The notes under the pieces were generated by a model. The model had not been told where the DNA came from and did no database searches. It saw nothing but the letters and a program-made list of their open reading frames with translations. 64,000 bases of DNA from an uncultured Desulfovibrionaceae bacterium (GTDB taxonomy: Bacteria; Bacillota; Dethiobacteria; DTU022; UBA8154), in assembly GCA_964581355.1 (NCBI GenBank), contig CAZOOA010000001.1:46922-110921 (forward strand), in the 5' to 3' direction. A program made the translations under genes and the position numbers. Positions 1 to 64,000 of this stretch are shown here, in pieces. Numbering within the stretch: position 1 is the first letter of the stretch; every line of letters begins with the position of its first letter.

Positions 1-451
1 CTCCTTTAAAAAATATGTAGGGAAAAAAGGATAGGCTTGCTACGAAAAGCTGGTTCATTCATCAGGGTTTCTCCGTAATTTTTATTAATTCTATTTAACC
101 TTATCCAGTTAAAAAAATCCATCCTTCGAAAGTATGATTTTGCAGCAAAACAGCAGCAAAATAGCAGGAAAATAGAGTTTTAACCTTAGATATATCAGTT
201 CCGGTTAGGTGAGTAGCGCAGAAAACCATCGCTTGAATCTAAAGGAAGGTTTTTCATCTTCTGTTGGCCCGTAAGGGTTGTGGCGGACAGTATAAGCTTT
301 CCCCGGCCGGTCTGCAAAGGTGTGCCTTCTGCTGCAGTGCAAGTGGCAGGCATTCACGCCTATCGGGAAGCATAAAAAAGATGATACATTTTAAGGACCG
401 AATAGCTTATAATAGATTATAGAAAACACCTGATTATTTGTAGAGGGGCCT

Positions 452-2527
452 GTGATGACGGATATTTTGGAAAGAGCAAAAGAGCTATTGGACGTGCTGT
501 TTGCAAAAGTGGTTGACCTGGATTTGCTGGAAACTATGGGAAGTTTCTTTTTGCAATTCCAATTACTGGCGGAAATATATACGCTGGTCGTCAGGTGGGT
601 TTTCCCCCTGCTGGCTCTAATCATTTTTATTCGTTGTCTCCGGCCCCTGCTGCAGGAACGCAGGGGCAGCGCTGTATGGGGATACCTGCAGATGAAGGAT
701 GGGACCCGTTTACCCCTTCGGCACTGGGAAAACTCTATCGGGCGGAGCAGGCTTTCCGATCTTGTGTTAGACTTTCCCTTTATCTCCAGGAGCCATGCTG
801 TGCTTACCTTTCGCCAGGGTGCTTGGTCGGTTGCCGACCTGAATTCAAAAAATGGGGTGAAGGTAAACGGGGTGGAGGTGGAGCAGGCGGAGACCGTGGA
901 GCACGGGGACACAATTTCCCTGGGGGGTCTGGAGCTGGAGCTGGACTTGACCAACAAAAAATCGTCCGGGAACCGGCAGCAAAATGACAGGTCCAAGCCT
1001 GAATCCATGCCTGCGCCGCCGCAGTCATCTCCGGCGCCACCACTGCCATCTCCAAGAGCCGTGCCCGGTTCCGACCCTGCAGAAAGTTCCATGCGCCCAA
1101 CCAAGCCGGGAGTCCATGGATCCCCTAGCGAAAAGAACAAATCTGCCGGAAGATCTGAAGTAGATGCTATGGGAAAATCTGCCGCCCGCGGCGAAGCAAG
1201 GGGGCAGGGCAAGCCTGGTAGCCGGGGTAAAACCGGCAGAGGGATCCGACCCGGCAAAAAGTTTAATGCTGCTTCAACATTGCTGCTGATCCTGCTTTTT
1301 CAGCTCCTGGGAGCTCTTCAGCTCTGTTTTTCCATGGGCGACGAAGTTAATCCAGCAGTACCCTTGACTTTTTGCCTGTTCATTCTTGCCCAAATTTTGC
1401 ATTACGGGATTATGCGCTTGATCAGCCGTAATTATATCGAGTTTGAATTGCTCTGCTATTTTCTCTGCGGCTTAAGCTTGTTCGTTGTGGCCTCGGCAGC
1501 ACCCGGTGCCCTGTTTAAACAATTGGGTGCTATTGTGGGTGGAATGACGGTGTATACGGTGCTGGGGCTGATGCTGCGCGATCTGGGGCAGGCCGGCAGG
1601 CTAAAATATCTCTTTATTGCGGTTGCCCTTGTCCTCCTGGTTTTAAACCTGGTTATGGGAGAGACACGTTTTGGGGCGAAACGCTGGATTGACCTGGGCC
1701 TGATCACCTTTCAGCCTTCGGAGTTTGTAAAAATTGCTTTTGTCCTGGCTGGCACGGCAACCCTGGATAAACTGCTGACAACCCGGGATATGACCGCATT
1801 TATTGTTTTTGCCAGTGTATGCATCGGTGTCATGGTCCTGATCCGGGATTTTGGCACTGTGTTGGTCTTTTTTGGTGCCTTTATCGTGATCGCTTTTATG
1901 CGCTCGGGCGATCTGCGGACCATTGCCTTTGCCCTGGCCGGGGCTGCCCTGGGAAGTGTAGCTGCGGTGTCTTTTATGCCCTATATTGCTTCCCGCATTG
2001 CCACCTGGGGCAATGTTTGGGAGTATGCCAGCACTTCGGGCTACCAGCAGACGCGCACATTGATTGCCGCTGCCAGCGGCGGCCTCTTGGGTGTCGGTGG
2101 CGGACATGGCTACCTGGCTCAGATAGCAGCAGCCGATACCGATTTAATCTTCGGCATCCTCTGCGAGGAGTGGGGATTGGTCGTTGCGCTGACGGCAGTT
2201 TCAATCATGGTATTTTACGCTTTTTATGCTGTATTGCTTACTAGAAACTGCCGTTCCTCTTTCTATGCGATTGCCTCCTGCGGGGCGGCAGCTATCTTTT
2301 TGCTGCAGACAGCATTGAATGTCCTGGGTTCCGTCGATATTCTCCCCTTTACGGGATTAACGGTGCCCTTTATCTCCAGGGGAGGTTCTTCCATGGTGGC
2401 CTCCTGGGGACTGTTGGCCCTGATTCAATCGGCTGATGAGCGCGGCAGGCCGGGTAAAGCGGGCTTTTCCGGCAAGAAGAAAAAAAAGGTTAAAAAGATA
2501 ATCCATGAAGAAGGTGATCGAGGGTGA
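452..2527 (+). CDS. FHA-domain::SEDS (FtsW/RodA/SpoVE family) fusion; peptidoglycan polymerase with N-terminal phosphothreonine-binding module
   Basis: The 691-aa ORF has an N-terminal FHA signature (GRS...SRSHAVL...NSKNGVKVNG). This is followed by a Pro/Ser/Gly-rich linker and then a roughly 10-TM SEDS domain (ITFQPSEFVKIAFVLAG...). An RBS (AGAGGGG) lies 7 nt before the ATG at 452. An alternative internal start at 692 (MKDG) is possible. Confidence 0.75.
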   Translation: MMTDILERAKELLDVLFAKVVDLDLLETMGSFFLQFQLLAEIYTLVVRWVFPLLALIIFIRCLRPLLQERRGSAVWGYLQMKDGTRLPLRHWENSIGRSRLSDLVLDFPFISRSHAVLTFRQGAWSVADLNSKNGVKVNGVEVEQAETVEHGDTISLGGLELELDLTNKKSSGNRQQNDRSKPESMPAPPQSSPAPPLPSPRAVPGSDPAESSMRPTKPGVHGSPSEKNKSAGRSEVDAMGKSAARGEARGQGKPGSRGKTGRGIRPGKKFNAASTLLLILLFQLLGALQLCFSMGDEVNPAVPLTFCLFILAQILHYGIMRLISRNYIEFELLCYFLCGLSLFVVASAAPGALFKQLGAIVGGMTVYTVLGLMLRDLGQAGRLKYLFIAVALVLLVLNLVMGETRFGAKRWIDLGLITFQPSEFVKIAFVLAGTATLDKLLTTRDMTAFIVFASVCIGVMVLIRDFGTVLVFFGAFIVIAFMRSGDLRTIAFALAGAALGSVAAVSFMPYIASRIATWGNVWEYASTSGYQQTRTLIAAASGGLLGVGGGHGYLAQIAAADTDLIFGILCEEWGLVVALTAVSIMVFYAFYAVLLTRNCRSSFYAIASCGAAAIFLLQTALNVLGSVDILPFTGLTVPFISRGGSSMVASWGLLALIQSADERGRPGKAGFSGKKKKKVKKIIHEEGDRG

Positions 2528-3897
2528 AACTGATCTCCAGCCGTGCTTTTGTCTTGCTGATACTTTCCCTGCTGCTGGTTACGGGTCTTTTGGCCTTTAC
2601 CCTGGAGTTCTTCAGTAATGCCTCTACATGGGCACTGCATCCAGCCAACAGGCACCTGTATGCCAATGGGAAACTGGCCAGCTCAGGGACCATTTATGAC
2701 CGGAGAGGCGAGGTTCTCATGCAGACGGTGGACGGGGAAATAAGCTACCATGAGGATAAGACGGTGCGCACAGCCCTGATGCATGCCACGGGGGACCCGG
2801 GCAGCAATGTGGCTACCGGCGCCCAAGTCGTTTTCCGGGACCGGCTCAGCGGTTGGAATGTTTTTAAGGGCGCCTACCGCTTTGGGGGCTGGGCAAGCTC
2901 CGGAAAGGACCTGACCTTAACCCTCGATGCTGATTTATCCGCCGTAGCCTACCGCGCTTTGGATGGGCGCCGGGGCACGGTTGGTGTCTATAACTACAGG
3001 ACGGGGGAGATCCTCTGCATGGTCAGTTCGCCTTCTTTTGATCCGGCAAGCCCTTCCGATGTGCAGGCTCATCCCCAGCGCTACGAAGGGGTTTACCTGA
3101 ACCGGTTTCTTTCGGCCAGGTATACCCCGGGGTCCATCTTCAAGCTGGTTACAGCGGCAGCCGCTATTGACCGGTTCGGCGACCTGGATCAGGTGCACTA
3201 TCACTGTGAGGGTAAAATACCTGTTGGTGAAGACATGGTTACCTGCATGTCGGCCCATGGTGATGTAGACCTGGGGCAATCCTTGGCCGATTCGTGCAAC
3301 GTGGCCTTTGCTGAGATCACCCTTGAACTGGGGGCGAATACGTTGCAGAAGTATGCGGACCGGACCGGCTTTAACTCGGCTGTGCTGGTTGACGGTATTC
3401 AGACGGCTACAGGTCATGTGGATGTCTCCCGGGCGAAGGGAGCCAACCTGGCCTGGGCGGGTATTGGGCAGTACACCAATACGGTTAATCCGTTAAATTT
3501 TATGGTTTTTATGGGGGCCATCGGCAACGACGGGGTGGGTATTACACCAAGCATTTTGCGAAACGAAGGGCCTCTTTCGCCTCTTCGAAATCTTTTCCAG
3601 GAAAAAAATCGGATGCTCCCGGCAGAAACTGCCGCCATACTGGGGGAGATGATGCGCAATAACACCATCAGTGCTTATGGTGAAGAGCGTTTCCAGGGCC
3701 TGGAGCTCTGCGCCAAATCCGGGACTGCTGAAGTGGGTGGCGGGAAAACGCCTCACGCCTGGTTCGCGGGTTTTTTGGACCGGGATGATTATCCCCTGGC
3801 TTTTGTTGTCATCGTTGAAAACGGCGGTTCCGGGAACCGGGTTGCCGGTCCCGTGGCGGCAACCGTCCTGAAGGCGGCGGTAGAAAGTGAATTGTAA
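2524..3897 (+). CDS. class B penicillin-binding protein (PBP2-type transpeptidase)
   Basis: The 457-aa ORF has an N-terminal TM segment and an SxxK active-site motif (GSIFK), in a PbpA/MrdA-like fold. Its ATG overlaps the stop of the upstream SEDS gene (ATGA), indicating translational coupling. Confidence 0.8.
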   Translation: MKLISSRAFVLLILSLLLVTGLLAFTLEFFSNASTWALHPANRHLYANGKLASSGTIYDRRGEVLMQTVDGEISYHEDKTVRTALMHATGDPGSNVATGAQVVFRDRLSGWNVFKGAYRFGGWASSGKDLTLTLDADLSAVAYRALDGRRGTVGVYNYRTGEILCMVSSPSFDPASPSDVQAHPQRYEGVYLNRFLSARYTPGSIFKLVTAAAAIDRFGDLDQVHYHCEGKIPVGEDMVTCMSAHGDVDLGQSLADSCNVAFAEITLELGANTLQKYADRTGFNSAVLVDGIQTATGHVDVSRAKGANLAWAGIGQYTNTVNPLNFMVFMGAIGNDGVGITPSILRNEGPLSPLRNLFQEKNRMLPAETAAILGEMMRNNTISAYGEERFQGLELCAKSGTAEVGGGKTPHAWFAGFLDRDDYPLAFVVIVENGGSGNRVAGPVAATVLKAAVESEL

Positions 3898-4036
3898 GAT
3901 GTTAGGTGACGGCGAAAAGCGCTTGGTGAAGTGGAGGCTTTTAAGCCTGCCTGCTTCAATGTTTTCTTGATTTTTAAAGGGTAAATCTCTATACTATTAG
4001 GTAGAGAAAAGTAATAATCTAGTAGCAAAAAGGGAT

Positions 4037-4561
4037 GTGAATGGTGAAATGGAGCAATACGGGCAGGTTGTGGATTTAACCAGCGATAAAAAAGCCCTGG
4101 TCAAGGTCAGGCAGCATCTGTCCTGTGAAAATTGCGGACGCTGTGGGGCGGCGACATTTTTCGGTGATCCCAGCAAGCGCAAGCTGGAAAACCTGGTAGA
4201 AGTATTAAACCCCATCGGTGCAGGACGGGGAGAGTTGGTGCGCCTGGAAGCACGGGCCAGTGAAATGCTCCTGGCTGCGTTCCTTCTGTATATTGTCCCC
4301 TTGTTGGCCCTGTTAGGCGGCCTTTTCGGTGGCAGGAGTATTGCTATCAGTCAGGAGCTTTCAGGCAGTCCCGACCTTTGGGGGGCCTTGATCGGGTTGG
4401 TGGTCATGGTTGCAGTTTTCCTGGTATTACGGGCCAAAGATGCCCAGTTTGCCAGTGGGACCCGCTTCAAGGCAGTCATTACAGCTGTGGTGGATGAATC
4501 GGAGATCCCCGAGGAAGCACGCCTGGTGGAACAAGAAGGGGACGAAGAGTGCGCTGAATAA
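4037..4561 (+). CDS. RseC/MucC-family protein (SoxR-reducing system component-like)
   Basis: The 174-aa ORF has an N-terminal CxxCxxC-containing domain (SCENCGRCGAATFF) followed by two TM helices, as in the RseC/MucC architecture. Confidence 0.6.
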   Translation: MNGEMEQYGQVVDLTSDKKALVKVRQHLSCENCGRCGAATFFGDPSKRKLENLVEVLNPIGAGRGELVRLEARASEMLLAAFLLYIVPLLALLGGLFGGRSIAISQELSGSPDLWGALIGLVVMVAVFLVLRAKDAQFASGTRFKAVITAVVDESEIPEEARLVEQEGDEECAE

Positions 4562-4582
4562 ACAACAGTACGGTACGATACC

Positions 4583-4680
4583 TATGGTCAGGGGAGCGTA
4601 GGAAACGTGGAAAAGGAAGCAAGAGAACCGTCCCCATGCTGCCCCTTCCCTGCTTCCCCATACTTCCATGTTTCCGGGCT
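4583..4680 (+). repeat. degenerate copy or fragment of the dispersed hairpin-repeat family (arm-2-like segment ...AGAGAACCGTCCCCATGCTGCC...)
   Basis: Matches the conserved arm (GCGCCAGAACCGTCCCCCTGCTTCGC) of the copies at 20870, 25912, 36416, 36829 and 46178. A second related fragment in inverted orientation lies around 4800-4870. Confidence 0.4.
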
Positions 4681-4918
4681 GTAGGAGCCGGATGAGGCGA
4701 GAGTTTCTCCTCTGATTCCTGGAGGGAGTGGGGATGAAACTCCCGCGCTCTACCGTCACTATCCTTCCACATGCTTTTGTCCATGCTGCCGGGGAGATCT
4801 CCGGAGCCCACCGGGTCTCACCGGGGACAGCGAAGCGTAGCGCGTTTCGCAAGCTCCAGCCCTCTTGACTGATAACAGCTGTCCAAAAACGGTTTTCATC
4901 ATGTGGAAAGAACTGTTG

Positions 4919-4947
4919 TTGCAAAAAGTGAATGGTTGTGTTAAAAT
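4919..4947 (+). promoter_or_regulatory. sigma-A type promoter (TTGCAA-17 bp-TAAAAT) driving the lysine-riboswitch/lysA transcript
   Basis: The -35 hexamer TTGCAA (4919-4924), a 17-bp spacer and the -10 hexamer TAAAAT (4942-4947) are visible directly in the sequence. Confidence 0.5.
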
Positions 4948-4974
4948 ACCTTGCAAATTAAAATTACCTCATCT

Positions 4975-5262
4975 CTTCGAGCCGGGGTGGGGTAGAGGTG
5001 CGGCTGGCAAAGAGTATGTTCGAGAAAAGACGGTCCTTGATGAAACGGACAGAAAGGTGCCGCCGCCGAAGTTTTTGGTCCAAGGCCGGAGGCCAGAAGC
5101 TGGTTTGCCAGTGAATAACTGGCAAACTGTCACCCGTTCGAAAGGCCCTTTTCCCGGGTGGAGCGCTATCTCGCTGTGGGCATTTTTGAGGTTGCTTCTT
5201 GCGGTTTAAAGCGGCTACGGGTTTATCGTTGGTCGCTTTTTTGTTTTAAAATTTCCCTGAGG
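4975..5262 (+). promoter_or_regulatory. lysine riboswitch (L-box) with expression platform upstream of lysA
   Basis: The conserved L-box blocks are present in order: AGAGGTGCG, AAAGAGTATG, GAGAAAAGA, GAAAGGTGCCGCCGCCGAAG and GAGCGCTATCTCGCTG. They are collinear with the B. subtilis lysC leader and lie immediately 5' of lysA. Confidence 0.8.
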
Positions 5263-5272
5263 GGGTGGATGT

Positions 5273-6577
5273 ATGATCATGTCCGGTTCGATGGAAATCA
5301 ATGCAAAAGGGAACCTGGAAATCGGGGGTTGCGATACGGTAGAACTGGCTAAACAGTTCGGGACGCCCCTGTTCGTGATGGATGAAGAACAGATCCGAAA
5401 TAACTGCAGGCAGTATGTGAATGCCTTGAAAAAGCACTACCCGAAGGGGATGGTATTGTTTGCCGGTAAGGCTTTCTTAACCCTGGCCATGACCCGCCTG
5501 GTACACGAGGAAGAAATGGGGTTGGACGTGGTTTCCGGGGGCGAACTTTTTACGGCAGTGAACGCCGGTTTTCCCGTGGAGCGGATTTATTACCACGGAA
5601 ACAACAAGTCGACCCGTGAGTTAGTCGACGCCATTAAGTCCGGGGTGGGCCGGATCGTTGTGGACAGTATCCCGGAACTGGAAGAAATTAAAGAACTGTC
5701 GGCCCAGTTTGCAGAGGGCAAGGTCTCGGTGCTCCTGCGCCTCAAGCCCGGTGTGGAAGCCCATACCCATGAATATATTTCTACAGGGCAGGAGGACTCC
5801 AAGTTCGGCTTTGGCCTAGCGGACGACAGTGCCATGGAGGCGGTGGAGTCCTGCCTGAAAGCTTCAGATTTGATTGACCTGAGAGGATTTCACTGTCATA
5901 TCGGCTCGATGATCTTCCAGCTGGAACCTTTTTCCGTTGCCACCCGGGTGATGGTGGAGTTTATGGACCGGGTCCGGGACAAAACCGGTTTTGTGGCCGA
6001 AGAACTGGATATGGGCGGTGGCTTGGGTATCCGCCACAAGCAGGAAGACGACCCTCCTTCCATTGAGAGGTTCGTGGAAAATATTGCCCTGACGTTGAAA
6101 AGCGCCTGCCAGAAACAGGATTTTCCCCTGCCCGAGTTGATGCTGGAGCCCGGGCGTTCCATTACGGGGGAAGCCGGAGCAACACTTTATACGGTAGGTG
6201 TGATTAAGGATATTCCGGGGATCCGGCGCTATGTTTCCGTTGACGGGGGCATGATGGACAATATCCGGCCGGCTCTTTACAGCGCGAAATATGAAGCAGC
6301 TATCTGCAACAAAATAGGCCAGGAGTCCGGGGAGCTGGTTACGCTGGCCGGGAAAGCCTGCGAGTCCGGGGATATTTTGATCCGGGATATTTATCTGCCG
6401 CCCCTGGAAAGCGGTGATATTGTTGCTGTATTCAGCACAGGCGCCTACTGTTATTCCATGTCCAGCAATTACAACCGGAATCCCCGCCCGGCTGTCGTTT
6501 TTGTCCGTAACGGTGAGCCGAGGATTGTTGTGCGCAGGGAATCGTACGAGGATTTGATTGCGCTGGATGTATTGTAG
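5273..6577 (+). CDS. lysA: diaminopimelate decarboxylase
   Basis: The 434-aa ORF is a PLP-dependent group IV decarboxylase and sits downstream of the L-box. Confidence 0.9.
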   Translation: MIMSGSMEINAKGNLEIGGCDTVELAKQFGTPLFVMDEEQIRNNCRQYVNALKKHYPKGMVLFAGKAFLTLAMTRLVHEEEMGLDVVSGGELFTAVNAGFPVERIYYHGNNKSTRELVDAIKSGVGRIVVDSIPELEEIKELSAQFAEGKVSVLLRLKPGVEAHTHEYISTGQEDSKFGFGLADDSAMEAVESCLKASDLIDLRGFHCHIGSMIFQLEPFSVATRVMVEFMDRVRDKTGFVAEELDMGGGLGIRHKQEDDPPSIERFVENIALTLKSACQKQDFPLPELMLEPGRSITGEAGATLYTVGVIKDIPGIRRYVSVDGGMMDNIRPALYSAKYEAAICNKIGQESGELVTLAGKACESGDILIRDIYLPPLESGDIVAVFSTGAYCYSMSSNYNRNPRPAVVFVRNGEPRIVVRRESYEDLIALDVL

Positions 6578-6630
6578 CGGCCTCTTGGGTTGTGGAGGTT
6601 GGTATTTTTTGACGGAAGGGCGGTAAAAAG

Positions 6631-7479
6631 ATGATATTTACCAAGATGCACGGCCTGGGCAACGATTTTATTGTTGTAGATAACCTGGAAGGGCAGCACA
6701 GTCCGGAAGAGATGGCGAAAAAAGCTCCATCACTCTGCCACAGGCATTTTGGTATCGGTGCAGACGGCCTGGTCCTGCTGAACACTTCACGGGAAGCTCC
6801 TTTTGCCATGCAGATCTTTAACCCCGACGGTAGTGAGGCGGAGATGTGCGGTAATGCCATCCGCTGCCTGGGCAAGTATGTCTGGGACCGGAAGATGATT
6901 AACGGGGACAGGGTTTCCATCCAGACCGGTGCCGGGATTATGGAGTTGGCATTGAATATCCAGGGTTCGGAGGTAAAAGGGATCCGGGTGAACATGGGAC
7001 AGCCGATCCTGGACAGCCAGCAGATTCCCGTAGCAGGTCCTGAGCGAAAAGTGATCGATGAGCCCATTACCGCCGGGGACAAGACCTTTAAGTGCACCGC
7101 AGTAAGTATGGGCAACCCCCACTGCATCATTTTTGTGGACTCCCTGGAAGATATCCCCTGGAAAACATGGGGCCCTTTGCTGGAGAACCATAGCATGTTT
7201 CCCCGGCGGACCAACGTGGAATTTGTAGAAATCCTTGGGCCAGGCGAAGTCCGGGTCAATGTTTGGGAGAGAGGGGCAGGCCCAACTTTGGCCTGCGGTA
7301 CCGGGGCCTGCGCTACAACTGTGGCGGGTGTTATTACAGGGCGCCTGGAAGAAAATGTTGTAGTCCACCTTCCCGGGGGCACCCTGACTATTCAATGGAA
7401 GCAAGGGCAGCCTGTTTATATGGAGGGTCCTGCTGAGGAAGTATACCGGGGGGAAGTCTCTTTGGAGCGCATACAGTAA
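6631..7479 (+). CDS. dapF: diaminopimelate epimerase
   Basis: The 282-aa ORF has the N-terminal MIFTKMHGLGNDF motif and catalytic Cys motifs (CGNA, CGTGACA). Confidence 0.9.
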   Translation: MIFTKMHGLGNDFIVVDNLEGQHSPEEMAKKAPSLCHRHFGIGADGLVLLNTSREAPFAMQIFNPDGSEAEMCGNAIRCLGKYVWDRKMINGDRVSIQTGAGIMELALNIQGSEVKGIRVNMGQPILDSQQIPVAGPERKVIDEPITAGDKTFKCTAVSMGNPHCIIFVDSLEDIPWKTWGPLLENHSMFPRRTNVEFVEILGPGEVRVNVWERGAGPTLACGTGACATTVAGVITGRLEENVVVHLPGGTLTIQWKQGQPVYMEGPAEEVYRGEVSLERIQ

Positions 7480-7706
7480 AAAGACTGTTCTTTCTAATTG
7501 CACTTTGCCCTGGAATAGCGCTTAAATGTTTTGATCCATTAGATATTGAAGCTCGGGCTTCATTGATGTTTGCCCAGAACATAACTTTTGTTGTATATAA
7601 TTCCGCGCGCTTCAGATCACTTTTTTCATCTTTCTGCTGGTAAAGCGGAACATCATAGATGTCTTATGGGTTATTGAAATTATCTTTCTTTAGGAGGGCA
7701 TGCTCT

Positions 7707-8885
7707 ATGAACGAACAAACATCAGAAAGAATTCGCCAGCTACCCCGGTATTTGTTTGCTGAGATCGACAAGAAGATTAAAGAGGCCATGAACAAGGGAG
7801 TCGATGTGATCAAGCTGGGTATCGGCGATCCCGACACCCCGACGCCAGACTATATCATCGAGCGCATGAAGGAAGAAGTGGCCAAGCCCCGCAATCATAC
7901 CTATCCTCCCGATGAAGGGTTGCAGGAATTCAGGGAAGCGGTGGCTGCTTATTACCAGAAAAGGCACAAAGTGGACCTGGACCCCGAGACCGAGGTCCTT
8001 CCCTTAATCGGTTCCAAGGAGGGTATTGCTCACATTGCCTTTTGCTTTACCGATCCCGGTGATGTGAACCTGGTGCCTGATCCCGGGTATCCTGTATATG
8101 GTATCGGGACCAAGTTTGCCGGGGGAGCTCCTCACCTGATGCCCCTGGTCAAAGAAAATGATTTTCTGCCCGTTTTTGACCATATCCCGGAAGAGGCCGC
8201 TCAAAAAAGCAAGCTTTTGTTTTTAAACTACCCCAACAACCCCACTGGCGCTGTTGCCTCCCCGGAGTTTTTCCAGGAAGCGGTGCAGTATGCCAAAAAA
8301 CATAACCTGGTTGTCTGCCATGATGCCGCCTACAGCGAGGTGGCCTTTGACGATTACGAGCCCTTAAGCTTCCTCGAGGTGGACGGGGGCAAGGATGTAG
8401 CCATCGAGTTTGGCTCCCTGGCCAAGACATTTAACATGACCGGGTGGCGGATTGGGTATGCCGTGGGCTGCCGGCAGGCCGTGGAAGCCCTGTACCGGTT
8501 TAAAACCAATGTAGATTCCGGGCTATTCAAGGCCATTCAGTACACAGGGGTGGAGGCGTTGAGCAATCCCAAAATGGAGCCCTTTATCAAGGAACTGCGG
8601 GAAATGTACCGTGAAAGGCGTGATGTGGTGGTCGATGCACTTCAGGAAGCGGGTTGGCCCATTGAAGCGCCCCGGGGCACTTTTTATGTCTGGGCACCTG
8701 TCCCCAAGGGCTACACCTCCCAGGATTTTGTAGCCCACCTGCTGGAAGAGACGGGGGTTGTAGTCACCCCGGGCAAAGGATTTGGTGAGCACGGTGAAGG
8801 ATATTTCCGCATTGCCCTGACCGTGGACAAGAACAGGATGCGTGAAGCCATGGAGCGGATTAAAAACACGGTTCAGTTTCGCTAA
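7707..8885 (+). CDS. dapL: LL-diaminopimelate aminotransferase (DapL-type class I aminotransferase)
   Basis: The N-terminus reads RYLFAEIDKKI...KLGIGDPD and the fold is aminotransferase class I/II. It is flanked by dapF/lysA upstream and asd/lysC downstream. The start was moved to the ATG at 7707, which has a GGAGGG RBS; the ORF-track start is 7659. Confidence 0.7.
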   Translation: MNEQTSERIRQLPRYLFAEIDKKIKEAMNKGVDVIKLGIGDPDTPTPDYIIERMKEEVAKPRNHTYPPDEGLQEFREAVAAYYQKRHKVDLDPETEVLPLIGSKEGIAHIAFCFTDPGDVNLVPDPGYPVYGIGTKFAGGAPHLMPLVKENDFLPVFDHIPEEAAQKSKLLFLNYPNNPTGAVASPEFFQEAVQYAKKHNLVVCHDAAYSEVAFDDYEPLSFLEVDGGKDVAIEFGSLAKTFNMTGWRIGYAVGCRQAVEALYRFKTNVDSGLFKAIQYTGVEALSNPKMEPFIKELREMYRERRDVVVDALQEAGWPIEAPRGTFYVWAPVPKGYTSQDFVAHLLEETGVVVTPGKGFGEHGEGYFRIALTVDKNRMREAMERIKNTVQFR

Positions 8886-8926
8886 AATACGCATAGAATG
8901 AAATATGATCAAAGGGGATGATTTTT

Positions 8927-9946
8927 ATGGCAGGATACAATGTGGCTATCGTCGGCGTAACGGGTAACGTCGGCCAGGTCCTGATTGAAGTGTTGCGGGA
9001 AAGAAACTTTCCCGTGAAGGAATGGAAATTGTTGGCTTCGGCCCGGTCGGCCAACAAGGTGATCAACATTGGCGGGAAGGACTATCCCGTAGAAGAGGCC
9101 AAGCCCGAAGCCTTTGCCGGTGTGGATTTTGCCTTTTTCAGTGCCGGGGGCGATATCAGCAAGGAGTTGGCGCCCGAAGCGGTTAAACAAGGTGCTGTAG
9201 TTGTTGACAACAGCAGTGCTTTCCGCATGGACCCAGAAGTGCCGCTGGTGGTTCCTGAAGTGAACCCTGATGCGGCCCGGAAGCACAAAGGGTTAATCGC
9301 CAACCCCAACTGTTCCACCATCCAGATGGTTGTGGCGCTGCAGCCCCTTCAACAGGCTGCCGGGTTGAAGCGCGTCGTTGTGGCTACGTACCAGTCTGTT
9401 TCCGGTGCCGGGAAGGAAGCCGTGGACGAACTGACAGACCAGAGCCGGGCCATCCTGGATGACCAGGAAGTTGTCAAGGAGCGGATTCCGTTCAAGGGCG
9501 CGCCTAAAAATCACCAGATTGCCTTTAACATGGTTCCACATATTGATGTATTCGAGGAAGACGACTATACCAAGGAAGAAATGAAAATGATCCGGGAAAC
9601 GCGTAAAATCATGGGGCTTCCTGAACTGCCTATCACTGCCACCACGGTGCGGGTCCCGGTGTTTAACGGCCACAGCGAGGCGGTGAACGTGGAGCTGAAT
9701 GCAGCGCTATCGCCGGAAAAAGCCCGGGAACTTTTTTCCTCGGCCCCCGGAATTCTTGTTTGGGATAACCCGGAAGAACTGCTTTATCCCATGCCCATTG
9801 ACACAGAAAACCGGGATGAAGTTTTCATCGGGCGCATTCGCGTTGACCGCTCTGTTCAGCATGGGCTCAATATGTGGGTTGTTTCGGACAATATTCGTAA
9901 AGGTGCAGCCACAAATTCCATCCAAATCGCGGAACTGTTAATTTAA
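8927..9946 (+). CDS. asd: aspartate-semialdehyde dehydrogenase
   Basis: The N-terminus has an NAD-binding motif (VAIVGVTGNVG) and an active-site Cys region (NPNCSTI). The probable start is the ATG at 8927 after an AAAGGGGA RBS. Confidence 0.9.
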   Translation: MAGYNVAIVGVTGNVGQVLIEVLRERNFPVKEWKLLASARSANKVINIGGKDYPVEEAKPEAFAGVDFAFFSAGGDISKELAPEAVKQGAVVVDNSSAFRMDPEVPLVVPEVNPDAARKHKGLIANPNCSTIQMVVALQPLQQAAGLKRVVVATYQSVSGAGKEAVDELTDQSRAILDDQEVVKERIPFKGAPKNHQIAFNMVPHIDVFEEDDYTKEEMKMIRETRKIMGLPELPITATTVRVPVFNGHSEAVNVELNAALSPEKARELFSSAPGILVWDNPEELLYPMPIDTENRDEVFIGRIRVDRSVQHGLNMWVVSDNIRKGAATNSIQIAELLI

Positions 9947-10001
9947 GCTTATATCCAGCAAGGAATAATCGAATTTTTTGGGAGACTGGGGTGACGTAAA
10001 C

Positions 10002-11228
10002 TTGAAAATTGTTGTTCAAAAATTTGGAGGAACTTCTGTATCGACCCCTGAGAAAAGAGAAAAAGTAATAAAATGTGTCCAGGAAGCCCTTGACCAGGGC
10101 TACAGCGTGGTTCTGGTTGTCTCGGCCATGGGCCGCCATGGCGATCCGTACGCCACCGATACTCTGAAATCCCTGGGATTGGACTCATACCCCGATATCG
10201 CCTTGCGGGAGCTTGACCTGGTCATGTCCTGCGGAGAAACGATTTCTGCCGTGGTGATGGCGGCGACCCTCTCCAATAATGGGGTTGCTTCCTGTGCCAT
10301 GACAGGCATCCAGGCCGGTTTTATTACCGATGGCCATTACAGTGAAGCTGAAGTTGTTGACTGCCAGCCCTCCAGGGTGAAAGACATGCTGCGGGAGGGG
10401 CATGTCCCGGTGGTGGCAGGTTTTCAGGGTGCCGACGTCAGCGGGGAGGTGAACACCCTGGGACGGGGCGGAAGCGATACGTCGGCAGTAATTCTCGGCG
10501 CTGCGCTGGACGCTGAAAAGGTGGAGATTTTTACTGACGTTTCAGGGATCATGACCGCGGATCCCGGGCTGTTAAAGGAAGCCCGGGTCATTCAACAAAT
10601 CACCTACGGCGAAGTCTGCCAGCTGGCCTATGAGGGGGCGCGGGTGATTCACCCCCGGGCCGTGGAAGTGGCCATGAGAAATAATGTATCTGTAGTGGTA
10701 AAAAACCCGGATGACTCAGGTTCCGGGACGCTAATAACGGGGGAATCTTCTTTGAGAGATGGCAGTTACAGTACCCGCGGCCGACGGGCCGTTACCGGCA
10801 TCGCGCATTCTACTGACCTGGTCCAGTTTGTCATTCGCTTCGAGAAACCGGATCCGTCTCAGGAACTGGAAGTATTTCAATCCATTGGTGAGGCAGGTGT
10901 GAACATTGACCTGATCACTGTCTTCCCGGAAATGAATGCGTTTATCGTTAAAAAAGAGCACAGCTACAAAGTGGAAAACATATTGCATAGCCTGGGAGTC
11001 TCGTATCATATGGAGACGGACTGCGCCAAGGTTTCTGTTGTCGGAGTGGGCATGCACAGCATGCCCGGGGTTATGGCCCGGGTGGTCAAGGCGTTGAACG
11101 AGCAAAACGTGGAAATACTGCAGTCAGGTGACTCCAATATTACCATCTCTTTGCTGATGAAGCAGAAGGATCTGGCCTTGGCGGTAAAAACCCTGCACGA
11201 CAACTTCCACCTGTCAGAGCAGAGTTGA
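10002..11228 (+). CDS. lysC: aspartate kinase with C-terminal ACT domains
   Basis: Contains the KIVVQKFGGTSV kinase motif and C-terminal ACT repeats. A TTG start at 10002 gives the canonical MKIVVQKFGG N-terminus. The ORF-track ATG at 9978 is the alternative. Confidence 0.85.
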   Translation: MKIVVQKFGGTSVSTPEKREKVIKCVQEALDQGYSVVLVVSAMGRHGDPYATDTLKSLGLDSYPDIALRELDLVMSCGETISAVVMAATLSNNGVASCAMTGIQAGFITDGHYSEAEVVDCQPSRVKDMLREGHVPVVAGFQGADVSGEVNTLGRGGSDTSAVILGAALDAEKVEIFTDVSGIMTADPGLLKEARVIQQITYGEVCQLAYEGARVIHPRAVEVAMRNNVSVVVKNPDDSGSGTLITGESSLRDGSYSTRGRRAVTGIAHSTDLVQFVIRFEKPDPSQELEVFQSIGEAGVNIDLITVFPEMNAFIVKKEHSYKVENILHSLGVSYHMETDCAKVSVVGVGMHSMPGVMARVVKALNEQNVEILQSGDSNITISLLMKQKDLALAVKTLHDNFHLSEQS

Positions 11229-11250
11229 TCCAAGCGCGCGAAAATAATGC

Positions 11251-11280
11251 TTGACAAAAGCTTACAGTACAGTTTACAAT
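11251..11280 (+). promoter_or_regulatory. sigma-A promoter (TTGACA-18 bp-TACAAT) for the T-box leader/aro operon
   Basis: TTGACA at 11251-11256 and TACAAT at 11275-11280. Confidence 0.55.
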
Positions 11281-11282
11281 GT

Positions 11283-11622
11283 TTGTTACATTAGATAGTG
11301 TGACTTCCATGATGGGGAGAAGTAAGTAGCCCTGGATGGCTGCAGAGAGCCGGGCAAGCTGCGAACCGGTGCTTTCCAGCTACCGAAATACACCCCGAAG
11401 AAGCAGACCGAAAGCACGCATTGCAGGCAGCATTTCCTGTGTTTGCGGCCAGTAGGCTCTGACGGGAACTCCAGCCGTTAAAATGGAGGGGATATAAGGC
11501 CTGGGAGGCTCAGGTCCGTATCCTGAAACGAGGTGGGGCAGGCAATGAACGTTGGCTGCTCAACCAGGGTGGTACCGCGTGAAGCTAAAGCTTCCGTCCC
11601 TGAGGGACGGAAGCTTTTTTGG
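11283..11622 (+). promoter_or_regulatory. T-box riboswitch leader; candidate Tyr (UAC) specifier
   Basis: The invariant T-box sequence AGGGTGGTACCGCG is at 11566-11579. It is immediately followed by an intrinsic terminator (AAAGCTTCCGTCCC-TGA-GGGACGGAAGCTTTTTTGG). The specifier assignment UAC (GAAATACACC, around 11383) is an inference only. Confidence 0.75.
11587..11622 (+). terminator. T-box leader intrinsic terminator (attenuator)
   Basis: A perfect 14-bp inverted repeat (AAGCTTCCGTCCC / GGGACGGAAGCTT) is followed by a U-run. Confidence 0.8.
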
Positions 11623-11816
11623 TTCTGCGCCCGACATGGGCACGTCTGCCGGGAGTGGCACCATCTCCGCTGGGAAGGTGCCGGGTGCTGAAAACCGGTA
11701 TTTTGAAGGGAAGCAATTTTTTTCATCTCTGTTATGGCTTGTTCGTGTTATGGCTTGTCCATCGTAATGAATTGTCTTCAAAGGGGTAAAATTATACAAC
11801 TGGGAGGTTTTTTAAA

Positions 11817-12830
11817 ATGATCGTCGTTTTGAATCCGGGCGTTGAAGAGATTGAAATCAAAGAGGTTGAAGACAGGTTGAAGAGGTTGGGTTTTGGTGTG
11901 CACCGCTCCACGGGGGAAAACCGGACCATTTTAGGTGCTCTTGGAGCGCCCAAGGAAGACGCCAGGGATGCTCTTCAGGTGATGCCCTGCGTGGAAAAGG
12001 TGGTGATTATTTCCCAGCCCTTTAAGCTGGTCAGCAAGGAATACCGGAAGGAAAGGACCGAGTTTGAAGTTGGAGGCACTTTAATCGGCGGTGACAGGCT
12101 GGTCCTTGTGGCAGGCCCCTGTGCTGTGGAAGGTCGGGATGAGTTCCTGGAAGCCGCCAAGCTGGCCAAGGAAGCCGGGGCCCATTTCTTGAGAGGAGGC
12201 GCCTACAAACCCCGCACTTCTCCCTACAGTTTTCAGGGCCTGGAAGAAGAAGGGTTGAAAATTATGGCTGAAGCCAGGGACCAGACCGGCCTGCCAATCA
12301 TCACCGAGGTTCTTGACCAGCATTCCGTGGAAGTGGTCGCCCGGTACGCTGACATTGTCCAGGTAGGGACCCGGAACATGCAGAACTTCAGGTTGTTAAG
12401 TGAATTGGGTCAAATTAACCGACCGGTTTTGCTTAAACGGGGCATGTCGGCTACCATAGAAGAATGGTTGATGGCGGCGGAATACATTGTCAGCGGGGGG
12501 AATTCCAGGGTGATACTTTGTGAGCGGGGAATCAGGACCTTTGAAACTATGACCCGCAATACCCTGGATATCAGTGCTGTCCCCATCGCCAAAGAATTGA
12601 GCCACCTGCCTGTTTTTGTCGACCCCAGCCACGGGACTGGCGACTGGCGCTGGGTTACGCCCATGAGCCTGGCCGCGGTGGCTGCAGGGGCTGACGGCCT
12701 GATGGTTGAAATGCACCCCAGGCCCCAGGAAGCGCTTTCTGACGGTTCGCAGTCATTGACTCCCGATAAGTTTCTCGAAATGAAGACGATGGTGGAAAGG
12801 GTGGCACAAAGCATTGGAAGAACGCTCTAA
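11817..12830 (+). CDS. aroF: 3-deoxy-7-phosphoheptulonate (DAHP) synthase, type I-beta with N-terminal regulatory domain
   Basis: The 337-aa ORF has a short N-terminal ferredoxin-like regulatory extension followed by a KDSA/DAHPS TIM-barrel core (GPCAVEG...). Confidence 0.85.
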   Translation: MIVVLNPGVEEIEIKEVEDRLKRLGFGVHRSTGENRTILGALGAPKEDARDALQVMPCVEKVVIISQPFKLVSKEYRKERTEFEVGGTLIGGDRLVLVAGPCAVEGRDEFLEAAKLAKEAGAHFLRGGAYKPRTSPYSFQGLEEEGLKIMAEARDQTGLPIITEVLDQHSVEVVARYADIVQVGTRNMQNFRLLSELGQINRPVLLKRGMSATIEEWLMAAEYIVSGGNSRVILCERGIRTFETMTRNTLDISAVPIAKELSHLPVFVDPSHGTGDWRWVTPMSLAAVAAGADGLMVEMHPRPQEALSDGSQSLTPDKFLEMKTMVERVAQSIGRTL

Positions 12831-13935
12831 CAACCCCCTGTTTGACAAGTGCTGCATCATTGGGCTGGGCCTGATGGGTGGTTCCCTGGGTATTTCCATG
12901 AAGCGTTACGGGGTGGCCCGGGAATGCTGGGGGTTTGATCAAAACATGTCGGCGATGCAGGAAGCCCGGTCCCGAGGCGCTGTTGACCGGGCAGAAGATC
13001 TGGAGCAGGCCCTTGATAGTGCAGACCTGGTGGTCCTGGCTCTGCCCATTCGTCAAACAATTGAAATGTTAAAAAAGATTGGACCCCACTTGAGGGCAGG
13101 CGCTGTGGTCACCGATGTGGGAAGCACGAAAGAGAGCATTGTCCAGGCCATGGAAACATACCTTCCCACCGGCATATCAGCCGTTGGGGGCCATCCCATG
13201 GCTGGTTCAGAAAAAACGGGTATTGAAGCTGCAGATCCCCTGCTGCTGGAGAATGCCGTTTACCTGCTGACGCCGGCAAGTAATGTGTCCCGTGATGTAG
13301 TTGAAAAAATGGAACAAATGGTTTACGCTATGAAAGCGTACCCCGTGGTGCTCCAGGCGGAAAGCCATGATCACCTGGTTGCCCTGGTCAGCCACTTGCC
13401 TCACCTGCTTGCTGTGGCCCTGGTCAATACATTGCGCTGCTCTCCAGGGGAAAGAGAACTCCTGCCGGCATTGGCCGGGGGAGGTTTCCGGGATACCACG
13501 CGCATTGCCATGGGAGACGCTTCCCTTTGGTATGATATTTTCTCCACCAACAGCCGCTCCTTAAAGGAAGCTCTCCAGGCTTTCCAGGTGCAAGTGGACC
13601 AGCTCTGGTCCCTGTTGGAAAATGAACAGGAACAAGAAGCCCGGGATGAGCTGGAACAAGCCAGGAAATACCGCAGGGCACTGCCTTACCGCGGCAAAGG
13701 GCTCATGCCTGAAGTATTTGAACTGATTATCATGCTTCCCGATGTGCCGGGGGTCATTGGAAAAGTGGCCACACTGGTGGGTGAAGCCGGGTTAAATATC
13801 AGTGAAGTTGAAATGCTGAAAAACCGGGAAAATGAAGGCGGCAGCATCCGCCTGGGGTTCGGCCGGCTGGCAGAACGTGATGAGGCGCTTTTAGTCCTGG
13901 AAGAAGCAGGCTACCGCTGCTGGAAACGGGGCTAA
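12814..13935 (+). CDS. tyrA: prephenate dehydrogenase with C-terminal ACT domain
   Basis: Contains an NAD-binding motif (IIGLGLMGGSLG) and a C-terminal ACT domain. It overlaps the aroF stop by 17 nt. Confidence 0.85.
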   Translation: MEERSNNPLFDKCCIIGLGLMGGSLGISMKRYGVARECWGFDQNMSAMQEARSRGAVDRAEDLEQALDSADLVVLALPIRQTIEMLKKIGPHLRAGAVVTDVGSTKESIVQAMETYLPTGISAVGGHPMAGSEKTGIEAADPLLLENAVYLLTPASNVSRDVVEKMEQMVYAMKAYPVVLQAESHDHLVALVSHLPHLLAVALVNTLRCSPGERELLPALAGGGFRDTTRIAMGDASLWYDIFSTNSRSLKEALQAFQVQVDQLWSLLENEQEQEARDELEQARKYRRALPYRGKGLMPEVFELIIMLPDVPGVIGKVATLVGEAGLNISEVEMLKNRENEGGSIRLGFGRLAERDEALLVLEEAGYRCWKRG

Positions 13936-14076
13936 CGAGGCTAACGAGATCTAATAAAGAATAGAAAAAGAGTTGGCGGCCTCCTCCCGGGGGAGAATAC
14001 GGGGTTTCTATGTGTAAACGCTGGTTTTTAGGGTCTAAGGATAAAGGAAACCAGCAGATTATAATCTAGGGGGAAC

Positions 14077-15408
14077 TTGATCATGCAGATAACTATAGAG
14101 CCCGCAGGGCGGTGCCGGGGAACCATCTCGGTGCCCGGGGATAAGTCCATCTCCCACAGGGCAGCGATTTTTTCTTCCCTGGCAAATGGTCAGGTGGAGA
14201 TTGAAGGGTTTCTCAATGCCGAGGATCCCAGGGCAACCCTGGAATGCATGAAAATGCTGGGTGTTGAAGTGAACGAGACAGGGGATCAGGAACAAGGAAA
14301 AGAGCAAAAAGTTAAGCAAACCCTGCGTATCCGGGGCCGGGGCCTTAAGGGGCTGGAAGAAGCTCCCGATATCCTTGATGCCGGCAATTCAGGCACTACG
14401 GCCAGGCTGTTGGTGGGGCTTTTGTCTGCCCAGCCTTTTTATACGGTTTTGACCGGGGATGCTTCGCTAAGAAAACGCCCCATGGGCCGGATCAGCGAAC
14501 CCTTGCGGCAGATGGGAGCACAGATCGATGGGCGTAAAGAAGGCACTCTTTTGCCTTTGACCATCCGGGGGCAAGATCTGTCCTCGATCAACTTCAATTC
14601 CCCTGTAGCCAGTGCTCAGGTAAAATCTGCCCTGCTCCTGGCAGCGCTGCAGGCCGGGGGGACAACAACCATTACAGAGCCAGGGTTGTCCAGGGACCAT
14701 ACAGAAAGGATGCTGCTCCATTTTGGAGTCCCGCTTAAATGGGGCCCCAGGGGGGAAATCATCCTGGAAGGCCCGGTGAGCAAACTGGCCGCCGATCATG
14801 TCAAGGTCCCGGGAGATATCTCCTCGGCGGCATTTTTTATGGTCGCTGCGGCCCTGGCTCCCCGGGGTGACCTGTTGATCCGGGATGTGGGTTTAAATCC
14901 TACCCGCACCGGAATACTGGATGTGTTAAATCAAATGGATGCCCAAATAAGGGTGATAAATCAGAGGGAACACAACCGGGAACCGGTGGGGGACCTCCAT
15001 GTAAAAGGGGGTAAAAGTCTCCGGGGTGTGGAAGTGCCAGGCGAAATAATTCCCCGCCTGATTGATGAAATCCCCATTCTGGCTGTGGCAGCAGCTTTTG
15101 CCGAGGGAGAAACCCGGATCAAGGGGGCAGGGGAATTAAGGGTAAAGGAAAGCGACCGGCTGCAGGCTTTAAGCCGGGAACTGAAAAAAATGGGGGTCCC
15201 TGTGGAAGAGTTCCCTGACGGACTCTCTATTCAGGGTAGCAAGACGATTTCAGGCGGCCGCGTGTTTAGCCATGGGGATCACCGCATCGCTATGTCCCTG
15301 GCTATTGCAGGACTTTTTGCTGAACAGGAAACCGTGATTGACGGAGTGGACTCCGTCCCGGTGTCGTTTCCCGGGTTTTTTGATCGGTTAAAAGAAATTG
15401 ACGGATAA
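14077..15408 (+). CDS. aroA: 3-phosphoshikimate 1-carboxyvinyltransferase (EPSP synthase)
   Basis: The 443-aa ORF has the EPSPS motifs LGNSGTTARLL and the PGDKSISHR region. Confidence 0.9.
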   Translation: MIMQITIEPAGRCRGTISVPGDKSISHRAAIFSSLANGQVEIEGFLNAEDPRATLECMKMLGVEVNETGDQEQGKEQKVKQTLRIRGRGLKGLEEAPDILDAGNSGTTARLLVGLLSAQPFYTVLTGDASLRKRPMGRISEPLRQMGAQIDGRKEGTLLPLTIRGQDLSSINFNSPVASAQVKSALLLAALQAGGTTTITEPGLSRDHTERMLLHFGVPLKWGPRGEIILEGPVSKLAADHVKVPGDISSAAFFMVAAALAPRGDLLIRDVGLNPTRTGILDVLNQMDAQIRVINQREHNREPVGDLHVKGGKSLRGVEVPGEIIPRLIDEIPILAVAAAFAEGETRIKGAGELRVKESDRLQALSRELKKMGVPVEEFPDGLSIQGSKTISGGRVFSHGDHRIAMSLAIAGLFAEQETVIDGVDSVPVSFPGFFDRLKEIDG

Positions 15409-15503
15409 AATTGCATTTGAAAGAGGATTTTTCCTGGAAAAGAAGAATAATTAACTTATCAAACCCAGGAAAGATATGGATAGGTTAAAGGTGGGGGAAG
15501 GCT

Positions 15504-16151
15504 TTGTGCAGGCAGGTATTGCTTGGGGGAGTGTTTGCTCTTCTTTTTCTTTTAAGCGGTTTTTTTCTAGGCCAACATACGGATTTCACCCGGTATAACT
15601 GGCAATCCCTGTGGCAGCGCCTGGTTTTTTACAATCCCCTGGATATGGAGCAGGTAAACCAGGCTGAGCCGAACAATAGTCAACCTGCAGGCCTGGATGT
15701 AAGCCCGGTCGGTGAGCCTGAAGCAGTCCGGGTGGCGGGGGATGATTTGTCTTTCCCTTCTTATATCGGTCATTTTACCCTGGAAAAACTCTTGTCGGGG
15801 GAAGAAGCTCTGGAGTTATCCCAAAGGATTCACGGTGACGAAGCGCCTTTAACTCATGTCAATGTGGCCTTTTACCGGCACAGGGAAGAACAGGTGATTC
15901 TCTGGGTTTTTGAGCTGGAAAGCCTGGAAGATGCGGCAAGCCACCTGGAGAAAATGAACATTCGCCTGAAAGAAGAGGGGCGAAATGGTGGAAGAGCGAA
16001 CTCATTTTACCTGAAGGACGAAAAAATATATCATGCCCAGCAGTTGAGCATGGATAATTATTACTATAAAAAAGATCGGATGATCTTCTGGCTCTCCCTG
16101 GCCTCTCATGACCCTGTTTCCCGATTTTTAACCTTTTACCAGCACTTTTAA
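15504..16151 (+). CDS. hypothetical membrane-anchored protein (N-terminal TM or signal anchor, no recognisable domain)
   Basis: The 215-aa ORF starts at a TTG after a GGTGGGGGAAGG RBS. It has a hydrophobic N-terminus (LLGGVFALLFLLSGFFLG) and no motif I recognise. Confidence 0.4.
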   Translation: MCRQVLLGGVFALLFLLSGFFLGQHTDFTRYNWQSLWQRLVFYNPLDMEQVNQAEPNNSQPAGLDVSPVGEPEAVRVAGDDLSFPSYIGHFTLEKLLSGEEALELSQRIHGDEAPLTHVNVAFYRHREEQVILWVFELESLEDAASHLEKMNIRLKEEGRNGGRANSFYLKDEKIYHAQQLSMDNYYYKKDRMIFWLSLASHDPVSRFLTFYQHF

Positions 16152-16172
16152 TTATTAGGAGAACTGAGATAT

Positions 16173-17612
16173 ATGTTTGAACAGGTTGAGGATCTGGGGA
16201 TACTTTATCCCTCCTTGTTTGCCCGTTATGTGCAAAAAGATCCCGAAGTACTGTCTTGTTTTGCTGTTCCGTACCAGGAGATGGGCGTTTATCGACAACT
16301 GGCGGCAAGGCTTGCTGAAAGTCCCCCCTGGCAGCTGCCGAAAAAGCTTGTGGCGAAACAAAATGAAGGGATTTTAAAAAACCAGTCCAGGCTGTCCAGG
16401 TTGCTGAAGAAAAAAATTTTGGATGAAAACACGCTATTTGTCATCACCGGTCAGCAGCCGGGTCTGCTGACCGGTCCTGTTTACGGAATTTATAAAGCAA
16501 TGACAGCGGTGAAGCTGGCTGCCCGCCTGGAGGAACAGCTGCAAAGGCCTGTCCAGCCCCTGTTTTGGATCGCCGGCGAAGACCATAATGTTTTCGATTT
16601 AGTCCGGTTGTTCTTGCTGGATTCCCAGGGCAAACTGGCCCGGGTCCGCCTGAATTTTCCCGGATTTGGCCCTCCTGTAGGGGAAATTTGCCTGGACCAG
16701 GATGACATGCTGGCTGTGTTGAAACGCCTGGAAGAATTAACCCCGCAAAGTCCGTACAAAAATGAAGTGCTGCAAAGCTTACGGGAAATAACGATTCACT
16801 CCAGCACCATGACGGACTGGTTTGCAGGGCTGATGCAACTTCTTTTTCATCAGCACAAACTGGCCCTTTTGGATCCTTTGGATCTGTCCAAAAACGGTGC
16901 ATATATTCCTTTGCTGCTCAAAACGGTGGAACTGGGGCCGCAAATACACCAGTGCCTGGACTCAGCCGAGAAAAGCTTGGCCCAAAAAGGCTTTTCTCCC
17001 CAGGTTGACAGAACTGGACAGGAGTCTTTTCTCATGATAGTCTGGGAAGGACGACGGTACGCCCTGTACAGGGATGGAGACACTTTTTTTACGGCAAAAG
17101 GGGAGCTTTCCCTGACCCGCTACGAGCTGATCTCCATGTTCCAGTCAGAACCGTGGCGCTTTAGCCCCAATGTCTTGCTCCGCCCCCTGTTCCAGGACAG
17201 CCTATTCCCCAACCTGGCGTATATCCCCGGCCCTGGAGAACTGGCTTATTTTACGCAGTTGCAAGAAGTGTACCGGCTGTTTGGTCTGGAAATGCCTGTT
17301 TTATTTCCCCGCCTGGGGGTTACCTTGTTGGAAGCCTGGCAAAAGGAGCTGCAGCAGAAACATGGGTTTTCCTTTGCCGATGCCCTGACCTATGCCAGCT
17401 CTGCCTGTGAGGATCCGGCAAAAAAAGAAGGAGAACCGGTGGAAAAGGAAATGATCCGTCACTATGTCTGGCCCCGGTGCAGACCCCAGGAAAGAGTATT
17501 CAACCTGTTTCCTTTTTTGCTCCGGCACGGCTGGCCTTTTTGGGAAGATTTCTCGCGGAACTTTCCGGAACAGGAAGGACACTATCTGTATTCCTTGGGG
17601 AGTGAAAGATGA
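16173..17612 (+). CDS. bshC: bacillithiol biosynthesis cysteine-adding enzyme BshC
   Basis: Contains the diagnostic BshC motifs VITGQQPGLLTGPVYGIYKA and FWIAGEDHN. The product is 479 aa, somewhat short for BshC, and its stop is directly coupled to the bshB start. Confidence 0.75.
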   Translation: MFEQVEDLGILYPSLFARYVQKDPEVLSCFAVPYQEMGVYRQLAARLAESPPWQLPKKLVAKQNEGILKNQSRLSRLLKKKILDENTLFVITGQQPGLLTGPVYGIYKAMTAVKLAARLEEQLQRPVQPLFWIAGEDHNVFDLVRLFLLDSQGKLARVRLNFPGFGPPVGEICLDQDDMLAVLKRLEELTPQSPYKNEVLQSLREITIHSSTMTDWFAGLMQLLFHQHKLALLDPLDLSKNGAYIPLLLKTVELGPQIHQCLDSAEKSLAQKGFSPQVDRTGQESFLMIVWEGRRYALYRDGDTFFTAKGELSLTRYELISMFQSEPWRFSPNVLLRPLFQDSLFPNLAYIPGPGELAYFTQLQEVYRLFGLEMPVLFPRLGVTLLEAWQKELQQKHGFSFADALTYASSACEDPAKKEGEPVEKEMIRHYVWPRCRPQERVFNLFPFLLRHGWPFWEDFSRNFPEQEGHYLYSLGSER

Positions 17613-18325
17613 TGAAGCTGGACCTGCTGGCTTTTGGCCCGCACCCCGATGATGTGGAAATTGGCGCCGGTGGAACCTTGGCCCTTCATGCGGAGTTGGG
17701 TTATCGCTGTGGTATTGTTGACCTGACTGCAGGTGAAATGGCCAGTAACGGGACCGTGGAAGAGCGCCGGCATGAAGCCTGGCAGGCCCAACAAGCTCTG
17801 GGCTGCCTGAGCCGGGAATGTCTTCAACTCCCTGATGCCCACCTGGAAGTAAACCAGGAAGGCATTTACAAGGTAGTTTCCGCCTTGCGAAAATACCAGC
17901 CCGCAGTTGTCCTGGCCCCTTATTACAGGGATGACAGGCACCCTGACCACAGTGCCACCGGTGAGCTGGTCCGCCGTGCCGCATACCTTTCGGGACTGCG
18001 CCGGTTTCCTGTGGAAGGCGAACCTTTTCGCCCGCAAAAACTGCTGTTTTTCCTCTTATCGGTGCAGCGGGAGCCGGACCTGATCCTGGATGTTTCGTCT
18101 GTTTACGACAAAAAAGAAGAAGCGATTAAGGCCCACCAGAGCCAGTTTTTTCTACAACGTTCTGACCAGGAACCCACCATGGTAAATATACCCATTTTTT
18201 TGCGTTATATCAGGAGCAGGGATAGTTATTTCGGAACGCTTATCGGCGCTCTTTGGGGAGAGGGAATGGTGGTCAATGAAAAACCGGCAATTCCAGATCT
18301 TGTTGAGTGGAGTGGGTCAAGATGA
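17609..18325 (+). CDS. bshB: N-acetyl-alpha-D-glucosaminyl L-malate deacetylase (LmbE/PIG-L family)
   Basis: Contains the FGPHPDDVEIGAGGT motif typical of BshB1/LmbE. It overlaps bshC by 4 nt. Confidence 0.8.
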   Translation: MMKLDLLAFGPHPDDVEIGAGGTLALHAELGYRCGIVDLTAGEMASNGTVEERRHEAWQAQQALGCLSRECLQLPDAHLEVNQEGIYKVVSALRKYQPAVVLAPYYRDDRHPDHSATGELVRRAAYLSGLRRFPVEGEPFRPQKLLFFLLSVQREPDLILDVSSVYDKKEEAIKAHQSQFFLQRSDQEPTMVNIPIFLRYIRSRDSYFGTLIGALWGEGMVVNEKPAIPDLVEWSGSR

Positions 18326-19443
18326 AAATTGGTCAATTGTGCTTTCCGACCCCTGGTGGGAGCGGAGTGGTAGCAACCGAACTGGGAAAAGAACTGGCGC
18401 GAAAAGGACATGAAATTCATATCATTTCCTATGATTTGCCCTTTCGCCTGGGAGCTCAAGAAAATATCTACTACCATAAAGTGAACCTGCGCCAGTATCC
18501 TCTTTTTCCGCACCCTTTCCTGACAGTGGAAATAACAGCCAAGATTGTGGAGGTAATCAAAACGTATTCCCTGGATATCATTCACGTCCATTATGCGCTT
18601 CCCAATGTCCTTTCCGCTGTCCTGGCTCGGGAGATCGCCGGGGATGTCCGTATTGTTACCACAGTCCACGGCACGGACGTGACGGTTTGGGGTAAGGACC
18701 CTTCCATTAAACCGGTTATTCGTTACGGGTTGGAGCAAAGTGACGCTGTCAGCGCGGTATCCCGCAGCTTGAAAAGCGATGTCCGGGCCAACCTGGAACT
18801 GGAGAACCCGGTCCAGGTGATCTATAATTTCGTGGACACCCATTTTTATCAGCGGCTTCCTCAAAGTCCTGCAAGGAAATCCCTGGCTCGAGACGACGAA
18901 AAGATTATTCTTCATATCTCCAATTTCCGCCCGGTTAAAAGAATTGATGATCTTCTCCTGGCTTTCTCCCGCCTGGGCAAGACCTTTAAAAAAGCAGTGC
19001 TGGTTTTGGCCGGGGACGGGGAAGAGCGGGGCAATATCGAAGAGATGGCTGTAAGGTTGGGAATCAAATCCCGTGTAGTTTTCCTGGGAACCCAGGTGGA
19101 TCTGGTCCCCTTACTTTCTGCTGCGGACCTGTTCCTCCTCCCCTCGGAGAAAGAAAGCTTTGGGCTGGCAGCCCTGGAGGCGATGGCCTGCAGTGTTCCC
19201 GTTGTGGCTACAGAGACAGGGGGGATCCCGGAAATCGTCGAGCACGGGAAAACCGGGCTTTTGGTCCCTGTGGGCGATGTCAACGCCCTGGCGGGGGCTA
19301 TGCAGTCCATTTTGGACAACCCGGAGCTGCACCATCAAATGGGACTTTTGTCCCGGAAGAAAGCGGAAAATTTCTCTGTGGAGAGGATTATCCCCCAGTA
19401 TGAAGAATTTTATCAAAGTGGTTTTGTTCATGTCGGTTTCTGA
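18307..19443 (+). CDS. bshA: N-acetyl-alpha-D-glucosaminyl L-malate synthase (GT4 glycosyltransferase)
   Basis: The N-terminus [33 protein letters not shown] closely matches the BshA consensus. It overlaps bshB. Confidence 0.8.
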   Translation: [378 protein letters not shown]

Positions 19444-19526
19444 CAGTAACGAAAGGCACTGGTTTATACTTTAATCCGGCTCATCTATGACGATAGAGCT
19501 TGACCAGAAGGAGGCCGTAAAAAACG

Positions 19527-20153
19527 TTGATTGCAGTGGTAGACTACGGGATGGGAAATGTAACCAGTGTGCGCAATGGTTTCGAACTTTTAGGCATTGA
19601 AACGGTTTTGACCCATGATACCCTGGTTATGGACCGTTGTAAAGGCATTGTTGTGCCTGGAGTGGGGGCTTTTGGGTGTGCTGCTGATGACCTGGAACAG
19701 AAAGGGTTGATGGAGTACTTACAACACCGGGAAAGGCAGGGAACGTTTATCCTGGGTATTTGCCTGGGACTGCAGTTGTTCTTTGATGAGAGTGAAGAAG
19801 ACCCGGGCTTTGAAGGGATGCACCTTTTGCCCGGCCGGGTCATTCGCTTCCCCCACGGGGTGAAGGTCCCCCATATGGGCTGGAACCGGGTCTATTTTAC
19901 AAGAGAAGATCCTCTTTTTAACCAGGTCCCGGGGGAAAGCCATTTTTACTTTGCCCATTCTTTTTTTGCCAGCCCGGAAAACAAAGAACACGCCCTGGCC
20001 CATTGCAACTACGGTGCATCGTTTGCTGCTGCAGTAAAGAAAAACTCGGTATACGGCTTGCAGTTTCATCCGGAAAAAAGTGGCAGGTTGGGGCTGACGA
20101 TTTTGAAAAATTTTGAAAGGATGGTAGCCGATGCAGATCATTCCAGCAGTTGA
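19527..20153 (+). CDS. hisH: imidazole glycerol phosphate synthase, glutamine amidotransferase subunit
   Basis: The N-terminus (TTG start) reads IAVVDYGMGNV. A GAAGGAGG RBS lies upstream. Confidence 0.9.
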   Translation: MIAVVDYGMGNVTSVRNGFELLGIETVLTHDTLVMDRCKGIVVPGVGAFGCAADDLEQKGLMEYLQHRERQGTFILGICLGLQLFFDESEEDPGFEGMHLLPGRVIRFPHGVKVPHMGWNRVYFTREDPLFNQVPGESHFYFAHSFFASPENKEHALAHCNYGASFAAAVKKNSVYGLQFHPEKSGRLGLTILKNFERMVADADHSSS

Positions 20154-20856
20154 TCTCCATGGGGGCAAGTGTGTCCGCCTTTTGATGGGGGAAAGAGACC
20201 AGGAAACTGTCTACAGCGATAAACCGGCCCAGGTGGCATTGCAGTGGCAGCGGGCAGGAGCCCATCGCCTGCACCTGGTAGACCTGGACGGGGCTTTTGA
20301 CGGTGCCCCGGTAAATACGCCTGTTATTGAAGAGATTGTTTCCAACCTGTCTATCCCTGTTCAGCTTGGGGGGGGTATCCGTAGCGGGGAGATTGCTGCC
20401 AAGGCCCTGGAGTTGGGTGTTCAGCGGGTCATCCTGGGAACGGCTGCAGTGGAAAATCCCCACCTGGTTCGGGAACTGACCCAGGAATACGGGGATAGAA
20501 TTATTGTCGGCATCGATGCCCGGGATGGGATCGTGGCCATAAAGGGCTGGGTGAAAGGTTCGGGCTTTGATGCGGTGGGATTTGCCCTGACCATGCAGGA
20601 TTATGGTGTCAAAGAAATCATTTATACGGATATTTCCCGGGATGGCACACTGCAGGGGCCCAACCTTGCTGCCCTGGAGAATATGGCTGCACAATTAACC
20701 ATCCCCATTATTGCTTCCGGGGGGATCTCTTCCCTGGAAGACTTGAAAAACGTTCAAAAGCTAAAATCTGAGGGAGTCCACGGCATTATTATCGGTCAGG
20801 CCCTGTATGCTGGGCAGTTCACCTTGCAGGAAGCCCTGGCCGCTGTACAGAATTAA
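20131..20856 (+). CDS. hisA: 1-(5-phosphoribosyl)-5-[(5-phosphoribosylamino)methylideneamino]imidazole-4-carboxamide isomerase
   Basis: The N-terminus [17 protein letters not shown] begins a HisA TIM-barrel. Confidence 0.9.
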
Positions 20857-20869
20857 TATTTTATCATTT

Positions 20870-21015
20870 GTAATTGCTCAGCACTATTTTAAGCGAAGCT
20901 TTGGGGACTGTTTTGGTACTCCCGGAGTGAAGAGGAGGACCGACAGGAAAAGCTCCAGGACCATCCACCTGCTTCGCGGCAAGTCACACAATCAGATCAA
21001 GGCTGAGCCAGATGC
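20870..21015 (+). mobile_element. MITE-like hairpin element copy B (146 bp) inserted between hisA and hisF; flanked by a perfect 8-bp direct repeat TATCATTT
   Basis: The termini GTAATTGCTCAGC...GGCTGAGCCAGATGC form imperfect TIRs. The internal arms ...GGGGACTGTTTTGG... and ...GGACCATCCACCTGCTTCGCGG flank the conserved core GGAGGACCGACAGGAAAAGC. TATCATTT occurs at 20862-20869 and again at 21016-21023. Confidence 0.65.
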
Positions 21016-21091
21016 TATCATTTTCAACTATACTTGCTGGTTTACCGCAAGGCTTTTCAAGATCATATTTGTTTACTGGAGGGAGGATCTG

Positions 21092-21868
21092 TTGTTGGCA
21101 AAGCGTATAGTTCCCTGCCTGGATGTGAAAGATGGAAGAGTGGTGAAAGGGGTTCAATTTGTTGACCTGAGAGATGCAGGCGATCCAGTGGAACTGGCCC
21201 GGTTTTATGACAGTTCAGGGGCAGATGAACTGGTGTTTTTGGACATAACTGCATCCTACGAAAAGCGTGAGACCATGGTTGATGTGGCTCGCAGGACGGC
21301 CCGGGAGGTTTTCATCCCCTTTATTGTCGGTGGGGGGATCGATAACCTGGAACATATTCGGGCCATACTCAAAGCGGGGGCCGATAAGATCTCGCTAAAT
21401 ACCTCTGCTGTAAAAACTCCCCAGTTGATCCGGGAAGGAGCTCATACCTTTGGAAGCCAGTGTATCGTGGTAGCCATTGACGCCTGCTGGAACGAAGAGC
21501 TGGATGATTGGGAGGTTTACACCCACGGGGGGCGGACCCCAACGGGAATGTTAGCATTAAAATGGGCGGAAGAGGTGGAAAGCCTGGGCGCGGGAGAAAT
21601 CCTGCTGACCAGCATGAATGCCGACGGGGGGCAGGACGGATTTGATCTTCCATTAAACCGGGCAGTGGCGGAACGGGTAAACATACCCGTAATTGCTTCA
21701 GGCGGTGCAGGCAAAATAGAACATTTTGCCCAGGTATTGACCGAAGGAAAGGCAGATGCAGCCCTGGCGGCCTCGGTCTTTCACTTCCGCCAGTTTTCTG
21801 TTATGGAAGTAAAGAACTACTTACAGCAACAGGGTGTGGAGGTGCGTATGACCCATGAGCAGGGATAA
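21092..21868 (+). CDS. hisF: imidazole glycerol phosphate synthase, cyclase subunit
   Basis: Reads [20 protein letters not shown]... The start is placed at the TTG at 21092/21095 after a GGGAGG RBS. The ORF-track upstream extension (from 20807) reads through the repeat element and is unlikely to be translated. Confidence 0.9.
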
Positions 21869-22574
21869 TAGAGAGAAGAAAACCGATAAAATCGAAGAAA
21901 TCGCTTTTGAAAAACATGAATTGATCCCCGCCGTTGTCCAGGATGTTGAAAACGGTGAGGTGCTCATGCTGGCCTATATGAACAGGCAGTCCCTGGAAAA
22001 AACCCTGGAGACGGGACTGACCTGGTTCTGGAGCCGCAGCCGGCAAAAATACTGGCAAAAAGGGGAATCCTCGGGACATATCCAGGAAGTAAAAGCCATC
22101 CACTATGATTGTGATGCCGATACGTTGCTGATCCAGGTCAAGCAAACGGGTCCGGCGTGTCATACGGGGGAGCGAACCTGCTTTTTTAATCTTTTGTTCC
22201 AGGAAGGATGGCCAGAAGAGGGGTTACCGGAAGAAAAAAAGTCTGCAGCGATAAGTGAACATGAACATGAACTGCTGCCCTGGCTGACAGAACTGATCCG
22301 GGAAAGAGCGCGCAGCCAACCGGAAGGTTCTTATGTTGCTTCTTTGTTGCAGGAAGGTAAAGACGGGATGTTGAAGAAAGTGGTGGAGGAAGCGGCTGAG
22401 GTGGTAATTGCTTCCAAGAACGACTCCAGGGAAGAGCTGGTTTATGAAACGGCCGATCTGCTCTTTCATCTACTGGTCCTGTTGGAAGCTTCAGGGGTCC
22501 GCAGCGGTGAAGTGGTCAGTGAACTTATTTCCAGGAAGGGGGGAAATCATGCTAAAGATGTCGACTCGGGGTGA
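21855..22574 (+). CDS. hisI: bifunctional phosphoribosyl-AMP cyclohydrolase / phosphoribosyl-ATP pyrophosphatase
   Basis: The HisI core ([10 protein letters not shown]) is followed by a C-terminal HisE helical domain. Confidence 0.9.
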
Positions 22575-23001
22575 ATATGGCGTTCGAGCCATGATCGAGT
22601 TGGGCCTGATGAAAAGCGGTTCCTTGACAGTCCAGGAGATATCCACCCGGCAGGGCATCTCTGCCAAATACCTGGAACACCTGCTGGCTTTACTGAAAAA
22701 AGCTGAACTGGTCCAGAGCGTAAGGGGTCCCAGGGGAGGCTACTTCCTGGCACGACCGTCCGGGGAGATCAACTTGGCTGAAATCCTGGTTGCCCTGGAG
22801 GGTAACAGTGCGCCGGTGGGATGCTTGCGCGATGATGCCGTTGAAACGGAGACGTGTATCTGGCAGGAAAAATGTGCACTGCAAACAGTTTGGCTTGATG
22901 TTCATGAAAGCATCATGCAGACGCTAAGGGAAATTATCCTGGAAGATATCTGTGAAAAACAGAAGGACATTCAGGACGATACAATAATGTATCATATCTA
23001 A
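22549..23001 (+). CDS. Rrf2-family transcriptional regulator (IscR/CymR-like)
   Basis: Reads [19 protein letters not shown]... with an Rrf2 HTH and Cys residues (CLRDD...C...C). The start at 22549 follows an AGGAAGGGGGG RBS and overlaps the hisIE end. Confidence 0.75.
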
Positions 23002-23020
23002 CAAAAGGGAAGCGAGCAAG

Positions 23021-23518
23021 ATGGAGTATTCTCAGATCGAAACACAGCTGGGCCCAGTAGTTATCTACTTTACCCGGGATCAAATTAAGCGGATAACCCT
23101 GGGACAGGAAAGCGATGACCTGCTCCTGTCAAGGGCGAGCCCTGCTGAGTGTCTGCCGTGGCCGGACCTGGAGACCGAACTGGCAAATTATTTTCGGGGC
23201 ATGCCGATAGTAAATAAATATCCGGTTTGCCTGGAAGAATACAGCGACTGGACCCGCAGGGTGCTGCTGATTGCATCTGCCATCCCTTACGGGGAGGTCT
23301 GCTCTTACAAGCAGGTTGCGGCCAACGCCGGTTCTCCCGGGGGAGCACGGGCAGCTGGACAGGCGCTTTCCCGTAACCGGACTCCCTTGTTAATTCCCTG
23401 CCACCGGGTGGTGGGGCAAAAGAGAAACCTGGTGGGATTCGGTTCGGGCCTGACCTGGAAAAAAGGGTTGCTGGAACTGGAAAGGGGAACAAAGGATGCG
23501 CTATTTAACCGCGGGTGA
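23021..23518 (+). CDS. ogt: methylated-DNA--protein-cysteine methyltransferase
   Basis: Contains the PCHRVV active-site motif and the PYGEV...Y motif. Confidence 0.8.
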
Positions 23519-24719
23519 ATCCCACGGGCCTGCACTGACAGGTATTATTGAAGGCCTGCCGTCCGGTTTGCTGCTGGACGAAGGGTTCATTTCTGCCCAA
23601 CTTGCCCGCAGGCAGGGTGGTTACGGCCGGGGGGGGCGTATGGCCCTGGAAAAGGACCGGGTCCGTTTTTTGGCCGGTGTGCGCTTTGGCCGGACTTTAG
23701 GCAGCCCCGTGACCCTGTTGATTGAAAACAAGGATTGGGTAAACTGGCAGGATATAATGTCACCTTCACCCCTTCCTGAGCAGGCGGGGGATGCTGAAAA
23801 TGATCAGTCAAGGCTGAACAAAGAAGGCGAAAGCAGGGCTGTTACCAGTCCCCGCCCCGGGCATGCCGACCTGGCCGGGGGATTGAAATACGGGCACCGG
23901 GATCTGCGCAATGTCCTGGAACGGGCCAGCGCCCGGGAGACAGCCATGCGGGTAGCTATCGGTGCCGTGGCCGGCCTGCTGCTGCGCCACTTTCAAATCG
24001 ACCTGGCCGCCTTTGTCCTCTCCGTAGGCGATGTAGAGGCGGAGGTCCCGGAGCGAGATTTCCCTTTGGCTGAACTCCGGGGGGCTGTGGCGGAGTCGGA
24101 GTTATATTGTCCTGACCTGTCGGCTACCAGGGAGATGATCCAGGCGATTTTGCAGACCCGGGAAGAAGGGGATACCCTGGGCGGTATTTTTGAGGTTCGG
24201 GTAGACGGCCTGCCTCCAGGCCTGGGAAGTCATGTTCAGGCGGACAGGCGCCTGGATGGACGCATTGCAGCAGCATTGATGAGTATCCCCGGGATCAAGG
24301 GGGTCGAAGTGGGTCTGGGGTTTGAAGCGGCCCGGCGGAAGGGCTCCAGGGTCCACGATGCCATCTTAACTGATGAAAAAGCCGGCTTTGTCCGGGAGAC
24401 AAACCGGGCCGGCGGGCTGGAAGGCGGAATCACTAACGGTGAGCAGCTGGTGGTCCGGGCAGCCATGAAACCGATTCCCACGCTGCTTAATGCTCTGCCC
24501 AGCGTTGACTTGCGCACCATGGAACCGGTGAAGGCGGCCGTTGAGCGGTCCGATGTTTGTGCCGTGCCTGCTGCTTCTGTTGTAGGTGAAGCAGTTGTAG
24601 CCTGGGAGCTGGCCCGTGCCTTTTGCGAGAAATTTGGCGGGGATTCCATGACCGAACTGGAACAGTCCTTTCAACATTACCAGGAAATAATGAAAAACTT
24701 GTACGTGGAGAAAGAATAA
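23496..24719 (+). CDS. aroC: chorismate synthase
   Basis: The N-terminus reads [14 protein letters not shown]. Confidence 0.9.
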
Positions 24720-25837
24720 TGATATTTAAAATTCCAATAAAAACTGGAAGTGACCGGTACCCCGTTTATATCGGGTGTCAGTTCCTGGACAGGTTAGGCC
24801 CGGTGCTTAAAAATCATGTAAAGGCCCGGGCCATTCTACTTGTAAGCGATGCAGGGGTGACCCCCTTGTATGCCCGGGAATGCAGGATTGCTCTTGAAGC
24901 CGGGGGATTCTCAGTCAAGTTGGCGGAAATTCAGGGCGGGGAGACCCATAAATCCCTGGAGACAGCCTCTGCCTTGTATGACCGGGCCATTGAAGTGGGC
25001 CTGGATCGGTCCGATGCTGTCCTGGCTCTGGGGGGAGGTATTACCGGTGACCTGGCTGGATTTGTTGCCGCTACGTACCTGCGCGGTATTGGCTTCATCC
25101 AGGTTCCCACCACTTTGCTGGCCATGATCGACAGCAGCGTGGGGGGGAAGGTGGCTGTAAACCATCCCCGGGGTAAAAACCTGATCGGGGCTTTTTATCA
25201 GCCCAATTTAGTATGTGCCGATACAGCTTTGCTCCAGTCGTTACCGGAACGAGAGTTCAATGCCGGCCTGGCTGAAATGGTCAAGTCCGGCCTTATCGGC
25301 GATGAAAGGCTCTTTGAGCGTATGGAAGCGCTGAGCCCGGATGGAGGGGTGAGTAAAATAGAGGCCCTGAGACCCTCCAGCCTGATGCTGAAAAAGCTCA
25401 TTGCCCGGTCGGTCCTGCTGAAAAAGAAGGTGGTCCAGGAAGACGAAAAGGAACTGGGTTTGCGCCGGGTGTTGAACCTGGGACATACCTTTGGCCATGC
25501 CCTGGAAGCATCGACGGGTTATACCTATTTCCTGCATGGTGAAGCGGTAGCCTGGGGTATGGCCCTGGCGGCCCGCCTGTCCCGTTATTTAGGGCTTTTA
25601 AGCCTGGAGCGAGAAAGGCGGATTATCCGGGTCGTCCGTTGGTTGAACCCGCCTGAGCCTCCCGGATTTATAACCGGCGAAAGCCTGGAACAAGCCCTGC
25701 AGTACGATAAAAAGCGGGAGCAGGAGACCCTGATTTTTATCTTGCCCGTTGAAGCGGGCGGCGTGACTGTTTGCCGTTCTCCTTCCAGGAAGCTCCTAAA
25801 AAAAACCCTGGATGATTTTCTTCTAGGAAACATATGA
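24719..25837 (+). CDS. aroB: 3-dehydroquinate synthase
   Basis: Reads [10 protein letters not shown]... with the GGGITGDLAGF motif. The ATG at 24719 overlaps the aroC stop (TAATG) after a GGAGAAAGA RBS. The ORF-track start is 24623. Confidence 0.85.
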   Translation: MIFKIPIKTGSDRYPVYIGCQFLDRLGPVLKNHVKARAILLVSDAGVTPLYARECRIALEAGGFSVKLAEIQGGETHKSLETASALYDRAIEVGLDRSDAVLALGGGITGDLAGFVAATYLRGIGFIQVPTTLLAMIDSSVGGKVAVNHPRGKNLIGAFYQPNLVCADTALLQSLPEREFNAGLAEMVKSGLIGDERLFERMEALSPDGGVSKIEALRPSSLMLKKLIARSVLLKKKVVQEDEKELGLRRVLNLGHTFGHALEASTGYTYFLHGEAVAWGMALAARLSRYLGLLSLERERRIIRVVRWLNPPEPPGFITGESLEQALQYDKKREQETLIFILPVEAGGVTVCRSPSRKLLKKTLDDFLLGNI

Positions 25838-25911
25838 GTATTCCCGGAAGATTGTATATTTTTCCTTTGCACCGGGCAAAAAAAAGGATAAAATAAATGT
25901 AAGGTTTTATC

Positions 25912-26020
25912 CAACTGCTCAGGGCTTTTGTAAGCGAGGTTGTGGAACAGTTCGGTCGCTCCCAAGGAAGCAGGGAAGCATGAGAACCGTCCCCTTGCTT
26001 CCTGTGTGCAGTTGTGTTAC
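25912..26020 (+). repeat. hairpin-repeat family copy C (short variant, about 109 bp) between aroB and the HD-domain gene
   Basis: Runs CAACTGCTCAGGGCTTTTGTAAGCGAGG...GAGAACCGTCCCCTTGCTTCC...GCAGTTGTGTTAC. It aligns with copies B, E and F but has a shorter loop. The flanking TTTT-rich direct repeats are only weak. Confidence 0.55.
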
Positions 26021-26035
26021 TTTTTGACAAAGCAG

Positions 26036-26731
26036 GTGTTGATCTTGGCACAGGAGCAGGTTTCGAAAAAACTATTGACGCTGGACGATATCCAGAATCA
26101 CCAGGCTGTTGTGGCCTATATCCGAAAAGCCAATGCCAATATGGGTTCCCTGGGTTATACGGAGCACGGGTTTCGGCATACGGATATGGTGGCCAATACG
26201 GCCTACAGGGTGATGAAAGACCTGGACTTCAAGCAAAGGGATGCAGAGTTGGCGGCCATAGCCGGCTACCTGCACGATATCGGCAACGTAGTGGAACGCA
26301 GCCACCATTATTACACAGGCGCCCTGATCGCCATGGGGCTGTTGAAAGAGATGGGTATGGATGAACTGGAGATTGCCGAGGTAGCTGCTGCCATCGGAAA
26401 TCACGACGAGGCCAACGGGCGGCCGGTCAGCAATGTTTCCGCGGCGGTGATCCTGGCCGACAAGGCGGATGTGCACCGCTCGCGGGTCCAAAACCGGGAC
26501 TATTCCACTTTTGATATCCATGACAGGGTTAATTATGCCGTGGAAGAGTCTATGCTGGATTTGGATCCTGAAGAACGGATCATCACGCTCAAGCTGAAAA
26601 TTGACACTAATATCAGCAGGGTTATGGAATACTTTGAAATCTTCCTGACGCGCATGTTGTTATGCCGTCGCGCGGCGGACTTTTTGTCCACCCGCTTTTC
26701 CCTGGTGATCAATGAGGCACAGCTGCTTTAA
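26036..26731 (+). CDS. HD/HDIG-domain metal-dependent phosphohydrolase
   Basis: Contains an HD motif (GFRHTDMV...GYLHDIGN). The start is uncertain: GTG 26036, TTG 26039 or TTG 26045. Confidence 0.6.
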   Translation: MLILAQEQVSKKLLTLDDIQNHQAVVAYIRKANANMGSLGYTEHGFRHTDMVANTAYRVMKDLDFKQRDAELAAIAGYLHDIGNVVERSHHYYTGALIAMGLLKEMGMDELEIAEVAAAIGNHDEANGRPVSNVSAAVILADKADVHRSRVQNRDYSTFDIHDRVNYAVEESMLDLDPEERIITLKLKIDTNISRVMEYFEIFLTRMLLCRRAADFLSTRFSLVINEAQLL

Positions 26732-26752
26732 TACAAAGATAGAGGGGGATGA

Positions 26753-27991
26753 TTGGATTTGCCTCGAAAAAAACGAACCAGGACCGGCCTGGTCATCTTT
26801 ACAATCATATCTTTAATACTTGTATCCGGGTCGGCCTTTTTTTTGGCCAACTGGGAGGACTACCTGGGTAAAGGCCTGGATTTGGAGGGCGGTGTTTATG
26901 TCCTCCTGGAGGCGGAGGCCGTGGATGACGAGGACTTGGACCATGATGCCATCCAGAGGGCCATAACTGTCATCCGCAGCCGGATTGACGAACTGGGAGT
27001 AGCCGAACCCGTCCTGCAGCGGGAAGGGGACCGGCGGTTGCGGATCGAGCTTCCCGGGATTGAAGATCAGGCCCAGGCCATGGAAGTGATCGGCCGGACA
27101 GCCCGGTTAACTTTTGTCAGCCCGGAGGAGGAAGAGCTGTTAACCGGGGCCAACCTGGATACGGCCTACTTTACCCGGGGGCAGATGAACGAGCCCCTGG
27201 TCGCCCTGGAGTTTGATGCGGAAGGGGCCGAGAAGTTTGCCCAGGCGACCCGGGAGTACCTGGGCCAACCCATTTATATATACCTGGACGATGAACTTGT
27301 TTCGGCGCCGTCAGTGGAAAATATCATTACCGATGGCAATGCCGTAATTACCGGCATTGATTCCTCGGACGAGGCGCGGGATATCGCTATTATGCTTCGT
27401 TCCGGGGCTTTGCCTGTAAACCTGGTGGAACTGGAAACCCGTTCCGTGGGCCCTGTCCTGGGCGAAAATGCGCTCCAGTTGAGCTTTTCTGCCGGCCTGG
27501 TAGGGCTGGGTATCGTCATGGTTTATATGCTCATTTACTACCGCTTTGCCGGGTTGATCGCCGATATCAGCCTGGTGGTCTACCTGGCCCTGGTATTTTT
27601 AATCCTGTCGGCTTTTAACGCCACCCTGACGCTGCCCGGGATAGCCGGACTGATCCTGTCCATCGGTATGGCAGTGGATGCCAACATCCTGATTTTTGAA
27701 CGGGTTAAAGAAGAACTTGATGTTGGAAAAACAACCCTGGTAGCGATTAATTCCGGTTTTGAGCGGGCCTTTCGGGCGATTATCGATGCCAATGTGACGA
27801 CGGTTATCGCTGCAGTGGTGCTGTTTGTTGTCGCCAGCGGTCCGGTCCGGGGTTTTGCTTTAGTCCTGCTGGTGGGGATTGTTTGCAGTGTCTTCTCTGC
27901 CATATTTTTAACCCGTCTTTTACTGCGTTTTGCTGCCCGTTACAGGATTATTCCCAGCCCGGCTTACCTGGGTTACAAGGAGGGCAATTAA
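26753..27991 (+). CDS. secD: protein translocase subunit SecD
   Basis: The 412-aa ORF has a SecD periplasmic domain followed by 6 TM helices. Confidence 0.9.
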   Translation: MDLPRKKRTRTGLVIFTIISLILVSGSAFFLANWEDYLGKGLDLEGGVYVLLEAEAVDDEDLDHDAIQRAITVIRSRIDELGVAEPVLQREGDRRLRIELPGIEDQAQAMEVIGRTARLTFVSPEEEELLTGANLDTAYFTRGQMNEPLVALEFDAEGAEKFAQATREYLGQPIYIYLDDELVSAPSVENIITDGNAVITGIDSSDEARDIAIMLRSGALPVNLVELETRSVGPVLGENALQLSFSAGLVGLGIVMVYMLIYYRFAGLIADISLVVYLALVFLILSAFNATLTLPGIAGLILSIGMAVDANILIFERVKEELDVGKTTLVAINSGFERAFRAIIDANVTTVIAAVVLFVVASGPVRGFALVLLVGIVCSVFSAIFLTRLLLRFAARYRIIPSPAYLGYKEGN

Positions 27992-27994
27992 ATC

Positions 27995-28915
27995 ATGCTG
28001 CGACCAAAAGTTGATTTTTTACAATATCGTTCCAAGGGATTTCTTTTTTCCGGGATCTTGATTCTTATCGGGATTGTTTCCCTGCTGCTCAATGGCTTGA
28101 ACCTGGGCATTGATTTTACCGGGGGCACCATTTTGCACCTGCGCCTGGCTGGTGGATACCAGATGGAGGAGGTCCGGGATGTTCTTGAACCGTACGGGCT
28201 GGACGGAGTTCCGCTGCAGCGCGTGGGACGGGAAGGCGAACCTACCGGTGAGGAAGTGATCATCAAGACACCGCCTCTGGAGGAAGAGACCCGGACCGAG
28301 ATTGTCTCTACCTTCCAGGAGCGCTGGACGGAAATGACAACGGAAGACATTTTACGAGTTGATAACGTAGGGGCAGTTATCGGACAGGAGTTGACCCGGG
28401 AGGCTTTCCTTGCCCTGGCCTTGGCCGCGGCGGGAATGATCATTTATATTACCTTCCGGTTTGAGTTCAAATTTGCCCTGGCCGGTATTATTGCCCTGCT
28501 TCATGATGCCTTTATTATCATCGCTTTTTTCTCTGTTTTCCAGCTGGAAATTAACAGTCCCTTTATCGCTGCCGTGCTGACCATTATCGGCTATTCCATT
28601 AACGACACCATCGTGGTTTTTGACCGGGTCCGGGAAAACTTGAAATTCCGCCGCAAACGGACTTTGAAAGAGGTGGTCAACGACAGTATCAATGAAAACC
28701 TGGTCCGTTCGGTAAACACCTCCGTAACAACGTTGATTGTTTTGCTTTCTCTTTTTGTTGCTTTCAATTATTTCGTCGGGGGGATGGATTTACGTGTGTT
28801 TGCCCTGGCCCTGTTGGTAGGGGTATTAAGCGGCACATATTCATCTATCTTTATTGCCAGCCCTACCTGGTTTTCCTGGCGCAATAAAGATGAAAAGCAA
28901 AAAGCTGCAGCTTGA
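27995..28915 (+). CDS. secF: protein translocase subunit SecF
   Basis: The 306-aa ORF has the SecF motif GIDFTGGT. Confidence 0.9.
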   Translation: MLRPKVDFLQYRSKGFLFSGILILIGIVSLLLNGLNLGIDFTGGTILHLRLAGGYQMEEVRDVLEPYGLDGVPLQRVGREGEPTGEEVIIKTPPLEEETRTEIVSTFQERWTEMTTEDILRVDNVGAVIGQELTREAFLALALAAAGMIIYITFRFEFKFALAGIIALLHDAFIIIAFFSVFQLEINSPFIAAVLTIIGYSINDTIVVFDRVRENLKFRRKRTLKEVVNDSINENLVRSVNTSVTTLIVLLSLFVAFNYFVGGMDLRVFALALLVGVLSGTYSSIFIASPTWFSWRNKDEKQKAAA

Positions 28916-29094
28916 ACCGCTGCCAAACAGGAAAAAAAGGTTGCCGTGGCGAATTATGACACTTGAGGAAGTTTTTTTCGGCCCAGGCTCAATTTAGCTT
29001 TGCGCTAAGGCTTTGAGGCTCAGCTTTAAGGCTCAGTTGAAGCTTTTGGCCCGGGTGGGGTTTAGAAATTAGCACACTTTGGGAGGTGATCTAG

Positions 29095-29628
29095 TTGAGC
29101 CAGTTTGGAGTTATCTTGGCCCTTATTTTCAGTTTAATCATCGCCATCTTTGCCATAGCCAATAACCAGTTGATTGAAGTGAACTACCTCTACGGCAAAG
29201 CGGAAGTTTCTGCAATTGTTGTTATTTTAGGCGCTGCGATCCTGGGAGCGTTAGTGATCTTTCTGTTAAGCATGTTCCGCCAAATTCGCATGAGCTTTCA
29301 GATCCGCAGTTTGCGCAATGAATTGGAAAGCTACAAGAACAAAACCCAGGAACTGGAAAAAGAGCGGGAAAGACTTGTCACACAGGCAGACCAGTCTGTT
29401 GAGGCATCGGCCGGTGGACAGGCCGCCGTTGCACTGGGACAAGACAAGGCAGTTTCGCCGCCCCGGGAAGAGGAGACAAAGGCAGATGCTGCCGAAGAAA
29501 AATCACGGGAAGAAGGTCTCGCTTTCCAGGAGCAGTCCGAAGAAGAAGCACAGGAGGACGATCTGCCTTCTACAGAAGAAGAGGGTGCGGGCAACGATAT
29601 AGAAATTGATGACGACAAAAGATCTTGA
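29095..29628 (+). CDS. LapA-domain (DUF1049-like) small membrane protein with C-terminal coiled-coil and acidic tail
   Basis: Has two N-terminal TM helices followed by the coiled-coil RSLRNELESYKNKTQELEKERERL. Its position mirrors B. subtilis yrvD between secDF and recJ. TTG start after a GGGAGGTGA RBS. Confidence 0.5.
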   Translation: MSQFGVILALIFSLIIAIFAIANNQLIEVNYLYGKAEVSAIVVILGAAILGALVIFLLSMFRQIRMSFQIRSLRNELESYKNKTQELEKERERLVTQADQSVEASAGGQAAVALGQDKAVSPPREEETKADAAEEKSREEGLAFQEQSEEEAQEDDLPSTEEEGAGNDIEIDDDKRS

Positions 29629-29654
29629 GCAGGAAAGCGGGTTGGAAAAAGAAC

Positions 29655-32117
29655 ATGGCTGCAAGAAGACAAATTAATAAAAGCTGGTACCTGTATCCCC
29701 AGCAAAAAGAAATCAGCAACAAGTTGGCCAGGGAATTGAATGTACCGGCACCTGTAGCCCAGGTTTTAGTTAACAGGGGAATTCACACCGTCGAAGAAGG
29801 TATTGAATTTTTCAATCCCAGTCTTTCACGGCTTCATTCCCCTTTTTCCATTAAAGATATGGAGCGGGCCGTTTCCATCATCCAGGATCACCTGCAGCGA
29901 GGCTTGAAAATAGCTGTATACGGTGACTATGACGTGGACGGCATAACGTCTACCGCCCTGGTGTATAGCTATTTAAGCCGGTTGGGAGCTGATGTCACGT
30001 ATTATATCCCCAGCCGGCTGTCTGAAGGCTATGGTTTGAACAATTCTGCTCTTGAAGTGTTGAAAAGTAAGGGTGTATCCCTTATCATTACAGTAGATTG
30101 TGGTATCAGTTCAAAGGAAGAAGTTGCTTTGGCGAAAGAAATGGGTATGGAAGTGATCATTACCGATCACCATCATCCCCCGGCAAGCCTTCCCGGGGCG
30201 GGGGCCATTGTAAGCCCTCTTCAACCGGAATGCGCGTATCCTTTTAAGCACCTTAGCGGAGTTGGGGTTGCATTTAAGCTGGCCCAGGCTTTGGAAGAGA
30301 GGGTGGGCAGCACCTGTAAAGCCTGGGATTACCTGGACCTGGTTGCCCTGGGAACTGTTGCCGATGTCTGCCCGCTAATTGGCGAAAATCGAGTACTTGT
30401 CACCTTTGGGCTGAAAAAGATGGAAGAGATTCTCCGGCCGGGACTGCAGGCTCTCTGCAGCGCTGCCGGCCTGGACAGAGATACATTTACCGTTGAGGAT
30501 TTGGCCTTTATCTTTTCTCCCAGGCTTAATGTTGCAGGCCGCCTGGGGGATGCAGGCAATGCGCTGAAATTACTCCTGGCTGAATATATCGAAGAGGCTT
30601 TACCTGCAGCCCAATACCTGCACGCGGAAAATAGTCGAAGGCAAAAGCTGGAAGCAGGGATTGCTGCTGAAGCCGGTGCCCTGGCCGAAAATATCCTTGC
30701 CAGGGACCCCGAAACAAGATTCATCTTGCTGGCCCGCCAGGGATGGCACCAGGGGGTGTTGGGAATTGTTGCCAACCGTATTGCCGAGAAGTACCGTTTG
30801 CCTGCTTTACTGATAGCCCTGGAAGAAGGGGGGGTCGGCAAGGGGTCAGGGAGAAGCTCCGGTGGTTTCAACCTGGTTGAAGCCCTTGCCGGCTGCCGTT
30901 CTTTGCTGGTAGGTTTTGGAGGACATGCCTCGGCTGCAGGGTTGACGGTTAAAGAGGATCAAATTCGGGAGCTTTATCTATACCTGGATGAACAGGCGCG
31001 TCATTATTTTGCCACGGCTGATCCCGACCCGGAGCTGTTCGTTGATACAGTCATTGAGCCGGAAGAGATCAGTCCAGGGCTGGTCCGGGCCCTGGAAAAA
31101 CTGGCACCGTATGGAAATGGAAACCCTCAACCCTTTTTTTTGGGCAGCCGGTGGTTTTTGGAACAGAAAAGAGAAGTGGGAAAGGCAAAAAATCACCTGC
31201 AGTTAAAAGTGAAAAAAGGGGACCGGCTGTTTCAGGCAATTTGTTTTAATGGGAAGACCAAGCTTCAGCATGCCGACCTGCTCAGGGAGATGGACCTGGT
31301 TTTTTCCCTTACTTTCGACCGGTGGCGGGGAAATGAGGCCTTGCAGTTAGAGGTTCACCAGAGTACCTACAATGACGAATTTTCCAGTGCAACCTTTACC
31401 CTGGTGGACCGTCGGAGGGTAAAGGAGAAAAACCGTTATCTGGAAAACCTGCTGCAAAAAGAGAATACCGTTATTGTCGTGGTTAATACGAAACAAAAAC
31501 AAGAGCGGTTGGAAAAACAATTAAGCCGGTGGCCCGGACTTTATTTCAGCCACCAGGGCACAGTCCCCCCGCACTTAGTAAAGGCCGGACCGCTGCACCT
31601 GGTGCTTTATGATCTCCCTTTGCGGGAAGAAAAACTGCGCCAGTTACTTGAATATCTTCATCAACAGCGGGAACAAGAATTATTGCACATACATTTATTG
31701 TATGATGAAGAGGATTTCCAGGAAAATTTAAAACTGTTTGCTGCCACTATCCCGTCCCCGGGCTCCATTGAGCAGGTGTTTCATCTGCTTCATGAAACGG
31801 CGGGCGGTCGCTGCGTTGATCTCCAGGAAGTGAAAAGCAGCTTGAAAAAAAACCCTGTTCTTGCCGTGACTTCCTATCTATTGGACCGGTGCCTCTCTAT
31901 CCTGCAACAAACTACATATCTCGAGCAAAATGGAGATAAATATATCAATATAAGGCCAACAGAGCCAGAAGAATACTGCCAGATGTTAAAAGAAGTGGCA
32001 GCGGCGGAAAGTTTTCAGCAAGAAAGAAAGCGCTGGAAACAGTTCGTCCGATGGCAGGGATATCTCCTGGAAACTCCAGGAGCAGAAATCGCTGCTTATC
32101 TGGAGCAACAGGTATGA
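29655..32117 (+). CDS. recJ: single-stranded-DNA-specific exonuclease RecJ
   Basis: Contains DHH motifs (VYGDYDVDGITS, ITDHHHP) and a DHHA1 domain, with a long C-terminal extension typical of Firmicutes. Confidence 0.85.
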   Translation: MAARRQINKSWYLYPQQKEISNKLARELNVPAPVAQVLVNRGIHTVEEGIEFFNPSLSRLHSPFSIKDMERAVSIIQDHLQRGLKIAVYGDYDVDGITSTALVYSYLSRLGADVTYYIPSRLSEGYGLNNSALEVLKSKGVSLIITVDCGISSKEEVALAKEMGMEVIITDHHHPPASLPGAGAIVSPLQPECAYPFKHLSGVGVAFKLAQALEERVGSTCKAWDYLDLVALGTVADVCPLIGENRVLVTFGLKKMEEILRPGLQALCSAAGLDRDTFTVEDLAFIFSPRLNVAGRLGDAGNALKLLLAEYIEEALPAAQYLHAENSRRQKLEAGIAAEAGALAENILARDPETRFILLARQGWHQGVLGIVANRIAEKYRLPALLIALEEGGVGKGSGRSSGGFNLVEALAGCRSLLVGFGGHASAAGLTVKEDQIRELYLYLDEQARHYFATADPDPELFVDTVIEPEEISPGLVRALEKLAPYGNGNPQPFFLGSRWFLEQKREVGKAKNHLQLKVKKGDRLFQAICFNGKTKLQHADLLREMDLVFSLTFDRWRGNEALQLEVHQSTYNDEFSSATFTLVDRRRVKEKNRYLENLLQKENTVIVVVNTKQKQERLEKQLSRWPGLYFSHQGTVPPHLVKAGPLHLVLYDLPLREEKLRQLLEYLHQQREQELLHIHLLYDEEDFQENLKLFAATIPSPGSIEQVFHLLHETAGGRCVDLQEVKSSLKKNPVLAVTSYLLDRCLSILQQTTYLEQNGDKYINIRPTEPEEYCQMLKEVAAAESFQQERKRWKQFVRWQGYLLETPGAEIAAYLEQQV

Positions 32118-32145
32118 GCTCTTTGAGACAGAGGGGGGGTGCTTG

Positions 32146-34353
32146 ATGAGCCTGCAGCTGCTGAAAGACCGTTTTACCAACTACAACAACCGAAAAGAAG
32201 ACTGGGCACTGGTGCGTAAAGCCTATGATTTTGCGCTTAAGGCTCATTCAGGCCAAACCAGGGTCTCAGGGGACTCTTATATTATACATCCCCTGGGGGT
32301 CGCTTTGATTTTAACTGAACTGGAGCTGGATGTGGTTACGATTATTACCGGCTTGTTGCACGACGTCCTGGAGGATTCCTCGTTCACATACGATGAAATT
32401 GAACAGGAATTCGGGGAGGAAACCGCGTACCTGGTTGATGGGGTCACGAAGTTGAGCCGGATGGAGTTTCGCTCAAAGGAAGAGCACCAGGCGGAAACAT
32501 GGAGAAAGATGTTTGTGGCCATGGCCAGGGATATCAGGGTGATCCTGGTTAAGTTGGCTGACCGGACCCACAACATGCGCACCCTCAGGCACCTCAGCAT
32601 CCACAAGCAAAAGGAGATTGCCAGGGAAACCCTGGAGATTTATGCGCCTTTAGCCCATCGCCTGGGGATTTATAAGGTGAAGTGGGAGCTGGAGGACCTG
32701 GCTTTTCGCTACTTGAATACAAAAGACTATTACAACCTGGTGGAAAAGCTGGCCAAAAAGCGCAAAGAGCGGGAAGAGTTTATTAGCGAAGCCATCTCTA
32801 TTTTAAACCAACAGTTGGGTGATGCCGGAATTGATGCGGAAATTACGGGCCGTCCCAAGCATTTATACAGCATTTATACCAAAATGAAGGAGCAGGGCAA
32901 GGACTTTAACGAGATCTACGACCTGACGGCCATCCGCATTATTGTCAATACCATCAAAGATTGTTATGCAGCTCTGGGTATTGTCCACACCTTATGGAAA
33001 CCGATCCCCGGTCATTTTAATGATTATATTGCCATGCCCAAGTCCAACATGTATCAATCCCTGCACACCACTGTTGTTTTTGCAGAAAATGAGCTTTTAG
33101 AAGTACAGATCCGGACCTGGGATATGCATCGGACAGCAGAATACGGGATTGCCGCTCACTGGCGTTACAAGGAAAAAACCAGGGATGACATCGAGTTTGA
33201 AGAAAAGCTTTCCTGGTTAAGACAGCTCTTGGAGTGGCAGCAGGAATTAAAAGATGCCCACGAATTTATGGAGCATGTTAAGATTGACCTGTTCACCGAT
33301 GAAGTGTTTGTTTTTACCCCCCGGGGTGACGTGATCGATCTCCCGGCCGGCTCCATACCCCTTGACTTTGCCTACAAAATTCATACCGATATCGGAAACC
33401 ACTGTGTTGGCGCTAAGGCTAACGGCCGCATTGTTTCCCTGGATTATCAGCTCCAAACCGGGGATATTATCGAAGTTATTACCAGTAAAAGCGGGACGCC
33501 GAGCCGTGATTGGTTGAAGATGGTCAAGAGTTCCCAGGCTAAAAGCAAGATCCGGTCCTGGTTCAAGAAAGAACGCCGGGAAGAAAACATTGCCAAAGGG
33601 AAGGAAAGCCTGGATAGGGAAATTCGGCGCCTGCATCTGGATCCCAAGCTGCTGCTAAAAGAGCAGCTCTTGGAGGAAGTGGGTAAGCGCTTTAACCTGC
33701 TCTCCGTGGATGATGTTTACGCTGCTGTGGGTTATGGAGGGGTATCCGTGCAGCAGGTTATATCCAAGCTGCGAGATGAATACAAGAAGCAATACGGTGA
33801 AGAAGAGCAGCCCAAGCCGGTGGAAATCAAGCCCTGGCAGGGGGCCGCCAAGGCTGCCCATGGCGTCAAGGTCCAGGGCGTGGACAATCTGCTGGTACGT
33901 TTCTCCAAGTGCTGTAACCCCCTGCCTGGTGATGATATTGTAGGCTTTATCACCCGGGGGCGTGGCGTTTCCATTCACCGAAAAGATTGTTCCAACATCC
34001 AGGGTGTCAGCGGTGACAAGGATCGCTATATCAATGTATTTTGGGAGAGTGACAGCGACCTTTCCTATCCAGTGGAAATAGAGATAACTGCCATGGACCG
34101 GTCTAATCTTCTGGCAGAATTAATGCAGGTGGTCAGTGAAAGCAAGGTGAATATTACCGCCGTGAACGGCAGGACCACCAAGGATAAAATTGCCATTGTT
34201 CACCTGACATTCATTGTAAAAGACCTGGACCACCTGGAGTTTATCATGAACCGGGTCAAGCGGGTCAAGGATGTTTTTTCCGTCAGGCGGCATACAAGTG
34301 CTGTTTCTGACAAGGAAAAAACTTCGCGGAACAAATACCGGAAAGGTGGTTAA
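32146..34353 (+). CDS. relA: bifunctional (p)ppGpp synthetase/hydrolase Rel
   Basis: Has an HD hydrolase domain, a synthetase domain, and TGS and C-terminal ACT domains (about 735 aa). Confidence 0.9.
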
Positions 34354-34361
34354 TTTTAGCA

Positions 34362-34811
34362 ATGCGGGCCGTTGTGCAGCGAGCAAAACAATCCAGTGTA
34401 TATGTCCATGATGAGGCCGTGGGGAGTATCGAGCAAGGAGTGGTGGTTTTTGCCGGTGTGGGGCAGGACGATACCGAAAAAGACTGCAGTTATCTGGCAG
34501 AAAAAATTGCCGGGCTCAGGGTTTTTGAAGATGCCGAGGGAAAAATGAACCGTTCCCTTCTGGATATCCAAGGCGAAGTGCTTTGCATCTCCCAGTTTAC
34601 CCTTTATGGCGATGCCCGCAAAGGGCGCAGGCCCAGCTTTATCCAGGCCGCTGAGCCGGAGCGGGCTACAGAGCTGTACAACCTGCTCTGTGAAAATCTT
34701 CGTGAAAAAGGAATCCGGGTCGCAACCGGGGTCTTCCAGGCGGAAATGAGGGTTGTGGTAGATAACGATGGCCCTGTAACCATCCTGTTGGATAGTAAGA
34801 AGCAATTCTGA
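34362..34811 (+). CDS. dtd: D-aminoacyl-tRNA deacylase
   Basis: Has the N-terminus MRAVVQRA and the SQFTLYGD motif. Confidence 0.9.
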
Positions 34812-34972
34812 GCCAGCCGCCGCGGCCAACAGGCCCCGTGCCGGGGACAGAAACAGGTTTTCCCCCCCTTTTTCTTCTTCTTTGAACAAAGGCCCCTATT
34901 CCCGGTTCCCGGCTTGTAGGGCAAATGCCGTGGTTGCCGGGCGGCTGACCAAGCCCTGGTTCACAATTTAGC

Positions 34973-36364
34973 CTATTCCTGAAAATAGCCCAGGATGGCA
35001 TCTTTTAAAGCGTTGGCTGCCAGTTCGTGGGTCTTTTCTGTTTTAAGTATTTTGGCATCGACTGCATTGGAGAGAAAAGCCAACTCAACCAGTGCAGAAG
35101 GAGTGGTAGACTCTTTTAAGATAGTAAACTCTGCCTCTTTAACACCCAGGCAGGGGAGTTGGAATGATCGGGTTAACTCCTTTTGCAGGCTGGAGGCAAG
35201 CTCGTAGCTTTTTTCACTGTTGGTGTCCCCCGGGTGATAAAAGGTTTCGGTGCCGGAGACAAAATGGTTGGGGTGGGCATTGGCATGGATGCTGACCAAA
35301 ATATCTGCCCCGGCTTCAGACTCGATCTCCAGCCGTTGGTCCATGGATAAGTCTTTGTCCCTATCTCGGGTCAGGACCACCCGGGCGCCTTTTTCCTTTA
35401 GCTTTTCTTCCAGCAGCAGGGACACGGACAGGCACACTTCTTTTTCTTTTAGCCCGTTGATCCCGGTAGCGCCGCCGTCCCTTCCGCCATGTCCCGGGTC
35501 CAGGACAATGGTTTTACCCTGAAGATCCCGGTTTTTGTCCGGGTTTGAGCTTTGATGATCCTCCCGGAAGGAGAGGATTTCTTTTTGTTCCGTGTAATCG
35601 CTGCTGACCCAACCTTCTGCCCCTCCCGGAAGGAGTACATTGTGCCAACCCTTTTCCCGATCCAGGATTAACAGGTGGTTGCCCTGGAAGGCCTGTTCTG
35701 TTTGCTCCCGGTCCAGCCCCGGGCCGGAGCGTACCCGGAGTATTTCTGGCACTACTTTGGCCAGTTGAAAATAGGTTTCCGGTTCGGTTTTTTCTTTTTC
35801 CTGCGGTTTGTCTTTTATAACCCGGATGTATTGTTCAGAGATCCAGCCGCTTTCTTCCCCAGCCTTTACTTTCAACCAGCCTTCTTTTTCTTCTTTAACT
35901 GTTGCTTCTTTTTTTTGCGGCAATGTCCCGATCTGGTCGTAATCTGTCCCCGGTCCTGTCCTCATATTTAACAGGTTGATTTCAACTTCAGCTTCAACTT
36001 CCAAAAGGTCTGGCAGCTTGTCCTTCAGTTCCGTATTATAACTGGTGTAGGAAGCATCGACCCACCCGGAGTGCCCGCCTTCCAGTGCAACCAGGATCCA
36101 ATCCTGGTCATAAGAGTAAACTTCCAAAGACTGTCCTGATGAAACCTGCTTGATTTGCTCATAAGAAGTTGAAGGTCCGGTTCTGACGTTTAACAGGGAA
36201 GCTTCAACCTGGACGGCAGGCTGATCGAAAGTGGCTTCAGCCGACAGCGGGGCCGGGCAGAAAAGTAGCAGCAAAAATGATGTCATCAACAGGCCAATAA
36301 TGAAAGAGGTGCCGCCGGACCTGTTGAATTTCGCCTCTTTTGTATTCCTGGCATACTTGAACAT
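34973..36364 (-). CDS. N-acetylmuramoyl-L-alanine amidase (Amidase_3) with signal peptide and three SH3b domains (YrvJ-like)
   Basis: The C-terminus has the Amidase_3 motifs (DPGHGGRDGGA...HANA) and the N-terminal region has three SH3b repeats. The start at 36364 is preceded by an AGGAGG RBS. The ORF-track extension to 36496 is unlikely to be translated. Confidence 0.8.
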   Translation of the reverse strand: MFKYARNTKEAKFNRSGGTSFIIGLLMTSFLLLLFCPAPLSAEATFDQPAVQVEASLLNVRTGPSTSYEQIKQVSSGQSLEVYSYDQDWILVALEGGHSGWVDASYTSYNTELKDKLPDLLEVEAEVEINLLNMRTGPGTDYDQIGTLPQKKEATVKEEKEGWLKVKAGEESGWISEQYIRVIKDKPQEKEKTEPETYFQLAKVVPEILRVRSGPGLDREQTEQAFQGNHLLILDREKGWHNVLLPGGAEGWVSSDYTEQKEILSFREDHQSSNPDKNRDLQGKTIVLDPGHGGRDGGATGINGLKEKEVCLSVSLLLEEKLKEKGARVVLTRDRDKDLSMDQRLEIESEAGADILVSIHANAHPNHFVSGTETFYHPGDTNSEKSYELASSLQKELTRSFQLPCLGVKEAEFTILKESTTPSALVELAFLSNAVDAKILKTEKTHELAANALKDAILGYFQE

Positions 36365-36415
36365 AATCGCTAGCCTCCTGTTTGGATGAAAAGAAACGGG
36401 GATGAAAAGAATTTT

Positions 36416-36606
36416 TAGCTGATCAGCGCTATTTACAAGCGAACCTGTTGGGACCGTTCCGGCGCCTCTGGGACGCAGCACAGGCTTCAGGGACATTTCT
36501 CTGGTATTTAGCGGTGTTCCTTCATTTTTTGAATAACGGGAAAGCGCCAGTATTGCCCCACTGCTTCGCTGCGTGTCGCGTAATCACACCAGGGCGGAGC
36601 AGTAAC
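36416..36606 (+). repeat. hairpin-repeat family copy D (long-loop variant, about 191 bp) in the amidase/hisS divergent intergenic region
   Basis: Runs TAGCTGATCAGCGCTATTTACAAGCGAACC-TGTTGGGACCGTTCCGGCGCC...GGGAAAGCGCCAGTATTGCCCCACTGCTTCGCTGCG...GGGCGGAGCAGTAAC. It has the same orientation as copy E, which lies 222 bp downstream. Confidence 0.55.
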
Positions 36607-36759
36607 AAGGTTTTTATGCTTGACCTCAAAAAGTTGTCTCTTGGAAACCTGGAGGCGGCCTGCATGAATTTTAGCATATTTTAACTAATTTGCAAAGGCG
36701 ACAATTTGCCAGAAATATAGCTGCTGCGGACAAAAACCTATTCAGGAAAGATTCATAAG

Positions 36760-36789
36760 TTGACAAGGCCTGGTTAATTAGCTTAAAAT
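36760..36789 (+). promoter_or_regulatory. sigma-A promoter (TTGACA-17 bp-TTAAAAT) for hisS-aspS
   Basis: TTGACA at 36760-36765 and TAAAAT at 36784-36789. The transcript would carry repeat copy E in its 5' UTR. Confidence 0.5.
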
Positions 36790-36828
36790 CAACTTGTATC
36801 TGAACAAAAACGAAACGAATCACGGAGG

Positions 36829-36970
36829 TAATTGCTCAGAGCTATTTGCAAGTGAAGCCGTGGGGACGGTTCTGGCGCTTCCGGAGCGTAGCGGAGGACC
36901 GACAGGGAAAGCGACAGAACTGTCCCCCTGCTTCGCGGTGTGTGGTGTAGTAAGTGGGCTGAGCAGTTAC
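36829..36970 (+). mobile_element. MITE-like hairpin element copy E (142 bp) inserted at the hisS ribosome-binding site; flanked by 9-bp direct repeats TCACGGAGG / TCATGGAGG
   Basis: The TIR is TAATTGCTCAG...CTGAGCAGTTAC. The internal 25-bp imperfect stem is GAAGCCGTGGGGACGGTTCTGGCGC / GCGACAGAACTGTCCCCCTGCTTC, around the core GGAGGACCGACAGGGAAAGC. The downstream direct repeat supplies the GGAGG RBS 7 nt before the hisS ATG. Confidence 0.65.
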
Positions 36971-36986
36971 TCATGGAGGCTATCCG

Positions 36987-38267
36987 ATGAAGAATAAAGC
37001 ACCGCGCGGGACAAGAGATGTGCTGCCGGCAGACATGCCTGCCTGGCATTACCTGGAGAACGTGTTTCAAAAGCTTTGCCATGTTTACGGTTATTCCGAG
37101 ATTCGCACACCTATTTTTGAAGACGTGGAAGTTTTTACGCGAAGTGTGGGTGAGGAGAGCGATGTGGTGGCAAAAGAGATGTATACCTTCACCGATCGGG
37201 GCGGGAGGCATTTGGCTTTAAGGCCTGAGTGTACAGCCGGAGTGGCCAGGGCCTTTATCGAACATGGTTTTCATAATCAACCCCAGCCGGTAAAGCTCTA
37301 TTACCTGGGACCTATGTTCCGCTATGACCGTCCCCAGGCCGGTAGACAGCGGCAGTTTTACCAGATGGGAATCGAACTTTTTGGGTCAACGGCTCCTGCA
37401 GCCGATGTAGAGGTGATCAAGTTTACTTATGATTTTTTTCGACAGGTCGGGTTTGATCGGTTGGAGTTACATATTAACAGTGTTGGGTGTAGAAGCTGTC
37501 GGCCGACGTACCAGGAGCAGTTAAAAACTGCTATCCAGCCTTTCGCCTCCAAACTGTGTGCCGATTGTCGAAAACGCCTTGAAACCAACCCTCTCCGCTT
37601 GCTGGACTGCAAATCACCCGGCTGCCAGGAAGCATCAACCGATGCTCCCAAGATAGACCAAAGCTTATGCCAGCCCTGCCAGTCTCACTACCAGGAAGTA
37701 AAAAGCAAGCTGGACTTACTGGGCATTGATTACAAACCCGACCCATACCTGGTCAGGGGACTGGATTATTATACCCATACGGCATTTGAATTTGTTTCGA
37801 CCAAGCTGGGGACCCAGAGCTCCCTGGGAGGAGGAGGCCGTTACGATAATTTGGTGGAAGTCTGCGGCGGAAACCCGACCCCGGGCGTAGGGATGGCTGT
37901 CGGTGTGGAGCGCATTTTGCTGGCCATGGGGAAGGAAGGGATCTCCCTGCCGGCAACTGGCCTGGAAGGCGTTTATGTCGCTGCGGGAACTTCTGCCCTG
38001 CAGGAAGAAGGGACAAAGCTTTTATACCGCCTTCGCGGTGCTGGGATCAGGGCGGAAACCGATTATATGGGGCGCAGCCTTAAGTCTATGATGAAAAATG
38101 CCCATCGCGGCAGGTTCCGTTATGTGGTCATCCTGGATCAGGAAACAGAAGACCAGGGGACCTGGAAAATCAGGGATATGGGCAGCGGAGAGCAGCAGAA
38201 GTATCCTCCTGGCGCGGCGGAGCAACTATTGCTGGATGAACGGGAACAGGATGGTGCTTTAAATTAA
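36987..38267 (+). CDS. hisS: histidine--tRNA ligase
   Basis: The 426-aa ORF has class II aaRS motifs and the N-terminus MKNKAPRGTRDVLP. Confidence 0.9.
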   Translation: MKNKAPRGTRDVLPADMPAWHYLENVFQKLCHVYGYSEIRTPIFEDVEVFTRSVGEESDVVAKEMYTFTDRGGRHLALRPECTAGVARAFIEHGFHNQPQPVKLYYLGPMFRYDRPQAGRQRQFYQMGIELFGSTAPAADVEVIKFTYDFFRQVGFDRLELHINSVGCRSCRPTYQEQLKTAIQPFASKLCADCRKRLETNPLRLLDCKSPGCQEASTDAPKIDQSLCQPCQSHYQEVKSKLDLLGIDYKPDPYLVRGLDYYTHTAFEFVSTKLGTQSSLGGGGRYDNLVEVCGGNPTPGVGMAVGVERILLAMGKEGISLPATGLEGVYVAAGTSALQEEGTKLLYRLRGAGIRAETDYMGRSLKSMMKNAHRGRFRYVVILDQETEDQGTWKIRDMGSGEQQKYPPGAAEQLLLDEREQDGALN

Positions 38268-38311
38268 ACAGGGAACATGGAAGGGGGACGCAGCCAAAAG
38301 GCTGGAAACCA

Positions 38312-40099
38312 ATGCGACTAAAAAGAACGTGCTATTGTGGTGAACTAAATAGAGACCATATCGGTGAGCAGGTTGTTGTTGCCGGTTGGGTCCAGGGGCG
38401 CCGGGACCATGGCGGACTTATTTTTATTGACCTGAGGGATCGGCAGGGTATGGTTCAGGTGGTTTTTGACCAGCAAAAAAACGCGAATTTCTTTTCCCAG
38501 GCGGAGAAACTGCGCTCGGAGTATGTGATTGCAGTTCAGGGCGAGGTTGTGGCCCGTTCAGAGGAAACAGTGAATCCCAAGCTTTTCACCGGAGAAATAG
38601 AAATTACCACGGAAGACCTGGAAGTGCTCAGCACGGCAAAAACTCCTCCTTTTTATATTGAAGACGAGTTGGATACAGACGAAAACCTGCGTTTAGCTTA
38701 TCGTTACCTGGATCTAAGGCGGGGAGAAATGCAGAAATCCCTGCAGCTAAGGCACAGGGTAACTATGGCTACCCGGGAATACCTGGATAGAGCAGGTTTT
38801 TGGGAAATCGAGACACCGGTACTGACCCGCAGCACACCGGAAGGTGCCCGGGATTACCTGGTACCCAGCCGAACAGCACACGGCAGTTTTTTCGCCCTGC
38901 CCCAATCTCCCCAGCTGTTCAAGCAATTGTTGATGGTTTCCGGTACAGATAAATACTTCCAGATTGTCCGATGCTTCCGGGACGAAGATTTGCGGGCGGA
39001 CCGCCAGCCTGAATTTACTCAAATAGACCTGGAGATGAGCTTCTGCCAGCGCCAGGAGGTAATGGAACAGGTCGAAGGGTTGATGCAGCACCTGTTTTCC
39101 AGCGTTCTATCCAGGGAAATCAGCCTTCCCTTTAAAGTAATCACCTACGATCAGGCCATGGAAAAATACGGAAGTGACCGGCCCGACACCCGCTTTGGAA
39201 TGGAGATCGTTGACATTTCAGGCATCTCCCTGCAATCGGAATTCAAGGTATTTAAAAAAGTTGTGGAGCAGGGAGGAGCGGTGAAAGGGCTTAAGGTAAA
39301 AGGTGGAGGGACTTTCAGCAGAAAAGAACTGGATGACCTCACGGCCATGGTTCAATCCTGGGGCACCGGAGGACTGGCCTGGATGATTATGACGGAAGAA
39401 GAAGTGAAATCTCCTGTCAGCAAATTTTTTTCCGGGGAGCAGTTGGCCGGGATCAAGGAGCAAATGGAAGCCGCCCCCGGGGATCTGCTGCTTTTTGTAG
39501 CGGATAAAAAGGAGACAGCATTAAAAATATTGGGGCAATTGCGGTTGCACCTGGCCCAGCAGTTAAAGATTATCCCGGATGATGTGGATGATTTCCTCTG
39601 GGTGGTGGATTTTCCCCTGTTTGCTTATGACGAGGTGGAAAAACGGTTTGTTTCCAACCACCATCCCTTTACAGCTCCCCTGGAGGAGGATCTTCCCAGG
39701 CTGGAACAAAATCCCCTGGAAGCTCGCTCGCAGGCTTATGACCTGGTTTACAATGGAATTGAAGTGGCGGGGGGAAGCATCCGTATCCACGATAAAGGGA
39801 TGCAGGAAAGGATTTTTTCCCTCCTGAATATTTCTGCAGAGGAAGCAATGGAGAAATTTGGATTTTTGCTGAAGGCATTCGAATATGGTGCCCCTCCTCA
39901 CGGGGGGATTGCTTTTGGCCTGGACAGGTTAATTATGCTAATGGCTGGCAAAAAGAGCATCCGGGATGTGATTCCCTTTCCCAAAACGGCTTCGGGTAAT
40001 TGTTTAATGACCGGTGCGCCTACGCCGGTTGCGCCGGAGCAGCTGAAAGAACTGCATATTTCTCCCGTTTTAAAAGAAACTAATGGTGATAAGGAATAA
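38312..40099 (+). CDS. aspS: aspartate--tRNA ligase
   Basis: The 595-aa ORF has an OB-fold anticodon-binding domain, an insertion domain and a class II core (FRDEDLRADRQPEFTQID). Confidence 0.9.
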   Translation: MRLKRTCYCGELNRDHIGEQVVVAGWVQGRRDHGGLIFIDLRDRQGMVQVVFDQQKNANFFSQAEKLRSEYVIAVQGEVVARSEETVNPKLFTGEIEITTEDLEVLSTAKTPPFYIEDELDTDENLRLAYRYLDLRRGEMQKSLQLRHRVTMATREYLDRAGFWEIETPVLTRSTPEGARDYLVPSRTAHGSFFALPQSPQLFKQLLMVSGTDKYFQIVRCFRDEDLRADRQPEFTQIDLEMSFCQRQEVMEQVEGLMQHLFSSVLSREISLPFKVITYDQAMEKYGSDRPDTRFGMEIVDISGISLQSEFKVFKKVVEQGGAVKGLKVKGGGTFSRKELDDLTAMVQSWGTGGLAWMIMTEEEVKSPVSKFFSGEQLAGIKEQMEAAPGDLLLFVADKKETALKILGQLRLHLAQQLKIIPDDVDDFLWVVDFPLFAYDEVEKRFVSNHHPFTAPLEEDLPRLEQNPLEARSQAYDLVYNGIEVAGGSIRIHDKGMQERIFSLLNISAEEAMEKFGFLLKAFEYGAPPHGGIAFGLDRLIMLMAGKKSIRDVIPFPKTASGNCLMTGAPTPVAPEQLKELHISPVLKETNGDKE

Positions 40100-40156
40100 A
40101 CAGGCTGTGGGAGCAGGGATGGCGCTGCAGGAAATGATTCCAAGTATTATTTCCCC

Positions 40157-40185
40157 TTGCATCAATGCGGAAAGTGTGCTATCAT
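40157..40185 (+). promoter_or_regulatory. sigma-A promoter (TTGCAT-17 bp-TGcTATCAT) for a roughly 330-nt mgtE leader
   Basis: The -35 hexamer is at 40157-40162 and an extended -10 is at 40177-40185. Confidence 0.45.
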
Positions 40186-40515
40186 AAAATTGCGAAAAAT
40201 GCAAGGGATATTCCCTACTGTGTGCGTGTAAAATCGCGAATGTTTTGAGCTAACACTAACGAAATGGGAGCCTGGACTTTACATGCGGCGCAGAAGCCTT
40301 GGTCGGAACGAGGACCTGCAAAGCATGTAAGAGGGCACCCACCTTGAGAGAGGGCGTTCAAAACAAGCGGTCCACGGCACAGTGGGGTTATTTTATTTGT
40401 GCCTGTTTTTACGATCAAGCCAGCAGAAAGCCCACGGCTTTAGCCGAGGGATGAATACTTAATAGACAGTTGACTTGATGGTTGAGTCGGGTATTTTGTT
40501 GCCGGGGGTGAGGAA

Positions 40516-41844
40516 GTGGCTGCACGACCCATTCGGGAAACATTAACGGAAATATTATGGCAGGTAAAAGAAGGGACTCATCCCAGCGACCTGGCAGAAC
40601 TGGTGGATGAGTTGGGCGATGAACAGAAAAAAGAACTGTTTGGCCTTCTTTCCGATGAAGATGCCGCTTTAATCATCCAGGAGATGGAGGATTTTGACCA
40701 GGTTTCTCTTCTGCGGCTTTTAACCCGACACAGGGCATCAGCAATTTTAAGGGAAATGTCTGCTGACGACGCCACAGACCTGGTGGGGGAGCTGCCGGAA
40801 GAAGAAGCCAGGGAGCTTCTTGCCTTGATTGATGAGGAAGCAGAAGAAATCAAGGGGCTGTTAAAATACCCCGAAGATACAGCCGGCGGACTCATGACAA
40901 CGGAATTTATTGCCCTGCCGGAAGACATACCTGTAGAGGAAGCTATTGCCCGGCTTCGTGAAGTCGCTCCGGATGCGGAAATTGTTTATTATGTTTATGT
41001 GGTCGATGTCCAGACCAAGCTTAGCGGGGTCCTTTCCTTGAGAGATCTGATTGCCGCAGACGATGGAACACTGCTTCGCGATATAATGTTCCGTAACATT
41101 ATCAGCGTCCAGGTTGAGATGGACCAGGAAGAAGTGGCCCGGGTTGTCTCCCGTTATGACCTGTTGGCTGTCCCCGTGGTTGACGGGGATAACCGCCTGC
41201 TGGGGATCATTACTGTAGACGATATCCTCGATGTTATTGAAGAAGAGGCTACGGAAGACATTTATAGATTGACCGGGACCGGCGAAGTAACCGGGGTGGA
41301 CATCCTGCAGGCCTCTGTCTTTGGGCTGGCTCGCAAAAGGATGCCCTGGTTGTTAATCAGCTTAATGGGGGGGTTACTATCCGGGAGTGTTATCGGTGCT
41401 TTTGAAAACACCCTGGAGACCATAGTGATTCTGGCGGTGTTTATCCCTGTTATTATGGATATGGGCGGAAACGTGGGGACCCAGTCTTCCACTCTGTTTG
41501 TCCGGGGCCTGGCTACGGGAGAAATTGGGCCTGCCGAGGTCTGGCGCTACTTTTTCCGGGAGACCCGGGTAGGGTTGACGATTGGACTTGTAAACGGTAT
41601 TTTTGTCTCTGTGGTCGCTACCCTTTGGCAGGGAATGCCCCTACTGGGGGTAGTTGTGGGTGTAGCCATGTTCAGCACCATTACCCTGGCAGCGTTGATC
41701 GGCACCCTGGTGCCCATGTTTTTCAATCATTACGGTATTGACCCGGCCATTACAGCAGGTCCTTTTGTGACTACGATCAAAGATGTGACAGGTCTGCTTA
41801 TATATTTCTGGATAGCCACGGCCTTCATGGAACACCTGATTTAA
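40516..41844 (+). CDS. mgtE: magnesium transporter MgtE
   Basis: Has an MgtE N-domain, tandem CBS domains and a C-terminal 5-TM MgtE domain. GTG start after a GGGGGTGAGGAA RBS. Confidence 0.85.
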   Translation: MAARPIRETLTEILWQVKEGTHPSDLAELVDELGDEQKKELFGLLSDEDAALIIQEMEDFDQVSLLRLLTRHRASAILREMSADDATDLVGELPEEEARELLALIDEEAEEIKGLLKYPEDTAGGLMTTEFIALPEDIPVEEAIARLREVAPDAEIVYYVYVVDVQTKLSGVLSLRDLIAADDGTLLRDIMFRNIISVQVEMDQEEVARVVSRYDLLAVPVVDGDNRLLGIITVDDILDVIEEEATEDIYRLTGTGEVTGVDILQASVFGLARKRMPWLLISLMGGLLSGSVIGAFENTLETIVILAVFIPVIMDMGGNVGTQSSTLFVRGLATGEIGPAEVWRYFFRETRVGLTIGLVNGIFVSVVATLWQGMPLLGVVVGVAMFSTITLAALIGTLVPMFFNHYGIDPAITAGPFVTTIKDVTGLLIYFWIATAFMEHLI

Positions 41845-41946
41845 CCCGGTCTAACCAACCGATATTTTGTTGTAAACAGGCGGTTCATGGTTCCTGATGA
41901 GGCGGGATTTCTTTTTTTCCCCCTCTTTTCGAAAAAAAAGATAAAA

Positions 41947-41990
41947 AGAGAAAGGTTGTAACAAAAACCTTTCTCTTTTTTTTTTATTTT
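41947..41990 (+). terminator. intrinsic terminator downstream of mgtE
   Basis: AGAGAAAGGTT-GTAACAAAA-AACCTTTCTCT is followed by a run of more than 10 T residues. Confidence 0.75.
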
Positions 41991-42111
41991 TTTAATTTTT
42001 TAGTGGCAGGAATTTTAAAAATGGGGTAGAATAAATATAAAAAGTGGTTTAAAGTGGTTTGAAGTGGAGAAGCAGGCTGGCCAATTCATTGCGAAGTGGA
42101 GTTAAGCTGTT

Positions 42112-42543
42112 ATGTTGATGGGAGAATACGTACATACTTTGGACAAGAAAGGACGGGTGATTGTCCCGTCCCGCTTTCGCGATGAACTGGGTGAGCGCTT
42201 TGTGATCACCCGGGGGCTGGATCGCTGTCTTTTCCTTTATCCACGCAGGGAATGGGCTAACCTGGAAAACCGGTTAAAAGAACTTCCGCTGGCCAAAGCC
42301 GAGGCCCGAAAGTTCATGCGCTTCTTTTTTTCCGGCGCTTCAGAAGTGGAAATCGATAAACAGGGCCGTATTTTAATTCCCCCACAGCTGCGCGAACACG
42401 CCCATGTGCAGAAAGAAGTTGTTATTATCGGGGTTTCCAACCGGGCCGAGATTTGGAGCAAGGAAAACTGGGAAGAGTACAGCAATGAATCGGATCTCTC
42501 TTTTGAACAGGTAGCTGAAAAAATGATTGATTTCCAGTTTTAA
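42112..42543 (+). CDS. mraZ: division/cell wall cluster transcriptional regulator MraZ
   Basis: The 143-aa ORF has tandem MraZ repeats ([26 protein letters not shown]). Confidence 0.9.
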
Positions 42544-42564
42544 ACTTGCATGAGGAGGCAGGAA

Positions 42565-43560
42565 ATGGGTCCGGGAAACCAGGGAGAACGTTTTCAGCAT
42601 GTCCCGGTATTGTTAACTAAAGTGCTCAGGATTTTAGACCCAACTCCTGGAGATATCATCCTGGATGCGACCTTGGGCGGGGGAGGGCACTCGGAAGCAA
42701 TCCTGGAAAAGGTGACCCCAGGCGGCAAAGTAATCGGCCTGGACCTGGACAAGGATGCCATCGAAGCAGCCAAAGAGCGTCTTAAACCCTTTGGCAGTGC
42801 TTTTATCGCCATCCAGGATAACTTTGCCAACCTGCAAAAAATCTTACCGGACCTGGAGTTGGACGGTGTTGATGGGGTTTTAATGGACCTTGGAGTATCT
42901 TCTTATCAACTGGATAGCTCCCAGCGGGGATTTTCTTACCAGAGAGATGTTTTTCTCGACATGCGTATGAGCGGCGAGGCCCAGCAGACCGCTTCCGATC
43001 TTTTGAATACTTTATCCAGGCAGAAGCTTGCCCGAATTTTTAAACAATATGGAGAAGAGAAGTGGGCGGACAGGATTGCCGCTTTCGTGGAAAAGTATCG
43101 TACACAAAAAGGTTCGCTGACCCACAGCGGGCAGTTGGTGGAAGTCATTAAAAATGCCATACCTGCTGCTTCGCGCAGAAAGGGTGGACATCCGGCAAAA
43201 CGTGTTTTCCAGGCTTTAAGGATTGCCGTAAACCGGGAACTGGAAAACCTGGAAGCCGGCCTGGAGCAGGGCATTGAATGGTTAAAACCCGGTGGTCGGA
43301 TTGTGGTGATTTCTTACCATTCCCTGGAAGATGAAATTGTAAAAAAAAGGTTGCAGGAACGAGCGAACCCGTGTAACTGCCCAGCAAAATTCCCGGTTTG
43401 CCAGTGCGGCCTTACGCCGGTGATTAAGCTGACAGCCCCAAAAGTTATTTTTCCTGGAGACGAAGAAGTCAAAATCAACCCCAGGGCACGAAGTGCCAGG
43501 TTGAGAGCTGCTGAAAAGCTTGAGAACAGAGGAAAAAGTTCTAATACGATCGGCAGGTGA
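42565..43560 (+). CDS. rsmH: 16S rRNA (cytosine1402-N4)-methyltransferase
   Basis: Has FQHVPVLL and SAM-binding motifs. The start at 42565 follows a GAGGAGG RBS. Confidence 0.9.
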   Translation: MGPGNQGERFQHVPVLLTKVLRILDPTPGDIILDATLGGGGHSEAILEKVTPGGKVIGLDLDKDAIEAAKERLKPFGSAFIAIQDNFANLQKILPDLELDGVDGVLMDLGVSSYQLDSSQRGFSYQRDVFLDMRMSGEAQQTASDLLNTLSRQKLARIFKQYGEEKWADRIAAFVEKYRTQKGSLTHSGQLVEVIKNAIPAASRRKGGHPAKRVFQALRIAVNRELENLEAGLEQGIEWLKPGGRIVVISYHSLEDEIVKKRLQERANPCNCPAKFPVCQCGLTPVIKLTAPKVIFPGDEEVKINPRARSARLRAAEKLENRGKSSNTIGR

Positions 43561-43967
43561 ATAAGGTGTTAGCAACAAAGGAAAAACCAAAAGCAGGATT
43601 TGTCCCCCAACAAAGACCGTCCCAGGATCGCAATAGCCGCACCGGGGGAAAGGTTTCTTCCACTCCACGGTATTCATTTGCAGGAAATCCTGCGGAGAGC
43701 CTGCTGCTGTGTGTTTTAATCTTTTTTTTAATCGCTGTAAGTATCGGTCTTATTGCTCAATACAGCCGGGTTATTGCTGTGAACTACCAGGTTCAGCAGG
43801 TAGACCGGGAAATCTCTCAGCTGCAAGAAGAAAAAGAGCGCCTGGCCCTGGAAGTGCGGAGTTTAAGTTCCCTGGAACGGATTGAAACCATTGCAGTAAA
43901 CGAGTTGGGGTTACAGTACCCGGAACAAAAACAATGGCTGAGATTATCAGCCAGGGAAGAGCAATAG
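43557..43967 (+). CDS. ftsL: cell division protein FtsL
   Basis: Has a single TM helix followed by a coiled-coil (ISQLQEEKERLALEV). Its GTG start overlaps the rsmH stop. Confidence 0.7.
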   Translation: MNKVLATKEKPKAGFVPQQRPSQDRNSRTGGKVSSTPRYSFAGNPAESLLLCVLIFFLIAVSIGLIAQYSRVIAVNYQVQQVDREISQLQEEKERLALEVRSLSSLERIETIAVNELGLQYPEQKQWLRLSAREEQ

Positions 43968-43979
43968 CCAGGTGAGAAT

Positions 43980-46094
43980 ATGGCAAAACGAAAAGTTTCC
44001 AGTATGCAATTGAAAAAACGTCTTCTTTTTGTGTTTTTCTTTACGGTTATTTTGATGCTGGCCCTGGTATTACGTTTGGGTTGGATTCAATTCGTGATGG
44101 CAGAAGAGTTACAAGCCAAAGCGTGGGAGCAATGGAATCGCAGCATTCCGGCTCCTTCTTCCAGGGGTGATATTTATGACAGAGACGGTCAACTTCTGGC
44201 CGGCAGCGCGACAGTAGAAACCGTTGTAGCCATTCCCCCCCAGGTGAATGACCCGGCTTTTACAGCCAGAACTCTGGCTCCTGTGCTGGATATGAGCCAG
44301 GAGCGAATTTTTGAGCTGTTAACCCAGGAAAGAGCTGCTGTTTACCTGAAACGCAGGGTTGATGAAGAGGTGGCTGACGAAGTCCGAATACTCAACCTGC
44401 CCGGTATCACTTTTACCCAGGAGCCGAAGCGGTATTACCCTAATAGCAATTTGCTTTCGCAACTGCTGGGCTTTGTAGGGACGGACCAGGGTTGGGCCGG
44501 GCTGGAAGTATATTATGAAGAAGTTCTGGAAGGTCGAGACGGGAGTATCATGTACCCCACGGATAACAGGGGACGGGAAATACCCGGGGTTCGCCGTTTT
44601 ATCCCTCCCAAAGAAGGCAAGGACCTCCATCTTACGATTGATGAAACCATTCAATTCATCGTGGAAAGGGAGTTATCCCGGGCTATGGTGGAGTATGATC
44701 CCAAGCGGGTGATGGCCCTGGCTGTCAACCCCCAGTCGGGAGAAGTCCTGGCATCTGCCTCAAAACCGGATTTCGATCCCAACCGCTACAATGAATACAA
44801 CAATGACTACTGGCGCCTTTTTCCTGTCACAGATACGTTCGAACCCGGGTCAACCTTTAAACTCATTACCCTGGCAGCTGCCATGGAAGAGAATCTTTTT
44901 GACGAAAACGAACCTTTTTACTGCTCCGGTTCTGTCAAAGTGGCGGGACAGACTATCCGCTGCTGGACCTCCCATAAGGGAGGGCATGGTTCCATCGATT
45001 TTGCAGAAAGTGTCTATCATTCCTGCAACCCCGCTTTTATTGAACTGGGAGAGAAGCTGGGTGCGGAGCAATTGTTCGACTACATAAGAGCGTTTGGTTT
45101 TGGCTTGCCTACCGGTGTTGATTATCCCGGAGAAGGGCAGGGCCAAATATTCCGGCCGGAACAAATCGGTCCAGTTGAGCTGGCTACCTCTTCTTTTGGG
45201 CAGGGTCTTTCTGTTACACCCCTGCAGCAGGTGATGGCTGTATCCGCATTTGCCAACGGCGGTCGTTTGGTGCGTCCTTATTTTGTCCAGGAAATCACTG
45301 ATGGTGAAGGGGAAACCTTGTTTCAGCGGGAGCCGGAAGTTATCCGCCAGGTAATCTCAGCAAAAACAGCTGAGCGGGTGACCCGGACCATGGAAGGAGT
45401 TGTTGAAGAGGGAAGCGGAGTCAATGCCGGAATTGAAGGGTACCGGGTTGCCGGTAAAACAGGGACGGCGCAAAAAGTGTCTGAAGGAAGCTACGTGGCG
45501 GGTGAATATGTCCTTTCTTTTATTGGCTTCGCGCCTGTTGAAGATCCACAGGTTTTACTCTATGTGGCCATAGATGGGGCGAAGCGCGGACCCCAGTGGG
45601 GCTCCCAGGTTAGTGCGCCGCTTTTCCATTCAATTATGAAAGATGCGCTTTCATACCTGGAGATCCCTCCTTCCCAGATTCCGGAAGAAGATAATGACCA
45701 GGAGCCAGAGCGATTGGTAAACGTCCCTGATTTAAAAGGGCTTACGATGGATGAAGCCGGGGCGCTTTTGGATACCAAGGGGCTGCTGGTGCGACTGGTA
45801 GGCAATGATGGCGTGATCGTGGATCAAACCCCAAAAGCAGGGGCTCGTGTTCCCATGCAAACAAACATCGTCATTTACCTGGATGACCTGTTCAGGGAAG
45901 AGGCCGCAAATCAAATCGTTTTACCGGATTTGAAAGGGATGACGGTAAAAGAGGCCGGTGAAATCCTGGGTCATATCGGGTTAAAGATGGAACGGAAAGG
46001 ATCAGGAATTGTTTTTGACCAGGAACCTGCGCCAGGGACGTTAATTGAGCAGGATTCTGTGGTTCAGGTTCGCTTTTCGTCGCCCCTGGACTAA
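43980..46094 (+). CDS. class B penicillin-binding protein of the FtsI/PBP2B/SpoVD family with two C-terminal PASTA domains
   Basis: The 704-aa ORF has an N-terminal TM helix, a dimerisation domain, a transpeptidase domain (STFK, SCN, KTGT) and two C-terminal PASTA repeats. Confidence 0.85.
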   Translation: MAKRKVSSMQLKKRLLFVFFFTVILMLALVLRLGWIQFVMAEELQAKAWEQWNRSIPAPSSRGDIYDRDGQLLAGSATVETVVAIPPQVNDPAFTARTLAPVLDMSQERIFELLTQERAAVYLKRRVDEEVADEVRILNLPGITFTQEPKRYYPNSNLLSQLLGFVGTDQGWAGLEVYYEEVLEGRDGSIMYPTDNRGREIPGVRRFIPPKEGKDLHLTIDETIQFIVERELSRAMVEYDPKRVMALAVNPQSGEVLASASKPDFDPNRYNEYNNDYWRLFPVTDTFEPGSTFKLITLAAAMEENLFDENEPFYCSGSVKVAGQTIRCWTSHKGGHGSIDFAESVYHSCNPAFIELGEKLGAEQLFDYIRAFGFGLPTGVDYPGEGQGQIFRPEQIGPVELATSSFGQGLSVTPLQQVMAVSAFANGGRLVRPYFVQEITDGEGETLFQREPEVIRQVISAKTAERVTRTMEGVVEEGSGVNAGIEGYRVAGKTGTAQKVSEGSYVAGEYVLSFIGFAPVEDPQVLLYVAIDGAKRGPQWGSQVSAPLFHSIMKDALSYLEIPPSQIPEEDNDQEPERLVNVPDLKGLTMDEAGALLDTKGLLVRLVGNDGVIVDQTPKAGARVPMQTNIVIYLDDLFREEAANQIVLPDLKGMTVKEAGEILGHIGLKMERKGSGIVFDQEPAPGTLIEQDSVVQVRFSSPLD

Positions 46095-46177
46095 ACTTCT
46101 TTGGTTAAACCGGTATTTGTATCCTGCTTGGTGTAAATACTAGTAGCCTGTGAAGGAGAAAAAAGATACAATGAATG

Positions 46178-46335
46178 TAATTGCTCAGGAGATGTATTGT
46201 TCAGATCTATTTATAAGCTAGGCTGTGAGGACTGTTCGTGCGTTTCCTGAGTAAAGCGAAGGACCAAATGGGAAAGCGCCAGAACCGTCCCCCTGCTTCG
46301 CAAGGTATGAAGCAAAGTTGGGCTGAAAGCTATTG
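46178..46335 (+). mobile_element. MITE-like hairpin element copy F (about 158 bp) between the class B PBP gene and murE in the dcw cluster
   Basis: Runs TAATTGCTCAGG...(internal partial duplication TTGTTCAGATCTATTTATAAGC)...GGGAAAGCGCCAGAACCGTCCCCCTGCTTCGC...GGGCTGAAAGCTATTG. It is flanked by ATGAAT / ATGAAC direct repeats (imperfect). Confidence 0.55.
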
Positions 46336-46380
46336 ATGAACAAACAAAAGCAAACATAGGACACGGGAAAGGAGAGCTAC

Positions 46381-47883
46381 ATGGAAGCGATCAGAAAGCT
46401 GGATGATTTATTACAGTTCGTCCATGTTGACCAGGTCAAGGGAAACACCGGGCTTGTTTTGCGAGGCATGGCATATCATACCGAACGCCTGGAACAGGGA
46501 TTTTTGTTTTTTTGCCTGGCAGGAAGCCGCCTTGATGGTCACGATTTTATCCCCGCAGCGGTCAAGGCAGGGGCTTCAGCCGTTGTCCTGGAAAAAGACA
46601 GGGAAGTGGAAGGGGCAACAAAAATTCGTGTTCCCGATGTTCGTATGGCCATGGCTGCTTTTTCTCAGCTGTTTTATGGAAACCCCTCTGAAAAGCTGCG
46701 CCTGATTGGGGTTACAGGCACAAATGGGAAAACGACAACCACTCACCTGATAGAGGCTATTTTATCAACTCACGGTTCCAGGACCGGGCTTTTAGGGACT
46801 ATTCGCTACCAGGTAGGCCCGGAAAAGCTACCCGTGTTGGCTACAACTCCTGAAGCCCCGGACCTGCAAAAAATTTTAAAAACCATGGTTAATAAGGAGG
46901 TTGCCTATGCGGTCATGGAGGTTTCCTCCCACGCCCTGGAGCTGAACCGGGTTTCCGGTTGTGATTTTGATGTAGCTGTTTTCACGAATGTGACAGAAGA
47001 CCACCTGGATTTTCACGGTGAGTTTGAACGCTACCTTGCAGCCAAAGGGAAGTTGTTTTCTCAACTGGGGGGTAGTTTTATCAAAAATAATAAACCCCGC
47101 TATGCAGTTATCAATGCTGACGACCGAAACGCGTTTTATTTCCAGCGACAGGCAACCACCCAGTGGATTACATACGGTATCGACAATCCGGCGACTGTCT
47201 CGGCTAAAAATATTTCTGTCAAAGATGAAGGTGTCAGCTTTGAACTTGTTTCCCCCTGGGGCGTGAAAAGTTTTTCCCTGCGCCTGACCGGAACATTCAG
47301 CGTGTATAACGCCCTGGCAGCAACCACCGTAGCCTTGCTGGAAGGAGTACCCCTAAAGACTATCAAGCAGGCTTTGGAAAACATTGCAGGAATTCCAGGC
47401 CGGTTTGAAAAAATAGCACTGGGCCAGGATTTTACTGTTATTGTTGATTACGCGCATACGCCCGACGGGCTGGAAAATGTTCTCCAGGCAGTCAAAGGTT
47501 TTGCCGAAGGCAAAATCATTACCATCTTTGGGTGCGGAGGGGAAAGGGACAGGACCAAACGCCCTGTTATGGGCCGTATTGCCGGACATTACAGCGACTA
47601 CTGCATCTTGACTTCGGATAACCCCCGCGGTGAAGACCCCTGGCAGATCATTGAAGAGGTCAAGGCAGGATTGCAGGAGAAAAAGTCTTTCGGCAGCGGT
47701 TATTCGGTGCAGGCCGACCGGCGTGAGGCCATCAAGCTGGGTGTGGAGCTGGCCCGTCCGGGGGACATTGTAATTATTGCAGGAAAAGGGCATGAAGACT
47801 ATCAAATTTTTGCCGATCGCACCATACCTTTTAGCGATAAGGAAGTTGCCAGTAAATTTATAGAACAAAGAGTGAAAACATGA
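46381..47883 (+). CDS. murE: UDP-N-acetylmuramoyl-L-alanyl-D-glutamate--2,6-diaminopimelate ligase
   Basis: Has the Mur ligase motifs plus the DNPR motif (SDNPRGEDP) diagnostic for meso-DAP-adding MurE. Confidence 0.9.
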   Translation: MEAIRKLDDLLQFVHVDQVKGNTGLVLRGMAYHTERLEQGFLFFCLAGSRLDGHDFIPAAVKAGASAVVLEKDREVEGATKIRVPDVRMAMAAFSQLFYGNPSEKLRLIGVTGTNGKTTTTHLIEAILSTHGSRTGLLGTIRYQVGPEKLPVLATTPEAPDLQKILKTMVNKEVAYAVMEVSSHALELNRVSGCDFDVAVFTNVTEDHLDFHGEFERYLAAKGKLFSQLGGSFIKNNKPRYAVINADDRNAFYFQRQATTQWITYGIDNPATVSAKNISVKDEGVSFELVSPWGVKSFSLRLTGTFSVYNALAATTVALLEGVPLKTIKQALENIAGIPGRFEKIALGQDFTVIVDYAHTPDGLENVLQAVKGFAEGKIITIFGCGGERDRTKRPVMGRIAGHYSDYCILTSDNPRGEDPWQIIEEVKAGLQEKKSFGSGYSVQADRREAIKLGVELARPGDIVIIAGKGHEDYQIFADRTIPFSDKEVASKFIEQRVKT

Positions 47884-47899
47884 CATGAAGGGATAAACG

Positions 47900-49306
47900 A
47901 TGATTTTTACTGTAAAAGAAGTGTTGGAAATAACAGGCGGGCGACTCCTGGCCGGATCGGAAAAAACTACTATTTCCAGGGCGGTTATTGATTCACGGGA
48001 AGCCAGGGAGGGAGATCTATTTTTCCCTCTGGCGGGAGAAAAAACCGATGGCCATCATTACATATTGGATGCCCTGGAGCGGGGAGCTGCCGGTGCGCTG
48101 GCAGAAAACTGGGCCCTGGAACATTTTAAAGACAGCGTTTTCCCCGAAGGTAAAACCGTTGTGGTGGTGGAAGACAGCCTCCGTTGTCTGCAGGAGCTGG
48201 CCCGGTATCACCGTAACAGGTTCAATATCCACCTGGTCGCAGTGACAGGGAGTAATGGCAAAACAACAACGAAAGACTTTATCGCTGCGGTATTGGCTCA
48301 GCGGTATCATGTTCTGAAAACGGAAGGCAACCTGAACAACCATATCGGCCTTCCATTAATGCTGCTCCGTTTAACTGCGGAACACCAGGCAGTGGTCCTG
48401 GAAATGGGCATGAGCGGTTACGGGGAAATTGCTCTTTTAGCTTCCTTATCCAGGCCGACGGCAGGTGTAATTACCAATATCGGTGAAGCGCACCTGGAGA
48501 TGCTGGGTTCCCGGGAAAATATCGCCCGGGCCAAAGGGGAGTTGCTGGAGTTTATGGGCCCGGATGATCCGGTATATTTAAATGTGGATGACCTGTCCTT
48601 GCGCTTGATGGGTGAGAGGTTTAACGGACGGGTCTTTTTCTATGGTTTTGCTGAAAAGGCCCATCTCCGTGCCCTTAAATACTGGCCCAGTGAGCCTGGA
48701 TACTGCTTTGAAGCCCTTCTGCCTGGAGGGGGAAGCGAAACGTTCTGGATCCCCCTGCCGGGACAACATAATGTTTACAATGCCCTGGCCGCCACGGCTG
48801 TGGGAAACGGGCTCGGACTTACCGGCCGGGAAATCAGGGCAGGCCTTGCGGCGGCGGAGTTTTCAGGAATGAGAATGGAACGCACCCTGACAAATGGCGG
48901 TTACTGGATCATAAATGATGCTTATAATGCCAGTCCTACCTCGGTTAAGTCTGTCCTAAACTTCCTGGAAGAGTGGTCCGGCCCCAAGAAAAAAATTGCC
49001 GTTTTAGGAGATATGCTGGAGCTGGGCAAAGATTCCCAGGAATTACACCTGGAGGTGGGGCGATATGTACAGGCAAAAGGAATTGACTTCCTTGTGACAG
49101 TTGGGGAACAGGCACGGTTTATTGCCCGGGGTGCTGTTCAGGCAGGCTTTCCCCGGGAGTTAGTGTTCTGTTGCCCGGACGTGGAAGAGGCTGTTTCGTG
49201 CCTGGATGTTTTGCTGGAGAAAGAAGCGGTACTATTAATCAAAGGATCCAGGGGAATGAGGCTGGAGAGGATTGCGGAATCGTTGATTGGCCAGTATAAT
49301 GGTTAA
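47900..49306 (+). CDS. murF: UDP-N-acetylmuramoyl-tripeptide--D-alanyl-D-alanine ligase
   Basis: The 468-aa ORF has the Mur ligase P-loop GSNGKTTTKD. Confidence 0.9.
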   Translation: MIFTVKEVLEITGGRLLAGSEKTTISRAVIDSREAREGDLFFPLAGEKTDGHHYILDALERGAAGALAENWALEHFKDSVFPEGKTVVVVEDSLRCLQELARYHRNRFNIHLVAVTGSNGKTTTKDFIAAVLAQRYHVLKTEGNLNNHIGLPLMLLRLTAEHQAVVLEMGMSGYGEIALLASLSRPTAGVITNIGEAHLEMLGSRENIARAKGELLEFMGPDDPVYLNVDDLSLRLMGERFNGRVFFYGFAEKAHLRALKYWPSEPGYCFEALLPGGGSETFWIPLPGQHNVYNALAATAVGNGLGLTGREIRAGLAAAEFSGMRMERTLTNGGYWIINDAYNASPTSVKSVLNFLEEWSGPKKKIAVLGDMLELGKDSQELHLEVGRYVQAKGIDFLVTVGEQARFIARGAVQAGFPRELVFCCPDVEEAVSCLDVLLEKEAVLLIKGSRGMRLERIAESLIGQYNG

Positions 49307-49365
49307 GTGGGTTTCGTTTTATTGAAAAAAAATTAACAGGATAACTATCAACCAGGGAGGGTATT

Positions 49366-50325
49366 ATGGGACCTGTTTATCTGGCAGCTATATTTGCCTT
49401 TTTAATCAGTTTAGCCATCGCGCCAATTTATATCCGGCTTTCAAAAAAGTATCAGTTTGGGCAGCAGATCAGGCTGGATGGTCCCAGGCAGCACCTGCAA
49501 AAAGCGGGAACCCCAACCATGGGTGGCATCATTTTTCTCGGTTCTTTTTTCATTACAACCATTTGGTTTGCCCCGGGCTCACCGATGGTCATTCTTGCTG
49601 TGCTGCTGATCATGATCAGTGCCTTTTTGGGATTTCTTGATGACTTCCGAAAAGTGGTCCGCAATCATTCCCTGGGACTCAAGGCCCGGCAGAAGCTTTT
49701 CGGGCAGCTTTTGTTTTCCATCGGCTTTTACCTGGCACTTGCCTACCTGGGACACTCCACAGCCGTTTCCATCCCTTTCACAGCTATCCAGGTGGAACTG
49801 GGTCTTTTTTACCCGGTCCTGATATTTTTAATGATTACCGGGACGTCTAATGCCGTAAACCTGACAGATGGAATCGATGGACTGGCTGCGGGAACGGCCA
49901 TTTTGGCTTTTTTGGCTTTTCTGTTTATTGCCGCCAGCCAGGGAGCTATTGAGGTGGCTTATCTCTGTGGCATCCTGCTGGGAGCTTGCTTTGGATTCTT
50001 ACTGTTTAATATGCACCCCGCCCGGGTTTTTATGGGGGATGTAGGTTCCCTTTCCCTGGGGACAGCCCTGGCGGTGATCGCCATTATTTTAAAAGCGGAA
50101 CTCACCCTGGTAATTATTGGCGGAGTTTTCGTTCTGGAGACTCTCTCTGTGATTATCCAGGTGGTTTCTTTTCGGCTGACCAGGAAAAGGATTTTTTTAA
50201 TGAGTCCGCTGCATCACCACTTTGAATTAAAAGGATGGTCTGAGTGGCAGGTGGTAACGGGCTTTTGGGGGCTGGCTTTTGGTTTTGCGCTGCTGGGCCT
50301 GCTGGAATTTACACCATTGTTTTAA
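49366..50325 (+). CDS. mraY: phospho-N-acetylmuramoyl-pentapeptide transferase
   Basis: The 319-aa ORF has 10 TM helices and MraY motifs. Confidence 0.9.
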   Translation: MGPVYLAAIFAFLISLAIAPIYIRLSKKYQFGQQIRLDGPRQHLQKAGTPTMGGIIFLGSFFITTIWFAPGSPMVILAVLLIMISAFLGFLDDFRKVVRNHSLGLKARQKLFGQLLFSIGFYLALAYLGHSTAVSIPFTAIQVELGLFYPVLIFLMITGTSNAVNLTDGIDGLAAGTAILAFLAFLFIAASQGAIEVAYLCGILLGACFGFLLFNMHPARVFMGDVGSLSLGTALAVIAIILKAELTLVIIGGVFVLETLSVIIQVVSFRLTRKRIFLMSPLHHHFELKGWSEWQVVTGFWGLAFGFALLGLLEFTPLF

Positions 50326-50404
50326 ATTTGAGCAGGGAAAGCAGGCTGCTTCCCGGGTTTTTATGGCTTGTTTTTTGTACTTGGCAAAACTGGAGGTGTA
50401 ACCT

Positions 50405-51811
50405 GTGAAGTCCCTGGTTGAGGGAAAAAAGATCCTGGTCTTAGGGTTGGCGAGAAGCGGCTTGGCAGCGGTTCATTTGTTATTGAAAGCAGGCGCATCA
50501 CACGTTATCGCCAATGACTATAAAAGCTTGGAACTGCTCCAGGATGCAGTTGATTCCTGGCGCGATGAAACAAGGGTTACCCTGGTTGGGGGAGGGCACC
50601 CCGTGCATCTCCTGGACGGGGTGGCCATGGTGGTCAAAAGCCCGGGAATCAGGCCGGATCTACCGATCCTGAAAAAAGCATACCGGCGTTCTATTCCTGT
50701 ATACTCTGAGGTTGAACTGGCTTCCTGGTTCAGCCCGGCAGTGATCCTCGGCATTACCGGAACCAATGGAAAAACAACGACCACGTCCCTGGTGGGGGAA
50801 ATATGTAAAAAACAATTCCCTACAGTTCATGTGGCTGGAAATATAGGCCATCCCCTTTGCGAGGCTGTCCTTGCTGCATGCCGGGAAGACCTGATTGTGG
50901 CCGAATTAAGCAGTTTTCAGCTGGAAAATACTGAAACATTCCGGGCTCCAGTTGCTGCTATCCTGAACATCACCTCTGATCATCTGGATTACCATGGTTC
51001 AATGGAGCGGTATGTTGAGGCCAAGGCCAGGATTTTAGACAATCAATGCTTGCATGACACAGCCATTTTAAACTATGATGATCCCAACGTGCGAAGGCTT
51101 GCTCCCCGGGTGAAAGGGAAACGATTGTTTTTCAGCCGGGCGGCTGAACTGGATGCAGGGGTTTTTTTGCGCCAGGACCGCATAGTAATAGTAGAAGACG
51201 GAAAGGAAGCTCTTGTTTGCCTGAAAAAGGATTTAAAGTTACCCGGTCCTCATAACCTGGAGAACGCATTAGCTGCTGCGGGTATTGCCTGGTCCGGGGG
51301 AGTTAAAATAGAGCATATCGGCCAGGTTTTGAGCAAGTTTAAAGGGGTTCCTCACCGCCTGGAGTTTGTAGGAGAAAAACAGGGCGTTGCCTTCATCAAT
51401 GATTCCAAGGGAACAAATCCCGAGGCAACTTTAATGGCTCTCGGCTCTTTTGCAGGGAAAAAAATCCTGATCGCCGGAGGCCTGGATAAAGGGGCCATGT
51501 TCCAACAACTGGCTGAAAAGCTCCAGGATGAAAATGTTTCTAGCCTTATCCTGCTGGGTGAAACAGCGCCTTTGATTCAAAGGGCAGCACATAAACAAGG
51601 TTTTGTCAACATTTTCATGGTTTCCACCATGCAGGAGGCAGTTGAGCAGGCTTTTCAACAGGCTTCGGCAGGGGATACAGTTCTGCTTTCGCCGGCCTGT
51701 GCCAGCTGGGATATGTTTGCCAGCTTTGAAGAGCGGGGAGATGCTTTTAAAAGGGCAGTTTCACAAATAGAGGAGAGCTTTCATGATGAAAAAAGCCCCT
51801 ACAAAGCATGA
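50405..51811 (+). CDS. murD: UDP-N-acetylmuramoylalanine--D-glutamate ligase
   Basis: Has the P-loop GTNGKTTTTS. GTG start. Confidence 0.9.
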   Translation: MKSLVEGKKILVLGLARSGLAAVHLLLKAGASHVIANDYKSLELLQDAVDSWRDETRVTLVGGGHPVHLLDGVAMVVKSPGIRPDLPILKKAYRRSIPVYSEVELASWFSPAVILGITGTNGKTTTTSLVGEICKKQFPTVHVAGNIGHPLCEAVLAACREDLIVAELSSFQLENTETFRAPVAAILNITSDHLDYHGSMERYVEAKARILDNQCLHDTAILNYDDPNVRRLAPRVKGKRLFFSRAAELDAGVFLRQDRIVIVEDGKEALVCLKKDLKLPGPHNLENALAAAGIAWSGGVKIEHIGQVLSKFKGVPHRLEFVGEKQGVAFINDSKGTNPEATLMALGSFAGKKILIAGGLDKGAMFQQLAEKLQDENVSSLILLGETAPLIQRAAHKQGFVNIFMVSTMQEAVEQAFQQASAGDTVLLSPACASWDMFASFEERGDAFKRAVSQIEESFHDEKSPYKA

Positions 51812-52901
51812 AGAAAAAAAATCACCGGATTTCTCTATCTTTTTTACCGTGTTAATTTTAACCGGGTTCGGACTGGTGATGGTTTTTAGCGCCAGCTATA
51901 TTACTTCCCTTGAATCCCGGGGGGACGCCTTCTTTTTTCTTCGTCGCCAGGCGTTCTGGTTGATTCTGGGCCTGGTGGGTATGCTGGCAGCTTCCAGTTT
52001 TGATTATTGGAAGTGGCGTAAACTGTTACCTCTTTTGCTTCTTTTAAACTTTGTGCTGCTGCTGCTGATTTTTGTGCCTGGTGTCGGGATCGAAGTCAAC
52101 CAGGCCAGGCGCTGGATCGGTTTGGGCGCTTTTAATGTTCAGCCGGCTGAGTTTAGCAAGCTGGTCATGATAATTTTTTCAGCGGCTTTTTTAAGCAAAA
52201 AGAACCTGGATATGCAAAATTTTTGGCACAGCAGTTTTGTGCCGCTGGCATTTATGGGCGCTTCTTTCCTGTTAATCCTGCTACAGCCCGACCTGGGGAC
52301 GGCCCTGGCACTGGCCCTGGTGACTTTGACGATTATTTTTTCCGCGGGTATTCCCTGGAAACATTTAACGGCACTGATGGCAGCAGGTGTTCCCTTTGTG
52401 TTTTACCTGATGTTGAGTGAACCATATCGCATCCGGCGGATCTTTTCCTTCCTGGATCCCTGGGCTGATCCACTGCATTCCGGTTACCATATTATCCAAT
52501 CTCTTTATGCCTTGGGTCCCGGTGGGCTGTTTGGAGTGGGTCTGGGAAGAAGCAGGCAGAAGCTTTATTACCTGCCGGAGCCACAAAATGACTTTATTTT
52601 TGCTATTATCGGTGAAGAACTGGGTTTTCTGGGCGCTGTAACCATTATGCTGCTCTTTTTTATTCTGATCTGGAGAGGGTTTAAAACCTCTCTGCTGGCA
52701 CCTGATAACTTTGGCAGTCTTTTGGCTGTAGGAATTACTACCATGGTTGCCGTCCAGGTGCTGATTAATGTCGGTGTAGTCACAGGGTCCATCCCCATCA
52801 CAGGCATAAACCTTCCCTTTATCAGTGCCGGGGGCAGTTCCCTGTTTTTCACCATGGTTGCCATGGGAATTCTGATGAATATTTCCAGGCATTCCCGGTA
52901 A
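51783..52901 (+). CDS. SEDS-family peptidoglycan polymerase FtsW/SpoVE
   Basis: The 372-aa ORF has 10 TM helices and FtsW/RodA/SpoVE motifs. Its position between murD and murG is consistent with ftsW (spoVE in sporeformers). Confidence 0.85.
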   Translation: MMKKAPTKHEEKKSPDFSIFFTVLILTGFGLVMVFSASYITSLESRGDAFFFLRRQAFWLILGLVGMLAASSFDYWKWRKLLPLLLLLNFVLLLLIFVPGVGIEVNQARRWIGLGAFNVQPAEFSKLVMIIFSAAFLSKKNLDMQNFWHSSFVPLAFMGASFLLILLQPDLGTALALALVTLTIIFSAGIPWKHLTALMAAGVPFVFYLMLSEPYRIRRIFSFLDPWADPLHSGYHIIQSLYALGPGGLFGVGLGRSRQKLYYLPEPQNDFIFAIIGEELGFLGAVTIMLLFFILIWRGFKTSLLAPDNFGSLLAVGITTMVAVQVLINVGVVTGSIPITGINLPFISAGGSSLFFTMVAMGILMNISRHSR

Positions 52902-52910
52902 TTTTTAACT

Positions 52911-54026
52911 TTGAGGTGGACAGTTGTGCGCATCATTTTTTCTGGTGGTGGTACGGGGGGGCATATTTACCCGGCCCTGTCCATGGCCAGATATGTGAAA
53001 AAAAAAGTTCCCCAGGCCGCAATTTTGTTTATCGGGGCCGACGGGGGAATGGAAGAAAATATTATTCCGGAAGCAGGGTTTGATTTGGAAACACTGGCCG
53101 TGAAAGGTTTTTCCCGTAAGAAGCTGATTCATGCCCCTGCTACTATTTTCAGGCTCGGCAGTTCCTGTGCGCGGGCCAGGAGAATCATAGAAAAGTTTAA
53201 GCCTGATGTGGTAATGGGGACAGGTGGCTATGCTTCGGCTCCCACTTTACTTGCCGCATTGCTGGGGCGGAAAAAAACCATCATTCATGAACAGAATATT
53301 ATTCCTGGCATGACAAATCGTTTTCTGTCTCCCTGGGTAGATAAGGTGTGTGTTTCTTTTGATGCTTCCAGGGACTATTATAAAAATAAAAGTAATGTGT
53401 TGGTCACGGGCAATCCCAGGTCCAGCGACATGAAACTGCTAAGCAAAGAGTCAGCCAGAGAATCTCTGCGCATGGACAATAAATTGCCTCTGCTGCTGGT
53501 ATTTGGTGGAAGCAGGGGAGCAGCGAGAATTAATCAGTGTATGGTGGATTACCTGGAAAAATTAACGGAAAAAGGCAAGATGCAGGTATTGTATATTACA
53601 GGGGAAATATACTATGATGAGATTACTTCCCGGTTAGAAAAAAAACAGGTCTTTGACCGCCTGGGCGATCGGTTAAAGGTTAAGGCATACCAGCGGGAAA
53701 TGCCGTCCGCTATGGCTGCAGCCGATTTAATGATCAGCCGTGCCGGGGCGACAACTTTAGCGGAAATAACGGCCCTGGGTGTTCCATCTATCCTGATCCC
53801 CTCTCCCAATGTGGTAAATGACCATCAAAGAAAAAATGCCCTTTCCCTGGTCCGGGAGGAGGCAGCTGTTATGATCGAGGAAGATAATTTGACAGCACCT
53901 GCCTTGAAAGATAAAATTGAAGATCTGCTGGGCAGCCCGGTAAAGTTGAAGATGCTAAGCAAAAACAGCCGAAAGCTGGGCAAGCCGGATGCGGCTGAAA
54001 ACATTTTTAAGCTGATTGCTCTTTAA
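52911..54026 (+). CDS. murG: UDP-N-acetylglucosamine--N-acetylmuramyl-(pentapeptide) pyrophosphoryl-undecaprenol GlcNAc transferase
   Basis: Has the RIIFSGGGTGGHIYPAL motif. The start is TTG 52911 or GTG 52926. Confidence 0.9.
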   Translation: MRWTVVRIIFSGGGTGGHIYPALSMARYVKKKVPQAAILFIGADGGMEENIIPEAGFDLETLAVKGFSRKKLIHAPATIFRLGSSCARARRIIEKFKPDVVMGTGGYASAPTLLAALLGRKKTIIHEQNIIPGMTNRFLSPWVDKVCVSFDASRDYYKNKSNVLVTGNPRSSDMKLLSKESARESLRMDNKLPLLLVFGGSRGAARINQCMVDYLEKLTEKGKMQVLYITGEIYYDEITSRLEKKQVFDRLGDRLKVKAYQREMPSAMAAADLMISRAGATTLAEITALGVPSILIPSPNVVNDHQRKNALSLVREEAAVMIEEDNLTAPALKDKIEDLLGSPVKLKMLSKNSRKLGKPDAAENIFKLIAL

Positions 54027-54148
54027 CGGAAATTCGTTGGGACAAGTAATCTCCTGGGAACTTCATTTTCTCCTTGTGCATAACATGTAATATGGAAATG
54101 AGATTCTCTTCAGGGCGGCCGACTGTAAGATAATAGAGGTGAAAATCA

Positions 54149-55057
54149 TTGGACTGGAAAAAACAAATGGCGCAGGTTTTAAATACACCTCCTTTACTTG
54201 ATGAACCGATGCGTTTTCATACTTCCCTGCGAATTGGCGGTCCTGCTGAAGTGCTGGCTTTTCCGTCAAACCAGGATGAACTAAAGGCATTACTGGATAT
54301 TGCCCGGGGTGAGGATGTACCTTTTTTTCTTATCGGCCAGGGCACGAATCTCCTGGTTAAAGATGAAGGCATCAGAGGGTTGGTGATCAACCTGGCCCGA
54401 TTCAGCCCGGAGATCACGTTTTCCGACAGCACCGTTCGGGCCGGGCCGGGAGTTCCGGTTGTTAAGTTGGCGCGTCAGGCAATTAACAAAGGCTTGGGTG
54501 GGTTGGAATTCGCTATCGGTATCCCTGGAAGCCTGGGGGGAGCCCTTTACATGAATGCGGGTGCATATGGCCGCTGTATTGGAGACCTGGTCGAAGAAGT
54601 AACCACCATGGATTACCAGGGAAATAAAACAAAACGCAGCAGGAAAGAACTCAACTTTGCTTACAGGAAAAGTACTTTCCAGGAAGAAGGAAGCATTATT
54701 ATTGAGGCAGCCCTGGGGCTAGAGGCAGCAGACAAGGAAGAAATGTTAAATAAAGTTGCAGAAATACAAAAAACGCGCAAAAACAAGCAGCCTCAAAAAC
54801 CCAGTGCCGGTAGTGTTTTCAGGAACCCTTACGGTCAGGCGGCAGGTTTTTTGATTGAAAAGGCCGGCATGAAAGGGCATACTGTTGGAGGTGCGCAGGT
54901 CTCCACGCTCCACGCCAATTTTATTGTAAATCGAGGCGGAGCAACAGCAGGTGATGTCCTGGATTTAATAGAATATGTGAGGGAAAGGGTCCGAGCAAGC
55001 CGGGGTGTTGAGCTGGAACTGGAAATCAAGATTGTGGGAAAAGATGGTATTGAATAG
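54149..55057 (+). CDS. murB: UDP-N-acetylenolpyruvoylglucosamine reductase
   Basis: The 302-aa ORF has an FAD-binding domain and a MurB C-terminal domain. Confidence 0.9.
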   Translation: MDWKKQMAQVLNTPPLLDEPMRFHTSLRIGGPAEVLAFPSNQDELKALLDIARGEDVPFFLIGQGTNLLVKDEGIRGLVINLARFSPEITFSDSTVRAGPGVPVVKLARQAINKGLGGLEFAIGIPGSLGGALYMNAGAYGRCIGDLVEEVTTMDYQGNKTKRSRKELNFAYRKSTFQEEGSIIIEAALGLEAADKEEMLNKVAEIQKTRKNKQPQKPSAGSVFRNPYGQAAGFLIEKAGMKGHTVGGAQVSTLHANFIVNRGGATAGDVLDLIEYVRERVRASRGVELELEIKIVGKDGIE

Positions 55058-55068
55058 GGGAGATTAAA

Positions 55069-56352
55069 ATGGAGCGGTTTATCATTGAAGGAGGAAGCAA
55101 GCTTCATGGTTCGCTGAACATCAAGGGAGCCAAAAACTCCATGCTTCCGATCATGGCCGCCACTGTCTTGAACAGCAGCAGTGACAGTGTGGAACTGTAC
55201 AATATCCCAAACATCTACGACATGCATGTCATGAAGAAAATCCTGCAATCCCTTGGATATACAGTGGAATTTCAAAACAACTCTTTACTCATATCCCCGG
55301 GTAAAGCATTAAATTACTCGATACCCGATGAGCTAATGAGGGAGATGCGGTCATCCATTTTTCTGATGGGGCCGCTGCTGGCCCGTATCGGTCGGGTGAA
55401 GTTGACTTACCCGGGCGGTTGTTCTATCGGCCCCCGGCCCATTGATCTGCATTTCAAAGGGCTGGAAGCTTTAGGAGCTTCGATCCGTGAAGAAAACGGG
55501 TATATTGAAGCTTCTGCTTCCGAACTGACTGGAACGGAGATCCACCTGGATTATCCCAGTGTTGGAGCGACAGAGAACCTGATGATGGCTTCGGTTTTGG
55601 CCAAGGGGAAAACAGTAATTCATAATGCAGCCAAAGAACCTGAAATTGTGGACCTGCAAAACTTCTTGAATGCAATAGGATGTCAGATAAAAGGTGCCGG
55701 GACGGAGAAGCTTCGCATTGATGGAGTAAAGTCTGCTTCTGCATGCAGTTATCGGATTATTCCTGACCGTATAGTTGCCGGGACTTACCTGATGGCGGCG
55801 GCCATAACCCGTGGCGATATTACCCTGAAGGAAATTATCCCTTCTCACCTGGATGCTGTTGTGGCCAAGTTAAAAGAGGCCGGCGTTGAGGTTGAGGCTA
55901 CAGAAGACAGTTTGTCTGTACACAATGGTCAGTTAAAGGCTGTCGAAACTTTGCGGACACTACCTTATCCCGGCTTCCCTACAGACCTCCAGGCTCCCAT
56001 GATGGCCCTGCTAACAAAAGCGAGAGGGGATAGTTTAATTGTGGAAAGTATTTTTGAGGCCCGCTTTAAACATGTAGAAGAGTTTGTTAAAATGAATGCC
56101 CAGGTAACGGTCCGGGAACGAAATGCCTTAATCACTGGTGTAGATCGCCTGGTTGGGGCAGAGGTTGACGCCACGGACTTGCGGGCTGGCGCATCTCTTG
56201 TCCTGGCAGGTCTGGCAGCCGAAGGCACTACGGTTATTAACAATGTCTGGCATATTGACCGGGGTTACGAAGCAATGGAAAAAGAGTTAAATCAGCTGGG
56301 AGCACGCATCAGCAGGGTTAACGGCCCTGCTGGCAGTGTAGAGAATTTTTAA
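55069..56352 (+). CDS. murA: UDP-N-acetylglucosamine 1-carboxyvinyltransferase
   Basis: The 427-aa ORF has the EPT fold, with the active-site Cys in LTYPGGCSIG. Confidence 0.9.
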   Translation: MERFIIEGGSKLHGSLNIKGAKNSMLPIMAATVLNSSSDSVELYNIPNIYDMHVMKKILQSLGYTVEFQNNSLLISPGKALNYSIPDELMREMRSSIFLMGPLLARIGRVKLTYPGGCSIGPRPIDLHFKGLEALGASIREENGYIEASASELTGTEIHLDYPSVGATENLMMASVLAKGKTVIHNAAKEPEIVDLQNFLNAIGCQIKGAGTEKLRIDGVKSASACSYRIIPDRIVAGTYLMAAAITRGDITLKEIIPSHLDAVVAKLKEAGVEVEATEDSLSVHNGQLKAVETLRTLPYPGFPTDLQAPMMALLTKARGDSLIVESIFEARFKHVEEFVKMNAQVTVRERNALITGVDRLVGAEVDATDLRAGASLVLAGLAAEGTTVINNVWHIDRGYEAMEKELNQLGARISRVNGPAGSVENF

Positions 56353-56608
56353 AGATTACGTAACCTTCCACCTCTTTTACGAAATCTATTTGGCTGTTAA
56401 ATTAAGAATAAGATGCGGTTTCTGGCAGGACTTTTCTGCCTGGAAAAAGAATCTATGGTATATGGTAGTTTCCCTGATAGCCAAGCGCACAAGACGGCTT
56501 GTGGCGATTTTTCAGGAAAAAAAAGGCAAGGGTGCTTTTTGAAGATACTGAAGCGGAATCATCATTTCAGGAACGAAAAGAAAGCGACCGTTTGGCCGGG
56601 GGTGTTGG

Positions 56609-57412
56609 TTGGTGAACATGCAGCGGCAGTTGCCCAAAAGCAGCAGCTCCTATGGTCAACATACTTACATAGTTGAGCAGAAGGAAAAAAAAAGACTAAA
56701 AAATACTCTTTTATTTGTATTGCTGTTTGTCGCCTGTAATGTTTTTTTAATTCTTTTTTTGCGTTCGTCCCTTTTTGTAATTGAAACAATAGATATTCGC
56801 GGTTTGGAAAAGGTTTCATCCGGTGAAGTGAAAAATGCTGCCAGAATCCAGGAAGGGATGAATCTTTGGAAAATAAGCCCACCGGAATTGCGGGAAAGAG
56901 TTCTGTCGATTCCCCGGGTGAAAACGGTTGAGGTGGACCGGGTTTTGCCTTCAACTATAGTTTTCAAGATTGAAGAAAAACATCCCATCGCCCTGGTTTC
57001 ATATCACGGCTATTACCTGGAGCTGGCACCCGATGGCACTTTTATCGGCTTAAAGGATGGTTACCGGGGTGAACTCCCGTTGATCAGCGGCCTGCTCTGG
57101 GGGCAGATGGAGGTTGGCACATCGATTCCAGACCAGACCAGGGGGAAAATTATTGAAGTATTCTTGGCTGTCCTTAAAGAAAACCCATCTCTTCCCCTGG
57201 CGGAAATTAATGTAGAAAACCCGCAGAGAATTATTGTATATACTGGAGAGGGAATGGAAGTATGGTTAGGCAGCAAGGAAGACTTGTCGAAAAAGCTGGA
57301 TGTTTTGCAGTCGATTCACAACAGGCTCTTACAGGCCGGTGACGAGCCTTTTTCCGGCTACCTTGATTTGCGTGTGGCGGAAACTCCAGTTTTCAAACCA
57401 TTTGAAAAATAA
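56609..57412 (+). CDS. divIB: cell division protein FtsQ/DivIB (POTRA domain)
   Basis: The 267-aa ORF has a short cytoplasmic N-terminus, one TM helix, and POTRA plus FtsQ beta domains. It lies between murA and ftsA. Confidence 0.7.
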   Translation: MVNMQRQLPKSSSSYGQHTYIVEQKEKKRLKNTLLFVLLFVACNVFLILFLRSSLFVIETIDIRGLEKVSSGEVKNAARIQEGMNLWKISPPELRERVLSIPRVKTVEVDRVLPSTIVFKIEEKHPIALVSYHGYYLELAPDGTFIGLKDGYRGELPLISGLLWGQMEVGTSIPDQTRGKIIEVFLAVLKENPSLPLAEINVENPQRIIVYTGEGMEVWLGSKEDLSKKLDVLQSIHNRLLQAGDEPFSGYLDLRVAETPVFKPFEK

Positions 57413-57499
57413 TTTTTAGTGAAAAAGGAAATATATTATAAATGTGGAATATGTAAAAAGAATGGGGTTTTTGAAGGCCGTTACTTAGGGGGTGTCAGG

Positions 57500-58729
57500 T
57501 TGACTAGACGAGAAATCGTAGCAGGAATAGATATTGGAACATCAAATGTACGGGTCATTGTCGGGGAAATCGTTACAGACCGGGCAGTTAACATTGTCGG
57601 TGTTGGGACAAGTCCCTCAGAAGGAATTCGCAAAGGTGTGATTATTGACCTGGAAAGGACTGTCGAGTCGATTTCCAAGGCAACTGCTGAAGCTGAGAGA
57701 ATGGTCGGCACCAAGATTGAAGCAGTTAATGTGGGTATTGTTGGCTCTAATATAGGTTTGATTAATAACCGGGGCGTTGTAGCTGTATCCCGAGATGATA
57801 AAGAAATCACAGAACAGGATGTAGAAAGAGTCTTGCAAGCCGCTAAGGTTATTGCACTGCCGCAGGATCGTGAAATAGTTGACGTAATCCCTCGGGAGTT
57901 CATAGTCGATGGGTATGATGGGATCAGGGATCCCGTTGGAATGCTGGGTGTCAGGCTGGAAGTTGAAGCTATGATTATTACTGGCGCCATGACATCTTTA
58001 AGAAATCTTTTAAGGTGTTTGAGCATGTCCGGGCACGAAGTGAATTCCTTGATCCTCAGTGCCCTGGCTAACGGTGAAGTTTGTCTGTCCAGGGATGAAA
58101 AGGAATTGGGTGTTTTTTTAATTGACCTTGGTGGGGGAACAACGGAAGTGGCACTGTTTAAAGATGGGGTGTTAAAAGATATATCTGTTCTCCCTGTAGG
58201 TGGAGATCATGTTACCAATGATATGGCCGTAGGGATGAAAACCAATTTTGATGTGGCTGAAAAGGTAAAGACAGAATATGGATTTGCCGATGCCAGCATT
58301 GTAACAGATGAGCGGGAAATTGAAATTGATAGCATCAGCGGTAAAGAAAAGCACACCATTTCTGTAAAAGAGCTCTCAACTTTTATTGAGCCCCGTATCC
58401 AGGAAATCATGCAGTTGTGTAAAGGCGAAATGGCCAAGATGGGCTATAACCAACTGCCTCCCGGCGGAGTTGTATTGACCGGGGGTGTTTCTCTTATGCA
58501 GGGAATTACCGAGCTGGCTGAACACTACTTTGATAGCTCAGTACGGGTGGCCCAACCGGAATACCTGGGAGTAAAAAGCCCAATCTACTCTACAGCTGTA
58601 GGAATTATTCATTATGTCATTCGCAATCAGGGTAGCAGCGGATTTTACAGTAAGCAGGATGGCAAAGTGAGCTTTTTTGGTAACTTATGGAAAAGGGTGA
58701 AAACCTTCCTGGCTGATATTTGGGAGTAA
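57500..58729 (+). CDS. ftsA: cell division protein FtsA
   Basis: Has an actin-like ATPase fold (GIDIGTSNVRVIVGE). A TTG start at 57500 follows an AGGGGG RBS. The ORF-track start is 57419. Confidence 0.85.
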   Translation: MTRREIVAGIDIGTSNVRVIVGEIVTDRAVNIVGVGTSPSEGIRKGVIIDLERTVESISKATAEAERMVGTKIEAVNVGIVGSNIGLINNRGVVAVSRDDKEITEQDVERVLQAAKVIALPQDREIVDVIPREFIVDGYDGIRDPVGMLGVRLEVEAMIITGAMTSLRNLLRCLSMSGHEVNSLILSALANGEVCLSRDEKELGVFLIDLGGGTTEVALFKDGVLKDISVLPVGGDHVTNDMAVGMKTNFDVAEKVKTEYGFADASIVTDEREIEIDSISGKEKHTISVKELSTFIEPRIQEIMQLCKGEMAKMGYNQLPPGGVVLTGGVSLMQGITELAEHYFDSSVRVAQPEYLGVKSPIYSTAVGIIHYVIRNQGSSGFYSKQDGKVSFFGNLWKRVKTFLADIWE

Positions 58730-58792
58730 TCTTGCAGGTTCCGGCATCTATTTTTTGTGGTTTAATGTAAACGAAGGGGAGGTCTGGAAGCC

Positions 58793-59851
58793 ATGATCGA
58801 ATTTGAAATTGAAATGGAACTTTATGCTCAGATAAAAGTCATTGGTGTTGGGGGCGGAGGAAATAACGCCGTCAACAGGATGATCGCTGCAGGACTGAAA
58901 GGTGTGGACTTTATTTCTGTTAATACCGATGCGCAAGCCCTGGAACTGGCCAAAGCAGGTACCAAGCTTCAAATCGGCACAAAACTGACCAAAGGGTTGG
59001 GCTCTGGAGGCAATCCTGATATCGGCTGCCAGGCGGCAGAGGAAAGCAGGGAAGAGATTGAATCTGTTTTGAAAAGTTCCGATATGGTTTTTATCACTGC
59101 TGGCATGGGGGGAGGAACCGGCACCGGTGCTGCCCCTATTATTGCAGAAGCTGCCAAAAGCCTGGGTGCATTAACAGTGGGAGTGGTAACGCGTCCCTTT
59201 ACTTTTGAAGGACGCAAACGGATGAACCAGGCAGAGGAAGGCATTAAGCAGATGAAAGAAAAAGTGGATACGTTGATTATTATCCCCAATGATAAGCTTC
59301 TGCAGGTAGTGGATAAGCGTACTCCCCTGGTCGAGGCTTTCCGGATCGCCGATGATGTTCTCAGGCAGGGTGTTCAGGGTATATCTGATCTGATTGCCAT
59401 TCCTGGTCTGATCAATCTCGACTTTGCCGATGTGAGGACGATTATGCAGGAAACCGGGACTGCCTTGATGGGTGTGGGAAGTTCCAGTGGTGAAAACAGC
59501 GCCGTGGATGCGGCGAAAAATGCAATTTACAGCCCCTTACTGGAAACCTCAATAGATGGGGCCCGCGGTGTGCTGATTAATGTAACCGGGGGGAGCAATC
59601 TAAGCCTCTTTGAAGCCAATGAGGCGGCAGAAACCATTATAGATGCTGCTGATGATGATGCCAATATTATCTTTGGGGCTGTTATTGATGAAAATTTCCA
59701 GGAAGAAGCACGGGTTACTGTCATTGCCACCGGGTTTGACAAGGCTGCTCCAACTTCCCGGACGAAAGAAGAAGTGGCAGCGGAAGAACCCGTTAGCGAT
59801 TCAGATATTGATATTCCGGCATTTCTAAGGCGGCGCCGTTCCAGCCAGTAA
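58793..59851 (+). CDS. ftsZ: cell division GTPase FtsZ
   Basis: Has the tubulin signature GGGTGTG and the [16 protein letters not shown] motif. Confidence 0.95.
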
Positions 59852-59901
59852 TATACTGTTGGCGTTTTCGTTTTATTGACAACAATAGGGTTGATTCCCC
59901 A

Positions 59902-59935
59902 AAAGGCATGGTAAATACCGTGCCTTTTTTTATTT
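59902..59935 (+). terminator. intrinsic terminator downstream of ftsZ
   Basis: AAAGGCATGG-TAAATA-CCGTGCCTTT (10-bp stem with one G-U pair) is followed by a TTTTTTTATTT run. Confidence 0.7.
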
Positions 59936-60037
59936 CCAAAGCCAGATTGTAACAAAATTTTAAAGGCCTGGCCTTTATAATGATAATTAGATGGAATCTT
60001 GATTTTGGTCCGCTGGTGGCAGGCAGGTGACCATTGT

Positions 60038-60955
60038 ATGTACCTGGACCTGGTAATCATTTTGAACATTATTGTGAACACCTTTTTACTTGCCCTGACC
60101 GGTTTTATCGCTCGTCAAAGAACCACTTCCTTAAGGGTGCTGTCCGGCGGTATTCTGGGAGCCTCCTGCTTGCTTTTCTTATACGAGCCTGGGATTGTGC
60201 CGTTTGTGTCGGTGTTTCGCTTCCTGCTGCCATTTTTAATGCTTTGGGTTGCTTTCCGTCCCCGTTGTTGGGAACATTTTTTGTTGTTGTTTTTCGTTTT
60301 TACCCTGACCACCTTTCTCTTCGGTGGTATTATAATCTCCTTCAGCGCTGTAATTGCCCATTCCCAGCAAAATATTGCGGAAAGCAGCCTTTATGCCGTG
60401 CCGTCTGTACCATTTTTTATAATTGCCGCTTCCGGGCTTTACCTGTTCCTTCGCTTCCTGGTTTACCCACTGTTGTCCCGGCGGCTTCGTTTTCGCCTGC
60501 CTTCATCAACATTGGCACTGGAACTTGTTTTTCAAGGCAAAAAGAAAACGATGCATGCTTACCTGGATACAGGAAATATGCTCAAGGAACCCTTTACCGG
60601 CATGCCAGTAGCCGTGGCAGCGTATTCTGCGGTGCAGGATTTGCTGCCCCGAGGGGTTTGTGAACTTATCCGCCAATCCCCTGGTCTGGACTGGATGAAA
60701 ATGGAGAATGTCTATAAACAGCTGGACCAACCGGAAATATTTACCTGGGTTCCTTACCATAGCATTGGTGGCAGTGGTTTCCTGCTGGCGTTCAAACCTG
60801 AACAGGTAAGTGTTTGGAATGGAACACAGTGGACCGCAGTGTCCAACACGCTGCTGGTTGCCATTAAAGAAAAGCCTGGTGTAGTTTCAGGAGAGGATTT
60901 TGAAATTCTTTTGCCTCTGGAAATATGGTTGCAAGTGGAGGCCGGGGAGTGTTGA
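60038..60955 (+). CDS. spoIIGA: sporulation sigma-E factor-processing peptidase SpoIIGA
   Basis: Has a 5-TM N-terminal domain and a C-terminal aspartic protease motif (YLDTGN). The start at 60038 follows an AGGCAGGTGA RBS. Confidence 0.85.
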
Positions 60956-60960
60956 ACAAA

Positions 60961-61692
60961 ATGGAAAAAATGAAACGTCGTTACTGGAATGTAAGGCTTA
61001 AGCTGCTTCATTTAACCCGAAAGTTTGGTTTAAGCTATGGGAAAATTATTTACTATGTCAGCAACAACAAAGCGTTGCCACCGCCACTTACACGGGAAGA
61101 GGAGTCTTCACTGCTGGAACAATTAAAGACAGGCGATGAGCAGGTTCGCACCTCATTAATCGAAAGGAACCTCCGGTTGGTAGTCTATATTGCAAGAAAG
61201 TTTGAAAATACGGGACTGGCAGTGGACGATCTGGTGTCTATTGGGACCATTGGACTGATTAAAGCGGTTAATACATTTGATCCTCATAAGAACATTAAGC
61301 TGGCCACTTACGCTTCAAAATGTATTGAAAATGAAATATTAATGTATTTGAGGCGGAACAACAAACTTAAAGCGGAAATATCTTTCGATGAACCCTTGAA
61401 TGTGGACTGGGACGGAAACGAATTGCTCCTTTCTGATGTGCTGGGTACGGAAGATGATCTGGTTATTCGCAACCTTGAAGAGGAAGTGGATAGGAAACTT
61501 CTCTACATGGCTATTGACAAGCTTTCCGCCAGGGAAAAAAAGATTATGCAATTACGATTTGGTTTACACAACAGGCAGGAAAAAACACAGAAAGAAGTCG
61601 CTGAGCTGTTAGGTATTTCTCAGTCTTATATTTCCCGACTGGAAAAAAGAATCATCAAAAGGTTGAAAAAAGAGATAAAAAAAATGGAATAA
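60961..61692 (+). CDS. sigE: RNA polymerase sporulation sigma factor SigE (pro-sigma-E)
   Basis: Has a pro-sequence followed by [11 protein letters not shown], and sigma-70 regions 2-4. The start is 60961 or 60970. Confidence 0.9.
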
Positions 61693-61775
61693 TAACATCT
61701 GGAATAAAAACAGATTTGGGAGGAAATAATTTAAATGTAAATAAAGTCAATGTTCAACAGGGAGAGGATCGATCA

Positions 61776-62546
61776 GTGAACAAGGTTGAAATATGTGGAG
61801 TGAATACTGCCAAACTTCCCGTGTTGACCAATAATGAGATGCGCCAGTTATTTGTTCAGGTTCAGGAGGGAAACAGCAAGGCCAGGGAAAAACTGATCAG
61901 TGGCAACTTAAGGCTGGTTTTGAGTGTCATCCAGCGTTTTCATAACCGGGGTGAGCTGGTAGATGACCTTTTCCAGGTAGGTTGTATCGGGTTAATTAAG
62001 GCGATCGACAATTTTGACCTGGAACAAAATGTCAAGTTTTCCACTTATGCAGTTCCGATGATTATCGGTGAAATCCGCCGCTATCTTCGTGATAACACTC
62101 CTGTAAGGGTAAGTCGTTCCCTGCGGGATATTGCCTACAAGGTTTTGCAGGTCAGGGATCACATGGCCCATAAAATGTCCCGAGAACCCAGCCTGGAAGA
62201 AATAGCCAGGGAACTGGATTTCAGCAGGGAAGAAATAATTCTGGCCCTGGATTCCATCCAGGAACCGGTTTCTTTATTTGAGCCTATCTATCATGACGGT
62301 GGAGATCCTATTTTTGTCATGGATCAAATAAGCGATGAAAAAAATTGCGATGAAAAATGGCTGGAAGTATTATCGATCAAAGATGCCTTACACCAGCTGA
62401 ACGACAGGGAAAAGAACATTTTAATGCTGCGATTTTTTCGGGGCAAAACACAAATGGAGGTTGCTGAAGAAATAGGTATTTCCCAGGCCCAGGTATCCAG
62501 GCTGGAAAAATCAGCATTAACTCAAATTCGGAAAAATATTCAATGA
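61776..62546 (+). CDS. sigG: RNA polymerase sporulation sigma factor SigG
   Basis: Reads VNKVEICGVNTAKLPVLTNNEMRQLF... with sigma-70 regions 2-4. The GTG start at 61776 follows an AGGGAGAGG RBS. The ORF-track start is 61716. Confidence 0.9.
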   Translation: MNKVEICGVNTAKLPVLTNNEMRQLFVQVQEGNSKAREKLISGNLRLVLSVIQRFHNRGELVDDLFQVGCIGLIKAIDNFDLEQNVKFSTYAVPMIIGEIRRYLRDNTPVRVSRSLRDIAYKVLQVRDHMAHKMSREPSLEEIARELDFSREEIILALDSIQEPVSLFEPIYHDGGDPIFVMDQISDEKNCDEKWLEVLSIKDALHQLNDREKNILMLRFFRGKTQMEVAEEIGISQAQVSRLEKSALTQIRKNIQ

Positions 62547-62613
62547 AACCGTTTTTCTTTTCACGGCTGTCTCGGACAAAATAATTCTAACCGCTTGTAA
62601 AGGAGGGGATATA

Positions 62614-62841
62614 ATGTGGAAGCAGCCCAGCAATAACAAAAAACCTGCAATGGCCATGCTGGTTGCTGCATGCTGCACCTTTCTCTTGCCCCCGGTTGTT
62701 GATCACAACGAGGCCGTGTTTGCTTATAACTTGCAAAATTTGGCCGGAATGACGCAGCTTGAACAGGTATTAACGGACCGGGAAGAAGAGAACTTAAGCC
62801 CAGGCACCGGGAACAGCATTGCTCCAAGAAGCAGGATGTAA
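62614..62841 (+). CDS. hypothetical small membrane protein (75 aa)
   Basis: It has a strong RBS AAAGGAGGGGA 7 nt upstream of the ATG and one predicted TM segment (AMAMLVAACCTFLLPPVV). No family was recognised. Confidence 0.3.
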   Translation: MWKQPSNNKKPAMAMLVAACCTFLLPPVVDHNEAVFAYNLQNLAGMTQLEQVLTDREEENLSPGTGNSIAPRSRM

Positions 62842-62923
62842 AATATACTGGCAGAGATGAAACAAAGGTCAAGCAAGACAACAAAGACAAGAAAGTGGAC
62901 AGAAAAAGATAGAGTGTGATAAC

Positions 62924-62948
62924 GCCGGGTTCCCGGCGAGTTTTATTG
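62924..62948 (+). terminator. intrinsic terminator
   Basis: CGCCGGG-TTC-CCGGCG is followed by AGTTTTATTGTT. Confidence 0.6.
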
Positions 62949-63030
62949 TTGGGCCTATGCATGGTCTTGGATTTGTAATATAATGAAGGAAGATAAAACC
63001 TGGGAAAACCGGGAAAGAGGAGGCGCAGTT

Positions 63031-63282
63031 ATGGCTCGAATCAACGATCTTAGAGACAGGGATGTTGTAAATGTCAATGATGGCAAAAGATTGGGTGTTA
63101 TCAGTGACGTCGACCTGGATATAGAAAATGGTACGGTAAAAGCAATTGTCATTCCGGGGGCCGGTGGCTTCATGGGGGTGCTGGGTAAAAAGGCAGACCT
63201 GGTTATCCCCTGGGATAAGATTGTAAAAGTAGGTGTGGATACAATTTTGGTAGACTATCCCGTGGAAACAGAAGAGGCATAA
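63031..63282 (+). CDS. YlmC/YmxH-family sporulation protein (PRC-barrel)
   Basis: Reads MARINDLRDRDVVNVNDGKRLGVISDVDLDIENGTVKAIVIPG. The ATG at 63031 follows a GAGGAGG RBS. Confidence 0.75.
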   Translation: MARINDLRDRDVVNVNDGKRLGVISDVDLDIENGTVKAIVIPGAGGFMGVLGKKADLVIPWDKIVKVGVDTILVDYPVETEEA

Positions 63283-63355
63283 CTGGACACTGACCGTACG
63301 GTTGTTATATAATGAAATTACTTGAGTAAGAGAGGGAGAAGAGGAGGGCTGCGAC

Positions 63356-63835
63356 ATGATGAGATGTCCTTATTGTGGTGAATATGAAAGCAAAGCAGTA
63401 GATACTCGTTCTTATGATGAAGGCGAATCCATCCGTAGGCGCCGGGAATGTTTGCAGTGCGGGAAACATTTTACCACCTTTGAAAAAATGGAAGAGGTTC
63501 CGATTTTTGTCATGAAACGGGATGGGTTTAAACAAATTTTTGACCGCAATAAAATTATGGAAGGCTTAATCAGGGCCGGTGAAAAGCGCCAGATTTCCAT
63601 GCAGACGTTCCAAAATATCGTTGATGAAGTTGAAAGAGAACTGAGAAATGAAGAGATCCAGGAGATTAATTCGGAAGTGATCGGCAACATGGTCCTGGAT
63701 AAACTGCTTCAAATTGACGAAGTTGCCTATGTTCGTTACGCATCGGTATTCCATCGCTACCAGGATATCGAAGAATTTAAAGAGGAGCTGGATAAGGTCA
63801 TATCAATGCGCAAGCAAAGCCCTGGTTCCGAGTAA
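63356..63835 (+). CDS. nrdR: transcriptional repressor NrdR
   Basis: Has an N-terminal zinc ribbon (CPYCG...CLQCG) and an ATP-cone domain. Confidence 0.9.
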   Translation: MMRCPYCGEYESKAVDTRSYDEGESIRRRRECLQCGKHFTTFEKMEEVPIFVMKRDGFKQIFDRNKIMEGLIRAGEKRQISMQTFQNIVDEVERELRNEEIQEINSEVIGNMVLDKLLQIDEVAYVRYASVFHRYQDIEEFKEELDKVISMRKQSPGSE

Positions 63836-64000
63836 ATGACTTTCTGGGCAAAGACTGCTAACAAGCCGGTTTGTTTTCCAACAAAAATGATTATTTAAAG
63901 TAAAAAGCTATCTGGCAAAGAAAAGGTGATCACTTGACAGAAGAAACCTTCCCTTTCAGGGAAATTAAAAAAAGGGATGGACGAATTGTCGAGTTTTGTC

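Follow-up and report, generated by a model that had tools for sequence, protein, structure and literature searches.

A non-autonomous element with ISBst12/IS66-type ends, very probably inserted at the Shine–Dalgarno sequence of hisS in an uncultured Firmicute

The window (the whole 64-kb stretch of DNA analysed here) contains hisS, and a palindromic element, copy E, is positioned between the promoter and the start codon of this gene. The promoter matches the consensus at 11 of 12 positions and is the sole strong promoter-like site on the hisS strand of the region; transcription would start at about 36796. Its motif, GTTGACAAG...GCTTAAAATC, is kept at the corresponding loci of relatives (L006–L012) while the surrounding sequence diverges, a pattern of conservation that supports the promoter call. 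The features of the locus are as follows.

36760..36789, + strand: hisS promoter, with the −35 hexamer TTGACA at 36760-36765, an 18-nt spacer and the −10 hexamer TAAAAT at 36784-36789
36820..36827, + strand: first, upstream duplicate of the 8-bp target site, TCACGGAG, which retains the ancestral C
36828..36970, + strand: copy E, read here as a non-autonomous MITE; a long imperfect hairpin of 143 bp (nhmmer 8e-45), absent from relatives
36828..36839, + strand: left terminal inverted repeat of copy E, GTAATTGCTCAG, matching ISBst12-group ends
36854..36881, + strand: left REP-like unit, GAAGCCGTGGGGACGGTTCTGGCGCTTC
36907..36934, + strand: right REP-like unit, inverted, GAAAGCGACAGAACTGTCCCCCTGCTTC
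36959..36970, + strand: right terminal inverted repeat, CTGAGCAGTTAC, whose reverse complement GTAACTGCTCAG(CC) agrees with the end of ISDge4 in 13 of 14 positions
36971..36978, + strand: second, downstream duplicate of the target site, TCATGGAG, changed to T where the upstream copy and the relatives have C
36975..36979, + strand: functional Shine–Dalgarno sequence GGAGG, 7 nt before the ATG, the same spacing as in the relative's locus L011
36987..38267, + strand: hisS, histidine–tRNA ligase of 426 aa, starting at ATG 36987 (Pfam tRNA-synt_His and HGTP_anticodon)

The positions that the first-pass annotation had assigned to the flanking repeats, to the promoter at 36760-36789 and to a GGAGG lying 7 nt before the ATG at 36987 were all confirmed. 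It had also described a stable hairpin of 142 nt. Folding of 36820-36990 yields one long hairpin of −78 kcal/mol (z = −4.75), a stability equalled by none of 200 shuffled sequences; the element itself is 143 bp long. The terminal sequences of copy E are GTAATTGCTCAGAG and GTAACTGCTCAGCC, the latter being the reading of its right end. It encodes no transposase, and the open reading frames that cross it are all spurious.

The sequences flanking copy E, TCACGGAG and TCATGGAG, agree at seven of eight positions. The duplicated flank had initially been taken as 9 nt, TCACGGAGG at 36820-36828 and TCATGGAGG at 36971-36979; these coordinates hold on rechecking and the flank is indeed duplicated, but the duplication is 8 bp long. 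The boundaries of other copies define the start of the element as a G (GTAA...), and the ninth matching G is therefore the first base of copy E on the left and the native G36979 on the right. When 143-nt segments are drawn at random from the window, the probability of a flank match of at least 7/8 is 5.7e-4 and that of 8/8 is 4e-5; the match at copy E exceeds chance. A full-length copy from another metagenome (L082) carries ATTTAATT on each flank, identical at 8/8. At hisS the duplication contributes the GGAG of the Shine–Dalgarno sequence at 36975-36979 and the final G is native, leaving 16 nt between the end of the element and the ATG. The upstream duplicate together with G36828 makes an orphan GGAGG, which is not followed by a usable start codon. 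Two upstream reading frames were considered and rejected as not credible: one from a TTG that lies just 3 nt from the orphan Shine–Dalgarno sequence, and one from an ATG created by the C-to-T change, which has no Shine–Dalgarno sequence. Since the relatives have a C at the position where the duplicates differ, the upstream duplicate is the ancestral one and the functional, downstream duplicate has mutated from C to T.

The nearest available HisS relatives are 65–74% identical, and the loci compared comprise four relatives on seven contigs (L006–L012). All four have the same promoter motif and a single GACGGAGG-type ribosome-binding site (RBS) in a leader of about 40–60 nt, and the element of copy E is absent from their hisS upstream regions. 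Removal of 36828-36970 and one duplicate from the window leaves ...GAATCACGGAGGCTATCCGATGAAGAATAAA, which is collinear with ...TGTGACGGAGGCATCCCGATGAAGAATAAA of L011. Because the relatives keep the promoter and a single RBS and lack the element, copy E is an insertion that duplicated its target site. The first-pass annotation had proposed that the insertion duplicated the native RBS and had named, as the case that would speak against this, element-less relatives with the same duplicated TCAYGGAGG; no such duplication was found in L006–L012, which have one RBS each, and the proposal is borne out. Identical hisS regions are present in several metagenome assemblies, and two short-read contigs terminate within the loop of copy E, as expected of a repeat.

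Copy E belongs to a multicopy family. A search of the 64-kb window by BLAST and with an nhmmer profile located five copies and one remnant, the copies being ~78–80% identical to E. The additional members are listed below.

4591..4660, + strand: half-copy remnant consisting of the loop and right arm only
20870..21015, + strand: sister copy flanked by a hisA-like and a hisF-like gene, with the exact duplication TATCATTT at 20862-20869 and 21016-21023 (8/8)
25911..26022, + strand: sister copy, shorter and degenerate
36415..36606, + strand: sister copy whose loop carries a ~46-nt insertion, located 5′ of the hisS promoter between divergent genes; its flanks AAGAATTT / AAGGTTTT agree at 6/8
46177..46333, + strand: sister copy that precedes a murE-like gene and has its left end duplicated; flanks match at 5/8

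No further copy occurs in an additional ~8 kb of the contig beyond the window. Scanning a genome collection that did not include the source MAG with the left end GTAATTGCTCAGNNCTATTT gave 12 matches in unrelated taxa, about the chance number, and none fitted the element model. All five copies in the window are co-oriented with the genes (n = 5, p about 0.06), a shared orientation that could be a hint of selection at the RNA level.

The 8-bp duplication and the GTAA ends suggested the IS66 family, an assignment that was then checked against sequences. The ends of ISDge4, a member of the ISBst12 group of single-ORF IS66-family elements, are GTGACTACTCAGCA / GTAACTGCTCAGCA with an 8-bp direct repeat (2026 paper; PMC12898284). 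Elements annotated as single-ORF members of the IS66 family were also retrieved from plasmids of Firmicutes, and their ends were derived from sequence. The element of pHTA426 is bounded by GTATCTATTCAGCCC / GTAACTATTCAGCCC and flanked by the duplication GACGAGTT; the transposase that it encodes matches DDE_Tnp_IS66 at 1.9e-64. ISGst1 has the end GTAACTATTCAGCC and the duplication AAAAGAAC, and copy E matches the Geobacillus end GTAACTATTCAGCC(C). An element of Clostridium estertheticum has the end GTTACTGCTCAGCC, identical to copy E at 13 of 14 positions, with the duplication CAAAATTT/A, and one of Bacillus thuringiensis has the end GTAACTACTCAGCTT. Like ISBst12, ISDge4, ISGst1 and the pHTA426 element, copy E has terminal repeats that begin with GTAA and share the consensus GTAAYTRYTCAGCC, and its duplication is 8 bp; the ISBst12 group is found in Firmicutes. 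Unlike the insertion sequences of this group, which are about 1.6 kb, copy E is only 143 bp long and has no transposase gene, and its interior is unrelated to theirs, the GGGGACGGTTCT core being absent from all IS66-family elements retrieved.

Because copy E fits the end consensus and encodes nothing, we classify it as a MITE of the ISBst12 group. Four marks of such an element are present: GTAA ends, an 8-bp duplication, a short body without transposase in several copies, and an empty site in relatives. Judged from its ends, it was most likely mobilised by a DDE transposase of the single-ORF IS66 family (ISBst12 group), although neither an IS66 transposase (by tblastn) nor paired full-length GTAAYTGCTCAG ends were found in the window or in the examined loci of this organism. 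We found no description of a MITE family with ISBst12/IS66-type ends in the searchable literature, and a 2024 review of MITEs mentions neither IS66-derived MITEs nor restoration of an RBS.

The interior of copy E has a different affiliation. Its inner arms are an inverted pair of the unit GAAGC-N3-GGGGACGGTTCT-N3-GCTTC. In a metagenome scan, the inner-arm motif AGAACYGTCCCCNTGCTTC was found in at least 118 contigs from termite gut, bioreactors, fermenters, soil and soda lakes. Most of the matches listed consist of two inverted units, GAAGCAnGGGGACGGTTCTnnTGCTTC, that together form a near-perfect palindrome, with variable positions that agree between the arms, and among the matches listed only L082 resembles copy E from end to end. 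An apparent extended similarity of the outer arm of E to the flanks of L036 and L100 was discarded, being accounted for by orthology between those two loci and a 9-nt coincidence. Clustering of open reading frames across the listed contigs revealed one specific recurrent protein, a Y1_Tnp (PF01797) protein in L093, L141, L042 and L040, and in all four the repeat unit lies at most 40 nt from the ends of the gene. In L093 inverted units occur on both sides, and the encoded protein is a REP-associated tyrosine transposase (RAYT; NCBIfam REP_Tyr_transpos, 82.6 bits against a cut-off of 80). The core is assigned to the REP/RAYT family because the repeat unit adjoins Y1_Tnp/RAYT genes in other metagenomic organisms; a string search of the literature for the core motif returned unrelated primers only.

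This affiliation raises the alternative that copy E is a REPIN, an inverted pair of REPs, spread by a RAYT rather than by a DDE transposase. As in REPIN/RAYT systems, copy E has two inverted units of ~27 nt, each a small palindrome, within a long hairpin, and it is intergenic and multicopy (Bertels and Rainey, 2011, PMC3116915; PMC5581495). The inverted pairs in the inner arms, the proximity of the unit to the four Y1_Tnp genes and the abundance of such palindromes in metagenomes would all fit. RAYT-linked REPINs are best documented in Proteobacteria; Group 1 RAYTs do occur in Clostridia, where their association with repeats is weak (PMC5581495). Unlike REPINs, however, the E-type copies add DDE-type terminal repeats: 12–14-nt GTAA... 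sequences that lie outside the REP core and match IS66-family ends. They also have clear 8-bp duplications, and no RAYT gene was found in the window or in the examined loci of this organism. HUH/Y1 transposases of the IS200/IS605–RAYT type are not known to duplicate their target. The 8-bp duplications point to movement of the E-type copies by a DDE rather than a RAYT route, and we consider it unlikely that copy E is simply a REPIN. The inner arms nevertheless resemble substrates of a different transposition chemistry, a point against a pure MITE account that would make the history of the element composite; judged by their sequence, E-type elements look like a REP doublet inside ISBst12-type ends.

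Taken together, these observations make it very probable that copy E is an IS66-type MITE that inserted at the hisS Shine–Dalgarno sequence, that the duplication rebuilt this sequence and that the insertion was tolerated. In the mechanism we propose, the element would have entered a short hisS leader (~40 nt) at the Shine–Dalgarno sequence, where a staggered 8-bp cut at TCACGGAG would have been filled in on each side. One duplicate would have been left upstream as an orphan pseudo-Shine–Dalgarno sequence, while the other would have come to abut the native G-CTATCCG-ATG, giving a complete GGAGG with its original spacing of 7 nt. The translation signals of hisS thus appear to have survived because the downstream duplicate rebuilds GGAGG at its native spacing. 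Readthrough from the conserved promoter would then produce a leader of ~190 nt containing the orphan Shine–Dalgarno sequence, the hairpin and the rebuilt Shine–Dalgarno sequence, with the base of the hairpin 4 nt before the latter.

The first-pass annotation had placed the element in the hisS transcript, and the analysis agrees: no promoter-like or terminator-like site was found inside copy E, where the best hexamer matches on inspection are 3/6 and 3/6. As the element lies just 16 nt from the ATG and holds no evident promoter or terminator, copy E should be part of the hisS mRNA, although a weak internal promoter or RNase processing could intervene. Accessibility was estimated by partition-function folding of the putative leader. 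G36978 and G36979 are predicted to be mostly unpaired (0.96 and 0.92), and positions 36975-36977 have an unpaired probability of 0.11–0.19 owing to a small native hairpin with the UCCG before the AUG, which is also predicted when copy E is removed. The predicted cost of opening the interval from the Shine–Dalgarno sequence to the AUG is 5.5 kcal/mol with copy E versus 6.95 kcal/mol without it, whereas the −20 to +13 footprint would cost 11.1 versus 7.5 kcal/mol (about 3.6 more), since this requires the copy E helix to open at its base. Both costs are predicted to be ~1 kcal/mol lower owing to the C-to-T change in the downstream duplicate. The models thus predict a small to modest effect of copy E on hisS expression. 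Any effect could arise because the helix adjoins the 30S footprint, through cleavage by double-strand-specific RNases or through stability at the 5′ end, and the most likely outcome would be a tolerated insertion, near-neutral or mildly dampening, and probably no evolved regulator.

Whether copy E might instead be an evolved cis-regulatory leader RNA of hisS, a T-box substitute that tunes translation or mRNA decay to a signal, deserves separate consideration. T-box leaders are used by many Firmicutes, and they share with copy E a location in the 5′ leader of an aminoacyl-tRNA synthetase gene. A very stable hairpin immediately 5′ of the Shine–Dalgarno sequence would suit such a role, as would the co-orientation of every copy with transcription, the slight relaxation of the Shine–Dalgarno mini-hairpin by the C-to-T change and the presence of another copy within the histidine biosynthesis operon, between the hisA-like and hisF-like genes. 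Other copies stand in unrelated contexts, however, such as that upstream of the murE-like gene, and the relatives make do with an element-free hisS leader of ~40 nt. Unlike a T-box leader, copy E has no T-box match and no terminator/antiterminator: no Rfam family was found for the element, and no T-box was detected in 36400-37100 at the gathering threshold or at E ≤ 10. The only weak Rfam match, mir-621, was dismissed as spurious (27 bits against a gathering score of 71). Compensatory changes are absent among the five copies, with a double change in 2 of 27 pairs, many pairs broken and a covariation term of +2.24. Terminal inverted repeats and target duplications, moreover, mark transposition and not a leader RNA. 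Given the lack of compensatory changes and of an Rfam match, a tolerated selfish insertion is favoured over an evolved regulator, which we regard as very unlikely. The remaining suggestion, that the flank similarity is coincidence or local slippage and that an ancestral element was lost by the relatives, can appeal to the frequency of GGAGG-rich sequence upstream of genes and to a nearest available relative only 74% identical in HisS, but is already contradicted and scarcely tenable, given the low chance of the flank match (5.7e-4), the different 8-bp duplications of independent copies and the unparsimonious requirement for precise loss in four separate relatives, each with a clean single site.

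An account of copy E as a tolerated MITE insertion invites comparison with several known systems. Correia elements (CREE) of Neisseria are MITE hairpins that are co-transcribed with their neighbours; RNase III can bind or cleave them, and they are able to alter expression (PMC2649163). They differ from copy E in their ends and in a TA duplication, and they can create promoters, of which none is predicted in E; any action of RNase III on copy E would be by analogy with CREE. A precedent for the site of insertion is the pyrF RBS of Geobacillus kaustophilus, where insertion sequences at −14 to −7 generate direct repeats GAAGGAGA or AAGGAGA, so that the duplication copies the Shine–Dalgarno sequence and the gene is still expressed (PMC8024623). 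Those insertions are of full-length IS701-family elements and were obtained by laboratory selection for promoter activity, whereas copy E is a natural, fixed and promoter-less MITE.

STAB-SD sequences and 5′ stem-loops stabilise Bacillus mRNAs such as cryIIIA, ermC and aprE. The likeness of copy E to these is purely formal: close to the mRNA 5′ end, a strong stem follows an orphan GGAGG that lacks a start codon. Unlike a STAB-SD, the orphan Shine–Dalgarno sequence would lie ~28 nt from the deduced 5′ end and is partly paired in predictions. A more elaborate scheme would make the E-type elements true hybrids, in which a REPIN core, a RAYT substrate from a family found in many anaerobic habitats, acquired ISBst12-type ends and became movable by two unrelated transposase classes, and in which the orphan Shine–Dalgarno sequence and the hairpin were also co-opted to set hisS mRNA stability or translation rate in a lineage without a T-box. 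We hold this combination to be rather unlikely.

The tolerated insertion at hisS thus offers a natural example of how an essential gene may survive a transposon hit at its translation start, with the duplication restoring the Shine–Dalgarno sequence. The case also defines a family of MITEs that have ISBst12/IS66-type ends and an interior derived from REP/RAYT repeats that are apparently widespread in uncultured Firmicutes. If the hairpin alters hisS expression, the locus would provide a simple model of selfish hairpins becoming post-transcriptional regulators; if it does not, the site would be a useful neutral marker by which this uncultured lineage of soda lakes could be dated and followed.

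The five E-type copies in the window (20870-21015, 25911-26022, 36415-36606, 46177-46333 and copy E itself, the palindromic element at 36828-36970 between the hisS promoter and start codon) all lie on the plus strand, the direction of nearly every gene in the window; this orientation bias has p ~0.06 and, with n = 5, the sample is too small for interpretation. The copy at 46177 carries its left end twice (46177-46207: GTAATTGCTCAG GAGAT GTATTGTTCAG). Another metagenome contains a full-length E-type copy (L082, 6517-6662, minus strand), whose ends are oriented as in E while its central loop segment is inverted relative to E, which suggests that its arms underwent flip-flop recombination with each other. 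How the palindrome breaks assemblies is illustrated by two independent short-read assemblies that stop at the identical base in the element loop (position 1 of both L004 and L005).

Downstream of E, the C-to-T change in the duplicated target site creates a new ATG and with it a five-codon mini-ORF, MEAIR (36973-36990), whose TGA stop overlaps the hisS ATG (ATGA). The mini-ORF is probably meaningless, because no Shine-Dalgarno sequence precedes it.

The window also contains the following features:

34973-36364, minus strand, SH3-domain N-acetylmuramoyl-L-alanine amidase gene between dtd and hisS
36696-36668, minus strand, promoter-like site
40209-40392, 6S RNA gene downstream of aspS (96.9 bits)
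4985-5176, lysine riboswitch (106.8 bits)

The half-copy remnant at 4591-4660 lies ~330 nt upstream of the riboswitch. Judged by gene order, the amidase gene is a lineage-specific insertion, because dtd directly adjoins hisS in the two relatives whose contigs extend that far (HisS P0003, L006-L009; P0005, L012). Given the promoter-like site, the predicted 5' leader of the amidase gene would run antisense through the copy at 36415-36606. The location of this copy is similar to that of REP-like palindromes or remnants found just 5' of the hisS promoter in relatives (L011, ~950-1090; L010, position 1; L006, ~2790-2810); this may be a place where elements landed long ago or have landed repeatedly.

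At least 118 contigs from very different habitats carry the palindrome GAAGCAnGGGGACGGTTCTnnTGCTTC...(inverted) (metagenome loci L025-L142; for example, L057 5689-5750, and L093 at 1310 and 2158). A literature search with this motif returned no match. Many REP palindromes are followed on their 3' side by partial tandem re-iterations of the unit, such as ...CTGCTTCgaaccgtccccctgc (L055, L075, L106, L123, L126 and window 4624-4660). Among the matches listed, a 12-nt core is invariant, and in four contigs genes for REP-associated tyrosine transposases are directly flanked by the palindrome. These palindromes appear to belong to a REP/RAYT system that is widespread in uncultured Firmicutes.
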